Shown here: positions 1 to 64,000 of the stretch, piece by piece | Numbering within the stretch: the stretch's first letter is position 1 | Layout: each line of letters opens with the position of its first letter | DNA from: Octopus vulgaris | Lineage: Eukaryota | Assembly: GCA_951406725.2 (NCBI GenBank) | Contig: OX597817.1 | Span: 169,632,001 to 169,696,000 of the forward strand | DNA length: 64,000 nucleotides | Direction: 5' to 3' | The notes under the pieces: generated by a model | Database searches by the model: none | What the model saw: only the letters and a program-made list of their open reading frames with translations | Told to the model about the DNA's origin: nothing | Program-made: the position numbers and the translations under genes

Positions 1-183
1 TAGTTTGAATCGATGAAATGAAGTTTCTTGATATTGTATTAATCCATAATAGAATATTCCAGAAGCTATACTGGACAATGTGTGCAAATTCCCCAAATTC
101 ACATATCCTTGAAATAAATATGACTTCAAAACAGCAAAAACATTGAAAATGTGATATCTGCAAGAAGAATTACTTGTGGTCAT
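1..183 (-). CDS. Candidate first coding segment of an unidentified gene; runs off the window edge
   Basis: ATG at 183-181 followed by 61 stop-free codons in non-repetitive sequence (MTTSNSSCRYHIFNVFAVLKSYLFQGYVNLGNLHTLSSIASGIFYYGLIQYQETSFHRFKL...). No family recognised. Confidence 0.3.
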   Translation of the reverse strand, partial: MTTSNSSCRYHIFNVFAVLKSYLFQGYVNLGNLHTLSSIASGIFYYGLIQYQETSFHRFKL

Positions 184-576
184 TAGAATTATTTTTCAAA
201 AACAAGAACAATGCAAAAAAAAATAAATAAATGAATAAATAAAAATATAAATAACAAAAATAAAAAAGACAAAGAAAAAAGGCAAAAAAATAAATAAATA
301 AATAAACAAGCAATGCAAATTTCGTATTCTGTGAAACCTGATACAACATTGTGGTTGCTGTTGTTGTTGCTGTCATTGTTAATGTTGTTGCTGTTGTTGT
401 TGTTGTGATGGAGTAAGATATTTTTCTTTGAAACTGAATTCCTATAGCAATATCTCTCATCAACCCGATGATGCTAAATGTTCCAAGAAGAACAACACCA
501 AAATCGATTCCATAATACTGAATATAATCATACAGACAGACCACACTCACACACACACACAACACACATGCATGGA

Positions 577-614
<38 letters not shown>

Positions 615-769
615 CCTCTCTATAGCACGTAATAATCTTGGCCTCATTTTTCATGACAAAAATGACAGTAATATATTTAATAATTAAAACAGCAGAACTA
701 AATGATTATAATGATGTGAACAATTAAGTGGAAATGTAAGAAATTATACTGACTTCACTATTAAATTAA

Positions 770-1139
770 AGAGACTGTACGGTAAGATGTTTGTTTCCCA
801 ACCACATCATTCTGGGTTCAGTCTCACTGTGTGGTACCTTGGGTAAGTGTCTTCTACTATAACCTCGGGCCAGCCAAAGCCTTGTGAGTGAATTTAGCAG
901 AAGGAAACTGAAAGAAGCCTTTCTTATGTGTGTATGTCTTTGTGTCTGCATTTGTCCACCACCACTTGAAAACTGATATTGGTATGTTTACATCCCTGTA
1001 ATTTAGCAGTACAGCAAAAGAGACTGATAAAATAAGTTCCAAGCTTTAAAAAATATATACTGGAGTCAATTCATTTGACTAAAATTCTTTCCCAGCTTGG
1101 CCGCCATCCAATGACTGAAACAAGTCCAAGATAAAAGAC
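770..1139 (+). mobile_element. SINE family A (tRNA-like head, CORE-like 'accttgggcaagt' segment), diverged copy
   Basis: Homologous to the copies at 29761 and 32614 (ggttcagtc..ccttgggtaagtgtcttctactata..gactgaaacaag). Confidence 0.75.
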
Positions 1140-1154
1140 ATATATGTATATATA

Positions 1155-1495
1155 GCACCATTCGAACATAGCTGATGCCTGATGCCAGTGCCGCTTGACT
1201 GGCACCCATGTCAGTTGCACATAAAAAGTACCATTTGAGTGTGGCTGATGTCAGTTCCGCTTGACTGGCTCCCATGCTGGTGGCACATAAAAACCACCCA
1301 CTACACTCTGGGAGTGGTTGGCATTAGGAAGGGCATCTAGCTGTAGAAACCTTGCCAAATCAGATTGGAGCCTGGTGCAGCCTCCCAGCTTGCCAGTTCT
1401 CAGTCAAACCGTCCAACCCATGGCAGCATGAAAAGCGGACGTTAAACGGTGATGATGATGATGATGATGATGATGATGGTGATAATGATGATGAT
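1155..1495 (+). mobile_element. RTE LINE 3' end (family B) with (GAT)n tail
   Basis: ggagtggttggcattaggaagggcatc...ggacgttaaacg(atg)n, shared with many copies in the window. Confidence 0.75.
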
Positions 1496-2110
1496 ATATA
1501 TACATATCACTAGTAAAGGTAAAATGGTCAGGTAGACAAAGATATTGCATTATCAGCTCATAGATAATGAATTCAAATCCACAATATGTAGTCATTGTTA
1601 GGAATGGGTACCTGATCATCTAGAAATGTTACCTGTGTTAGGTAGGTGCCTACCTAACCACTCAGTTCATATTATGATACCTTAACAAATACATAATCAT
1701 AAAAAGGGATATTTAAGTTGTAAGGAAACTTTTTTTAAATATAGATATTAGCATATCCTGTTTATACATGTATAGATACATGAAATATATACTTGAGTAT
1801 ATATGCTGTGTATATGAATGCTAACCTGTATTCTGTATGTGCAGGAATAATTGCATTTATATGAGTTTATACATATACAAAGGCACACATATATATTTAT
1901 TTACTGTGTACCAGAACATAATACACATGTATGAATATGTGTATATATATTATGTAGTTGGTTAAGACTTGTTAGAAAGTGACTTGGTTTCACATCTATT
2001 ATTGCCCTGATATATACAGATTGCAGCAGAAAGATTACCTCGATTTCAAATTATTAATCTTTGAAATTGGGGCAACCTTTCTGCCACATCCTGTATATAT
2101 ATATATATAT

Positions 2111-2421
2111 AAAAAGAAATGAAGAAAATGCTGACAAAATAATTTAAGTAAGGGAGAGTGTATTTAATTAGGTGAAAGTTCTTTTTACCGGTTGCGCATT
2201 TGTTATGCTTATCAAAAGATATTTTCTTAAGAGAGATAGAGTTCCTTTCTGATAGATTTTTTTCTCTTAAAAAAATATCTTTTGATAAGCATAACAAATG
2301 CGCAACCGGTAAAAAGAACTTTCACCTAATTAAATACACTCTCCCTTACTTAAATTATTTTGTCAGCATTTTCTTCATTTCTTTTTTATATATCACAACT
2401 CATGTTCCACATCTCCTTTTT

Positions 2422-2424
<3 letters not shown>
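2111..2424 (+). mobile_element. Palindromic Penelope-like pLTR element with hammerhead-like cores
   Basis: ~125-bp near-perfect inverted arms (2111-2235 / 2262-2386), a short unique tail, and (TA)n on both sides. Each arm has TTGATAA-gcat/atgc-GCAA-CCGG-TA. Confidence 0.6.
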
Positions 2425-2484
<60 letters not shown>

Positions 2485-2594
2485 ATATTGTCTGATGTCA
2501 TAAGAATTTATAAAATTTCAAGAGATTGTGAAATAGTCTTTTATTGGAACCAGATCTCAAAGTACATATTAAGCTATAAATAATAGCCTGTGGT

Positions 2595-2875
2595 GTGGAG
2601 GCACATGGCGTAGTGGTTAGGGTGTTGAATTCACAATCATAAGATTGTGGTTTCGATTCCTGGACATGTCGATGCATTGTGATCTCAACCAAAACACTTC
2701 ATTTCATATTGTTCCAGTCCACTCAGCTGTAGAAATGAGTACCACTAGTGGAGGTGTGTTGCTTAGTGGTCAGGATTCACGATTGTAAGGTTGTAGTTTC
2801 GATCCCTAGACCAGGTGATCTGTTGTGTTCTTAAGTAAAACACTTCATTTCACATTGCTCTAGTCCACTCAGTTT
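2595..2875 (+). mobile_element. Two diverged tandem tRNA-derived SINE heads (family E-like)
   Basis: tggaggcacatggcgtagtggttagg...ttcgattcc A/B-box-like heads followed by aaaacacttcatttca..ccagtccactcag. Confidence 0.6.
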
Positions 2876-3082
2876 ATCCTGGAGAATAATGGGCTCCACT
2901 AGGCTTTTTCACCTACATATGCTACATGGCTGCAGAACTCCAGTGGGCCACAAGGGGTTAAGGGACTTGTCAAAGTATTAGGTTGAAAAACACTTTGAGA
3001 TAGAAAAATATATACATACTATTATTTGTAGGTTTATATGTGCTTCAAAATCTAGTTCCACAAAAGAAAACTATATACATAC

Positions 3083-3139
<57 letters not shown>

Positions 3140-3588
3140 GAGTATATTTGTGTTGTGGATATGTGTATAAGAAATCTGATGATATATAAATTGTGCACAT
3201 GTGATATATATGCACGTGTGTGTGTATGTGCTAAAACACAAATGTATGTAGACATAAACATATACAGTTCCTTGGGTGAATACATGTGTGACTATATACA
3301 CAGCTGTACATGCACGTATCTATGTATATAGTTTGACACTTGCATTGTTATTATAGACATTATTATCAGCATCATTATCATCACTGACATTATCATCATC
3401 GTCATCATCATTATTATCAACAACATCATCCCTGTAACATCACTAAAGACTGAGATTTTAGATCCACTTGTGCCACAATCTTGACAATAACATTTTCTGC
3501 CGGAATATGAAGAAGACATCAATGAATGTGAGATGTCAGATAACTAATCAATATACATACATACATATACATACATACATATATACAT

Positions 3589-3619
<31 letters not shown>

Positions 3620-3622
3620 CAC

Positions 3623-3667
<45 letters not shown>

Positions 3668-4076
3668 TACACAATCAATGCATATATGTAAGTGTAAATG
3701 TATGCATCTGTATGTGTGTATGATATATATATATATGATATATATTATATATATATATATATATATATGTATTTATATATGTATATTAGATATTTAATGT
3801 CATCATCTAACATTTCATTTAATTGCTGTAGATGAATATACGCACCTACACACATGCATATATATTTATATGTGTGTGTATGTATACATATATATACGTA
3901 GTAAAAATTTAATTACATCATCTAACATTTCATTTATTTGCCCTAGAGCTGTGTGTGTAAGTATGTATGTATGTATATATATAGACATACATGCATACAT
4001 ATATATATATATATATATGTATATGTATGTGTGCATATATATATACATGCATACATTTATATATATATATACATGC

Positions 4077-4111
<35 letters not shown>

Positions 4112-5913
4112 CATACACATACATGGATAGGTAAATGCATATATATATGTGGGTATATATACAGACATACATGCACACACACACACTAACCTTTACTCAC
4201 AAATACACAATGTATGTGTGTGTGCAGGCACATTGGCCTGTGTGCATATGCACATGTGTGTGTGTAGAATATGCCAGATATATTTCAGAAAAGCCTAATA
4301 TATTCCATAATCTGGGTCTGTTTATATGAGTATTTCTGTATTGCTTGATAATCTGATAAACATTAAAGGTTGTAGTGGCGCCTTGTTGCACACAAATGGT
4401 ACCAGTGAAATACTGTATGATGAAAACAACACCTTACTCACCGCCAAAAAAAAAATACATATTAATGATAATTATAATAACAATAAAACCATTATCAAAC
4501 TCTAAAGAAATAAATATAAAATTTTCCTTTTTTAAAAAATGTAAAATGCAAAACTAGTAAAAGCTAACAAATTAAGATCATTTATATTTCTATGAAAGGA
4601 AATAATTATCGTAACACTGGAAATATTCAGATCATATTTATTTTTTGATGAAATAAAATTAGTAGAATTTCATTTTTTTTTTTGAATGTGTGTGTATGTG
4701 TACGTGTTTCTTCTTAGTAAACTCTCTTTAGATATATAGAAATAGATATCTTTATTCTCTTGTGAATCAAAAACCAAATTTATGAAAGAATGGAATTCAT
4801 TTTTTTTTTCTGAAATCGTATTTTGTTGTTATATTTTTAATTATATATACATATATATATTTATTTTTTGTTGTCTTTTTGGAGGTGCAGGTTTGGGGGA
4901 GGGATGGGTAAATTATGGAGGTGTTTAGCCAAAAATAAACCTGGCCAGGATGGGAAAGGGTGAAGACAGAATTGAATCATAGAAAGTAGAATTCAAAATG
5001 TCCTACACCTCTTTTTTGCTACCTTGGCCTTGGCAAACCTCAATTAAGATAGTAGATTGATAATTAATGATGATGTGTTAATGACAATAATAATAATAAA
5101 ATCAGAGGATTTTGTCACCAACTTCCGCCTTCCAAACCAAAGCAATAACTAAAGCATGTCATCTTTTCTTTGAGGACGGGTATGGGCGGGTACAATGGTT
5201 TTTTTTTCTATGTAAATAAAATATCTATTGTAATCACAGGAATTATCAGTAGTAGTAGTAATAATGGTAGTAGTAGTAGTAGTAGTTGTTGTGGCTGGTA
5301 GAATCAATAGAGTGGCGGACAGGTGAACTGTGACTAAAATACCTTGTGGTATTTATTTATCTTTATATTCTGAGTTTAAAAAATTTTTTTTTGCCTTTTA
5401 TCCCCTCCCACTGCATGGTGGTGATTAAATAGGTACCACTCATATAATGGGATTGATTTTATAGATTATACATCCCCTACAAATTTCAGGCCTTGCACCA
5501 ATTTAAGAACTATAATGGTTATCGATATTATTATTATTATTATTATTATTACTAGTAGTAATAATAGCAGTAGTAATTCTTAATAATATTAGTAGTAACA
5601 GGAGTTATAACATAAATCATAATGGCAGCAGCAATAGTTTTCATAGTAGTAGTTGTGGTTATAGTAGCACAATGGCTGTGGTGGTGCTGGTGGTGATGGT
5701 CATGTTACCAGCAAACAGAACTAACATTTATAAAAAATAAAAAAGTTTTTTTTTTTCTTTCTTTATAACCATGTTATGATAATCATAATTAAATGCTCAT
5801 TTCTCTTTGTCTTTCTGTTCATTTCTCCTGCCCTCTCCCCCTCTATCCCTGTCTCTTTCTCTTCCTCTTTCTCTTTTCTGACTCTCTCTCTCTTTCTAGC
5901 TCCTGACTTTTTC

Positions 5914-5948
<35 letters not shown>

Positions 5949-6078
5949 ACTTATTTACATTCACTTCAGCAATATTTCAGAAAACATTTTACAGAGTATG
6001 TAGTTTAAATGCCAATTGTAGTTAGTATAGAAAGTAGTATCAGTACATATATATACATATATATATATATACATACAC

Positions 6079-6109
<31 letters not shown>

Positions 6110-6145
6110 CATACATACATATATATATGCATGTGTGTGTGTATA

Positions 6146-6192
<47 letters not shown>

Positions 6193-6360
6193 TGATGGAT
6201 GTATATAGTCCAATAACAAACAGCAGTGTTTTCAAAAATTGTCTTGTATTTTTCTACTTGAATTAGATACATTTTGGAAGATTTCTTCTCTGCAATGCTC
6301 ATAGAGTTACACACATTTATGAGCAGACGTACATACATGCATACATACAAACACACAATC

Positions 6361-6396
<36 letters not shown>

Positions 6397-6627
6397 AGCA
6401 TGTATACATGCATACACCTACACATACATATAATTATTGAGTGCTGTGAAGTGGCAAGGAAGATATATTTGAAACATTTTGATGTATATATTCTATAACT
6501 ATTTTATCTTGAATTTGGTATCTGATACGACAATAAAATTCAGTCTTCATAACCCACAATCAACATCACAGACACATATACACACATTTACGCAACACAC
6601 AAACACACATACATATTTATATATATG

Positions 6628-6804
<177 letters not shown>

Positions 6805-7060
6805 TTACATATATATATATAGACACACAGGCATACATATCTATATTTGCATATGTGTTTCAAGTGACAAACTGTTGATGTGATTCCCTTAAAACAATTC
6901 CTGCTAACGATACTTATGAAACATCATTCTAACACATGGTGAACAATGATATCCTTCGTCACATCAACAAAGGACTTTCTTTAGATGGAAATTTCATTAA
7001 AAGAATGGATTAAATGAACACATACCTGTGTTTGTGTTTGTATGTGTGTTTGTGCGCTTG

Positions 7061-7091
<31 letters not shown>

Positions 7092-7252
7092 ACATGTGTG
7101 CGTATAAATATATTTACCTATATACATGTAAACATACATACACATACACACACACACATATATATGTGTGTATAGTGTGTATGAATGTATGTATGCATGC
7201 ATATATATATATATACACACACACATATATATATATATATACACATATATAC

Positions 7253-7310
<58 letters not shown>

Positions 7311-8178
7311 TAAAGATTACCTGAGGAGTTTCTTGATCTCATAGCAACAAAGAGTTCTTCAAAATTATGCTGAAAGAGTTCCTTAATGTTTTGACAAAAA
7401 AAAAAAAACTTTTGCCAAAACTCACACATGAAGTTGCTATGAAGTTATTTTTTATTTAAAAATTTTTTTTTATTTAATGTTTTAGCCATAATGTTGTATG
7501 CTAATGTACAGACATTTTTTTATTTATTTATATATTTTTTTTCCAATTCTTACTGAAGTCAACCTACTGCTGTACTGTAATAATGTATGATTGCTAGTTA
7601 TTGCACCCTCTTTCACGATTGATTTTAGTCTTTTGACAACGTTCTTTCCTAAAGCATTCTTTCCCTTCTTCTTAAAAAAATAAATGATATCCATACATGA
7701 GATCCTCCCTACCAATGTAGTCTATATTTATTGGAATCAATCAGACCCTTTTTTTTTTTTGATCTGCCAATGAATTTCCAATAATATAAAATATCAATAC
7801 CCCAACTAGCCTGGGTTCTTTTTCACTCACAACCACAACAAAGGATATGGATGAAACTGTGGACTGAAATGAATCAAGCTATGTACCATACATGCATACA
7901 TAAGATTAGATTTAATGGCAAATATTGTTAGCATATGCAAATATATATATTTTTAGATTTTCAGCTATTAGTTGAATTATATATATATATATACATATAC
8001 ACACACACACATATATATATGTATGTATATATTCAGTTTGTACCCTGTATCTTATATTGAGTACTTTTCCTCTTGTTTGTTATAAACAATATATATACAT
8101 ATATATATGTATATATTTATGAATGTGTGTCTGCATATGTATGCTTGTGTATTTGTATATATTATGTATATGTATGTT

Positions 8179-8214
<36 letters not shown>

Positions 8215-9085
8215 TGTATATATGTATGCATGTATATACATAAGTATGTGTACATGCATGTATATAGGTGCTAAAATATTTGGCACAAAAAAAACAACTT
8301 CAACAACATAAAATGCCTGATGAATTTATGGGTAGGCAAACCCTGAGTTGAAAAATCAAAAATGGAAAGAAAAAACCCCAATATTTACTAACAATAATTC
8401 AGTGCAATCATCAACAATAACAACAGCAATAAAAAAACAACAATCAATAACATATATAAAAAAAATATGAATTGTGTATTACAAGCTAAACGTGAGGTTC
8501 CAATTTGTGGAACCCCTTCAAGAAAAAGTTGATAAACAAGGATGAGCTTGTATTTTGTTGCTAATCTATCAAACAACCCTTCTTATAAAAAGCCAATAGC
8601 AATAATTCTTTTCATTGCACTCAGAACTTAGCATGATTTTGAAAGTTCTCTTGTCCACATGACTATTGCTGATGTCATGATGTCATTAATTTGATGAAAC
8701 TTACATAAGTTCTGAGTTGCAACTAAAAACATATTATAATCACACAACTTATATTTCACTCTTAACTGGATTAGTAACTGATCCAGCTCTATAGTATTAA
8801 TACAATCTTGGGTAATTTCAACATAAGATATAACATATCATAAAAGCATTACCTTATGCCTTTGTAATATATATTATAACAATTGGTTACTGAAGAGACC
8901 GAATAATCTAAATAAATTGATGCTGTAGATGTTATTGTTCCTCTATATTTGTAATATAATGTCCTATGTCACAAAGTGGTGGCTGCTATACCACTGTAAG
9001 ACTATACCACTAATTTACTGCTGAAGTGTTAATATATGTATGTGTATGTATTTGTTTACATATGCCCACATAGTGTTGACATATG

Positions 9086-9132
<47 letters not shown>

Positions 9133-9222
9133 CTACTCAATTATAAATGAAGATATATATTTGCATAGTATAATATATGTTGATATATACATATATATTT
9201 ATATGTGTGTGTGTATATATAT

Positions 9223-9319
<97 letters not shown>

Positions 9320-9335
9320 AAATATATAAATATGC

Positions 9336-9367
<32 letters not shown>

Positions 9368-9517
9368 ATATATATATATATATATTAATAGGACACAGGA
9401 CTTCAAGTTTCTGTGTCAACGGTAATCAGCACACCTTTTCATGTCAGTTTGTCAATATATATATATATATATATATATATGCATGTGTGTGTATGTGTGT
9501 GTATGTGTGTGTAAGTA

Positions 9518-9562
<45 letters not shown>

Positions 9563-9999
9563 TCACACATACACAAACACACATGTACACATATAAATAT
9601 GAACACATATTTACATGGTGCAAAAATTTTTGAATATATGTATGTCTACACTTGTCTAAAATGTAAGTAGATACCTATGTAGTGTTTATATTTGAGTATA
9701 TTCTATGCACTATATAAACATATATATGTGTACATATAATTTCTACAGTTGAGTATAAGTCTTCAGTATCTAAACACAGATGTATGCCTACATAGTATAA
9801 ATGTGGTTATACATATATAAGTGTGTGTGTGTATATACAAATACACATGCACACACACACACACACACACTCGTACACACACACACATAACACATACATA
9901 CAAGCATATAAATATACATGCATATACATACATATACATATATATGTGTACACGTGTGTGTGAATATATATATATGTATATGTATGTATGTGTGTGTAT

Positions 10000-10030
<31 letters not shown>

Positions 10031-10036
10031 AACATA

Positions 10037-10138
<102 letters not shown>

Positions 10139-11459
10139 TACATATATATGCACAGTATCTAGATGTTGATATATCACCACATAGTGTGTGGTTAAATGTG
10201 GTTATATATACCAACATATTGTATGCCTCAACATCATGTTTAGATATAAGTATGTCTGTGTGTACACAAGCTAGGTGGATAGAGAGGATATATAGAGGCG
10301 TGTATGTCAAATATATAGACAACTTGTTTAGTAATTGGTTGTATGAAGTCTGTTAGTGAAGACTACTTTCTATCTGAATTGATGTCCAATAAACACATTG
10401 TGGAAGCACTCCGTCGGTTACGACGATGAGAGTTCCGGTTGATCTGAATCACATGGTACTGTGTGTGAGAATAAACACAGAATCAGTGATGAGAAACAAT
10501 GTTTGTTCATCTTAGACTTTAGGTATTTATTCTTCTTCTTACAATCACAATAGTTTGACCAATTAGAATTGTAATTTTAATTTTAGAAAACAGTTTTCTT
10601 CACAACAACAACAACAGCTCCTGAAAAAAAGATGTCAAAAAAATATATCAATACAATATTAGTTTGGAAAAAGTGAAACAAACGAGAAAAAAAAATGAAA
10701 AAGGAAAAAAAAAAAATGACTGAAATTTTATGGAAAACAAAAATGAAAAAAAAAATCAATCAAATAAATCTAACAAGAAGGACAAATAAACAAATAATAA
10801 ACAAAAAGATACAATTGAATAAATGCAAAAATAAAAAAAAAAAGCAGCCAAAAATGTCACAGGTGACTTACAGGCAAGACATTAGTTGTTAAAGATGTAA
10901 GATGTATGTGCAGCAGTGATTAATCTGCAATTCTTGTTACATCAAGATGGAGATACCAGATGAAAAATTATAAACAAATATATTTGGTTTTAAGGATGGC
11001 AAAGAATGTCAAAGTTAGACCTGCATCGTTACTGTGGCCTGACTGTCGTCTTCTTTTTTTTCTTTTTTCTTTTTTTTTTTTTTCCGGCAGCAACTGTTTG
11101 TTCGTTGCTCAGTTTGTGGTTGATTCAGAAATTATTTGGTGAAGACTTCATACTATTTGAAGTCATTATAAAAACTCATGTGCAATAATGTCTTTCTTTA
11201 ATTTCAGTATTATAATAAATATCAATCCGTCTTGTTTTTTCCTCTGAGTTGATTTTCATTTGAATTACTTTGAAAATCTCAAAATTTATGCTCATCTTTG
11301 TATTTGCACTGTCTTTTATATTTTGCTTGTTTCACTTATTGGACTGTAACCATGCTTGAAGTGCTTAGCAAGGCAAATGAACCACAATACTTATATATAT
11401 ATATATATATATATATAACCCATGCTAGCATGGAAAACGGACGCTAAACGATGATGATG

Positions 11460-11487
<28 letters not shown>

Positions 11488-11491
<4 letters not shown>

Positions 11492-12514
11492 AGGGACCTC
11501 CAACGAAAGCTGTTACGGAATCCCACCTGCCGTCGCTCGAACTCGCCAACCCGGGATCCCAACAAGTCGAGTGACGACGATTGACCAGGCTCGAATCGAT
11601 TGGCGAGTGTTCGCCACGGAACCCAGAGAGGAGAGAGACAACAACTACAACAACAGCTGCAAGAAGAGACACAGAGGCAACCGAGAGAGATACAAAGAAG
11701 GCAATTGGCTCACATTTAACGTACTAGTTTATAACACTTAATAATTGTTACAACATCAATTACATATCAGATACATCAAATGCAATAACAACAGCATTTA
11801 AAGAGTACACGTCGAATTAAACAACAAGTCAATACATTATACAGTCCGGAGACAACAGTTCTGTTTCAAATCACATTAACGTTACAGTTCAAAGGACATT
11901 AAAGGCATAAACAGATCAATGTTCATTACACAGTTCTCTTTTGCCTTAACAGTTCTGTAACACATATCAACACAGTTCACATTGTTCTTTTTACTGTCTC
12001 GTTTCTTTTACATTTCAATACATCGATTCTTTTTCCTTCTTTTTCTTCACATATCAATACAACAATTCACGTACCGTTCAGTTCCTACTATAACAGCCAA
12101 TGTCTCATATTGTACCCCATCTCTCTTAGTGCTGCTAAATCCAACCGCTTGCCCTGACTCCCAAATACCGACTGCCAAAACCTCACTTGCTCTGTCCTCC
12201 TGCCTCGTCACTACCCCAATCTCTCTCTGCTAGAACTCCCTCAGTTCCTTAATCTGTCTTCCTCTTTCACATTCTCTATCATTCTCTCGCTTGTCAGCTC
12301 CTCAGATTCCTTAATCTGTCTTCCTCAGCCCTCAACATTTCTCTCACTGTCTCTCACAAACTGAACTCTAATTCACCTGACAGGGCCAAAGGTCCCCTAA
12401 AAGCCATCACTCTTCCGTAAACAAAGGACTATAACTTTGTATTGCAGACTTTCAGTCTCCAAGCCAGCAAAGTAGGTCGCAGCCAACTGTCCTTAGATTG
12501 AACCATTCATAGCA
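11488..12514. mobile_element. Solo LTR (Gypsy-like) inserted in a (TA)n tract
   Basis: Starts TGTTA, ends TAGCA (TG..CA termini), flanked by ATAT on both sides (11484-87, 12515-18); 1027 bp with no coding capacity. Confidence 0.65.
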
Positions 12515-12580
12515 ATATATATATATATATGGAAAAAAGTCAGGATAGAAAATGCTAAAAAAATTTTATAAAAAACATTT

Positions 12581-12616
12581 CAGTACCGGTTTCAGTCATT
12601 GAGACTTTTTCAACTG
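12581..12616 (-). ncRNA. Minimal type I hammerhead ribozyme motif (U3-A8 variant)
   Basis: Minus strand reads cag TTGAAAA agtc tcaat gact GAAA C CG G TA ctg: stem I cag/ctg, stem II agtc/gact, palindromic stem III ACCGGT. Confidence 0.6.
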
Positions 12617-12843
12617 TAACAATTAAAAGAAAAGATTTTTTAAAAAGAATATTTGTATAGTGTTCAAATACAAGGGGCATTTTTCTTGTTTCTGCCTGTC
12701 TCTCTCGAACCCATAAGAGTAAACAAGAGAGACAGAGACAGGCAGAAACAAGGAAAATGCCCCTTGTATTTGAACACTATACAAATATTCTTTTAAAAAA
12801 AACTTTTCTTTTAATTTTTCTAAAGTCAATTATTTAATTGTTA

Positions 12844-12879
12844 CAGTTGAAAAAGTCTCAATGACTGAAACTGGTACTG
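12844..12879 (+). ncRNA. Minimal type I hammerhead ribozyme motif (U3-A8 variant), mirror copy
   Basis: cag TTGAAAA agtc tcaat gact GAAA C TG G TA ctg. Confidence 0.55.
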
Positions 12880-12984
12880 AAATGTTTTTTATAAAATTAT
12901 TTTAGTATTTTCTATCTTGACTTTTTTTTTGCATATATATCAACTCGTGTGTTCCTTTTCATCCTTATACATGTATATATGTGC

Positions 12985-13019
<35 letters not shown>

Positions 13020-13026
<7 letters not shown>

Positions 13027-13228
13027 CAAGATAAGGGCAAAAGAAAAATTTTAATGCCAAATATGCCGAAAAAAGACAAAAATTGTCAATAACCATTATA
13101 ATTTATGCATCTCGTTCTTTTACCCTTACCTTGTAAATTATTTATAAATTTAACCTTTAAAGGTATTTTTTGATATGCTGGCCATTGATAAAATTTTTTT
13201 CCCGAAAAAAATTTTATCCTACATTAGT
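13020..13228 (+). repeat. Short inverted-repeat element with unique tail, in (TA)n
   Basis: aatttacaagataagggcaaaagaa ... ttcttttacccttaccttgtaaatt. Confidence 0.55.
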
Positions 13229-13259
<31 letters not shown>

Positions 13260-13261
13260 TT

Positions 13262-13463
13262 GTTGTGTCTGGGGAGAGTCATTTTCTTTTTGTGCCTTAT
13301 AATGTAACACACTCACCGGTAAAATTTCCACTTTTCTCTTATTTTTATTTTCCTAAAATTACATTATAAAGCACAAAAAGAAAATGACTCTCCCCAGACA
13401 CAACAGAATATGCTTCAACACACGAACTCAAATATAGAATCTTGCAAACCAAATCCCAAAATG

Positions 13464-13466
<3 letters not shown>
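13262..13466 (+). repeat. Inverted-repeat element (~45-bp arms) with unique tail, in (TA)n
   Basis: gttgtgtctggggagagtcattttctttttgtgc..ttataatgtaa vs ttacattataaagcacaaaaagaaaatgactctccccagacacaac. Confidence 0.7.
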
Positions 13467-13496
<30 letters not shown>

Positions 13497-13498
<2 letters not shown>

Positions 13499-13863
13499 CA
13501 AACACACAACATACGCAAGGTGTGTGTATTGTTAGTTTATCAAGTGTGCTGCATTTTTTTGAGATGTAAGAGAATATATTTTCAATGCCCCTGGTGTAAA
13601 ACACCTGAAAGCAAGTCATAGACAAGTGAGACAACTCACATGAAATCCCTTTTTTACGGAGCGACAGCCATCAATGTTTCATCATTGTTTTGACTTATCA
13701 ATGCCATCCTGAAAAAAAGGGCTTTGATGTGAGTTGTCTCTCTTGTCTATGACTTCCTTTCAAGGAGCATTGAGACTATATTCTCTTATGCCCCCTCCCC
13801 CCTCCCTCCCAATGCAGCTGTCCAATGAACTAACAACACACAAACCTTGTGTATGTGTGTGTT
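13497..13863. repeat. Older, degenerate palindromic element (~160-bp arms)
   Basis: aagtcatagacaagtgagacaactcacat vs atgtgagttgtctctcttgtctatgactt; taagagaatat vs atattctctta. Confidence 0.6.
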
Positions 13864-13951
13864 TTATTTTGTTTATATACCATGAGCTGCTTCTAATTCA
13901 TATTTGAATTTAGATGTATTAATATATATATATGTGTGTGTGTGTACATAT

Positions 13952-14490
13952 ACAGGGTGTGTAAGATATTTGAGGACAAATTTATGTTTATAAAAACCAG
14001 ATATATGATAACAAGTAATAACTTTATTTATCAAAAAGATAATATGAGGATAAAAATAAACCTTCTTTTCTAAAATGTTATTCAATAAAGCCACCTTCAG
14101 CTTCAACAACTGCTTCTATATAAGATCTAAATCATCTACATGCTCAAATCAAGTGATCCTGGTTCATTTTGGACATTACTCTGACTATGGCAGCTTTCAA
14201 AGAATCTTTGGTGTTATGGGTGTGTTCATTGACCTCTCTCTCAACAATGCTCTACATGTGATAATCCAATGGATTGAGATCTGGGGAATTAGGAAGCCAA
14301 ATGTTATGGGTTATATGATCATGCAATTTTCAGCTATCCATTCCAGTATTAGTAGAGCCATGTTTTAATAGTGCTGAGTCTTACTGAGGTACACATGGCC
14401 TTCCATTGCATACACTATCTGTCCAGGGCTTAACAATTATTTCCAGGACCTCAATGTAGGTAGCAGAGTTAACTCTAGGGCCTTGTGATG
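13952..14490 (-). mobile_element. Tc1/mariner (maT/DD37D-like) transposon 3' relic
   Basis: TA-CAGGGTG terminus. Minus strand encodes WLPNSPDLNPLDY..VEREVNEHTHNTKDSLKAAI..EAVVEAEGGFIE with stops. Confidence 0.8.
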
Positions 14491-14494
14491 GAAT

Positions 14495-14968
14495 TAGTTT
14501 TCTGAGAATTTGCAGTGTTTATTGCCCCTGTGCATCTGTCGCACACAAAGGTCATCTTCCCGGTTAACCTTCCTTTGATGTTGCTGCACCTCTTATGCAT
14601 CCATACCTTACACTGGGTACATCTTATAGAGTTTCTACCTACACCTTATCTTCAGATCGAGCAGGGCCACCTATCTGAAGGGGGTTTGTGATGTGTTCGC
14701 CTTCCTACTTACTAGGACTTTGGTTTTTGCAACATTGACTCTAAGGCCCTTTGATTCTAAGCTTTGCTTCCACACCTGAAATTTCTTCTCTAGTTCTGGT
14801 AGTGATTCCACTATGAGAGCAAGGTCATCAGCATAGAGGAGCTCTCAAGGACAACCTATCTTGAATTCTTCTCTTATTGCCTGGAGGACCATGATAAATA
14901 GAAGGGGGCTGAGGACTGATCTTTGGTGAACCCCTACTTTTACCTGGAATTCTTTGCTATACTCATCT
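14495..14968 (-). mobile_element. RTE-clade LINE reverse transcriptase fragment
   Basis: VGVHQRSVLSPLLF..ELLYADDLAL..KGLRVNVAKTKVL, then a PHD-like WPCSI..SIRCTQC..HKRCS..FVCDRC segment. Confidence 0.85.
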
Positions 14969-15134
14969 ACATTCCCATAACATAGCAGTTCATCAAAAGA
15001 GACTGATAGAATAAGTACCAGGTTTTAAAAATAAGTCAATTCATTCAACTAAGAATTCGAAGCAGTGCCCCAGTATGGCCACAGTCTAATGACTGAAACA
15101 AATAAAAGATGTGTGTGCGCATGCGTGCACATGC

Positions 15135-15269
<135 letters not shown>

Positions 15270-15383
15270 AATTAATCAATATTAGGGTAGCAAAAAATTC
15301 AATAGAAATTATTTTGCCACCAGCGGTCTAGTGAGAAAGAGGAAATAGTCAGAGACTATTAATAAATTCAACAACAATTGTTG

Positions 15384-15467
<84 letters not shown>

Positions 15468-15488
15468 GTATGTATATATATATGTATG

Positions 15489-15766
<278 letters not shown>

Positions 15767-15809
15767 ATATATATATATATATATATATATATGCATACAT
15801 ATACATGTA

Positions 15810-16357
15810 TATAATTGTTAAACAGGACAACAAACCTTAAGGCAAGGTAAATATCTCAAGTTGCATGTAATATCATTATTAGAAAAAAATTTGAAGTCTT
15901 ACAGCTGTTTCTGGGATATTCCCGAGTATGGGATATTTCGTCATCAGAGACAGATGGGAAAAATGAGAATGTTATATATTAATAAAATGATGACATAGAG
16001 GAAGGAAGTAAAAGAATAAGGAAATGGAAAGAAAGAAGGAAAAAGAAGCATAAAAGTTCTCTGGATGTCTACTATATCTGGATTTTAACCCACACAGATC
16101 TATGCAGGATTGCACCTAAGGACTTACACTCATGGATCTACACAGGATCACAACTAAGGACTCATGCTTTGGTTTCTATAACATCAGAAAGTGGAACTAT
16201 GAACTTTTATGCCTCATTTTTTTTTCTTCCTTTCCATCTCCTTATTCTTTTGCTTCCTTTCTCTATGTCGTCATCTCATTAATATATACCATTCACATTT
16301 TCTCTATTTTGCCCTATTTGTCTCTGATGACGGAATATCCCACTCAGGAATATATCC
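15810..16357 (-). mobile_element. Degenerate palindromic Penelope-like pLTR element
   Basis: Inverted arms 15912-16059 / 16201-16357; unique tail on the left ending in TA repeats; intact hammerhead in the left arm. Confidence 0.6.
15896..15951 (-). ncRNA. Type I hammerhead ribozyme motif with canonical core
   Basis: Minus strand: gtct CTGATGA [cgaaatatcccatactcgggaatatccca] GAAA C AGCT G TA agac. Stem I gtct/agac, palindromic AGCT loop III, GUA cleavage triplet. Confidence 0.7.
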
Positions 16358-16506
16358 ACTGCATCGGAAATATGGAATGGATCCATAACTACCATCTTGG
16401 CTGTAACCTTGGAGCCCTAGTAATCCTTTACAGCACTTACCTAGCGTACCCAATCATTTAGATCACTTGTGAACTAAGCCCCCATACTTTATATATATAT
16501 ATATAT

Positions 16507-16935
16507 CATCATCATCATCATCATCATTTAGCGTCCGTTTTCCATGCTAACATGGGTTGGATGCTTCAACTGGGGTCTGTGAAGCCAGAAGGCTGCATCA
16601 GGCCCAGTCTGATCTGGCAGTGTTTCTACGGCTGGATTCCCTTCCTAACGCCAACCACTCTGCGAGTGTAGTGGGTGCTTTTTACGTGCCACCCGCACAG
16701 GAGCCAGACGGAGCTGGCAAACGGCCACGAACGGATGGTGCTTTTACGTGCCACCGGCACGGGGGCCAGGCGAGGCTGGCAACGGACACGAACGAATGGT
16801 GCTTTTACGTGCCACCGGCACAGGGGCCAGTCGGGGTGGCGCTGGCAATGGCCACGAACGGATGGCGCATTTTACGTGCCACCAGCACGGGGGCCAGGCG
16901 AGGCTGGCAATGGCCACGAACGGATGGTGCTTTTT
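16507..16935 (-). mobile_element. RTE 3' end (family B) with ~4 internal ~61-bp repeats
   Basis: (cat)n tail; repeated cacgaacggatggtgcttttacgtgccacc. Confidence 0.8.
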
Positions 16936-16936
<1 letters not shown>

Positions 16937-17028
<92 letters not shown>

Positions 17029-17030
17029 CA
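16937..17030. repeat. (GATA)n microsatellite
   Basis: Direct inspection. Confidence 0.95.
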
Positions 17031-17040
17031 GATATAGATA

Positions 17041-17215
17041 TATTAATATTTAGCAGAAGTAACAGAGTAATTCAAGGTCCGAGAGTTTCATGAGTTGGTA
17101 AGTGCCACTGCACAAAACCTCAGACCTTGAGTCACTCTGTTACTTTTGCTAAATATTAATAAAAGTATAAACTCACATTTTTAATTCTATTTTTCCTGTT
17201 TGCATCACCATAATT
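17041..17215 (+). repeat. Palindromic element with eroded hammerhead-like centre
   Basis: tattaatatttagcagaagtaacagagt..aaggtc vs gaccttgagtcactctgttacttttgctaaatattaata; centre ttggtaa gtgc cact gcac aaaac. Confidence 0.6.
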
Positions 17216-17652
17216 ATATATTTAACACAAAGTATAAACAATGGTCATTACATATTTTCCCTTTATTAGAATAAATTTGGCTTACAGTTGTTTCCAGTAG
17301 TCTTTATAGGTACGTCACTGACAGCTTTACTCAATTGATCTATTGATCTGTTGAGAAAAATTGAACAACCTACAAAAATTAATGCTACTTTTGTCAGAGC
17401 CATTTCTGATTATAACAAAGTAGAATCCTGAAGGAATGGTATGTGCATGGGTGGGATTTGAAGAGAAGTGGGAAAGAGGCCAATAGAATAGAGAAAATGT
17501 GGAAGACAAGTTACAATAAGGGGAGGAGAAAGAAGGAAAGAATAGAGGATGGCCAAAATTTGGGAAAAGGACAGTCATAAAGCATTAGTGTTTGTAGTCA
17601 GGCCAATGCACATGAACATATTTGAATTGCTTTTAGGTTAGATATTCTCCAA

Positions 17653-17925
17653 ATCGTGAAGTATATTTGCCACTTAAATATGGCTAACCTCTAAGGGTAG
17701 ATGCTACTGTAGCTTGTAGCCCCAGGAGGACACCTCCTCCAGCTGGCTATAGACACACTTTCTGTGCCCTTCCCGGGGAAGGATGGCTTCCCTTTGCAAA
17801 TACTGATAGGGCACAGAAAGTGTGTCTATAGCCAGCTGGAGGAGGTGTTCTCCTGGGGCTACAAGGTACAGTAGCATCCACCCTTAGGGGTTAGCCATAT
17901 TTAAATGGCAAATATACTTCACGAT
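17653..17925. repeat. Large hairpin/foldback element (~117-bp arms)
   Basis: atcgtgaagtatatttgcc..ctggctatagacacactttctgtgccct vs agggcacagaaagtgtgtctatagccag..ggcaaatatacttcacgat, few mismatches. Confidence 0.85.
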
Positions 17926-18506
17926 GTGTTGCAGCTACTGTTTATACCTTACACAGAGATTTGTTTTTGCTTCTTCTCCAAATGTTGTTTTGCAATTTGA
18001 TATGGGCCATTTACACACATGATCATCTTAGATTTCAATATTTGGACATTGGTGCTAACAAGCATAGTAGGTGAATTGTATTAGAAAATGAATGAAATAT
18101 CAGAAGTAATCATATTATGAAGTGGAGGTTGAAATAGCTCTGATTAGCTAGGATATAAAATACTGATAGATTGAGAGATATGAGGTTGAAATGAAATAAA
18201 GTCAGGAGTAGTTTAAAGTCAAATAACATTGGAGACTGGATATAATTTCAAATTGAACTCATTAAAGGAGTTTTAAAATTTAAACCATTAAATAGATTAT
18301 CAATTAAGATTTGAACAAAAGTTAAAATTTATAAATTTAGCATTAAAGCAAACTAAAGATAAAAAGAATTAAAGTCATTTTATGATGCAGCATGGATTTT
18401 TGTCAGTGAACAGGTCGCGGATTTTAGCGCCGAAAATATTTTGACAAATTAAACTTAAATGTTGAAGTGAATCGAACGGCTTTTGTGTGTTTCTTAAATG
18501 GCTTAC

Positions 18507-18611
18507 AAACACCTTCCACGCTGCAATTGTTGTGTATGAAATAATAGTTAATACTAAAACACCTTCCACGCTGCAATTGTTGTGTATGAAATAATAGTTA
18601 ATACTAAAACA
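18507..18611. repeat. Perfect 50-bp tandem duplication
   Basis: aaacaccttccacgctgcaattgttgtgtatgaaataatagttaatacta x2. Confidence 0.9.
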
Positions 18612-18825
18612 ATGATGATGACGATGACGATGACAATAATAATACCAATAATAATAAAATATATAAAATAGTAATAATAAATAATAATGATAATAAATTA
18701 TAATTATAATAATAATAAATATTAAAAATGTAATAAAAAATAACAACAATAATGAAATATATATACATATAACAAACAATAAATAAAATAAATTTTTTAA
18801 ATTCAAAAATAAAAAATCACACATA

Positions 18826-19642
18826 CAGGGTGCAGTAAATAAACTGTTGTCAAAATTTATGCAGAAATGAAAATAGCAGTGACATCACATTTTAATGGAC
18901 ATATTTAGCAAAATTACATAAAAATATCTTGAAATAGAGAAGAGTAAATTTATTCAATAAAATCGCCATTGGTCTCCAGACGACTTCAGAATCTCCTGCA
19001 ACTCTTCTGGATGGTCTCCTTGCTTAAGTTGATGAGTGTTGCCATAATCCTTGCCTTCAGTTCATCTTTGGTGTTGCAAAGAGTTTTGTCAGTCTCTCGC
19101 TCAACTGTGTACCACACATAATAATCAAGTCTGGGGAGTTAAGTGGCCAGATGTTAGGGATGATGTGGTTGCAGAAATTGTCTGACAGCCAAGACTAGAT
19201 TCTTCTGCTTGTGTGGCATGGTGCAGAGTCCTGTGGCCAGACATAGGGTCTTCCAGCAGCGCAGCCACCCTCCTGACTCAGAGCAGCACTACCTCCTCTA
19301 GATACTTGATATAGGCTTCCGTGTTGAGCCTGTGGCCATGTGGGAAGATGAATGGAGGCATAATGTCGCCATCACTAGCGATCACTCCAAACACCATGAT
19401 GTTGACTGGATGTTTGATTTTTAGCACTCACAGTACATGTCCTCAGAATGCGCTGATCTCAGATTGACACACAAACACTCTGAAAATGTATATATTGGAG
19501 CTTCCGGCATGAATGCCAAGCAGTGCAGCATGTTGCTTCCAAATTTCTGGCAGAGTGAATTGCGTCATGGTGCTGTTTTTTCTCACAGTTTGTGCCCAAC
19601 TGACCCTACTATACTGTGTAGTTGGCTGTACTCTGCACCATG
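18826..19642 (-). mobile_element. Internally deleted Tc1/mariner (maT/DD37D-like) transposon
   Basis: TA-CAGGGTGCAG left end and degenerate ctgcaccatg right end. Minus strand encodes N-terminal MTQFTLPEIWKQHAALLGIHAGSS and catalytic GRPYVWPQDSAPCHTSR..WLSDNF..IWPLNSPD segments. Confidence 0.8.
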
Positions 19643-19843
19643 CATTGGTCAACCTGCAGTTATACAAGAAGGCATATGCCCAAGGTATATGAGGCTGCAA
19701 ATGAACTTCTTAACCATTCCTAAGTATATAAAATTAGACATGGGCAAGTATTGTCATAGAAGAGCTGTTTTTGACATCTTAGTCATTGCATAAAAACTAG
19801 TACCTCTGTTTACCTTCGTTAAATGTAGCAACATCACTTAGAG

Positions 19844-20495
19844 CAGTTATTCTCAACCACAGTCCATATGGCCCTTGGGGACACTAGCATAGTTAGGAGG
19901 GTTGGAGGGGACAGTTTGCCCCGGGCGACACTTTTATGGAGGTGATACCACTTTTGGATCTGCTGTAGGCATTATGTATTTTTATGGGGGTCTGGGACAG
20001 CAAACTAAAGGGCCACTCAAGTGGCACACACTACACTGGTGCTTGAGGATCCATAGAAGATTTTATTGTTAAAGTTGGTAATACTTCCACAATACACAAA
20101 ATATTTAAAATGTTTTTCACAACCATAAGAGCACAAAGTGCTCCTCATAAGCACAGGTTCGTGAGATGGTTGTGATCTGTAAACAGTTTTGAGTTGGGAC
20201 CAGAAAGGGAAGTATGAACATGAATATGCATTGCATATGCGCACACAGAATCCCTAAAGTGGAAGAGAATAAAAACGCAATGTTAAACAAGTTATATGAC
20301 GGGCTGCATGCCATGCCTGACACCAATATCATGCAGCTTTGCTGCAGTTTTCTTGTTTAACCAATTTTTAACAACATTTAATTATAAAAACGCAGCACTG
20401 TTTCATTTTTTACACACATTGAATGGCTACAGGAGTCCAGTAGAGTAAAATTTGAATCAAAGGGTGTATAGGCAAATAATGGTTGAGAACCATTG
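19844..20495. mobile_element. hAT/Charlie-type non-autonomous element (degenerate), with a possible nested MITE
   Basis: Terminal inverted repeats cagttattctcaacc / ggttgagaaccattg; no TSD recoverable. Confidence 0.5.
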
Positions 20496-20639
20496 ATTGA
20501 GAATATATGACTTTAACCATTCAATCTCCACATCCTAAACATTGATGGGAAATTGAACAGACCCAGGTATATCACTGGTACTTATTTTATCATCCTCTGA
20601 ACAGCGAGATTATTAATAGGGAATATGGTTGATCACCTG

Positions 20640-20843
20640 ACTGGCCCTCATGCCGGTGGCACGTAAAAGCACCCACTACATTCTCGGAGTGGTTGGCGTT
20701 AAGAAGGGCATCTAGCTGTAGAAACTCTGCCAGATCAGATTGGAGTCTGGTGCAGCCATCTGGTTTGCCAGTCCTCAGTCAAATCGTCCAACCCATGCTA
20801 GCATGGAATGCAGACATTAAACGATGAGGATGATGATGATGAT
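20640..20843 (+). mobile_element. RTE 3' end (family B)
   Basis: ggcacgtaaaagcacccactaca..aacccatgctagcatgg..(gat)n. Confidence 0.8.
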
Positions 20844-20929
20844 AAAACAAACAAGATTTGAACTTAGAATACAGAGTTAGGAAACTAAATATGGTAAGGT
20901 GTGTTGTCTGGTGCTCTACTAGTAAGTTT

Positions 20930-21315
20930 GTGGAGGCACAATGGCCCAGTGGTTAGGGCAGCGGACTCGTGGTCATAGCATCGCGGTTTCAATTCCCAGA
21001 CCGGGCGTTGTGAGTGTTTATTGAGCGAAAACACCTAAAGCTCCATGAGGCTCCGGCAGGGGATGGTGGTGATCCCTGGAGTACTCCTTCACCACAACTT
21101 TCTCTCACTCTTACTTCTTGTTTCTGTTGTACCTGTATTTCAAAGGGCCGGCCTTGTCACTCTCTGTGTCACGCTGAATATCCCCGAGAACTACGTTAAG
21201 GGTACACGTGTCTGTGGAGTGCTCAGCCATTTACATGTTAATTTCACGAGCAGGCTGTTCCGTTGATCGGATCAACCGGAACCCTCTTCGTCGTAACCGA
21301 CGGAGTGCTTCAACA
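20930..21315 (+). mobile_element. tRNA-derived SINE family C, full length
   Basis: Head tggcccagtggttagggc..ggtttcaattccc; 12-bp TSD actagtaagttt (20918-29, 21316-27). Confidence 0.85.
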
Positions 21316-22252
21316 ACTAGTAAGTTTAAATCTATTAAGTTTTAAATCAGTACCACATAGTACAGGAATTGTAGCAACCAATAACAGCAACAGCAGCAGC
21401 AACAACAATCAAAACAGCATCAACAGCAGCAAAATCAGTCCTGATATTGTATTTATCTTTGGTTTTACTTTATAGTTTTAACAAAAATTGGGCAAAGGTG
21501 TAAAGCAAAAAGGAAAAAAGTGAAAGTAAAGAAAAATGGGTAAAAATACAGAATATGAAACATAAAGTATAAAAGCATGTATAACTTTTCAGGACAAGAA
21601 GTAAAAGCTACTGGGTTTTTTTTCTTCTTTTGGTGCTGTTGTTTTTGAAGGCAGCTGAGAATTTGTCATAAATATATACAAATTAGAAAGGAATTAGCCA
21701 CCAAATCTATTATTATGCTAAAAAAAAAAAAAAAAGAGAGAGAGACCTTCCTACCCAACAACACGATTATGTACAGAATTATTCCATTGACAAACTGGAT
21801 AACGTTGGCAAAGTTGTAACGATTTTTAAAGACTGTTACGTTCAAACTAGCAAGATGTGAAGATTTATTTGATGTGTCTGATAAATTATTGATAAATCCA
21901 TCAAAGGCAGTTATGTTTGTGGCTGCTTTAGCAACAAAAATGAAGTATGGACAGCTTTGTAGCAGGCATTTTACTGTTCAAAATAGAGTTTTATTTTTTT
22001 CCCTTTCTTTGTTTTGTTTCATTATATCGACAAGCAGACCACCACAAATGGTTGCAGTAATTTTCTATCAAAATGTTTTTCATCCACCTCCTTGGTTACT
22101 TCAATCATGTCTAAAAATATTAAAAGGCTTTCAAAATGATATTTTTTTTTGCTTCTTTTACTTTATTTCTTTTATTTTCTGCCACAAGCCAAAATATTTT
22201 AATTGCAACATTTGTAAATTACAAACGGCAACCCATGGTGAACCTAGGTGAC

Positions 22253-22790
22253 TTTTATCTTTTACTTGTTTCAGTCATTGGACTGCAGCCATGCTGGGGC
22301 ATTGCTTTGAAGGATTTCAGTAAAACGAATCAACCCCAGTACTTAATTTTTAAAGACTAGTACTTATTCTATTGATCTCTTTTACTGAACTGCTAGGTTG
22401 CATGGATGTAAACAAACCAATTCTGGTTGTTAAGTGAAGGTGTAAGATAAACACAAACATAAAGACACAGACATAGACACACACAGATAAGTAGATAGAT
22501 AGATGGACAGACAAACAGACAGATAGATAGATATGTTTCTTTATTAGTCACACAGGGCTGCACACAGAGGGGACAAAATTACAAAGTAGAGCTTTTCTTT
22601 TCAGGGAGAAACAAAAATAAAAGGTGGGTAGGTTTACGATCAAAAGGGATTGTAAAAAGTAAAGAAAAAACAAAAAACAATCAATAGGGATCGTGTATCA
22701 CAGAAATGTCATGATGTAAAGTGTAAAGGGGCAAACAGATAAGGTTTATCCATGGAAAGAAAAGCCTACGGAAAGATAGATAGATAAATC

Positions 22791-22843
<53 letters not shown>

Positions 22844-22981
22844 GCTTCTTTCAGTTTCTGTTTGCCAAATCCACTCAAAGGCTTTAGTAGGACTCTTGCT
22901 CAAGGTGACATGCAACAGGACTGAACCTGGAACCATGTGGTTGGGAAGCAAACTTGTTGTCCTGCAGTAATGCCTGTGCCT
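22253..22981 (-). mobile_element. SINE family A (diverged) interrupted by a LINE-like 3' end in its (GATA)n tract
   Basis: Family A tail at 22253 and head at 22980; insert at 22535-22772. Confidence 0.65.
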
Positions 22982-23091
22982 GATGAATATCTCAGCATTA
23001 TTTTATTTCCTGTTTAGTATGGTTCGTTACAACCATTTATTAGTTGTTAACTTTTTATATTAAATGCATTCAGTGTTGGGCACATGTTCTT

Positions 23092-23429
23092 GGAACGGAA
23101 CAGCCTGCTCGTGAAATTAAAGTGTAAGTGGCTGAGCACTCCACAGACACGTGTACCCTTAACGTAGTTCTTGGGGGATATTCAGCGTGACACAGAGAGT
23201 GACAAGGCCGGCCCTTTGAAATACAGGTACAACAGAAACAGGAAGTAAGAGTGAGAGAAAGTTGTGGCGAAAGAGTACAGCAGGGATCACCACCATCCCC
23301 TGCCGGAGCCTCGTGGAGCTTTAGGTGTTTTCGCTCAATAAACACTCACAACGCCCGGTCTGGGGATCGAAACCGCAATCCTATGACCGCGAGTCCGCTG
23401 TCCTAACCACTGGGCCATTGCGCCTCCAC
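23092..23429 (-). mobile_element. SINE family C
   Basis: Reverse complement of the 20930 copy; flanking direct repeat tgggcacatgtt. Confidence 0.85.
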
Positions 23430-23587
23430 CCATGGGCACATGTTAGGCAGTGTAGGAATCACATAAGAGAGATGGTCATTTACTAAAAGATATCTGTCAT
23501 ATTTAGAAAGCTGACATATATATATATACAAGCCACAAATTTCTTGACCTAAGGCTTGCTTCAGAAATATTCTGAAATATGATATAT

Positions 23588-23820
23588 CTATTTCTTTACT
23601 ACCCACAAGGGGCTAAACACAGAGGGGACAAACAAGGACAGACAAACGGATTAAGTCGATTATATCGACCCAGTGCGTAACTGGTACTTATTTAATCGAC
23701 TCCGTAAGGATGAAAGGCAAAGTCGACCTCGACGGAATTTGAACTCAGAACGTAACGGCAGGCGAAATACCGATGGGCATTTCGCCCGGCGTGCTAACGA
23801 TTCTGCCAGCTCGCCGCCTT
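23588..23820 (-). mobile_element. SINE family F
   Basis: Reverse complement of ggcggcgagctggcagaatcgttagc..gagttcaaattcc..ttgtgggtagtaaagaaat. Confidence 0.85.
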
Positions 23821-23972
23821 ACATATCTGATCATACTTGTTACCATCTCAAACAAACCAGTCACAAGCCCACCAATGCAGCTTCACACAAATCCATCAAC
23901 TTTTAATACACACTTTCAAAAATTCTAGAAAGAGCCAATGTGTACAATACAATATGGATTTGTTTCATTATA

Positions 23973-24378
23973 TATTTCTTTATTGCCCACAAGGGGCTAA
24001 ACATAGAGGGGACAAACAAAGGGGTTAAGTCGATTACATTGACCCCAGTGTGTAACTGGTACTTAATTTATCGACCCCGAAAGGATGAAAGGCAAGGTTG
24101 ACCTCGGCAGAATTTGAACTCACAACGTAATGGCAGATGAAATACCTATTTCTTTATTACCCACAAGGGGCTAAACACAGAGGGGACGAACAAGGACAGA
24201 CATAGGTATTAAGTCGATTACATCGACCCCAGTGTGTAACTGGTACTTAATTTATCGACCCCGAAAGGATGAAAGGCAAAGTTGACCTCGGCGGAATTTG
24301 AACTCACAACGTAATAGCAGACGAAATACCGCTAAGCATTTCACCCGGCATGCTAACGTTTCTGCCAGCTTGCTGCCA
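23973..24378 (-). mobile_element. SINE family F head-to-tail dimer
   Basis: Two consecutive bodies, one head. Confidence 0.8.
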
Positions 24379-24644
24379 ATTTGTTTCATTATAATTAATT
24401 ACATAAGTAAGCAAATAAGAAAGCTTCTATGTGGTTACTCACTTTCTAAAAATGACAGTCAAACATCTTGCAGATCAAACACTAAGGTTTTAAAAAGGAA
24501 TGGGAGAATACATTACTATATATGGTCCTAGATACATGATGTTTAAAAATAAGCATCATAGTAATGGCTGGGGCATCTTTTAGTATGGACTGGTGCAATC
24601 AGAGCTGAACAACAACTTCACAACTCATAAATTTTACACTACTC

Positions 24645-25055
24645 TATAGGCACCCATGCCAACCCCCTTTGCTTGCGAAGACATGTTGGGGCAAGTGAAA
24701 TCGAAATTGAATTGAACCAGCCAGGACCCCTGGACTGGTGGTACGTAAAAAGCACAATCCGACTCGTGGCCGATGCCAGCACCGCCTCGACTGGCTTCTG
24801 TGCCAGTGGCACGTAAAATGCACCAATCCGACCGTGGCCGATGCCAGCCTCGCCTGGCACCAGTGCAGGTGGCACGTAAAAAGCACCCACTACACTCACG
24901 GAGTGGTTGGCGTTATGAAGGGCATCCGGCTGTAGAAACATTGCCAGATAAGACTGGAGCCTGGGGCAGCCTTCTGGCTTCCCAGATCCCCGGTCGAACC
25001 ATCCAACCCATGCTAGCATGGAGAACGGACGTTAAACGATGATGATGATGATGAT
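24645..25055 (+). mobile_element. RTE 3' end (family B)
   Basis: Internal ~61-bp repeats and (gat)n tail. Confidence 0.8.
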
Positions 25056-25338
25056 AGAAGTATTATATTGGTGAACACATTTTATATCATGCTTCATGCA
25101 CGGCTGATGTTTTTAGACCATATTTAATCACAAGTAGACAATGTTTTGCAGATATATGTTATATATTCAATGTCTATTTTACCAACTAAGGTAATGTTTA
25201 TGGGAAGGGGCTGAAATGTCATAAAGCCCTTTGTAGGCAAAATAAAAAAAAGAAACCCTCTTTTTTCAGTAAGTAGATGGAATTAAATCCAATTTTTTCT
25301 GGATCTTTACTACAGACATCCATATGTTGCAAATAGCA

Positions 25339-25969
25339 TCTCTTATTATAAAAGGCAGATTTTATCTGCCTCCCTTTGTATCTTATAGAAATCTACAATA
25401 TAGGATTTCTTCAATTACAATTTACCTAGCATTTTTAAGAGTAGAATGCATCGGGTCGTGCCAGGTCCAGTTTTTAAAATTTCAACCCCAATTAAGCAAA
25501 ATTTAGAGAAAACTCACATTGTGGTGTATAAGTCAAATGCATTTATTAGTGTGGGTTACAGCACTCGCACACACACACACACAAAAAGGGAGCGATCTGA
25601 TTCACTCACGCTATCACTCTCATTTCTACGACTTTCTCTTTGCAAGTCTACCTTACAACACTACTCAAAAAAAAGCAGCAAACAGAAACAAATAAATACA
25701 TAACGATTTACTCCTCACACAATTTCTTCAATTAGACTTTACCTATGATTTTTCAAAGAACTTCCATTGGGTCATGCCATACAAAATTTCTTTCAATTTC
25801 ACCCCCAATTAAGACAAAATTCGAGAAAACTCAATATTTTAACATTTCACTTTGAAGCCTTTACTCTGCCTATTACTCCCACTTCCTCTTTAGACACATA
25901 GACACGCTAATATATACGACAGTGTCAATTGTTGACAGACATTGTAAGCTAACGTGTGTGTGTGCGTGT

Positions 25970-26011
<42 letters not shown>

Positions 26012-26627
26012 GTGTGAGGGTGCGTGTGTGTGTGTGTGTGACAGGGACGACCCATTCAGACTGGTCATCCTTTTTGCTAGAAGATCACCTATGCTACACC
26101 ACTGGTTTTCAGTTCATATTAATCAAATTAATATTCACAAGAAGAAGGACTATTCATTATAATACATCAGTTCCATCAGACAACTGCACAAACATTTGCC
26201 ATTTTACACATGCATGTAAACAAATTCCTTTCTTTTAGAATTTCAATTCATTTTCTTTTTCAATTCATACAAAGTTATTTAGGACGAATATAACATCTAA
26301 AGTTATCTCTAAGAAGCAGAAAGATCGCCCAAAAGTGTATATAGATATTTAAATGTATTTATATATTCATCTATGCACACATGTATGTATAACGTGTGTG
26401 TATATATTTCCATAGAGGTAACCATTCACTCCATCACGCACAAAGTTTTTTAGGACGAAAATAACATCTAAAGTTATCTCTAAGAAGCAGAAAGATCGCC
26501 CAAAAGTGTATATAGATATTTAAATGTATTTATATATTCATCTATGCACACATGTATGTATAACATGTGTGTATATATTTCCACAGAGGTAACCATTCAC
26601 TCCATACAAAGTTTTTTAGGACGAAAA
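25339..26627 (+). mobile_element. Helitron-like non-autonomous 5' segment with an internal ~170-bp tandem duplication
   Basis: A|TCTCTTATTATAAAA start; aggacgaa recurs at 26281, 26452 and 26618. Confidence 0.45.
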
Positions 26628-27475
26628 TCTTTATATATAAAAGAAAGGTTGTGTGTCTGTCTACTCCGATTTAGATTCCTAACTACTCCCACATTTTGTG
26701 ATGCAGTTTAACCAAAACCGAGTATCTTATAGTCGTGATTCATATCGAGCCCTTCTGGGTATTAGCGCGCGTCTACGATGAGTCTACGATTTTACAAATA
26801 ATTTACCATCATTTTTTCCCATTTTAATGCATTTTTTTAAAATTAAGGGAAGTAACTTTTTTAAAATTAAGGGAAGTAACTTTCAAACTTCACACCAATA
26901 TGCGTGCATGCGTGCATCAGCAGCATTTCCTCACACCCTCATTGCACTTGGCGAAGGCAAAATACCAGGGGATGAAAATGGTAATATTGCCATCGATTCC
27001 ATTTGTACCATTGTTAAGACACCTTCTGATCTCAGAGATGCAGTGTTCCAAGCTAATTATCAGAATATGGATTGGATTGGCAAAAAGGCTATACTGGCCC
27101 CAAAGAATAAAACTGTTCACCATATTAATGATGAAATGCTAAAACTCATTCCTGGGGAAGTCTATGTATATCAGTCTATCGATACAACTCCTGACCCAGA
27201 GGATGTCATCAACTATCCAATAGAGGTACTCAATTCCTTTGAGCACCCCGGACTACCACCACTCATTCTCAAACTTAAAGTTGGTGCCCCTATAATGCTC
27301 ATCAGAAATTTGGTTCCCCCAAAACAATGCAATGGCACACGTTTGATCGTTAAGTCCTTATCTCCCAGCGTAAACTTATATCAATATTTGCCTGAATAAT
27401 CATCATCATTCAGTGCAATCATTAACAGTACTTTCAAGTAATTCAGCCCCGAGCAACGTCGGGCAATTCTGCTAG
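26628..27475 (+). mobile_element. Non-autonomous Helitron carrying a PIF1-like helicase fragment
   Basis: 5' A|TC, 3' hairpin cccga-gcaacg-tcggg then CTAG|T; internal helicase ORF. Confidence 0.85.
26911..27370 (+). pseudogene. Helitron RepHel PIF1 helicase fragment
   Basis: AILAPKNKTVHHIN..YPIEVLNSFEHPGLPPLILKLKVGAPIMLIRNL..CNGTRLIV, typical of the PIF1 C-terminal half. Confidence 0.85.
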
Positions 27476-27491
27476 TCAGTAATAAAAATGT

Positions 27492-27853
27492 CTAGCTCTA
27501 TGACCTGGCAACGCCGGGTCATAGTGCTAGTGCATGCATATACAGCTGCATGCGTGCACACATACATGCGAGTACTGCCCAGATCTCCGACCAATCACAT
27601 ACAGCTAGCTGGCATTCAATTGGCGTATCAAGTTTCAGGCATTTTGATTGGGTTTTGGATAGAAAATTCACAAAAAAGTCACTTCTATTGATATTTTAAT
27701 GGCTTTGCGGGGTGACTGTGGAAATGTAAAGATGTGCATGACCACCTTTGGATGGTTTTGAATGACCAAAGAAAGTGCGAGCCCTCTAACTGAAAAATTG
27801 TGGATATGTATAAAGGACATGCACGCAGACATTTTGCCATTTATATATATAGA
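27492..27853 (-). mobile_element. Second non-autonomous Helitron-like element, tail-to-tail with the first
   Basis: Minus strand starts TCTATATATATAAA and ends in hairpin ctatgacccggc-gtt-gccaggtcatag followed by CTAG. Confidence 0.6.
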
Positions 27854-27879
27854 GTTGACAGGGATGATATTAATAGAAG

Positions 27880-28268
27880 TGGAGGCGCAATGGCCCAGTG
27901 GTTAGGGCAGTGGACTCACGGTCGTAGAATCGTGGTTTCGATTCCCAGACCGGGCGTTGTGAGTGTTTATTGAGCGAAAACACCTAAAGCTCCACGAGGC
28001 TCCGGCAGGGGATGGTGGTGATCCCTGTTGTACTCTTTCACCACAACTTTCTCTCACTCTTACTTCCTGTTTCTGTTGTACCTGTATTTCAAAGGGCCGG
28101 CCTTGTCACTCTCTGTGTCACGCTGAATATCCCCGGGAACTACGTTAAGGGTACACGTGTCTGTGGAGTGCTCAGCCACTTACACGTTAATTTCACGAGC
28201 AGGCTGTTCCGTTGATCGGATCAACCGGAACCCTCATCGTCGGAACCGACGGAGTGCTTCCATATTCC
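27880..28268 (+). mobile_element. SINE family C, full length
   Basis: 13-bp TSD atattaatagaag (27867-79, 28269-81). Confidence 0.9.
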
Positions 28269-28523
28269 ATATTAATAGAAGCAATGACAAGGATGATATC
28301 TAACAGAGGAACAAGACAAACATTTGAGTGAGGATCAGCAGTCCATTGTATTGACCCAAATACCTGACGGGTAATTTATTTTATTGAAACCTAGAAGGTT
28401 GAAAAGCAAATTTGACCTTGGTAGTATTTGAACTCAGGATGTAAAGATCTGGAAGAAACCCAGCAAAGTAATTTGTCCAATACTCAAACACTTCTGACGG
28501 TTCATAATAATTTCTTTTATTAA

Positions 28524-29565
28524 CCTGACACGTAAAAGCACCGTCCGTTCGTGGCCGTTTGCCAGCTCTGTCTGGCCCCGTGTCGGTGGCACGTAAAAGC
28601 ACCATCCGTTCGTGGCCGTTTGCCAGCTCTGTCTGGCCCCGTGCTGGTGACACGTAAAAGCACCATCCGTTCGTGGCCGTTTGCCAGCTCTGTCTGGCCC
28701 CGTGTCGGTGGCACGTAAAAGCACCATCCGTTCGTGGCCGTTGCCAGCTCTGTCTGGCCCTGTGTCGGTGGCACGTAAAAGCACCATCCGTTCGTGTCCG
28801 TTGCCAGCTCTGTCCTGGCCCCGTGCTGGTGACACGTAAAAGCACCATCCGTTCGTGGCCGTTTGCCAGCTCTGTCTGGCCCCGTGCTGGTGACACGTAA
28901 AAGCACCATCCGTTCGTGGCCGTTTGCCAGCTCTGTCTGGCCCCGTGCTGGTGACACGTAAAAGCACCATCCGTTCGTGGCCGTATGCCAGCTCTGTCTG
29001 GCCCTGTGTCGGTGGCATGTAAAAGCACCATCCGTTCGTGTCCGTTGCCAGCATCTGTCTGGCCCCGTGCTGGTGACACGTAAAAGCACCATCCGTTCGT
29101 GTGCCAGTTGCCCAGCTCTGTCTGGCCCCGTGCTGGTGACACGTAAAAGCACCATCCGTTCGTGGCCGTTTGCCAGCTCTGTCTGGCCCCGTGTCGGTGG
29201 CACGTAAAAGCACCATCCGTTCGTGGCCGTTTGCCAGCTCTGTCTGGCCCCGTGCTGGTGACACGTAAAAGCACCATCCGTTCGTGTCCGTTGCCAGCAT
29301 CGCCTGGCCCCGTGCTGGTGACACGTAAAAGCACCATCCGTTCGTGGCCGTTTGCCAGCTTTGTCTGGCACCTGTGCAGGTGGCATGTAAAAAACACCCA
29401 CTACACTCGTGGAGTGGTTGGCGTTAGGAAGGGCATCCAGCCGTAGAACACTGCCAGATCTGACTGGGCCTGATGAAGCCTTCCAGCTTCACAGACCCCA
29501 GTTGAACCGTCCAACCCATGCTAGCATGGAAAGCGAACGCTAAATGATGATGATGATGATGATGA
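28524..29565 (+). mobile_element. RTE 3' end (family B) with expanded 61-bp minisatellite
   Basis: ~14 tandem units, then the standard family B terminus and (gat)n. Confidence 0.85.
28527..29380. repeat. 61-bp GC-rich minisatellite, ~14 copies
   Basis: Unit g(g/a)cacgtaaaagcaccatccgttcgtggccgtttgccagctctgtctggccccgtg(tc/ct)ggt. Confidence 0.95.
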
Positions 29566-29760
29566 ACCTCAGGGGTCTAAAAAGCTGGGGATTGAACAAA
29601 GAAGAAAAAAATACAATTGGGTGTTTAACAATGAATAAAAATAATACAAAAATCAACAAAATCAATAGAAAAACATTGAAATATCAAAGAAGATTTCCCG
29701 ATAGAGGAAACCCACTGGCATCGTCCATCTTGTAGAGTGAGTGCCTGGCAATATTCCACA

Positions 29761-30180
29761 GGCGTAGGAGTGGCTGTGTGGTAAGTAGCTTGCTTACCAA
29801 CCACATGATTCCGGGTTCAGTCCCACTGCATGGCACCTTGGGCAAGTGTCTTCTACTATAGCCTCGGGTCGACTAAAGCCTTGTGAGTTGATTTGGTAGG
29901 CGGAAACTGAAAGAAGCCCATCGTATATATGTATACATATATATATATATGTGTGTATGTGTGTGTGTGTTTGTGTGTCTGTGTTTGTCCCCCCACCCTC
30001 CAACATCTCTTGACAACTGATGCTGGTGTGTTTACGTCCCCATAACTTAGCAGGGCAGCAAAAGCGACATGTAGAATAAGTACTAGGCTTACAAAGAATA
30101 AGTCCTGGGGTCGATTTGCTTGACTAAAGTCGGTGCTCCAGCATGGCCACAGTCAAATGACTGAAACAAATAAAAGAGAG
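29761..30180 (+). mobile_element. SINE family A, full length
   Basis: ggcgtaggagtggctgtgtggtaag..ccgggttcagtccc..internal TA/TG tract..gactgaaacaaataaaagag. Confidence 0.9.
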
Positions 30181-30189
30181 CAAAAAGGG

Positions 30190-31850
30190 TATGCCAAACA
30201 GCCAACCTTGGCCTTCATATGGCTCAGAAATGCAGCCAGGAAATAGGGATGAGCTGCAGGAAAGGAAGAAATCCCATTACATGAAAGATGTTTACATCTT
30301 TTTCTGTTATTGTGGAAGTGGCCCAGAAATCTCTGCAGGTGTATCAGTCTCAGTACCAGTTAATACATCATCAGTGATGGTATTCTGTGACTCCCAAGTA
30401 ATGAATGCTGGAAGCAGGTTGATCTCCTGACTAGTGGAACCTATCCAATCTCCAAGAAATGAAAGAACATGGGCTCTAATCTGCCTAGATCTTTCCTTGA
30501 ACAAAGCATGACTGTCAGACAATACTACATTACTAAATCAATGTAGATGTTAACCACTTCTTCTCAGCTCATTTCTAAATGAGATTTCTCTCCTCATTTG
30601 CAATCTTCAAAATTTTCTCTCTCTGGAGGTCCGTTTCTAACCAATTCCCAAGTACTTTAACTGGATTGTAGGTCCAGCAACAAAAGCTGATATTGGTCCC
30701 TGTAGGCATCAAGTTGCACATTCCCTGACTTTATTTTTTTTTGGTTAATATGCATCCCCTAAAATGTTCCTGGTACTCTCCCAGAATGGTGGCAATTACC
30801 TTGAATTCCGATATGTCTGACGCTCTGGCCTTGATGTCATCTGCTCAAGCAGATACACCTTTCCTATGTCCCTATGAAAATGAGAAGCCCTCAAAGTCTA
30901 TAACATCTGAAAAAATATTCCCAATGCCAAAATGTACAGGAAAGAAGAGAGAGAGAGAGTGAGAGAGAGCATCCTGGACAGACAAGCACACAATGTGAAA
31001 TGGTTCCAAGAGGTAGCCATTTATTTTGACCATTAAATAGATGTCTTCTGAGTTGTAGCAATCTAGTCTCTGGAGCCAAGTGGTGGTGGTTGATTCTGTT
31101 GTGAGTTTTAAACTGACCCAAACTGATCAATGCCACACCAAAGCCATAGCTTTTCTTGATCTACCTTATGATGTGTCACACGAAGTAGAAAATGTTGAGG
31201 TTAGATCAACCAAGATTTGAGTATCTCTGACTACACTATTGAGGACAAGAGGCAACCTCTCAGCAAGCAATTACGTAACAACCTTCAAGTCTGTTATTTA
31301 GTAGTGTTAACAACCTTATATTGTTTATCATGTTTCCCTTGTTTCAGTCTTTTTTTGGCAACATCACAACTCACCATTTGATCTGACTGAGAATATTCCT
31401 AATCTACTGCCAGATGTAGTCAACAGTAGCAAACACATCTGGTATGTGAAGCAGACAAAGAATCCAAGGCAGCAAGCTGGCAGAATCGTTAACACACCAG
31501 GCAAAATGCTTAGCCGTATTTTCTCTGTCTTTACATTCTGAGTTCAAATTCCGTCGAGATCAACTTTGCCTTTCATTCTTTCAAGGTCGATAAATTAAGT
31601 ACCAGTAACGCACTGGGGTCGATTTAATCAACTGGCCGCCCCCCCAAAAATTTCGAGCCTTGTGCCTAGAATAGAAAAAAAAGAATCCAGTGATGGTGAT
31701 TTATTTCTCACATAGCAGCTCAACATGCCCACCACCTTGTTCCTTGAAATCAGTTTTGCTGCAGCACTTTGGGACCTGATTGATGCAGTGACAATATATA
31801 GTTGTTGAAGTTCACTGTCTCCAGTCTGTTGTTTATTGTGAAACTTTGGG
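30190..31850 (-). mobile_element. L1/Tx1-clade LINE reverse transcriptase relic (interrupted by family F SINE at 31468-31682)
   Basis: Degenerate motifs in correct order: LLITDLKVV..LAERLPLVL, ALISLGQFKTHNRINHHHL (cf. LDQSKAFDRVDH), PGCSLS (QGCPLSP), VSA*ADDI (YADD), PVKVLGNWLETDLQREK. Confidence 0.7.
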
Positions 31851-32209
31851 AAAGTGCAGTTTCGGGGTCGATAAATTAACTACCAGTTGCATACTGGGGT
31901 TGATCTAATCAACTGGCCCTCTCCCCAAAATTTTGGGCCTTGTGCCTAAAATAGAAAAAAAAAAGAATCCAGGAACAACCGATAGTGCCATGCCAACATA
32001 CAATGGAAGTGTATGATAAAGAAACAAATGTTTTGAAATAATGTGTTTAAGACAATTATTATTACCAACATTAGAATATAAAATACCTAAAAGAATATAT
32101 GAAATAAAAAAAAAAAAAACTTATACATGAATATAATTTATTGGTATTGCTAAAAAATAAGAGGCAAAATATTAATGGTAAGACTTGGTAGAGTGTTAGG
32201 AAAATACAT

Positions 32210-32215
32210 TTTATT
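32210..32215 (-). promoter_or_regulatory. Candidate polyadenylation signal for the minus-strand gene (a second one at 32137-32142)
   Basis: AATAAA on the minus strand ~170 nt downstream of the stop codon; weak evidence in AT-rich DNA. Confidence 0.3.
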
Positions 32216-32383
32216 TCTGTCACAAAATAACTGAGTAATTTTGGAAAAGTAATATTTAAAGTTACCAGAAACTAGTGCAAAGTAAGTCAGTAAGATTTGT
32301 TGTGTGAGATATTGATATTTAAAGAACACATTGAATAGATGAACTGCTGTTAACAGGATTCTGTAGTGATTTAAAACAGGTTG

Positions 32384-32566
32384 TTATGTAGCTGCTTCTG
32401 AGACTTCAACATCTGCCGATTCTGTGTGAGAGTTGATAATATCACACTGTATCATCTGATCAGTTTGTGGGAAAACAATTGGTGATGTAGAAGCATCGAC
32501 AACATTCTGTTGAAAATCTGTCTGAGTTTGAGCATCGATTCGTGGTGAGGACAAAGGAGTTAAATA
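32384..32566 (-). CDS. Terminal coding exon of an unidentified gene (disordered C-terminus with TQT motif)
   Basis: Acceptor ttttactgcttcag|; phase 0; YLTPLSSPRIDAQTQTDFQQNVVDASTSPIVFPQTDQMIQCDIINSHTESADVEVSEAAT*. Confidence 0.75.
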   Translation of the reverse strand, partial: YLTPLSSPRIDAQTQTDFQQNVVDASTSPIVFPQTDQMIQCDIINSHTESADVEVSEAAT

Positions 32567-32797
32567 CTGAAGCAGTAAAACAGAGATATATTAATAAAAA
32601 TCATGAAACAACAGGCGCAGGAGTGGCTGTGTGGTAAGTAGCTTGCTAACCAACTACATGGTTCCGGGTTCAGTCCCACTGCGTGGCATCTTGGGCAACT
32701 GTCTTCTGCTATAACCCCGGGCCGACCAATGCCTTGTGAGTGGATTTGGTAGACGGAAACTGAAAGAAGCCTGTCATATATATGTATATATATATAT

Positions 32798-32929
32798 ATT
32801 TATTTTATAGAAGGAGCTTCTACAGGACTAGAACTGTTTCATTCAGATGAAATCTTCAGGAAGCTTCCTGAAGATTTCATCTGAATGAAACAGTTCTAGT
32901 CCTGTAGAAGCTCCTTCTATAAAATAAAT
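32798..32929. repeat. Perfect 132-bp palindrome with no spacer
   Basis: 66-bp arms checked base by base; centre aag|ctt at 32863/32864. Confidence 0.95.
32863..32911 (+). ncRNA. Type I hammerhead ribozyme motif (identical mirror copy on the minus strand at 32816-32864)
   Basis: gcttc CTGAAGA t ttc atct gaa t GAAA cag ttctagtc ctg TA gaagc. Stem I gcttc/gaagc, stem III ACAG/CTGT, GUA triplet; U-U at the base of stem II. Confidence 0.7.
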
Positions 32930-32994
32930 TACTTTACTCTGCTATGTATTGAGTACCTTATTTACTGTGGTTAACCCCGACTCAACCCGGGACC

Positions 32995-33051
<57 letters not shown>

Positions 33052-33574
33052 CTGTGTTTGTCCCCCTAGTATTGCTTGACAACCGATGCTAGTGTGTTTA
33101 CGTCCCCGTCACTTAGCGGTTTGGCAAAAAGGGACCGACAGAATAAGTACTGGGCTTAGAAAGAATAAGTCCCGGGGTCGATTTGCTCGACTAAAGGCGG
33201 TGCTCCAGCATGGCCGCAGTCAAATGACTGAAACAAGTAAAAGAGTAAAGAGTAAAGAGTAACACAAAACAAAACAGACACTGACATATTTTGTAGCAGC
33301 AATTCTAAATAACTATAAAGCATTAAAAGAATAAGTAATTCTATACAAGTTGTACCTAATCAATAAGAACAGAAATTGATGCTGATGTTGACAAAGAAAT
33401 CAATCTTATTTCATAATTGCAGTCAGCTTTAATGTAGAATATAAAACAGGAATTCTCTTTAAGATACACCAGTTGCATCAACATATGATAAAAATACCCT
33501 GACAGAGATTTGAATTAATTTATAAATTCAAGTACATATTTATATGTATATACTGAAATATATTTAACCATCGA

Positions 33575-33831
33575 TTGGCCTCCGTGCTGTGGGCACGTAA
33601 CAAACACCATCTGATCGTGGCCGTTTGCCAGCCTCGTCTGGCACCTGTGTCGGTGGCACATAAAATCACCCACTACACTCTCGGAGTGGTTGGCATTAGG
33701 AAGGGCATCCAGCTGTAGAAACACTGCCAGATCTGACTGGCCTGGTGCAGCCTTCTGGCTCCCCAGACCCCAGTTGAACCGTCCAACCCATGCTAGCATG
33801 GAAAGCGGACGTTAAACGATGATGATGATGA
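33575..33831 (+). mobile_element. RTE 3' end (family B)
   Basis: Standard terminus ggacgttaaac(gat)n. Confidence 0.8.
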
Positions 33832-34181
33832 TTTCTTATAAATAGATGCAGTTGTCTGCAAGGATACAGAAATTTCAAAACAGGCAATAGATTTTTCAGA
33901 AACGGTGGAGCATCAGACAAAACACCTTAAAATGTTTAATCAAACTACTTCAAATTCTTATTTTAAGTCCTGCAAAATTTGCCTTTGTTTTTACATTCTA
34001 CTGAGGTCAATTATAAAACGTACCAGCTGAGTGGTGGGATCAATATGTTTGATTGGGCCAATCCTGATCAATTTCTGGTTTTATTACCTCATTAGAAATC
34101 ATTACTGTCATAGCCATCCCTGTCACCTGCACAGCTGCCATTATAGATATTGTCATCATAATTATCATCATCTTTACTATT

Positions 34182-34530
34182 GTGAAGGTGCATGGCTCAG
34201 TGGTTAGAGCGTCGAGCTTACGATCATGAGGTTGTGAGCTCGAATCCCGGACCGGGCTGCGTGTTGTGTTCTTGAGCAAGGCACTTTATTTCACGTTGCT
34301 CCAGTTCACTCAACTGTAGAAATGAGTTGTGCTGTCACTGATGCCAAGCTGTATCGCCCCCTTTGCCTTTCCCTTGGATAACACTGGTGGCGTGGAGAGG
34401 GGAGGCTGGTATGCATGGGCGACTGCTGGTCTTCCATAAAACAACCTTGCCCGGACTTGTGTCTAGGAGGGTAACTTTCTAGGTGCAATCCCATGGACAG
34501 TCATGACCGAAGGGGGTCTTTACTCCTTTA
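34182..34530 (+). mobile_element. tRNA-derived SINE family E
   Basis: tggctcagtggttagagcg..gagctcgaatccc A/B boxes; homologous to the copy at 63774. Confidence 0.8.
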
Positions 34531-34746
34531 CTAGAATGGCAGATTGGCAGAATAATTAGAGCACCAGAATAAATGCCTTGTCATACTACTTCTAGCTCTT
34601 TAGATTCTAAGTTCTAATCTTGCTGGAGTCAAATTGCCTTTCATCCTTTCTGGGTCAATAAAACAAGAACCATTTGAATACTGAGGTTGATGTAATTGAT
34701 TTACTCCCTGCCCCAAATCTGATGGCTTTGTACCATAATTCAAAAC

Positions 34747-34834
<88 letters not shown>

Positions 34835-34836
<2 letters not shown>

Positions 34837-35069
34837 TCATTTAGCGTCCAATTTCCATGCTAGCATGGGTTGGACGGGTCAACTGGGGTCTGTGAAGCTG
34901 GAAGGCTTCCAGCACGGGGCCAGGCGAGGCTGGCAACGAACACGAACGGATGGTGCTTTTACGTGCCACCGACACGGGTGCCAGACAGAGCTGGCAAACG
35001 GCCTCAAGCGAATGGTGCTTTTACGTATCACCGACACGGGTGCCAGACGAGGCTGGCAGCGGACACGAA

Positions 35070-35070
<1 letters not shown>
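34835..35070 (-). mobile_element. RTE 3' end (family B), internally deleted
   Basis: catttagcgtccaatttccatgctagcatggg plus internal repeats. Confidence 0.75.
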
Positions 35071-35103
<33 letters not shown>

Positions 35104-35722
35104 TAACTTTTTAGAGCTCTCGGTCCTACTTGCTCTGGTTGATTCTGTGAGAACAGACAGCAATCTATTGCAGTAGGAGCAGTCCGCCCTGGGCAGCACT
35201 TTTCATCCTGTTGTAGGCTATTGCTGCAGGCAATATGAGATTTTTGTGGGGTCCAGGGGTGGCAAACGGAAGGGCCGCTCCAGCAACACACACTCTAGCT
35301 AAGCTAGTGCCTTTAGGTAACATTTTAGGTGCACCAATTACTACAGGAATAATTATATTCTTAGTCTTCCACAGTCTCTTCAGCTCTCGGGTTAGATCCG
35401 GATATTTCTTGATTTTTTTCAATTTCTTTAATATTGACTCTGTTATCATAGGGAATTACAAAATCTATAATCTATGTATTTATTTAGTCCCTTATTATCA
35501 TATCTGGTCTTCTTGTTTCAATAGTATAGTCAGTCTTTATGGGGAAGCCCCATAAGACCTTGTAATTCTCAGCTTCTGCTTTGTCTCCATACCACTTTTC
35601 TGTTATTTTGAAGTTACACACATCAGCTAACGTCCCAACGCACTCTTTTACCTGCAGTTACAGCTGCATTTATACTCTTTTTGTGCTGATATACCACAAA
35701 CACTCAATAGATAATTGATACT
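35104..35722 (-). mobile_element. R4/Dong-like LINE 3' relic (restriction-like endonuclease domain)
   Basis: KVLWGFPIKTD..ETRRPDMII..KIKKYPDLTRELKRLWKTK..IPVVIGA; 3' end abuts (AAT)n. Confidence 0.75.
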
Positions 35723-35857
35723 TTCATCATCATCATCATCATAATCATCACCATCATTATTCTCAGTAGTACACTGTCACATCATCAAATACTGATTCTT
35801 TGTACCCTATTTCTGGCAGTAACATTTGTTGGTTTCCTCTCAAAAGCCTTTCTTTAG

Positions 35858-36079
35858 CCCTTTCGTTACCAACCCGGCTGAAACCGGCTCTGGCTCTGAG
35901 TACAAATATCCTGTTTTTGTAAGTTTTGAATTAAAATCTTCCACCAAACCTTAGTCACAATTTATGGTTCCTAACACTAGCTGAATGATAACCAAGTTAT
36001 TTTACTAAATTCTTTGTTATATTTAAAACTAATTGAAAGGACAACAGAACATCTCAAAATAAATACAGTAACGAAAGGG
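35858..36079. mobile_element. piggyBac-type MITE, copy 1
   Basis: TIR ccctttcgttac / gtaacgaaaggg; flanks ttag / ttaa. Confidence 0.75.
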
Positions 36080-36294
36080 TTAAAAAAGGAAGTTTGTGCC
36101 ATAGAACCAGAGGTGGCAGATGATTATGGAACTGACATGAGAAAAGACATACCTATGTAAACATTCTTTAGTGACTGCTGTTTCATTTAACCTTTCTAGG
36201 CTTTTTTTTTTTTTTTAAAATATTATTATGGTGGCATTTGAAGCATAAATTAATATGAAATTCTGGTGGGAGGTTTTAACTAAGAACACTTTAA

Positions 36295-36515
36295 CCCTTT
36301 CGTTACCAACCCGGCTGAAACCGGCTCTGGCTCTGAGTACAAATATCCTGTTTTTGTAAGTTTTGAATTAAAATCTTCCACCAAACCTTAGTCACAATTT
36401 ATGTTCCTAACACTAGTTTAATGATAACGAAGTTATTTTACTAAATTCTTTGTTATATTTAAAACTAATTGAAAGGACAACAGAGCATCTCAAAATAAAT
36501 GCAGAAACGAAAGGG
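36295..36515. mobile_element. piggyBac-type MITE, copy 2
   Basis: TTAA-ccctttcg ... cgaaaggg-TTAA; near-identical to copy 1. Confidence 0.8.
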
Positions 36516-37273
36516 TTAAACTACATGTAGGTCTCATGTGGCAATTATTATTATTTCTCCATTGTTTTCTTAAACACCGGAATATGAAGATGATGCAAGT
36601 GAGAGGTACCAACAGTTTTAATCAGTCTAACAGCAGTAATAAAGCAATTAGCAGAATCATTAAAGCACCAGACAAAATGCCTATAGTATTTAGCTACAAC
36701 CATTCTGAGTTCAAAATCTTGCCAAGGGCCAGCTTTGTTCTTCATCCTTCTGGGCTCAAGAAACTAATGTACCTGTCAATTATAGGGGTTAATTTGCATT
36801 CTTATTATGCATTATAGATGTGAATGGAATTATAATAGGACTTAGAATAAGATTTAAATAGACAACATTGAACAGATGTAGAACTAGAAAAAGTTAGTAG
36901 TTATGTAGGTTTTAATCTTCATGTCAAAGACATTGTAATTGTAATAGATTATATACAATCTTTTATGTAAAATTGAGTGTCTGACATCTGGTTTCAACTG
37001 TCGCCAATTTTAAAGACATTTTCAAATTATTGGTCATTTGAAATCTTGTTATTTTGACAGTTTCAGCATATACCTATGTCTCCAGAACCACTTTCTGGGA
37101 TAACTGACGTGAATTAGCTAATTAATTTGTGTCACAATTTCTATTAAGAACTCAGAAAGCTGAACATTCAATTTCATTTCCATTTCACTTGTAATAAACA
37201 ACTAGAATTAGCTGTTGTGCTTTCCATTTTTGCTATGGTGATGTACATCATACCAAAACTCAATCACAATCCT

Positions 37274-37356
<83 letters not shown>

Positions 37357-37460
37357 TATAATAATAATAATAATAATAATTTACTCCAGTGTCACTTTGA
37401 TGGCATGCACTGCTCACTCACTCAATAATAATAATAATGATAATAATAATAACAATAATT

Positions 37461-38875
37461 CTAAATACTCAAGACAGAGCTGAATGCAAGAAACAGGTTT
37501 GAAGTGATCAGTACTTTAGCCATACCAGTTGTGACTTACAGTTTCAATATCATTAACTGGTCAATTACTGAAATATGTAATCTTGACAGAAAAATATGAA
37601 AATTGTTGATAATGCATAGAATGCACCATCTTAAGGCAGATATAGAACGACTTTATCTTCTAAGAAAAGAGGGAGGCCATGGACTTTTACAACTGGAATT
37701 AACAATGAAGATTGCCACAATTGGCCTAGACACCTACCTGAAAAACTCTGATGACTGGATGTTAAAACTTGTCTCAAAACATGAAAACAAGAAAGCATCA
37801 TACTCAGTAACAAAACAAGCAAAGGAATATCTAAATGAATTCCAAATACAACAAATTTCAGAATTAGACATACAAGTACAGAAAAAGCTAAGCATATGAA
37901 AACCTGTGCTAAAACTGCTGCCTTAGACATTCTTACTGATAAATGGTAAGAAAAACCTCTCAATGGCAAATACCCAAAGAGAGCTAATAGTGTTGATGTT
38001 GACAAAGCCCTTACCTATCAATGGTTAGTGGCTTCTGGCTTAAAATCAGAAACAGAAGGGTTTATCATAGCAGCCCAAGATCAATGCCTTCCTACAAGAA
38101 ACTACCAGGCCAACATATTGAAGAATGGCAGCAGCCCAAAATGAAACCATTGATCATCATGTCTCCATGTGCAGTCTCCTTGTGCCTACAGAGTATCTCA
38201 AAAGGCATGTTAGAGCAGCACAATATATTCGCTGGGTAATTTGCAAAAATCTGAACCTGCTGCATGATAAAAACTGGTGGGAACACAAACCATCTCCAAG
38301 TGCTTGAAAATGACCGCATCTCACTCCTCTGGAACTTCACCATTCTAACTAACAGAAAGATAGATGCAAATAGGCCAGACATTACATTGAAAGACTTCAG
38401 ACAAAAATCATGCCTCCCCATTGATATGACTGTCCCAATCAATATAAATGTTTTTGTCAAGATCTACCAAAAACTCAGCAAGTATAAAGATCTTGAAATA
38501 GAAATTGGCAAAATGTGGAACCTCAAGACTAAAACAATACCTGTTGTCATAGGTGCCCTGGAAATGATAGCAAAAGGGGCTGATTGCTACCTAGCTCAGA
38601 TACCAGGAAACCCCAAAATGGCAGAAATTCAAAAGGTAGTGCTCATGGGAACTGCCCATATCCTACATAAAATACTGTTTATGTAATCTCAAATTTTAAA
38701 ACAAACTTATAATTTTCTTATGGTTTCTTAAACATTCTCTAGAACAACACTATGTACAAAACCAAATATATGACACCCTAGGCATAACACCAACATGAAC
38801 TTCTAACTTGTCTCTTGAGGTCTCTGGCTGAGACTTGGAGGCCACTTGTACAAATACAAAACAAAAGTCAAACAT
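37461..38875 (+). mobile_element. R4/Dong-like LINE, 5'-truncated (RT thumb, CCHC remnant, REL domain, 3' UTR)
   Basis: ILKTELNARNR..KADIERLYLLRKEGGHGL..SETEGFIIAAQDQ..ETIDHHVSMC..LLWNFTILTNRKIDANRPDI..IDMTVP..KYKDLEIEI..IPVVIGAL; (AAT)n on both sides. Confidence 0.85.
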
Positions 38876-39650
38876 ATAATAATAATGATAATAACAATAA
38901 TAATGATGATGACGATGATGATGATAACCTCAAAGTTTTGCACAAGGCCAGCACTTTTGGGTGAGGGGGTAAGTCGATTACATTGACCCCAGGGCTCGAC
39001 TGGTACTTATTTTTCAAGCCCAATAGGCTGAAACCTTGATGGAAATTTGAACTCTGACTGTAAAGTCAGACAAAATGCCACAAAGTATTTTTGGCATATT
39101 AAAAATTCTTCCACCTTAACAATAATAATAATTCTTTCAAATTTTGGATCAAGGCCAGTAATTTTAAAGGTGGGGTGGGGTAAGTTGATTACATCAGTGC
39201 AAGTACTTGACCAGTGCTTTATTTTATCAATCCTTAAAGGATGAAAGGCAAAGTTGACCTTAAAGGCATTTGAACTCAGAAATGCCACCGAATAATAATG
39301 ATACTGGCTTCAAATTATGGCACAAGGCCAGCATTTTTGAGGGGAGGGAGTTACGCAATGACACTGATCCCAATATTTGACTGGTACTTTATTCTAGCAA
39401 CCCCAGTACATGACTGGTACTTCATTTTATCAATCCTGGTGGGATGAAAGCAAAGTTGACCCTGGCAGAATATGAACACAGAATATAATGAGTTAAATAT
39501 ACTGGTATTTATTTTGTTGTTTATTCGGATCATAATGAGATCTTATGAAATCATAAGGCCAAAGGTTTGTGGTGGGGTATCAGTTAATTCATGTTGACCC
39601 TCTGCTTGACTGGTACAACTACTAATGATATTGGGTTTTTCTTTTATTCT

Positions 39651-40104
39651 TTTCTTTTATTTTTTCAGTCATTTGAATGTGGCCATTCTGGAGCACCACC
39701 TTTAGTTAAGCAAATCAATCACAGGACTTATTCTTTGTAAGCCTAGTACTTATTCTATCGGTGTATTTTGCCGAACCGCTACGTTACGGGGATGTAAACA
39801 CACCAGCATCGGGTGTCAAGCAATGTTGTTGGGACAAACATATACACACATATACATATAAGTTAGTATAGTTAGAGGTTGGAATAACAATCTAAGGGAT
39901 AAAAATATCTATTATACTACTAGTTTAATTCCCTATGTTAACCCAGGATGTAAGTCAATTGTTGTTGATCAATCCACTCACAAGGCTTTGGTCGGCCTGA
40001 GGCTACAGTAGAAGACACTTGCCCGAGATGCCATGCAGTGGGACTGAATCCAGAACCATGTGGTTGAGAAGCAAGCTTCTTACCACATGGCCACACCAGT
40101 GCCT
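39651..40104 (-). mobile_element. SINE family A (diverged)
   Basis: Reverse complement of the family A tail and head. Confidence 0.75.
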
Positions 40105-40342
40105 ATCCACAGAATAATGAAACAAATGTTAATGCTTTCTACTATAAGCACAAGGCCTGAGAAGGAGCTAGTCAATTACATTGGCCCCAATGCTCACCTG
40201 GAACTTATTTTGTCGACCATGGAAGGATGAAAGCCAAGTCAACCTTGCAGAATCTAAACTCAGAACAATGATACTAATGATAATCCTTTCTACTATATAG
40301 AACCCAGTGACCAAATGGTATTTATTTCATCGATTTATTTCA

Positions 40343-40575
40343 AGGGCGGTGGGCTGGCAGAAACGTTAGCATGCCAGGCGAAATTCTTAGCGGTATTTCA
40401 TCTGCCGTTACGTTCAGAGTTCAAATTCCGCCGAGGTCGACTTTGCCTTTCATCCTTTCGGGGTCGATTAAATAAGTACCAGTAACACACTAGGGTCGAT
40501 ATAATCGACTTAATCCGTTTGTCTGTCCTTGTTTGTCCTCTCTGTGTTTAGTCCCTTGTGGGTAGTAAAGAAATA
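40343..40575 (+). mobile_element. SINE family F
   Basis: gggcggtgggctggcagaaacgttagc..gagttcaaattccgccgaggtcgac..gtaaagaaat. Confidence 0.85.
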
Positions 40576-40750
40576 GGTATTTATTTCATTGACTTTGAAA
40601 GGATGAAAGGCAAAGCTGACCTTAGCAGATTTTGGACTCAGAAGGTAAAAATGGGTGAAAAGGTGTTAAGTATTTTGTCCAACATGCCAATGATTCTGCT
40701 AGCACCCTGTCTTAATGATACAAATAATAATGATACAAGTTCTATATTAC

Positions 40751-40987
40751 CTCACTCTCTTGACTTTTTGCCTTGAATTCAGAGCTGCACTGATCCTCAT
40801 AGTTTACTTCTGTTTGGTCAGCTTTCTCTGTAGGCAGCTGGGGATCCGGAGAAGTTTCATTTAACTGGAGATGTTCTGTGGTTTTCTCACTTGGTGGTGG
40901 AGTACTGAGGAAATTGTAGCTGCCATCTTTTTCTGTGTCCTCCACTTCAGTAGTAGGAATGTGTGAATTAACAGGGCTCAGAGACAT
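40751..40987 (-). CDS. Internal coding exon (237 nt, phase 0/0) of the minus-strand gene
   Basis: ttccatatttcag|ATG ... GAG|gtaat; MSLSPVNSHIPTTEVED...EFKAKSQESE, S/T/E/P-rich. Confidence 0.8.
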
Positions 40988-41400
40988 CTGAAATATGGAA
41001 ACAAATATATTCTTAGGATCAGCTTGTTCAAACTATAAAGAAATCAAATAGGTGCAAGTTGTAAGGACTACCAAACACTTGACCAAGAGTTGTAGCATTA
41101 CTAAATATCTGTTGTACTATTTTCCTGAAGAGGCGTACATAACTTTAATTGCTCCCATCTGGTTGACTGGCATAAAAACAATCACAATCCTTACTTCACA
41201 GTCAAATAATCATGGTATGAAGGACTTCCAGCAATAAACAACAATTTTGCCAACAAAAAAATGCATGTATGTATTGCAGTTCTGTACAATAAATAGTCTT
41301 ACAATAATAAATATCCTGTTCAACCACTCAATGAAAAGATGGACAACATGGGTTTCACCTGACAATCAGACATTCAATTAAGTAATCTATATTATTATCC

Positions 41401-41692
41401 GTGGAGGCGCAATGGCCCAGTGGTTAGGGCAGCGGACTCGCGGTCGTAGGACCACGGTTTCGATTCCCAGGCCAGGCGTTGTGAGTGTTTATTAAGCGAA
41501 AACACCTAAAAGCTCCACGAGGCTCTGGCAGGGGGTGTTGATCCCTGCTGCACTCTTTCACCACTCTTTCTTCTGTTGGCCTGCTCGCTTAGCCAGCGGG
41601 GTGGCGTCATTCAGAGGCTAAAACAATGCGAACGCATTGTGACCAACGATGTGTAACAACATCTGATGGTCTGGTCGGTCACGTGATCACAT
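41401..41692 (+). mobile_element. SINE with family C head and a different 3' half
   Basis: 12-bp TSD atattattatcc; diverges from family C after ctctttcaccac. Confidence 0.8.
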
Positions 41693-42094
41693 GATATTAT
41701 TATCCAGGAAACATAAACACCAAAAACGATTTTTATCTTTACCTTTTTGGATATTTTAATAGTCCCACCAAACAGACAAAAGAAAATGATGAAAGCAAAG
41801 TGATATGGTGCAAATAAAACTGTCGATGTGAAAGTTTGAAATAAAGGTAAAAAAACTTAAGACAGATAAGACAGAAGGGACAACAAACAAATAAAGAAAC
41901 CGTTAACTTAGAAATAAATGGCAAGCCTACCATCAGAAATAGAGGCTGTCCATGGTATATGACAAAGGCAAAAAGTTAGAAGAGAAATGCTGAACAACCC
42001 AGATGATATTGTTAAAGTGAATGATTTGAATTATTGAACAAAGCAGTTAGAATAGTTAGTAAAATGTAAATGAATGAAATCTCAAGGATCTCTA

Positions 42095-42500
42095 ACCATG
42101 GAGGGAATCTGTGGGAGAGGAAGACCCAGGAAGACATGGGATAAGGTAGTAAAGTATGACTTTTGGATGTTGAGTCTCACAGAGATAAGTGACTGAGACT
42201 TTTGGCAATTTGCTGTGCTTGAGAAGACATGTCTAGCTAAGTGAACTTGTAGTTGTGGTAAGTGCCAGTGATACTAAAAGGCACCTGTGTTGGTGGCATG
42301 TAAAAGGCAGCTATGCTGCTGACATAAAAGGTACCCAATACACCCTGCAGAATGGTTGGTGTTAGGAAGGGCATCCAGCCACCATAGAAACTATGCCAAA
42401 ACAGATTGGAGCCTGGTGCAGCTCTCCGGCTTACCAGTTCCAGTCAAACCATCTAACCCATGCCAGCATGGAAAACGGATGCTAAATGAAATGATGATGA
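42095..42500 (+). mobile_element. RTE LINE 3' fragment including the ORF end
   Basis: GICGRGRPRKTWDKVVKYD immediately upstream of the family B 3' UTR, identifying family B as an RTE terminus. Confidence 0.75.
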
Positions 42501-43652
42501 AAATAGAACCATTAGGAGCTAACTTCACCCATTGCAAGTAATTTTATGAAGTGGAGAAGAGCAGAAAAATATAGATTGCAATTAAAGATAAAGCTGGAAA
42601 AATTATTTCACACAATATCTAAACTCTGAGTCGCCCAACAACCATTAAGCATTTTGAGAAATCCTGGATTAGTCAGCTAATATGGAGCATAGGTCATTGA
42701 GAAATTTTCTCCACTGTTCTTAACACTGGGCCACGCCCTCAGGATGGGAATCATCCACTCAAGGAAGATATTCTTCTCCCAGGTCTTGCTGGTTTTGAAT
42801 TGTCATTGATGCTCCTGACACTTCGCTTTTTTTTATGAGTAGAGGTCAAGGTTGACCATCATTCTGTACATGTATGTGCAGGGCTATACTTTTTATTATG
42901 AAGATTGATAGTTGCCCACACATACAAGTCTCAAGATACAGCTTGGCATTAGTTTTGTTGCAAAATGTAAAGAATGTGAAGAGCTGACAGAATGTAAAGT
43001 GCTGGATCTTTACACAAAGAATCTTGCTCAACTCTCAACTAGCTCTATCCATCCACTGTTTTGGATTGGTATTTTTCTAGTGACCCTGAAGGTATGACAG
43101 GCAAAGCTGACCCTGATTGAATTTGAACTCAGAGTGCAGAGAGAGCCAGAACAAATAACACGAGGCACTCTGTCCCACACTCGAATGACTCTGCCAGTTT
43201 GCTTCCTTGATATTCCTAACGAAGACTGAAAACAATCTATGCTAGGAATATTACAAGACAGGCACTGAAATACTTCCATTAGTAAAGCTCTTCAGATGAC
43301 AAATACTCTTCAGACAGACAGACAGATAGCTAGATATTGAGGACACTAAAGAGAAAGTTCTTATAAGCCAGTTCAAAAAATGGTGTAATGAAAGCAGTGA
43401 TGATGACAATTATCATCTTTTCTCAAGATCATTAATAAGAGGAGGATTAAATGAACTTATTACAAGATCTAAGTGATTTAAGTGGTGGATTAACAACAGC
43501 AACTGTCTCTTGTCTCCTACAGTTGATGATAAATTTCTGAAGAAGGATATTGATCAGATTGATCAGTTGAATAGAGATTAAATAGTTAGCCAACCATTTA
43601 GACTATTAAATTGACGGTATGGCTTATAATGAAAAATATCATAACAACTTAC

Positions 43653-43841
43653 CATATTACTGTCTATTTCTAAAAATAATGGTTTCACTTTGTTGAAGAC
43701 CTCTTCACTAAATTTTGACTGAGACACTATTTGACATGTAAGACTGTTTGTATAAAACTGAGAAACAGTTGAGTTCTCAGGTGCATTTGACGGGCTGATA
43801 CAACTGTCCATGTGCTGCTTGTCTTTTGTGCTGGTGTCCAA
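43653..43841 (-). CDS. Internal coding exon (189 nt, phase 0/0) of the minus-strand gene
   Basis: tttcatttcag|TTG ... ATG|gtaagt; LDTSTKDKQHMDSCISP...FSEEVFNKVKPLFLEIDSNM. Confidence 0.8.
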
Positions 43842-44469
43842 CTGAAATGAAATTTTAGAAAAAGGCTCTGGTGAGACCAAATGTTGTTGTTGTAATCAAT
43901 GTCATCACTGCCCTCACCATTATTGCTGTCATCGTAGCCATCATTTCCTCAGCATTACTGTCATCATCATAATCATCATCACCACCATCGTCTTTGTCAT
44001 CGTTACCCCCCCCCCCCCCCGCCACCACCTCAGATTTTGGGGAGAAGGAAAAATTCCCTTGCAGGTACTCCAATACTTATATTCATAGTGTGATTGGTCA
44101 ATATGCCAGATGTGACATTAGACTTAGACACTAGTACCTATAAACTCTTTTTGAACTCTGAATGAGAGGCTGGCATATATTGATTACAAATTTGGGTACA
44201 GGGCTAGGGATTTCTTTAGAGAAAAGGAAGTTGATTACATCACCCTCAGTGTCCAACAGGTACTTATTTTATCAACCCCCAAAAGGATGAAAGGCAATGT
44301 CAACCTTGGCGGAATTTGAACTCAGAACATAAGATAAATGAAATACTGCTAAGCACTTTGCCTGGCTTGCCAATGATTCTGCCAGCTCACCACCTTAAGG
44401 GTGGCATATATTAATACAAGTTCTGTCATCCAGCCATAGTTTTCAGGAACTTGGTCAAAGGGGTTAGCA

Positions 44470-45300
44470 GAAGAACCTTCCACCTATCTTCGAGGAGATT
44501 TTTGATATGGTAGTCCTGCACTACAATAAAGCCCAGGCCTCCTGTGGTTTTATGGATTAGATTAAGTATATGCCTGATCCTAACTCTACCAAGAAAAAAT
44601 ATGCCACAATAAAGTCGTTGTTCACATCCTCATTTGACCTGAACATAAAAACTTATGTAGGTAAGATCTTCATTAGTTTAGTTGATAAGCACTACCCCCA
44701 AACACATAAATACTGGAAAATATGTAACAAACAAACCTTGAGGGTCACTTTTAGCTGCACTTGTAGCATCAAAAAAATATAACTAAGTAGGTCCCAGTTT
44801 GAAACAAAGGCAAGCTACTCAGACAGAAGTAATGCCACATGTCCATGTAACAACTATTACGATACAGAAACCATTGTGTATGAGGCAAAGGTGGTCTCAG
44901 AGGATCTAAATGGCGCAACAGACATCCAAAAATATCTATGTGCAACCGAAGGTCCCTCCAGGACCAAATTCAACAATCACAAGTCCTTGATTAACACTTA
45001 GGAGAAATGAAATGTCACATCCCTAGCATGGGTATTGAAGGAAAACATCAAATGGAGGAGAGTGGAAAAGTGTAAACTTTCCTTTAATAGTAGTAAGAAG
45101 TACAGGCTCTGCTTTGCTGAGAAAAAATTCATATTAAAACTTTCTCCAGCTGGGCACCTATTTTAATTATAAGAGTGAGATATTCTAATCCTACTCTCAT
45201 GAAGACAGATTTGTGCTAGCATACTGGTTAATCACACCATGAATATAAGCAGTGAGTAATCCATAAAGGTTTATTTTTCCTCACCAATATCTGAAGAAAT
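44470..45300 (+). mobile_element. Penelope-like element relic (RT-EN linker and GIY-YIG endonuclease)
   Basis: LFTSSFDLNIKTYVGKIFISLVDKHYPQTHKYWKICNKQTLRVTFSC, then CPCN..ETIVYEAKV..KYLCATEGPSRTKFNNHKS. Confidence 0.75.
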
Positions 45301-45327
45301 AATATATACCTTGCTACACCCAACTGT

Positions 45328-45360
<33 letters not shown>

Positions 45361-46837
45361 ACATATATACATATACATGACCACACATATCAAAATTAAC
45401 TTCCCTTACCGTCTCCCACCCCTATGCTCTACGTCTGTAACCTCTGTCACCTTCACCCCAGTTTATAGCTTTATGCATGCCATGTTGTGTGAATGGTATT
45501 GCAAAGTTTGCAATAACTGTTTCCAGTTTTCTTAATACTAAGAATTCTGGAATTCCTGCAGATATACATGGGAGATTTAACTCTTTCAGAGATACCTCGA
45601 TAAAAATGTAACAACCGAATGAGAGGGGTTTATGGTTATTGACCACACCAATATGAAAAGATCCGGCTAACATTTTATGGCTAATGGTCAATCAAGTGTA
45701 AAAGATAGAACAGTACATGTATTTCATGTTAACTGAGAGCAATAAATAACTGATATTTTACACTATATGACACAACAAATAAGAGAAGGCATGTAAGTGC
45801 AACAATACCAGGCTGCATTCAATGTAATAAATTAGTTGTAATATTGAGATAATCCAGTCAGTCCTGTTAGAGCAATATCATAGACGGAGTTTGGCATGGA
45901 GAAGATAAACGATATCGGCCTCACTTTGAGATGAATGAAGGAAAGAAAACTACAAAGGACAAGTGTTGAATGTTGACCATTTTGTAGATTTATCCGACAT
46001 ATGCTGTGCTAAGATTGAAAGCTGTAATGATGATGATGATGATGTCGATGATGGTGATGGTGGTGGTGGTGGTTTTGGTGGTGGCGATGGCAACAGCGAT
46101 GTCAAATTAGAATGCAAGTAATTTCAACGGAATGACATGTATGATATTATGACATTCTGTTGAATAAAACATTATTGTTTTAGTGGTTAATGAGGAAAAT
46201 ATTCATAGATTCATAGGAGATGAAGATGTGATTACTACAGCTAGAGACTTTTGTGTTCATCAGAAGAAAACAATCAGACTTCAATGACAGTAGACATGCT
46301 GCTTACGAAAAAAAACCCACCAAAACAAAACTGAATGAGAATCAAAGAGCCTTGAGTAATCTACAGTTTACAGATGCAAATAATATGATAATATGGAATA
46401 CAGTTTTTTAAAAAAAAGTAACAAACAAAAAACACAAAAACTATGAATCCATTGAGAAACATTAACTTATGTAAATGTAAAAATGAAAGTCAGTTCAATC
46501 CTGCATTGGGGTGAAAACTGCAGAGTAAAAAGATTTTAAATGTTTTAAGATGTAAATCTATAATTTAACAATGGTGGTAGGCAGAGGAGAACAATTGTTG
46601 CTATTGTTTTTTTTGCCCTAGATCAATTCTGATCAATTATGCTTATCATCAAAGGTGTTCCAGCCATTGCCATCCCATCTGGTTTTTTCTTTTTGTCTTT
46701 GTTCTCCAGACAAACTGTATCCAGGACAGTAGTACTTGATATGCCCTTTCCTATTTTTTTTTTTTTTCAAAGATAGGTAGGATATGATCTGAAGGATATT
46801 TAGCTGCTATTTCTAGCAGGTCTAGGGTCTATCTATT

Positions 46838-47736
46838 ACCTTTTACTTGTTTCAGTCATCTGGCCATGCCGGGACACCACATTGAAGTGTTTAGTCAAAC
46901 AAATCAACCCCAATACTTATTTTTTTCTAAGCCTGGTACTTATTCTATCAATCTCTTCTGGCTGAACCACTAAGTTGCAGGGATGTAAACAAATCAACAA
47001 CAGGTGTCAAGTGGTAGTGAAGGACAAATGAAAACACAAAGGCATGCACACACACACACACACACACAGGCTGTGACTTTGAAGACCCGACAAATGAAGT
47101 GAGTTCATGGCTCGCAGGATGGCCTGCTGTGCTAACCTTGGATCATAGAGTGACCCACTGTTCTTGAGGAGACCTGTTGAGTCAAGTTCATCAACATCAA
47201 AAAATTCGAATGGAAATTGTAGTTAAGACACCCGTGCCGGTGACACATAAAAGCACCGTTCGAGAGTGGCTCTTACTAGCGTTGCCTGACTGGCGTCCGT
47301 GTCGGTGACACGTAAAAGCACCAACCGATCGTGGCTGTTTGCCAGCCTGCTCTGGCTCCTGTGCCAGTGGCACGTAAAAAAACAGCCACTACACTCATGG
47401 AGTGGTTGGCGTTAGGAAGGGCATCCATCTGTAGAAACACTGCCAAATCAGACTGGAGCCTGGTGCAGCCTCCATGGCTTACCAGACCCCGGTCGAACCG
47501 TCCAACCCATGCTAGCATGGAAAACGGACGTTAAATGATGATGATGATGATGATTTATAAATAGTGTGTGTGTGTGTGATGGGTTTCTTTCAGTTTCTAT
47601 CTACCAAGTTTACTCACAAGACTTTGGTTATTCTGGGGCTATAGCAGAAGGCAATGTCCAAGGTGCCACACTTGGACTGAACCTAAAACCATGTGGTTGG
47701 AAAGCAAGCTTTTTACCACACAACCATGCCTGCACC
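46838..47736 (-). mobile_element. SINE family A interrupted by a plus-strand RTE 3' end (47070-47553)
   Basis: Family A tail at 46838 and head at 47736; family B with (gat)n nested in the CA tract. Confidence 0.7.
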
Positions 47737-48269
47737 TACATATGCAGCCAGGTTCTCTCATTTGCTTGTTATTAGTGGTGGTGGTGGCATCAGTAGCAGT
47801 GGTAGTAGTACTGGAGGTGGTATTAGTATTTTCAATGTTGTTGTTTAGTCTCAACCAGTAGAAAGATCATAAAAGCCTAGCTGTGATCATTTAATTGTTT
47901 GTTTTTCAGACATTAGTGTGTCTGACTAAATTATCTAGTTAATATATCCTGTTTTTAAGACAATACAATGTAATTTGAGGGAAATTTGGCTGTTATTTCT
48001 AGCAGATTCAGTAACCACATAGAAGATATCTTGTTGAGAATATTATACATAACATGTAGCAAATAAATGTCAGATGATCTTTCTTAATTAGACTCAGTGA
48101 TCTGGTGACAAAGAATATGGTAAGTATATGTGGAGTGCAATCATCATCATCATCATCATCACCATCACCATCACCCTCCTCCTCCTCCTCCTCATCATCA
48201 TCACCCTCCTCCTCCTCCTCCTCATCATCATCATCATCATCACCCTCCTCCTCCTCATCATCATCATCA

Positions 48270-49210
48270 TCAGTGTCATCGTCGTCGTCTAATGTCTACT
48301 TTCCATGCTGGCATGGGTTGGATGGTTTGACAGGAGCTGGTCAGGTGGAGAGCTGCCCAAGCTCCAATTGTCTATTTTGGCATGGTTTCTACAGTTGGAT
48401 GCCCTCCTTCCTAACGCCAACGACTATACAGAGTGTACTGGGTGCTTTATATGCGACACTAGCACAGGTCTTTTATATGCGACACTGGCACAGATCCTTC
48501 ATATGTGGCACTTGCATGGGTGCTTTTCATGTGACGCCGGCTCAGGTGCTTTTTACGTGACACTGAAACTGGTGCTTTTTACATGGCACTAGCACACCCA
48601 TGAACCTGTAAAACAAGGATCTCTTGGTTGGCAAAAAGACATGCCTGTACGTATGGACAGCCAAGCTCACCTCAAACTTATAGAAGACAGCAACTATCAT
48701 CATCATCATCATCATCATCGTCATCACCACCACCATCATCATCGTTAAACATCCGCTTTCCATGCTGATATGGGTTGGACGGTTTGACTGAGGTTTGGCA
48801 AGCCAGTGGGCTGCACCAAGCACCAATCTCATCTGGCAATGTTTCTACAGCTGGATGCTCTTCCTAACGCCAACCACTCTGAGAGTGCAGCGGGTGCTTT
48901 TTATGCGCCACTGGCACAGGAGCCAGTCAGGGGTGAACTGGCATTGACCATGTTTGGATGGTGCTTTTTACATGCCACCAGCAAGGGAGTCAGACAGGAG
49001 GTACTGGCATCAATCACCTTCGGATAGTGTTTTTATGTGCCACCAGCATGGGAGTCAGTTGGGGGCACTGGCATCAGCCACATTCGGATGGTGTTTTTTT
49101 ACATGCCACCAGCACAGGAGCCAGTCATGGGGCACTGGTATCGACCACGTTCGGATGTTGCTTTTTATGAGCCACTGGCATCGAAGCCAGTCTGGGGGCA
49201 CTGGCATCAT
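48270..49210 (-). mobile_element. Two diverged RTE 3' ends (family B) separated by (CAT)n
   Basis: ttccatgctggcatgggttggatgg at 48300 and ttccatgctgatatgggttggacgg at 48758; decayed internal repeats. Confidence 0.7.
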
Positions 49211-49224
49211 TAGAAAGTACAAAA

Positions 49225-49823
49225 GGCGGCGAGCTGGCAGAATCATTAGCACGTGGGGTGAAATGCTTAGCGGCATTTTATCTGCCATTATGTTCTGAGT
49301 TCAAATTCCGCTGCGGTCGACTTTGCCTTTCATCCTCCAAGAGTCAATGAATAAAGTACCAGTTATGTACTGGGGTCGATGTAATCGACTTAATCCCTTT
49401 GTCTGTCCTTGTTTGTCCCCACTATGTTTAGCCCCTTATGGGTAGTAAAGAAATAGGTATTTCGTCTGCCATTACGTTCTGAGTTCAAATTCCGCCGAGG
49501 TTGACTTTACCTTTCATCCTTTTGGGGTTGATAAATAAAGTACCAGTTACACACTGGGGTCGATGTAATCGACTTAATCCCTTTGTCTGTCCTTGCTTGT
49601 TCTCTCTGTGTTTAGCCCCTTTTGGGTAGTAAAGAAATAAGTATTTCGTTTGCCGTTACGTTCTGAGCTCAAATTCCGCCGAGGTTGACTTTACCTTTCA
49701 TCCTTTTGGGGTTGATAAATAAAGTACCAGTTACACACTGGGGTTGATGTAATCGACTTAATCCCTTTGTCTGTCCCTGTTTGTCCCCGCTATGTTTAGC
49801 CCCTTGTGGGCAATAAAGAAATA
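49225..49823 (+). mobile_element. SINE family F head-to-tail trimer within a single TSD
   Basis: One head and three bodies; 13-bp TSD agaaagtacaaaa (49212-24, 49824-36). Confidence 0.85.
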
Positions 49824-50345
49824 AGAAAGTACAAAATATGTTAAGGCTGTGCACCAGAGCTCCATATTGAGAATATTGTTGGAGAGCAAGACAGAGAGAG
49901 AAAGCTAAATATTTCATCTAAATCGATTTATCATAATTTAGGAATTGCTGGATACTTCGAATTAAAAGTTTCTTTTAATGTGATATAGATGGGAAAGATG
50001 CAATGTTATGGAATGAATAATAAGAAACTCTTGAAATATAAGTAAACAACAATTATTGGTGAAGTCGTACTGAAGTCCATATAGGACCATTTCTATTGGA
50101 AGTTTATGTCTTTTATAACTTTGTATTATCTCCGTTTTATCAATAAGGTTTGTTATCTTATTCACAAATATTATATTGATTTATCCACCTCATTAGCTGT
50201 TCATTTCTTTAAAATTTGATGGCCTACCGACCAACCAACCAAATATACATATAGCTGTATGTGTGTGTGTGTGCCCACGCACGGACGCACGCAAGCACAC
50301 ATACATACACACAGCTATATGTATATAAGAGAAACATAAGCTTCT

Positions 50346-50377
50346 TATTTCTTTATTGCTCACAAGGGGGCTAAAAC
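50346..50377 (-). mobile_element. Extremely 5'-truncated family F insertion (32 bp)
   Basis: tatttctttattgctcacaagggggctaaaac between 16-bp direct repeats agaaacataagcttct. Confidence 0.7.
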
Positions 50378-50977
50378 AGAAACATAAGCTTCTGCTAATG
50401 ACATTACATTGATTTCGGCATAATTTATAAACATCTACGTTTGAATCGTTAATTCAGATGATTTCGCAAAATGTTTTATTCTGCCTCTTTAGTTAAAAAG
50501 TTAAAAACAGTTCAGAGGATAAATGAAGATAAAACTTATGAAAAGAAATAAGAAATATAAAAAAGGGCCAAAACAAAACTGGAAATAAAAACCAAATGCT
50601 TACTTTATAGAAGTAGATAGATTAGCTAAATCTTAACTAAGAATGGCCCTGTATCTCTACTGTAAGACACCTATTTCTGTCCCTGTATTCATACTTCGAC
50701 TTTTCATCACCTGACAGAAAGCCACCTTCCTCAATACTAATTCCCTTGGTCATGTCTTGCAAGTTACTTGGAGGCTTCACTGTTGCTGGTGCCACATAAA
50801 AAAAAAAGAAGCACCCAGTACTCTCTGTAAAGTGGTTGGTGTTAAGAAGTGCATCCAACCTTGGAAAATTATGCCAAAGCAGACTGTAGGTGTTGGAGCA
50901 GTCGTTAGACTTGCCAGGTCAAACCATTCTGCTGTCAAACCATTCAACCCCATGCCAGAATGGCAGAAGGGTGTTAG

Positions 50978-51004
50978 ATGAAGAAGGAAGTAGTAGAAGA
51001 AGAA

Positions 51005-51039
<35 letters not shown>

Positions 51040-51043
51040 AGAA

Positions 51044-51075
<32 letters not shown>

Positions 51076-51346
51076 AGAAGGATAAGGAGGAAGAGGAGGA
51101 GGGGAGGAGGAGAAGAAGAAGAGGAAGGAGGAGGAGGAGGAAGGAGGAGGAAGAAGAGGGAGGAGGAAGAGGAAGGAGGAGGAAGGAGAGGGAGAAGAAG
51201 AAAGTGTTGGTGATGATGATGACAATGACAACGACGGTGGTGATGATGATGATGACAACGATGGTGGTGATGGCGGTGGTGATGATGATGATGATGATGA
51301 TGACAACGATGGTGGTGATGGCGGTGGTGATGATGATGATGATGAT
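50978..51346. repeat. (GAA)n/(GGA)n and (GAT)n simple-repeat tract
   Basis: Direct inspection. Confidence 0.95.
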
Positions 51347-52086
51347 ATTTATTGATAGATTAGCTTATTATGCAATGTTGACTCTTTCTAATTTTGCTGT
51401 TTCCCTGTATTTCCACAATAGTAAATACCATTATAATTACACTGCAATAATTACCAATCATGTGATCACACCAACGTGGGAGGGTGTAATTTTCCTCACC
51501 AGACTTGTTTAAATATGATGAGTTATCTTCAACCCATAACAATGTACTCACGTTCCGATTACAAATCTATATTTCCTCTCCGAACAACTGCTGACATTTC
51601 ACATATATGTTACAATTATATTTCATACAAAGTCTATACTGATCATATTATATATTTTTGGCAATATATCCACAATGCACATTCTGAATTACATCCAAAA
51701 AGATTCAACCACCCAATGGGCCGGTCTTTATTATCAATACTCTAAAAACCTTTGACCCATTATCAAGCCGTGTTCTCCTTCAATTTCTTTTATTATTAAT
51801 ACTACAACACACACACACACACACACTCCCTTCCACCCTCCTCTCTCTCCACTTAATTTTTCATATAAATTCACTTATTACATTTGCCTTCCTTGGCTTA
51901 CTTTCTCTCATCACTATCATTGTGGCCCCACTATCCAGATCTCTATCATTTTCCAACCCCATTTCTAATTACCCAGGTTTGACAACAGTATCCCTAAATC
52001 ATAAAGGGTCTGACAATTTTGTGGGTACTGTAATCAATTAACCCTCTCACCCCAAAATTTCTGGCTTTGTGCCTATAGTAGAAAGG

Positions 52087-52119
<33 letters not shown>

Positions 52120-52121
<2 letters not shown>

Positions 52122-52303
52122 GTAAAAAGCACCCACTACACTCACGGAGTGGTTGGCGTTAGGAAGGGCATCCAGCCGTAGACACACTGCCAGATTTGAC
52201 TGGGCCTGATGAAGCCTTCTGGCTTCACAGACCCCCAGTAGAACCGTCCAACCCATGCTAGCATGGAAAACGGATGCTAAACGATGATGATGATGATGAT
52301 GAT
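52120..52303 (+). mobile_element. RTE 3' end (family B)
   Basis: Standard terminus. Confidence 0.8.
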
Positions 52304-52674
52304 GTCTCTCCTTCACAGGCTAATTAATTCTTTCCAATTTTGGCACAAGGCCAGCAATTTTAGGGAGATAGTTTATTACATCATCTCAATGTTTAACTGG
52401 TACTTATTTTACTGACACTGAAGAGATGAAAAGCAAAGTCTGCTTCAGAAGGCAAAGAAATCTCTGAAAGAAATCTCTCTAAGCATTTTGTCTGGCATGG
52501 GGAAGGACTCCGTGAGCTTCACAGATTAATTAATAAAACCAACCCCTCACTGATATAATGCATTCTCTTTTAAGATGTTACAATATGTTTTAAGGAAGAT
52601 TTGGCTACTATTACTAGCAGGTTAAGTGACTACATAGAGTCACCTCCATTATGTTGTTTTCACAGGTAGATATA

Positions 52675-52898
52675 CTCTTTACTCTTTACTCTTTTACTTG
52701 TTTCAGTCATTTGACTGCGGCCATGCTGGAGCACCGCCTTTAGTCGAGCAACTCGACCTCGGGACTTATTCTTTGTAAGCCCAGTACTTATTCTATCGGT
52801 CTCTTTTGCCGAACCGCTAAGTGACAGGGACGTAAACACACCAGCATTGGTTGTCAAGCGATGTTGGGGGGACAAACACAGACACACAAACACATACA

Positions 52899-52930
<32 letters not shown>

Positions 52931-53094
52931 CGACAGGCTTCTTTCAGTTTCCGTCTACCAAATCCACTCACAAGGCATTGGTCGGCCCGGGGCTATAGCA
53001 GAAGACACTTGCCCAAGATGCCACACAGTGGGACTGAACCCGGAACCATGTGGTTGGTTAGCTAGCTACTTACCACACAGCCACGCCTGCGCCT
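52675..53094 (-). mobile_element. SINE family A, full length
   Basis: Reverse complement of the 29761/32614 copies. Confidence 0.9.
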
Positions 53095-53199
53095 ATACTA
53101 GGAAGAAGAAATAAACTATTTTCTTACATGAAGGAAATAGTTTATTTGTCACATGTTGAAGAAGTCTAGCACAGCAAGACAGTGAAATATTTGCAGTAG

Positions 53200-53620
53200 A
53201 ATTTATAACAATTAGAGAGGAATGTGTAGGCAGCAGTCTTCAATAAAATAAAAATCATGAGATTGTCGCAGTGTGTCTCGTGTCTTCCATTGTTAATATG
53301 TTACAATAGCTTCATGTCGTAGGTGAATAACCAACTTGCTGAACGTTGTAATATTCCTTTATCCAATATATATAATAATTTGTAACTTTCGTGTCTACAA
53401 ATGAATTTATGTATATTACATTGGTCGTTTGGAGTTTATCCATGGCTTTGCTTGCTTGTGCTTTGTTATGAGGAAATGCTTAATATTCTGTATTTTGTAA
53501 TATATTTGTTATAGTAGTTTATAGATAGGTTTAAAACCCTTACTGTTCTGTTTTACAAGGTTTTGAGAACAAATTGCTTCCATTCTCTCCTACAATCTGC
53601 AACATTTAAAACTCATATGT
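53200..53620 (-). mobile_element. Possible highly decayed Penelope-like GIY-YIG relic
   Basis: NVIYI..(frameshift)..YIG-like spacing on the minus strand; many stops. Confidence 0.3.
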
Positions 53621-53798
53621 GACAAGGAACTACTACAGCAGATTACATTATACTTACAAATAAATGATAATCTAGACAAAAAAGCATCAGTCAAAACTGT
53701 AACTAATCTCTATATGATATTTTGCAAAGTTACAAATAGGTAAGGACTAAAAACTGTATAATGGTAGGGTCATTGTATCTATCAGAAATATACATACA

Positions 53799-53998
53799 CT
53801 CTTACTCTTTACTCTTTTACTTGTTTCAGTCATTTGACTGCGGCCATGCTGGAGCACTGCCTTTAGTCAAGCAAATCGATCCCGGGACTTATTCTTTGTA
53901 AGCCCAGTACCTATTCTATCGGTCTCTTTTGCCGAACTGCTAAGTTACGGGGACGTAGACACACCAGCATCAGTTGTGAAGCAATGCTAGGGGGACAA

Positions 53999-54045
<47 letters not shown>

Positions 54046-54210
54046 TACATATATACGACAGGTTTCCGTCTCACCAAATCCACTCACAAGGCATTGGTCG
54101 GCTCGGGGCTATAGCAGAAAACACTTGCCCAAGATGCCACGCAGTGGGACTGAACCCAGAACCATGTGGTTGGTTAGCAAGCTACTTACCACACAGCCAC
54201 TCCTGCGCCT
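53799..54210 (-). mobile_element. SINE family A
   Basis: Reverse complement of the family A consensus seen in this window. Confidence 0.9.
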
Positions 54211-54386
54211 ATATATACTGTTATATTGACTTACATTTTATCGTCAAATACTTTGTAATTAAATATATTATTAACATATCTGAGTTCCTTGCTGGACATT
54301 TATGACTTGACCATTGACACTCAACATCACTCAGATTCATTATATCTCAGCACTAGTCTGCTTTCCGGGACTGGTACTTATTTAAT

Positions 54387-54692
54387 GGTGGAGTCACATG
54401 GCCTAGTGGTTAGAGCAGCAGACTCACGGTCGAGGGATCACGGGTTCGAATCTCAGACCAGGCAATGTGTGTGTTTATGAGCGAAACACCTAAGCTCCAT
54501 GCGGCTCCAGTAGAAGGTAATGGCGAACTTCTGCTGACTCTCTCGCCACAACTTTCTCTCACTCTTTCCTCCTGCATCTTGCAGCTCACCTGTGACGGAC
54601 CGGTGTCCTGTCCAGGTGGGGAACCCATACGCCAAGGAAACCGGGAAACCGGCCCTTATGAACCAGGAATGGCTCGAGAAGGAACAAACAAC
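54387..54692 (+). mobile_element. tRNA-derived SINE family D (related to family C)
   Basis: tggcctagtggttagagc..gggttcgaatctc A/B boxes; (aac)-rich tail. Confidence 0.75.
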
Positions 54693-54889
54693 TTTTTATC
54701 TTGGAGGGATTTAAACCCAAAGTACAGAGATCCAGAACAAATACTTCAAAGTATTCTATGCAACATTATAACAATGCTGCTAATTCACTGTCTTAGTTTT
54801 CTTCTTGTAATTCAGGGATACCAATCAACTGTGCCAGTCAGACATACTTCATTAGTGAGGAACTTCTAATGGTAGTCATAATGGCATGG

Positions 54890-55156
54890 ACTCTTTTACT
54901 TGTTTCAGTCATTTGACTGTGGCCATGCTAGAGCACTGCCTTTAGTCAAGCAAATCGACCCCAGGACTTATTCTTTGTAAGCCTAGTGCTTATTCTATTG
55001 GTCTTTTTGCCGAACCGCTAAGTTACGGGAATGTAAATACATCACCATCAGTTGTCAAGCAATGTTGTGGGGTGGAGGGGTTACAAACGCAGACACACAA
55101 ACATATACACACACACACAAACATATACACACACACACAAACATATACACACACAC

Positions 55157-55202
<46 letters not shown>

Positions 55203-55364
55203 GACAGGCTTCTTTCAGTTTCCATCTACCAAATCCACTCACAAGGCTTTGGTTGGCCCAAGGCTATAGCAGAAGACACTTGCCCAAGGTGCCATGCAGT
55301 GGGAATGAACCCGGAACCATGTGGTTAGTAAGCAAACTACTTACCACACAGCCACTCCTGCACC
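54890..55364 (-). mobile_element. SINE family A
   Basis: Reverse complement of the family A consensus seen in this window. Confidence 0.85.
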
Positions 55365-55490
55365 TGAAGATGATTAATATTTTAATATTTCAAATAATGA
55401 AGCTTAAAACAGGAGTATGTAAAGGACATGTGTAAGTAATTTATGATGAAAAAAGAAAGTCAAAGTAAAGCTCATGGACAGATGGTTAAT

Positions 55491-57178
55491 GGACATTTGG
55501 CCAATAAAATAGACATCTGGTTTATGGACATTTGACCAATAGAATAGACATCTGGTTTATGGACATTTGACCAATAGAATAGACATCTGGTTTATGGACA
55601 TTTGACCTATAGAATAGACATCTGGTTAATGGACATTTGACCAATAGAATAGACATCTGGTTTATGGACATTTGACCAATAGAATAGACATCTGGTTTAT
55701 GGACATTTGACCAATAGAATAGACATCTGGTTTATGGACATTTGACCTATAGAATAGACATCTGGTTTATGGACATTTGACCAATAGAATAGACATCTGG
55801 TTTATGGACATTTGACCTATAGAATAGACATCTGGTTTATGGACATTTGACCAATAGAATAGACATCTGGTTTATGGACATTTGACCAATAGAATAGACA
55901 TCTGGTTTATGGACATTTGACCAATAGAATAGACATCTGGTTTATGGACATTTGACCTATAGAATAGACATCTGGTTAATGGACATTTGACCAATAGAAT
56001 AGACATCTGGTTTATGGACATTTGACCAATAGAATAGACATCTGGTTTATGGACATTTGACCAATAGAATAGACATCTGGTTTATGGACATTTGACCAAT
56101 AGAATAGACATCTGGTTTATGGACATTTGACCTATAGAATAGACATCTGGTTTATGGACATTTGACCAATAGAATAGACATCTGGTTTATGGACATTTGA
56201 CCTATAGAATAGACATCTGGTTTATGGACATTTGACCAATAGAATAGACATCTGGTTTATGGACATTTGACCAATAGAATAGACATCTGGTTTATGGACA
56301 TTTGACCTATAGAATAGACATCTGGTTTATGGACATTTGACCTATAGAATAGACATCTGGTTTCTGGACATTTGACCTATAGAATAGACATCTGGTTTAT
56401 GGACATTTGACCAATAGAATAGACATCTGGTTTATGGACATTTGACCTATAGAATAGACATCTGGTTTCTGGACATTTGACCAATAGAATAGACATCTGG
56501 TTTATGGACATTTGACCAATAGAATAGACATCTGGTTTATGGACATTTGACCTATAGAATAGACATCTGGTTTATGGACATTTGACCAATAGAATAGACA
56601 TCTGGTTTATGGACATTTGACCAATAGAATAGACATCTGGTTTATGGACATTTGACCTATAGAATAGACATCTGGTTTATGGACATTTGACCAATAGAAT
56701 AGACATCTGGTTTATGGACATTTGACCTATAGAATAGACATCTGGTTTATGGACATTTGACCAATAGAATAGACATCTGGTTTATGGACATTTGACCTAT
56801 AGAATAGACATCTGGTTTATGGACATTTGACCAATAGAATAGACATCTGGTTTATGGACATTTGACCAATAGAATAGACATCTGGTTTATGGACATTTGA
56901 CCTATAGAATAGACATCTGGTTTATGGACATTTGACCTATAGAATAGACATCTGGTTTCTGGACATTTGACCTATAGAATAGACATCTGGTTTATGGACA
57001 TTTGACCAATAGAATAGACATCTGGTTTATGGACATTTGACCTATAGAATAGACATCTGGTTTCTGGACATTTGACCAATAGAATAGACATCTGGTTTAT
57101 GGACATTTGACCAATAGAATAGACATCTGGTTTATGGACATTTGACCAATAGAATAGACATCTGGTTTATGGACATTT
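55491..57178. repeat. 35-bp satellite, 48 copies, highly homogeneous
   Basis: Unit ggacatttgacc(a/t)atagaatagacatctggtt(t/a)(a/c)t; 55491 to 57171 = 48 x 35. Confidence 0.97.
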
Positions 57179-57479
57179 AGTGAACATGATATTTGACAAA
57201 GCAGATTACAGTTCTATATTTAAGAGATGAGGAATTATGTACATTATTTACATTCGACAAATATCCGTCGAATGTAAATAATGTAAGTAATAAAGGCAGA
57301 TTACATTGGACATTTCATTGAGAAGACATTCCATTGACGGACATTTGACCAAGCAGACATTTTATTGGACATTTGACTAAGCACACATTTCATTGGACAT
57401 TTGACTAAGCACACATTTCATTGATAGATATTGACCAGGTAGACACGCATTGTCAGTATTAATTTCCCCAAGTTCACAT

Positions 57480-57920
57480 TAATTTATGGCTAAAAGTGAC
57501 ATCCTGCTAATCCTATCAATACCTCAAAGCCTACAGTTTCTTGCTTTCTAAAACCATTGGCTGCGTGATGAAACCTTTAATTATGCACCATTAGGCTTCC
57601 AGTTAAATACTATGCATGTTATGATGGATGAAAACCCTACAATTCCCTTATTATACAGCATCACAAAGAATTAAGGTCCAAGCAAAATAGAGTTGGTTTT
57701 TAGCACTTCCAACCAAGTAAAACCAGATCTTAATCCTATTTCAGTCACCAATGATTATGAAATAGCATCACAGTATATTTTCCAAACATGAGCCATTTCT
57801 GTATGCTTTTCCATTTCAGGCAGTGTTTATAGAGAGAAATGCAAAGATTAAGACTACAGATCTGATACAATTATCCAAGAAATACATTTATTATCAATTA
57901 CATTGCTTTAGCATTAGTAA
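57480..57920 (+). pseudogene. MULE transposase domain relic
   Basis: ILLILSIPQSLQFLAF*NHWLRDETFNYAPLGFQLNTMHV..IPLLYSI..KPDLNPISVTNDYEIA..FHFRQCL, matching the W..DGTF / PL.Y / TDFE / C.FH..Q MULE motifs. Confidence 0.75.
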
Positions 57921-58062
57921 CAGTCACTGACCACTAAATAAGGAAAGTGATGAACTTGAGTTTTTTGTGTGCTTTTTTTTTTTGCTACTTTGAAGTAAAA
58001 TAAATTAGTATTCTTCAGTATTGATGATGGTGAAGATCACGATTTGATGTCAGCATCTGTTA

Positions 58063-58253
58063 TCTTTCATCTTTTACTTGCTTCAGTTATGGGACTGTGG
58101 CCATGCTGGGGCATTGCTTTGAAGGGTTTAGTCAAATAAATCAACTCCAGTATTTATCTTAATTGTCTTTTTTTGCAAATCTGCTAAGTTTCAGGGATGT
58201 AAAAAAAACCCAGCACCAGTTGCTAAGCAATGGTGGGAACCAAATACAACATA

Positions 58254-58317
<64 letters not shown>

Positions 58318-58441
58318 GGATTCCCTCATCAGATTCTAGCTTCCACATTCACTCATAAGGCTTTTTGCAGCCTGGTGCTATAGCGCAAGACTCTTGCCCA
58401 AGATGCTGTGCGGTGGGACTGAACCCAAAACCACATGGTTG
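58063..58441 (-). mobile_element. SINE family A (diverged)
   Basis: Tail, (CA)n tract and head in reverse orientation. Confidence 0.7.
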
Positions 58442-58643
58442 TGCCAGATTAAAGGGAAACAGCATTTTAGAAGGACGGCATGGAGGCAGGTGAACAGAGA
58501 ATGGCAATCACACACCCCACTGTTTACCTGAATAGTTTAAAAACTGGAAGATGAAAAAATATTTGTTGGATTGGGAGTTGACAATTTGAGCTAGAAATAT
58601 CAGGAATGGAATTGAGGAAACTGAAGAAGAACAAATAATTCTC

Positions 58644-58860
58644 TTCTACTCTAGGCACAAGGCCCGGAATTTTTGGGGAAGGGATGAGGCTAGTTGATTA
58701 GATCAACCCCAGTATACAAATGGCACTTAATTTATTGACCCCGAAAGGATGAAAGGCAAAGTCGACTTTGGCGGAATTTGAACTCAGAACATAAAAACAG
58801 ACAAAATAGTGCAAAGTATTTCGCCCAGCATGCCAACGTTTCCACCATCTTGCTGCCTTA
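58644..58860 (-). mobile_element. SINE family F variant
   Basis: ccccgaaaggatgaaaggcaaagtcgac..ggaatttgaactcag. Confidence 0.8.
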
Positions 58861-58976
58861 AGAAGAACACAAGACTGAAGGGAATCAGTCAGAAATTTTA
58901 GAATTCCAAAATAAATTTCTTGAGTGCAATTCCACACAATTTCTAACTTTATTTTATTCTTTTACTAAATGTGGCT

Positions 58977-59363
58977 GTGGAGGCGCAATGGCCCAGTGGT
59001 TAGGGCAGCGGACTCGCGGTCACAGGATCGCGGTTTCGATTCCCAGACTGGGCGTTGTGAGTATTTATTGAGCGAAAACACCTAAAGCTCCACGAGGCTC
59101 CGGCAGGGGATGGTGGTGATCCCTGCTGTACTCCTTCACCACAACTTTCTCTCACTCTTACTTCCTGTTTCTGTTGTACCTGGATTTCAAAGGTGCCAGC
59201 CTTGTCACTCTCTGTGTCACGCTGAATATCCCCGAGAACTACGTTAAGGGTACACGTGTCTGTGGAGTGCTCAGCCACTTACACATTAATTTCACGAGCA
59301 GGCTGTTCCGTTGATCGGATCAACCGGAACCCTCGTCGTCGTAACCAACGGAGTGCTTCCACC
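58977..59363 (+). mobile_element. SINE family C, full length
   Basis: Flanking direct repeat aaatgtggc; near-identical to the 27880 copy. Confidence 0.9.
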
Positions 59364-59848
59364 AAATGTGGCCATACTGGAACCCTTGAAACCTTGAAGG
59401 GTTTTAGTCAAAATGAATCGACCCCTAGTCAACTGACTGAAACAAGTAAAAGATAAAGGATAAAAAATAAAATTACAAAAATGAATACAAAAAAAAAACT
59501 AACTAAAAAAGGGCCATACATCCATTGTGCATTGTGGGGACTGGCATGCCAAAGAATAGACCCAATGTTGCATCTGCATGGCATAAAAGGTGACTAAAAG
59601 GGGTTGAGGTAGGACCTGCACTCTGACTGTGTAAAAACACTAACCAGCAATGACTACCTAAATAGACCCATGGTTGGACTGTTGTCACTTGAGAGGTGCA
59701 AAAGCATCATCTACCAAGTGTAGTAGAGAATCACCAACAAATGGTGGATGCAGTGACATGCATCCACCACCACCACCACCACCACTACTACTACATATGT
59801 GCATTTAGATAAATATTTGTTCAGTTGTAAGTCCATTAGAATGAATAT

Positions 59849-60228
59849 TCTCTTTACTCTTTTACTCTTTTACTTGTTTCAGTCATTTGACTGTGGCCAT
59901 GCTGGAGCACCGCCTTTAGTCAAACAAATCGACCCCGGGACTTATTCTTTGTAAGCCCAGTACTTATTCTATCGGTCTCTTTTGCCGAACCGCTAAGTTA
60001 CGGGGACGTAAACACACCAGCATCGGTTGTCAAGCAATGCTAGGGGGACAAACACATACACACATATATATACATATATACGACAGGCTTCTTTCAGTTT
60101 CCGTCTACCAAATCCACTCACAAGGCATTGGTCGGCCCGGGGCTATAGCAGAAGACACTTGCCCAAGATGCCACGCAGTGGGACTGAACCCAGAACCATG
60201 TGGTTGGTTAGCAAGCTACTTACCACAC
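59849..60228 (-). mobile_element. SINE family A
   Basis: Reverse complement of the family A consensus seen in this window. Confidence 0.9.
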
Positions 60229-60659
60229 TAGTTTTGTAAACAAACAATGAGATTGAAAATGAAAAGAAGGGTTATGGGCCTATGTGCCATATTTTGGGAG
60301 TTTTTGCTCCTTCATCAGCCCCCATCTAACCCATTAATCCTCCATGAACTCTTTGTCCCCCTCTAACCTTTCATTCTCTGATACGAGTTCCCCTTTCATA
60401 ATTCCTTGTCTTTCAAATTTGCATATCAAACACATTCCAGGAATGTGTTAAATTAGCTTTGTGCTCACTCAGATAAATGTTCATTTGGTTATATGTCCAG
60501 TCTATCAACGCATCCAGTCAAATGTCAGTCAGTGGAATGTCCAGTTGATGAAATGACCTCTGGGGTGGTGGCTGCTTGATGAAATGGTCATTCAATGAAA
60601 TGTCCATTTAATCCAATGTCCATCAACCAGTCATTTGTCTAGCCACAGAAGAGACATTA

Positions 60660-60677
60660 TTGATGATGATGGTGATG

Positions 60678-60709
<32 letters not shown>

Positions 60710-60732
60710 GATGGTGGTGGTGATGATGATGG

Positions 60733-60779
<47 letters not shown>

Positions 60780-61115
60780 GTGATGAAAATGTTGACAAAT
60801 GGAGATAGTGGTGGGTGGTGGTAACAATGATGATGATAATGATGGTGGTGGTGATGATGATGGTGATGAAAAAGTTGACAAATGGTCGTAGTGGTGGGGG
60901 TGGTGGTGGCAACAATGATGATGATGATGATGAAGATGTTGACAAATGGTGATAGTGGTGGTAACAATGATGATGATAATGATGGTGATGCTGATGATGG
61001 TGGTGGTGGTGGTGATGATGATGGTGATGAAAATGTTGACAAATGGTGATAGTGGTGGTGGTGGTGGCAACAATGATGATGATAATGATGGTGATGCTGA
61101 TGCTGATGATGACAA
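60660..61115. repeat. (GAT/GGT)n tract with four embedded copies of gaaaatgttgacaaatggtgatagtggt
   Basis: Direct inspection; ~80-bp compound unit. Confidence 0.9.
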
Positions 61116-61359
61116 CAATCACAGTAACGATAGCAATAAAAAATACCATCGAGCAAGAAATAAGAGGCAATGGATGAAGAATTACAATATGAATTGAAGT
61201 CTCACTCAAATTCTTTTAACTTCATTTACTTTAGTAATTGTCTTGGGGAAAAGCCTGAATATTAATTATCTTGATGTTTTTTTCCCTCCTTCAAAATGTT
61301 AATTTTCCTGTGTTGTATCAAAAGTAAGTCATATTACTGTTAACGATGATTAATTATAC

Positions 61360-61621
61360 ATCTGTCTGGACCCCGTGTTGGTGGCACGTAAAAGCACCAT
61401 CCATTCGTGGCCGTTTGCCAGCTCTGTCTGGCACCTGTGCGGGTGGCACGTAAAAAGCACCCACTACACTCACGGAGTGGTTGGCATTAGGAAGGGCATC
61501 CAGCCGTAGAAACACTGCCAGATCTGACTGGGCCTGACGAAGCCTTCCAGCTTCACAGACCCCAGTTGAACTGTCCAACTCATGCTAGCATGGAAAGCGG
61601 ACGCTAAATGATGATGATGAT
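61360..61621 (+). mobile_element. RTE 3' end (family B)
   Basis: Standard terminus. Confidence 0.8.
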
Positions 61622-61651
61622 GCTAATAATGAATTTATAAATATATTTTAC

Positions 61652-61677
61652 CTCAACTCCACAACTTCGGCGATATT
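61652..61677 (-). CDS. Probable 26-nt micro-exon of the minus-strand gene
   Basis: ttttgttttattctcatttcag|AATATCGCCGAAGTTGTGGAGTTGAG|gtaaaa. The frame xYRRSCGVE ends in phase 0, compatible with the 43841 exon. Confidence 0.5.
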
Positions 61678-61785
61678 CTGAAATGAGAATAAAACAAAAT
61701 AATGTAATGACACATTTATTTAAAGCATCATTATTGTTCATTCTTGTCTTTGTCTAACCTTCCTTTACAGAAAACTAGTGATTTA

Positions 61786-62900
61786 TCTCTTATATAAAAT
61801 CTGTTGTCTGTGTGTGTGTATATATCTTCTAGGATCTCGGGCATCCTCCATCCACTGTGCTCAAATTTGATATGTAGATACCAACGGTATCAGGGCGGCG
61901 AACTGGCAGAAACGTTAGCACGCCGGGCGAAATGCTTAGCGGTATTTCGTCTGTGTTACGTTGTGAGTTCAAATTCCGTCGAGGTCGACTTTGCCTTTCA
62001 TCCTTTCGGGGTCGATAAATTAAGTACCAGTTACGCACTGGGGTCGATGGAATCGACTTAATACCTATGTCTGTCCTTGTTTGTTCCCTCTGTGTTTAGC
62101 CCCTTGTGGGTAATAAAGAAATAGGTATCAGGGCATTATAAGGCGGCGAGCTGGCAGAAATGTTAGCACGCCGGGCGAAATGCGTAGCCGTATTTCGTCT
62201 GTCGTTATGCTGTGAGTTCAAATTCCGCCGAGGTCGACTTTGCCTTTCATCCTTTCGGGGTCAATAAATTAAGTACCAGTTATGCACTGGGGTCGATGGA
62301 ATCGACTTAATACCTATGTCTGTCCTTGTTTGTCCCATCTATGTTTAGCCCCTTGTGGGTAATAAGGAAATAGGTATCAGTGCATTATAAGTCTTGAAAA
62401 AATTACAAAAATCAATTCCAGGTGAGAATGCGATCGATAAAGCCATGGGAAATCGTTTTTCTTTGGTTGCACAATCGACTATATGGCGCTGATAGGAGTT
62501 GCATCCCTGAACACCAAGCGTGCATATTTCTTACACAGTTGATCATTTTTCTTTCTTTTTCTTTTTCAACTACTGTTGAGTGCCAAACAAATTTGCCAAA
62601 CTCAATTTAGTCTATTATATAAAATCTGTTCTGTCTGTCTGTGTGTGTGTCTTCTAGGATCTCGGGCAGCCTCCATCCAATTGCGCTCAAATTTGATATG
62701 TATCAGGGTGTGTATAAGTCTTGAAAATATTACAAAAATCGATTCTAGGTGAGAATGCGATCAATAAAGTCATGGGAACGTGCATTTGTACGCGCAAGTA
62801 CATCAGCTGTTGTGATGTACTTACTGGTACTTCAACGTTTCAGTTGCATATTTTTGTGAATAAAATCGTTTTTCTTTGGAATAGAAAAAAGTCTATCTTT
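61786..62900 (+). mobile_element. Two tandem Helitron-like non-autonomous 5' segments, the first interrupted by two family F SINEs (61893-62122, 62142-62374)
   Basis: tctcttatataaaatctgttgtctg..tctaggatctcgggca at 61786 and tctattatataaaatctgttctgtctg..tctaggatctcgggca at 62611. Confidence 0.55.
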
Positions 62901-63084
62901 ATTTCTTCTTTTGCTGGTGTCTCAAATTTAGATTAAATCAGTGTTTCTCAAAGGGGAGGCCTATGGGATGGTCAAACAAGTTGTTTTGAGAAAATTTGGT
63001 TTAAATGTTTGACAACTCAGCACCGTCCATTGGACGGGGGGCATTTTGCTCGTATGTATATATATATATATATAAAATATATAT

Positions 63085-63762
63085 ATGTGCCGGTGGCACA
63101 TAAAATGCACCATCCGAGTGTGGCCGACGCCAGCACCGCCTCGACTGGCTTCTGTGCCGGTGGCACATAAAAAGCACCAACCGATTGTGGGATCCCAGAA
63201 CATCTCGCTGTGCTTGAGGAGACCTGTTGAGTCAAGTGCATGTACATGAACATCGAACCAAATATCAATGGAAACAGTAGTTGTGATACCTGTGCCGGTG
63301 ACACATAAAAAGCACCATCCGAACGTGGCCGTTGCCAGTGCAGCCTCCACTGGCTTCTGTGCCGGTGGCACATAAAAAGCACCATCCGAACGTGACCGAT
63401 GCCAACCCTGCCTCGAATGGCTTCTGTGCCGGTGGCACATAAAAAGCACCATCCGAACATGGCCGATGCCAGCACCGCCTTGACTGGCTTCTGTGCCAGT
63501 GGCACATAAAAAAAAAAAAAAGCACCAATCGATCGTGGCCGATGCTAGACCCCTCTGGCACCTGTGCAGGTGGCACGTAAAAAGCACCCACTACACTCGC
63601 GGAGTGGTTGGCGTTAGGAAGGGCATCCAGCTGTAGAAACACTGCCAGATCAGACTGGATCCTGGGGCAGCCCCTGGCTCCCCAGACCCTGGTCGAACCG
63701 TCCAACCCGTGCTAGCGCGGAAAACGGACATTAAACGATGATGATGATGAGGATGATGATGA
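63085..63762 (+). mobile_element. RTE 3' end (family B) with several internal repeats
   Basis: Repeated gtgccggtggcacataaaaagcacc; (gat)n tail. Confidence 0.8.
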
Positions 63763-63773
63763 TCACAGTCTTA

Positions 63774-64000
63774 GTGAAGGCGCATGGCTCAGTGGTAAGA
63801 GCCTCGAGCTTATGACCGTGAGGTTGTGAGTTTGAATCCCGGATCGGGCTGCATGTTGTGTTCTTGAGCAAGACACTTTATTTCACGTTGCTCCAGTTCA
63901 CTCAGCTGTAGAAATGAGTTGCAACGTCACTGATGCCAAGCTGTATCGGCCTTTGCCTTTCCCTTGGATGACATTGGTGGCATGGAGAAAGGAGGCTGAT
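63774..64000 (+). mobile_element. SINE family E (cut by the window edge)
   Basis: Homologous to the 34182 copy. Confidence 0.8.

Follow-up and report, generated by a model that had tools for sequence, protein, structure and literature searches.

A hammerhead-bearing palindrome in an octopus intron as the probable scar of a Penelope-like element insertion

What is a perfect 132-base palindrome with a hammerhead-like motif on each strand doing in the last intron of an octopus gene? We studied a window of 64,000 nucleotides from Octopus vulgaris (the whole stretch of DNA that was analyzed) and conclude that the palindrome is likely the scar of one insertion of a Penelope-like element (PLE) resembling those of the Hydra clade—a 134-nt stub of which 66 nt were probably copied back, leaving a transcript predicted to fold into a hairpin in which the ribozyme is dead. 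The structure is the standard one for PLE insertions, a point missed by an earlier note on this DNA. At its locus, the palindrome is probably functionless, the ordinary trace of an insertion rather than a switch for the gene. The features concerned, by window position, are these:

32613..33249, plus strand: host SINE, very high copy, split in its TA tract by the insert (about 32777-32797 and 32998-33038)
32798..32863, minus strand: left arm, an inverted, shorter copy of the unit, with the minus-strand hammerhead reading (predicted site 32821)
32861..32866, no strand: palindrome centre and head-to-head junction, whose origin we infer below
32864..32910, plus strand: type I hammerhead-like motif (stem I, core, stem II, GAAA, stem III, GUA), its layout compared with PMC8557442 File S2
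32864..32997, plus strand: the unit in direct orientation (134 nt), probably a PLE 3' end truncated on its 5' side; high-copy family
32930..32997, plus strand: 68-nt extension, on the direct copy only, a possible PLE "tail" (published tails, 30-40 bp)
32384..32566, minus strand: terminal coding exon, 60 aa, 100% identical to the end of the O. vulgaris hypothetical protein P0002
32567..40744, minus strand: last intron, about 8.2 kb, from tblastn of P0002-P0004, with GT and AG ends

The two arms (32798-32863 and 32864-32929) are 66 bp each and 100% complementary, with a spacer of 0. They form the only perfect inverted repeat outside low-complexity sequence in the window at an arm length of at least 20 bp and a spacer of 0-30. 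An alignment with four other copies of the host SINE in the window shows the SINE to be collinear on both sides of a 200-bp insert (32798-32997) in its TA tract; the earlier note had described a perfect, spacer-less palindrome nested in the TA tract of a SINE, and both parts of that description hold. The insert is made up of a 134-nt unit on the plus strand and, head to head with it, a 66-nt inverted copy of the unit's 5' part, so the palindrome junction joins the two copies 5' to 5'. Only element sequence is duplicated—SINE sequence is not—and the insert contains neither coding sequence nor an open frame. No target duplication is discernible in the TA tract around the insert, and within the 64,000-nt window we found neither a further copy of the unit nor a direct tandem repeat of it. 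The central four bases of the palindrome lengthen stem I of the motif (6 bp instead of 4) and so probably belong to the element itself. The 3' end of the insert (32982-32995) matches the reverse complement of a B-box-like stretch of the SINE at 14 of 16 bases, by chance or by capture.

Where does the insert lie relative to the host gene? The host proteins map to three 3' exons on the minus strand of the window (32384-43892), of which the last exon of P0002 is 32566-32384, confirming the position first proposed, in the last intron upstream of an acceptor at 32566. From this acceptor, the palindrome lies 232-363 nt upstream and the predicted minus-strand site 255 nt upstream. The terminal exon is 96% identical to O. 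bimaculoides proteins, and its reading frame near the end differs from that in O. bimaculoides. Pfam returned no significant family for the host protein; the N-terminal part, as given by the O. bimaculoides homologue, is similar to REDIC1/C12orf40 (score 0.83), which is a lead only. The same intron holds two frames (37600-38686 on the plus strand and 35165-35455 on the minus strand) that presumably resemble the 3' end of a LINE, and neither has a Pfam match. It also contains a pair of inverted repeats (33749-33822/34834-34907 and 33622-33670/34952-35000; 88%) about 1 kb apart that could form dsRNA.

How well does the motif match a hammerhead? On the plus strand, stem I is formed by 32864-67 and 32907-10 (4 pairs, or 6 if the palindrome centre is counted), the core C3-A9 by 32868-74, with the variable N7 at 32872, and the GAAA by 32887-90. 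Stem III (32890-93/32902-05) is a 4-bp ACAG/CUGU helix with an 8-nt loop III that contains a 4-nt palindrome. The core CUGANGA ... GAAA, the A15.1-U16.1 pair, and a UH site are all present, and stems I and III are able to pair around the core (4-6 bp and 4 bp, respectively). Stem II, with 3 bp flanked by a U-U opposition and without the G10.1-C11.1 pair, is weak. Cleavage is predicted after 32906 on the plus strand, at the GUA site, and at the mirror position, 32821, on the minus strand. A hammerhead descriptor found two matches in the window (both arms), compared with 1 in 100,000 dinucleotide shuffles of the 134-nt unit and 2 in 100 shuffles of the window; it was written with the motif already in view, so these shuffle rates are somewhat flattering. 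The hammerhead layout that had been read on each strand is thus borne out and exceeds chance, while self-cleavage of the motif is only predicted. Rfam gave no hammerhead match at 32855-32997 at E ≤ 10 (five weak rows), and on the whole window there was no hammerhead among the 150 of 175 matches listed, which were mostly miRNA models on simple repeats, none attaining its gathering score. Folding prediction places the hammerhead fold of a single copy alone 3-8 kcal/mol above the best fold. For the 16-nt helix III segment, the predicted energy is -12.8 kcal/mol as a dimer vs. -1.4 kcal/mol alone. An ATG in stem II, considered as an open reading frame (ORF) start as in the anole element, was rejected because its frame reaches a stop after four codons.

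Is the unit a family? We mapped contigs from four of 24 sequencing runs (X1-X3 presumed to be DNA), keeping only contigs at least 85% alike, and in all four runs the contig depth over the unit was ∼10,000-33,000 times that of the unique flanks. This ratio is not a copy number—the same ratio overstates the SINE several-fold relative to its density in the window—so we take the copy number as thousands; the unit is a high-copy repeat family. All four variable sites listed within the 47-nt motif fall at N7, in loop II (two sites), or in loop III, and none in the stems or the fixed core (P ∼ 0.004-0.008 among the variants listed, from contigs at least 85% alike, a set biased towards conservation). 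This confinement of variants to N7 and the loops argues for a real family motif, as do the matches to Hydra-clade hammerheads in the U-U opposition and stem III described below. A contig from run X4 joins 32845 to 32884, a weakly supported second head-to-head junction of the family (its short side is 22 letters), located at stem-loop II.

How old is the insert? The host SINE differs from the majority of the four other window copies at 11 of 330 positions (3.3%). Were the arms of the same age as the SINE, zero differences between them would have P ∼ 0.012, so the insert is probably younger than its host. The 0 of 66 differences bound pairwise divergence only at <4.5%; of the earlier note's "very recent insertion," the young insertion therefore stands, and "very recent" narrows to a bound of up to 4.5% divergence. 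The same note had offered ongoing conversion as an alternative cause of the arms' identity. The minority alleles at 32879 and 32881 are common to both arms and occur in 5-35% of family depth; they are subfamily alleles, so both arms were copied from one subfamily template, and conversion is unnecessary.

Pattern scans for relatives returned 45 metagenome loci and at least 120 viral loci, none with BLAST similarity to the unit. The best scorers for stem I (one locus with 6 pairs and eight near-identical loci with 5) were set aside as unrelated sequences, and a further locus (L102) was rejected as an acidic protein repeat. Viral contigs with a pattern match plus a 5-6-bp stem I include L125 and the group L099, L106, L109, L116, L126, L139, L142, and L158. 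L125, whose stem II is paired, is possibly a true phage hammerhead with no relation to the octopus unit.

What kind of element left this unit? By likeness, it is probably a PLE 3' stub. It shares with Hydra-clade PLEs a short stem II bordered by a U-U opposition (14 of the 25 families in File S2 of Craig et al. 2021, PMC8557442, counted by eye), an ACAG/CUGU stem III (4 of the 25, of which 3 also share the A at the site), a (TA)n target (listed for all but one of the 27 families in the Hydra sheet), and an adjacent inverted truncated copy. In Penelope-13_HM, for instance, a truncated inverted copy places the motif on both strands, and inverted truncated copies directly at the 5' end, together with a one-sided extension, are described as general PLE features (PMC8557442). 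The motif lies near the 3' end in both: ∼67-190 nt from it in the 13 complete Hydra-clade families checked (our own arithmetic from PMC8557442) and 134 nt from the insert end in the octopus unit, assuming coding-strand orientation. The unit departs from these elements in its loop III, which is 8 nt long vs. 1-3 nt in all 25 families, and in its one-sided extension of 68 nt, compared with a PLE tail of 30-40 bp on one end only. Hydra-1_oBim, the one published octopus Hydra element (PMC8557442), is unlike the unit in sequence. The 3' ends of Naiad_Ovul/Obim differ from it by eye, and the unit has all three stems, whereas Naiad has no full hammerhead. No reverse transcriptase (RT) or GIY-YIG frame is tied to the unit, the stub being without a frame and the pattern scans of metagenome and viral loci without relatives. 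The clade is unproven, given that no RT frame is linked to the unit, that it is neither Hydra-1_oBim nor a Naiad, and that it has a long loop III and a 68-nt extension. In the literature, we found no account of this particular family, only Hydra-1_oBim and the Naiads; 329 recent insertions from 30 Penelope families are reported for O. vulgaris (PMC13282606), and the supplement of that paper or an O. vulgaris repeat library may catalogue the unit.

Comparison with other PLEs points in the same direction, with differences of detail. In Penelope of Adineta vaga (Arkhipova et al. 2013, PMC3846280), as in the octopus insert, a palindromic head-to-head junction joins a shorter inverted copy to a direct copy that alone carries an extension; there, inverted pLTRs of 181-218 bp flank an ORF and target duplications are present, whereas the octopus insert is a stub of 134 + 66 nt. 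Head-to-head palindromic junctions are the most frequent inverted arrangement in that account, which proposes self-priming. The minimal PLE hammerheads of Cervera and de la Pena (2014, PMC4209133) are likewise type I, with an extra base after A9 and a palindromic, dimerizable helix III. Their helix II has 7-8 bp vs. 3 bp in the octopus unit, which differs further in lacking the G10.1-C11.1 pair and in having a 4-bp helix III with an 8-nt loop. The paired motifs of Schistosoma lie on opposite strands 100-700 bp apart (PMC4209133), whereas the octopus copies touch, with a spacer of 0.

We propose that an element-encoded GIY-YIG endonuclease would have nicked the TA tract and that reverse transcription, starting from the element's 3' end, would have halted at the 5' strand of stem I. 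There, the cDNA may have primed itself or switched template at the short palindrome, copying back 66 nt. The new end would then have been joined to the TA tract via A/T microhomology, just past an AATAAA-like stretch.

What would such an insert do in the pre-mRNA? With a 5'-to-5' junction, transcription of either strand reaches the antisense arm before the motif. In equilibrium folding of the growing transcript (a prediction of stability, not of kinetics), arm-arm pairing stands at 17 of 19 pairs while stem II is still lacking and at 45 of 47 once stem I is complete. Ribozyme pairs reach a predicted probability of 0.0000 on the minus strand in this prefix folding, and imposing the ribozyme fold carries a penalty of 67-77 kcal/mol for the minus strand and 69-77 kcal/mol for the plus strand. 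A spacer-less hairpin should nucleate locally while it emerges, and no window for cleavage is expected. In the pre-mRNA, the leading antisense arm would capture the motif in a 64-bp hairpin, which would probably be edited by ADAR and then discarded with the intron; the inversion would in this way spare the host gene any harm from a ribozyme inserted in its intron. The hairpin has 44 adenosines on the transcribed strand. That it serves as an ADAR substrate is plausible by likeness to the ADAR-edited palindromic Harbinger repeats of Xenopus, in which a tight hairpin also comes from one insert; there, the palindrome belongs to the family consensus, whereas in the octopus it is a property of one copy (PMC5625713). 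The same source reports very high hyper-editing in octopus.

The earlier note had envisaged a potential switch affecting the processing of the last intron; spelled out, the pre-mRNA would pass back and forth between a duplex that masks the ribozyme and an active form, whose cleavage of that intron would regulate the gene. Its duplex agrees with the predicted hairpin; its transiently active ribozyme does not agree with the folding order and energies above, and we consider such regulation extremely improbable. It would draw on a motif in transcribed orientation, 255 nt from a real acceptor, and on a duplex that ADAR could loosen. On both strands, however, the motif comes after its antisense arm, and editing that opened the duplex would presumably strike core adenosines too. 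An insert in a young SINE cannot be an old conserved element, which also counts against a switch. Vertebrate conserved intronic ribozymes are single copy and kept at the orthologous intron, whereas the octopus motif is a high-copy repeat inside that SINE. Moreover, metazoan PLE hammerheads are described as cleaving weakly and as dimers, and poorly alone (PMC4209133), and may need the element's protein (PMC11167929).

Could the palindrome have arisen other than by PLE integration, or not exist at all? The left arm might be a fold-back artefact of assembly or library preparation, the true allele being single-copy. The arms are perfectly identical, and among the contigs of the four runs none bridges the locus. 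Contigs in all four runs extend from the left unique flank into the SINE, and the absence of a bridge is explained by contigs breaking within the SINE (a gap in X1 cover at 33290-33359 is uninformative). Fold-back chimeras usually continue to the read end, whereas this inversion is just 66 bp long and the SINE resumes collinearly on either side of it. Assemblies are known to have difficulty with the inverted structures of PLEs (PMC8557442), but a similar junction occurs in the contig of an independent run (X4). Given that the inversion is short, that its flanks are collinear, and that it fits a biological pattern already known, an artefact is quite unlikely. We grade as unlikely, if slightly less so, that a single-copy insertion became palindromic afterwards through DNA repair (priming by fold-back, or a template switch, at a break or stalled fork beside the TA tract) or was kept perfect by intra-strand conversion. 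TA tracts are fragile, the lack of arm divergence is improbable at SINE age, and the palindrome's DNA hairpin is predicted to be very stable (-78.6 kcal/mol; cruciform extrusion is possible). Against this, a younger insertion accounts for arm identity equally well, the alleles shared by the arms are those of the subfamily, with none private, the duplication spares the SINE, and the whole structure is typical of PLE integration.

The unit might also be a stand-alone, non-autonomous hammerhead element—a non-LTR retrozyme or SINE-like element—moved in trans, which we hold to be very unlikely. Like non-LTR retrozymes, it is non-coding, short, and repeated in many copies, and it carries a type I hammerhead (PMC7229834; bioRxiv 10.64898/2026.07.22.740005). 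Its size fits retrozyme monomers, whose consensus lengths span 51-972 bp in the bioRxiv preprint; an intronic setting is also common for Xenopus retrozymes, about 42-44% of whose copies overlap introns in these sources. Non-LTR retrozymes are, however, defined by head-to-tail tandem repeats (PMC7229834), and no tandem direct repeat exists at this locus, where the copies are inverted. Their helix II is canonical, whereas the octopus motif is of the PLE type, without the canonical 4-bp helix II. Retrozymes derive from PLE ends according to bioRxiv 10.64898/2026.07.22.740005, so the stand-alone and PLE readings partly overlap.

If the palindrome is a PLE scar, what set the turning point? The main junction coincides exactly with the short palindrome in stem I, and the second family junction, in X4, lies at stem-loop II. 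From these two junctions, we put forward, tentatively and as a possibility we rather doubt, that the hammerhead helices fix where the Penelope RT stalls and turns round. If that were true, the ribozyme would provide, by its structure, the point at which the head-to-head inversions typical of PLEs turn round, and the inversion would silence it, so that copies would be tolerated in introns. What PLE hammerheads do and how PLE inverted junctions originate are both described as unsettled (PMC8557442, PMC3846280, PMC11167929). The octopus family, with its thousands of copies and unusual 8-nt loop III, would permit a genome-wide test of the idea: in a young, high-copy family with short inverted stubs, junctions can be mapped against helices and an intronic orientation bias can be measured. 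The palindrome itself is a clean example of a known PLE insertion structure and is probably among many hairpins behind octopus hyper-editing.

Elsewhere in the window, no tRNA gene was called. A fragment of a Pif1 helicase 2B domain (26782-27399, plus strand; PF21530, E 2.7e-13) is likely a Helitron remnant. A family of GC-rich short tandem repeats occupies 28381-29488, 16551-16947, and 62961-63711, with long open frames on the minus strand.
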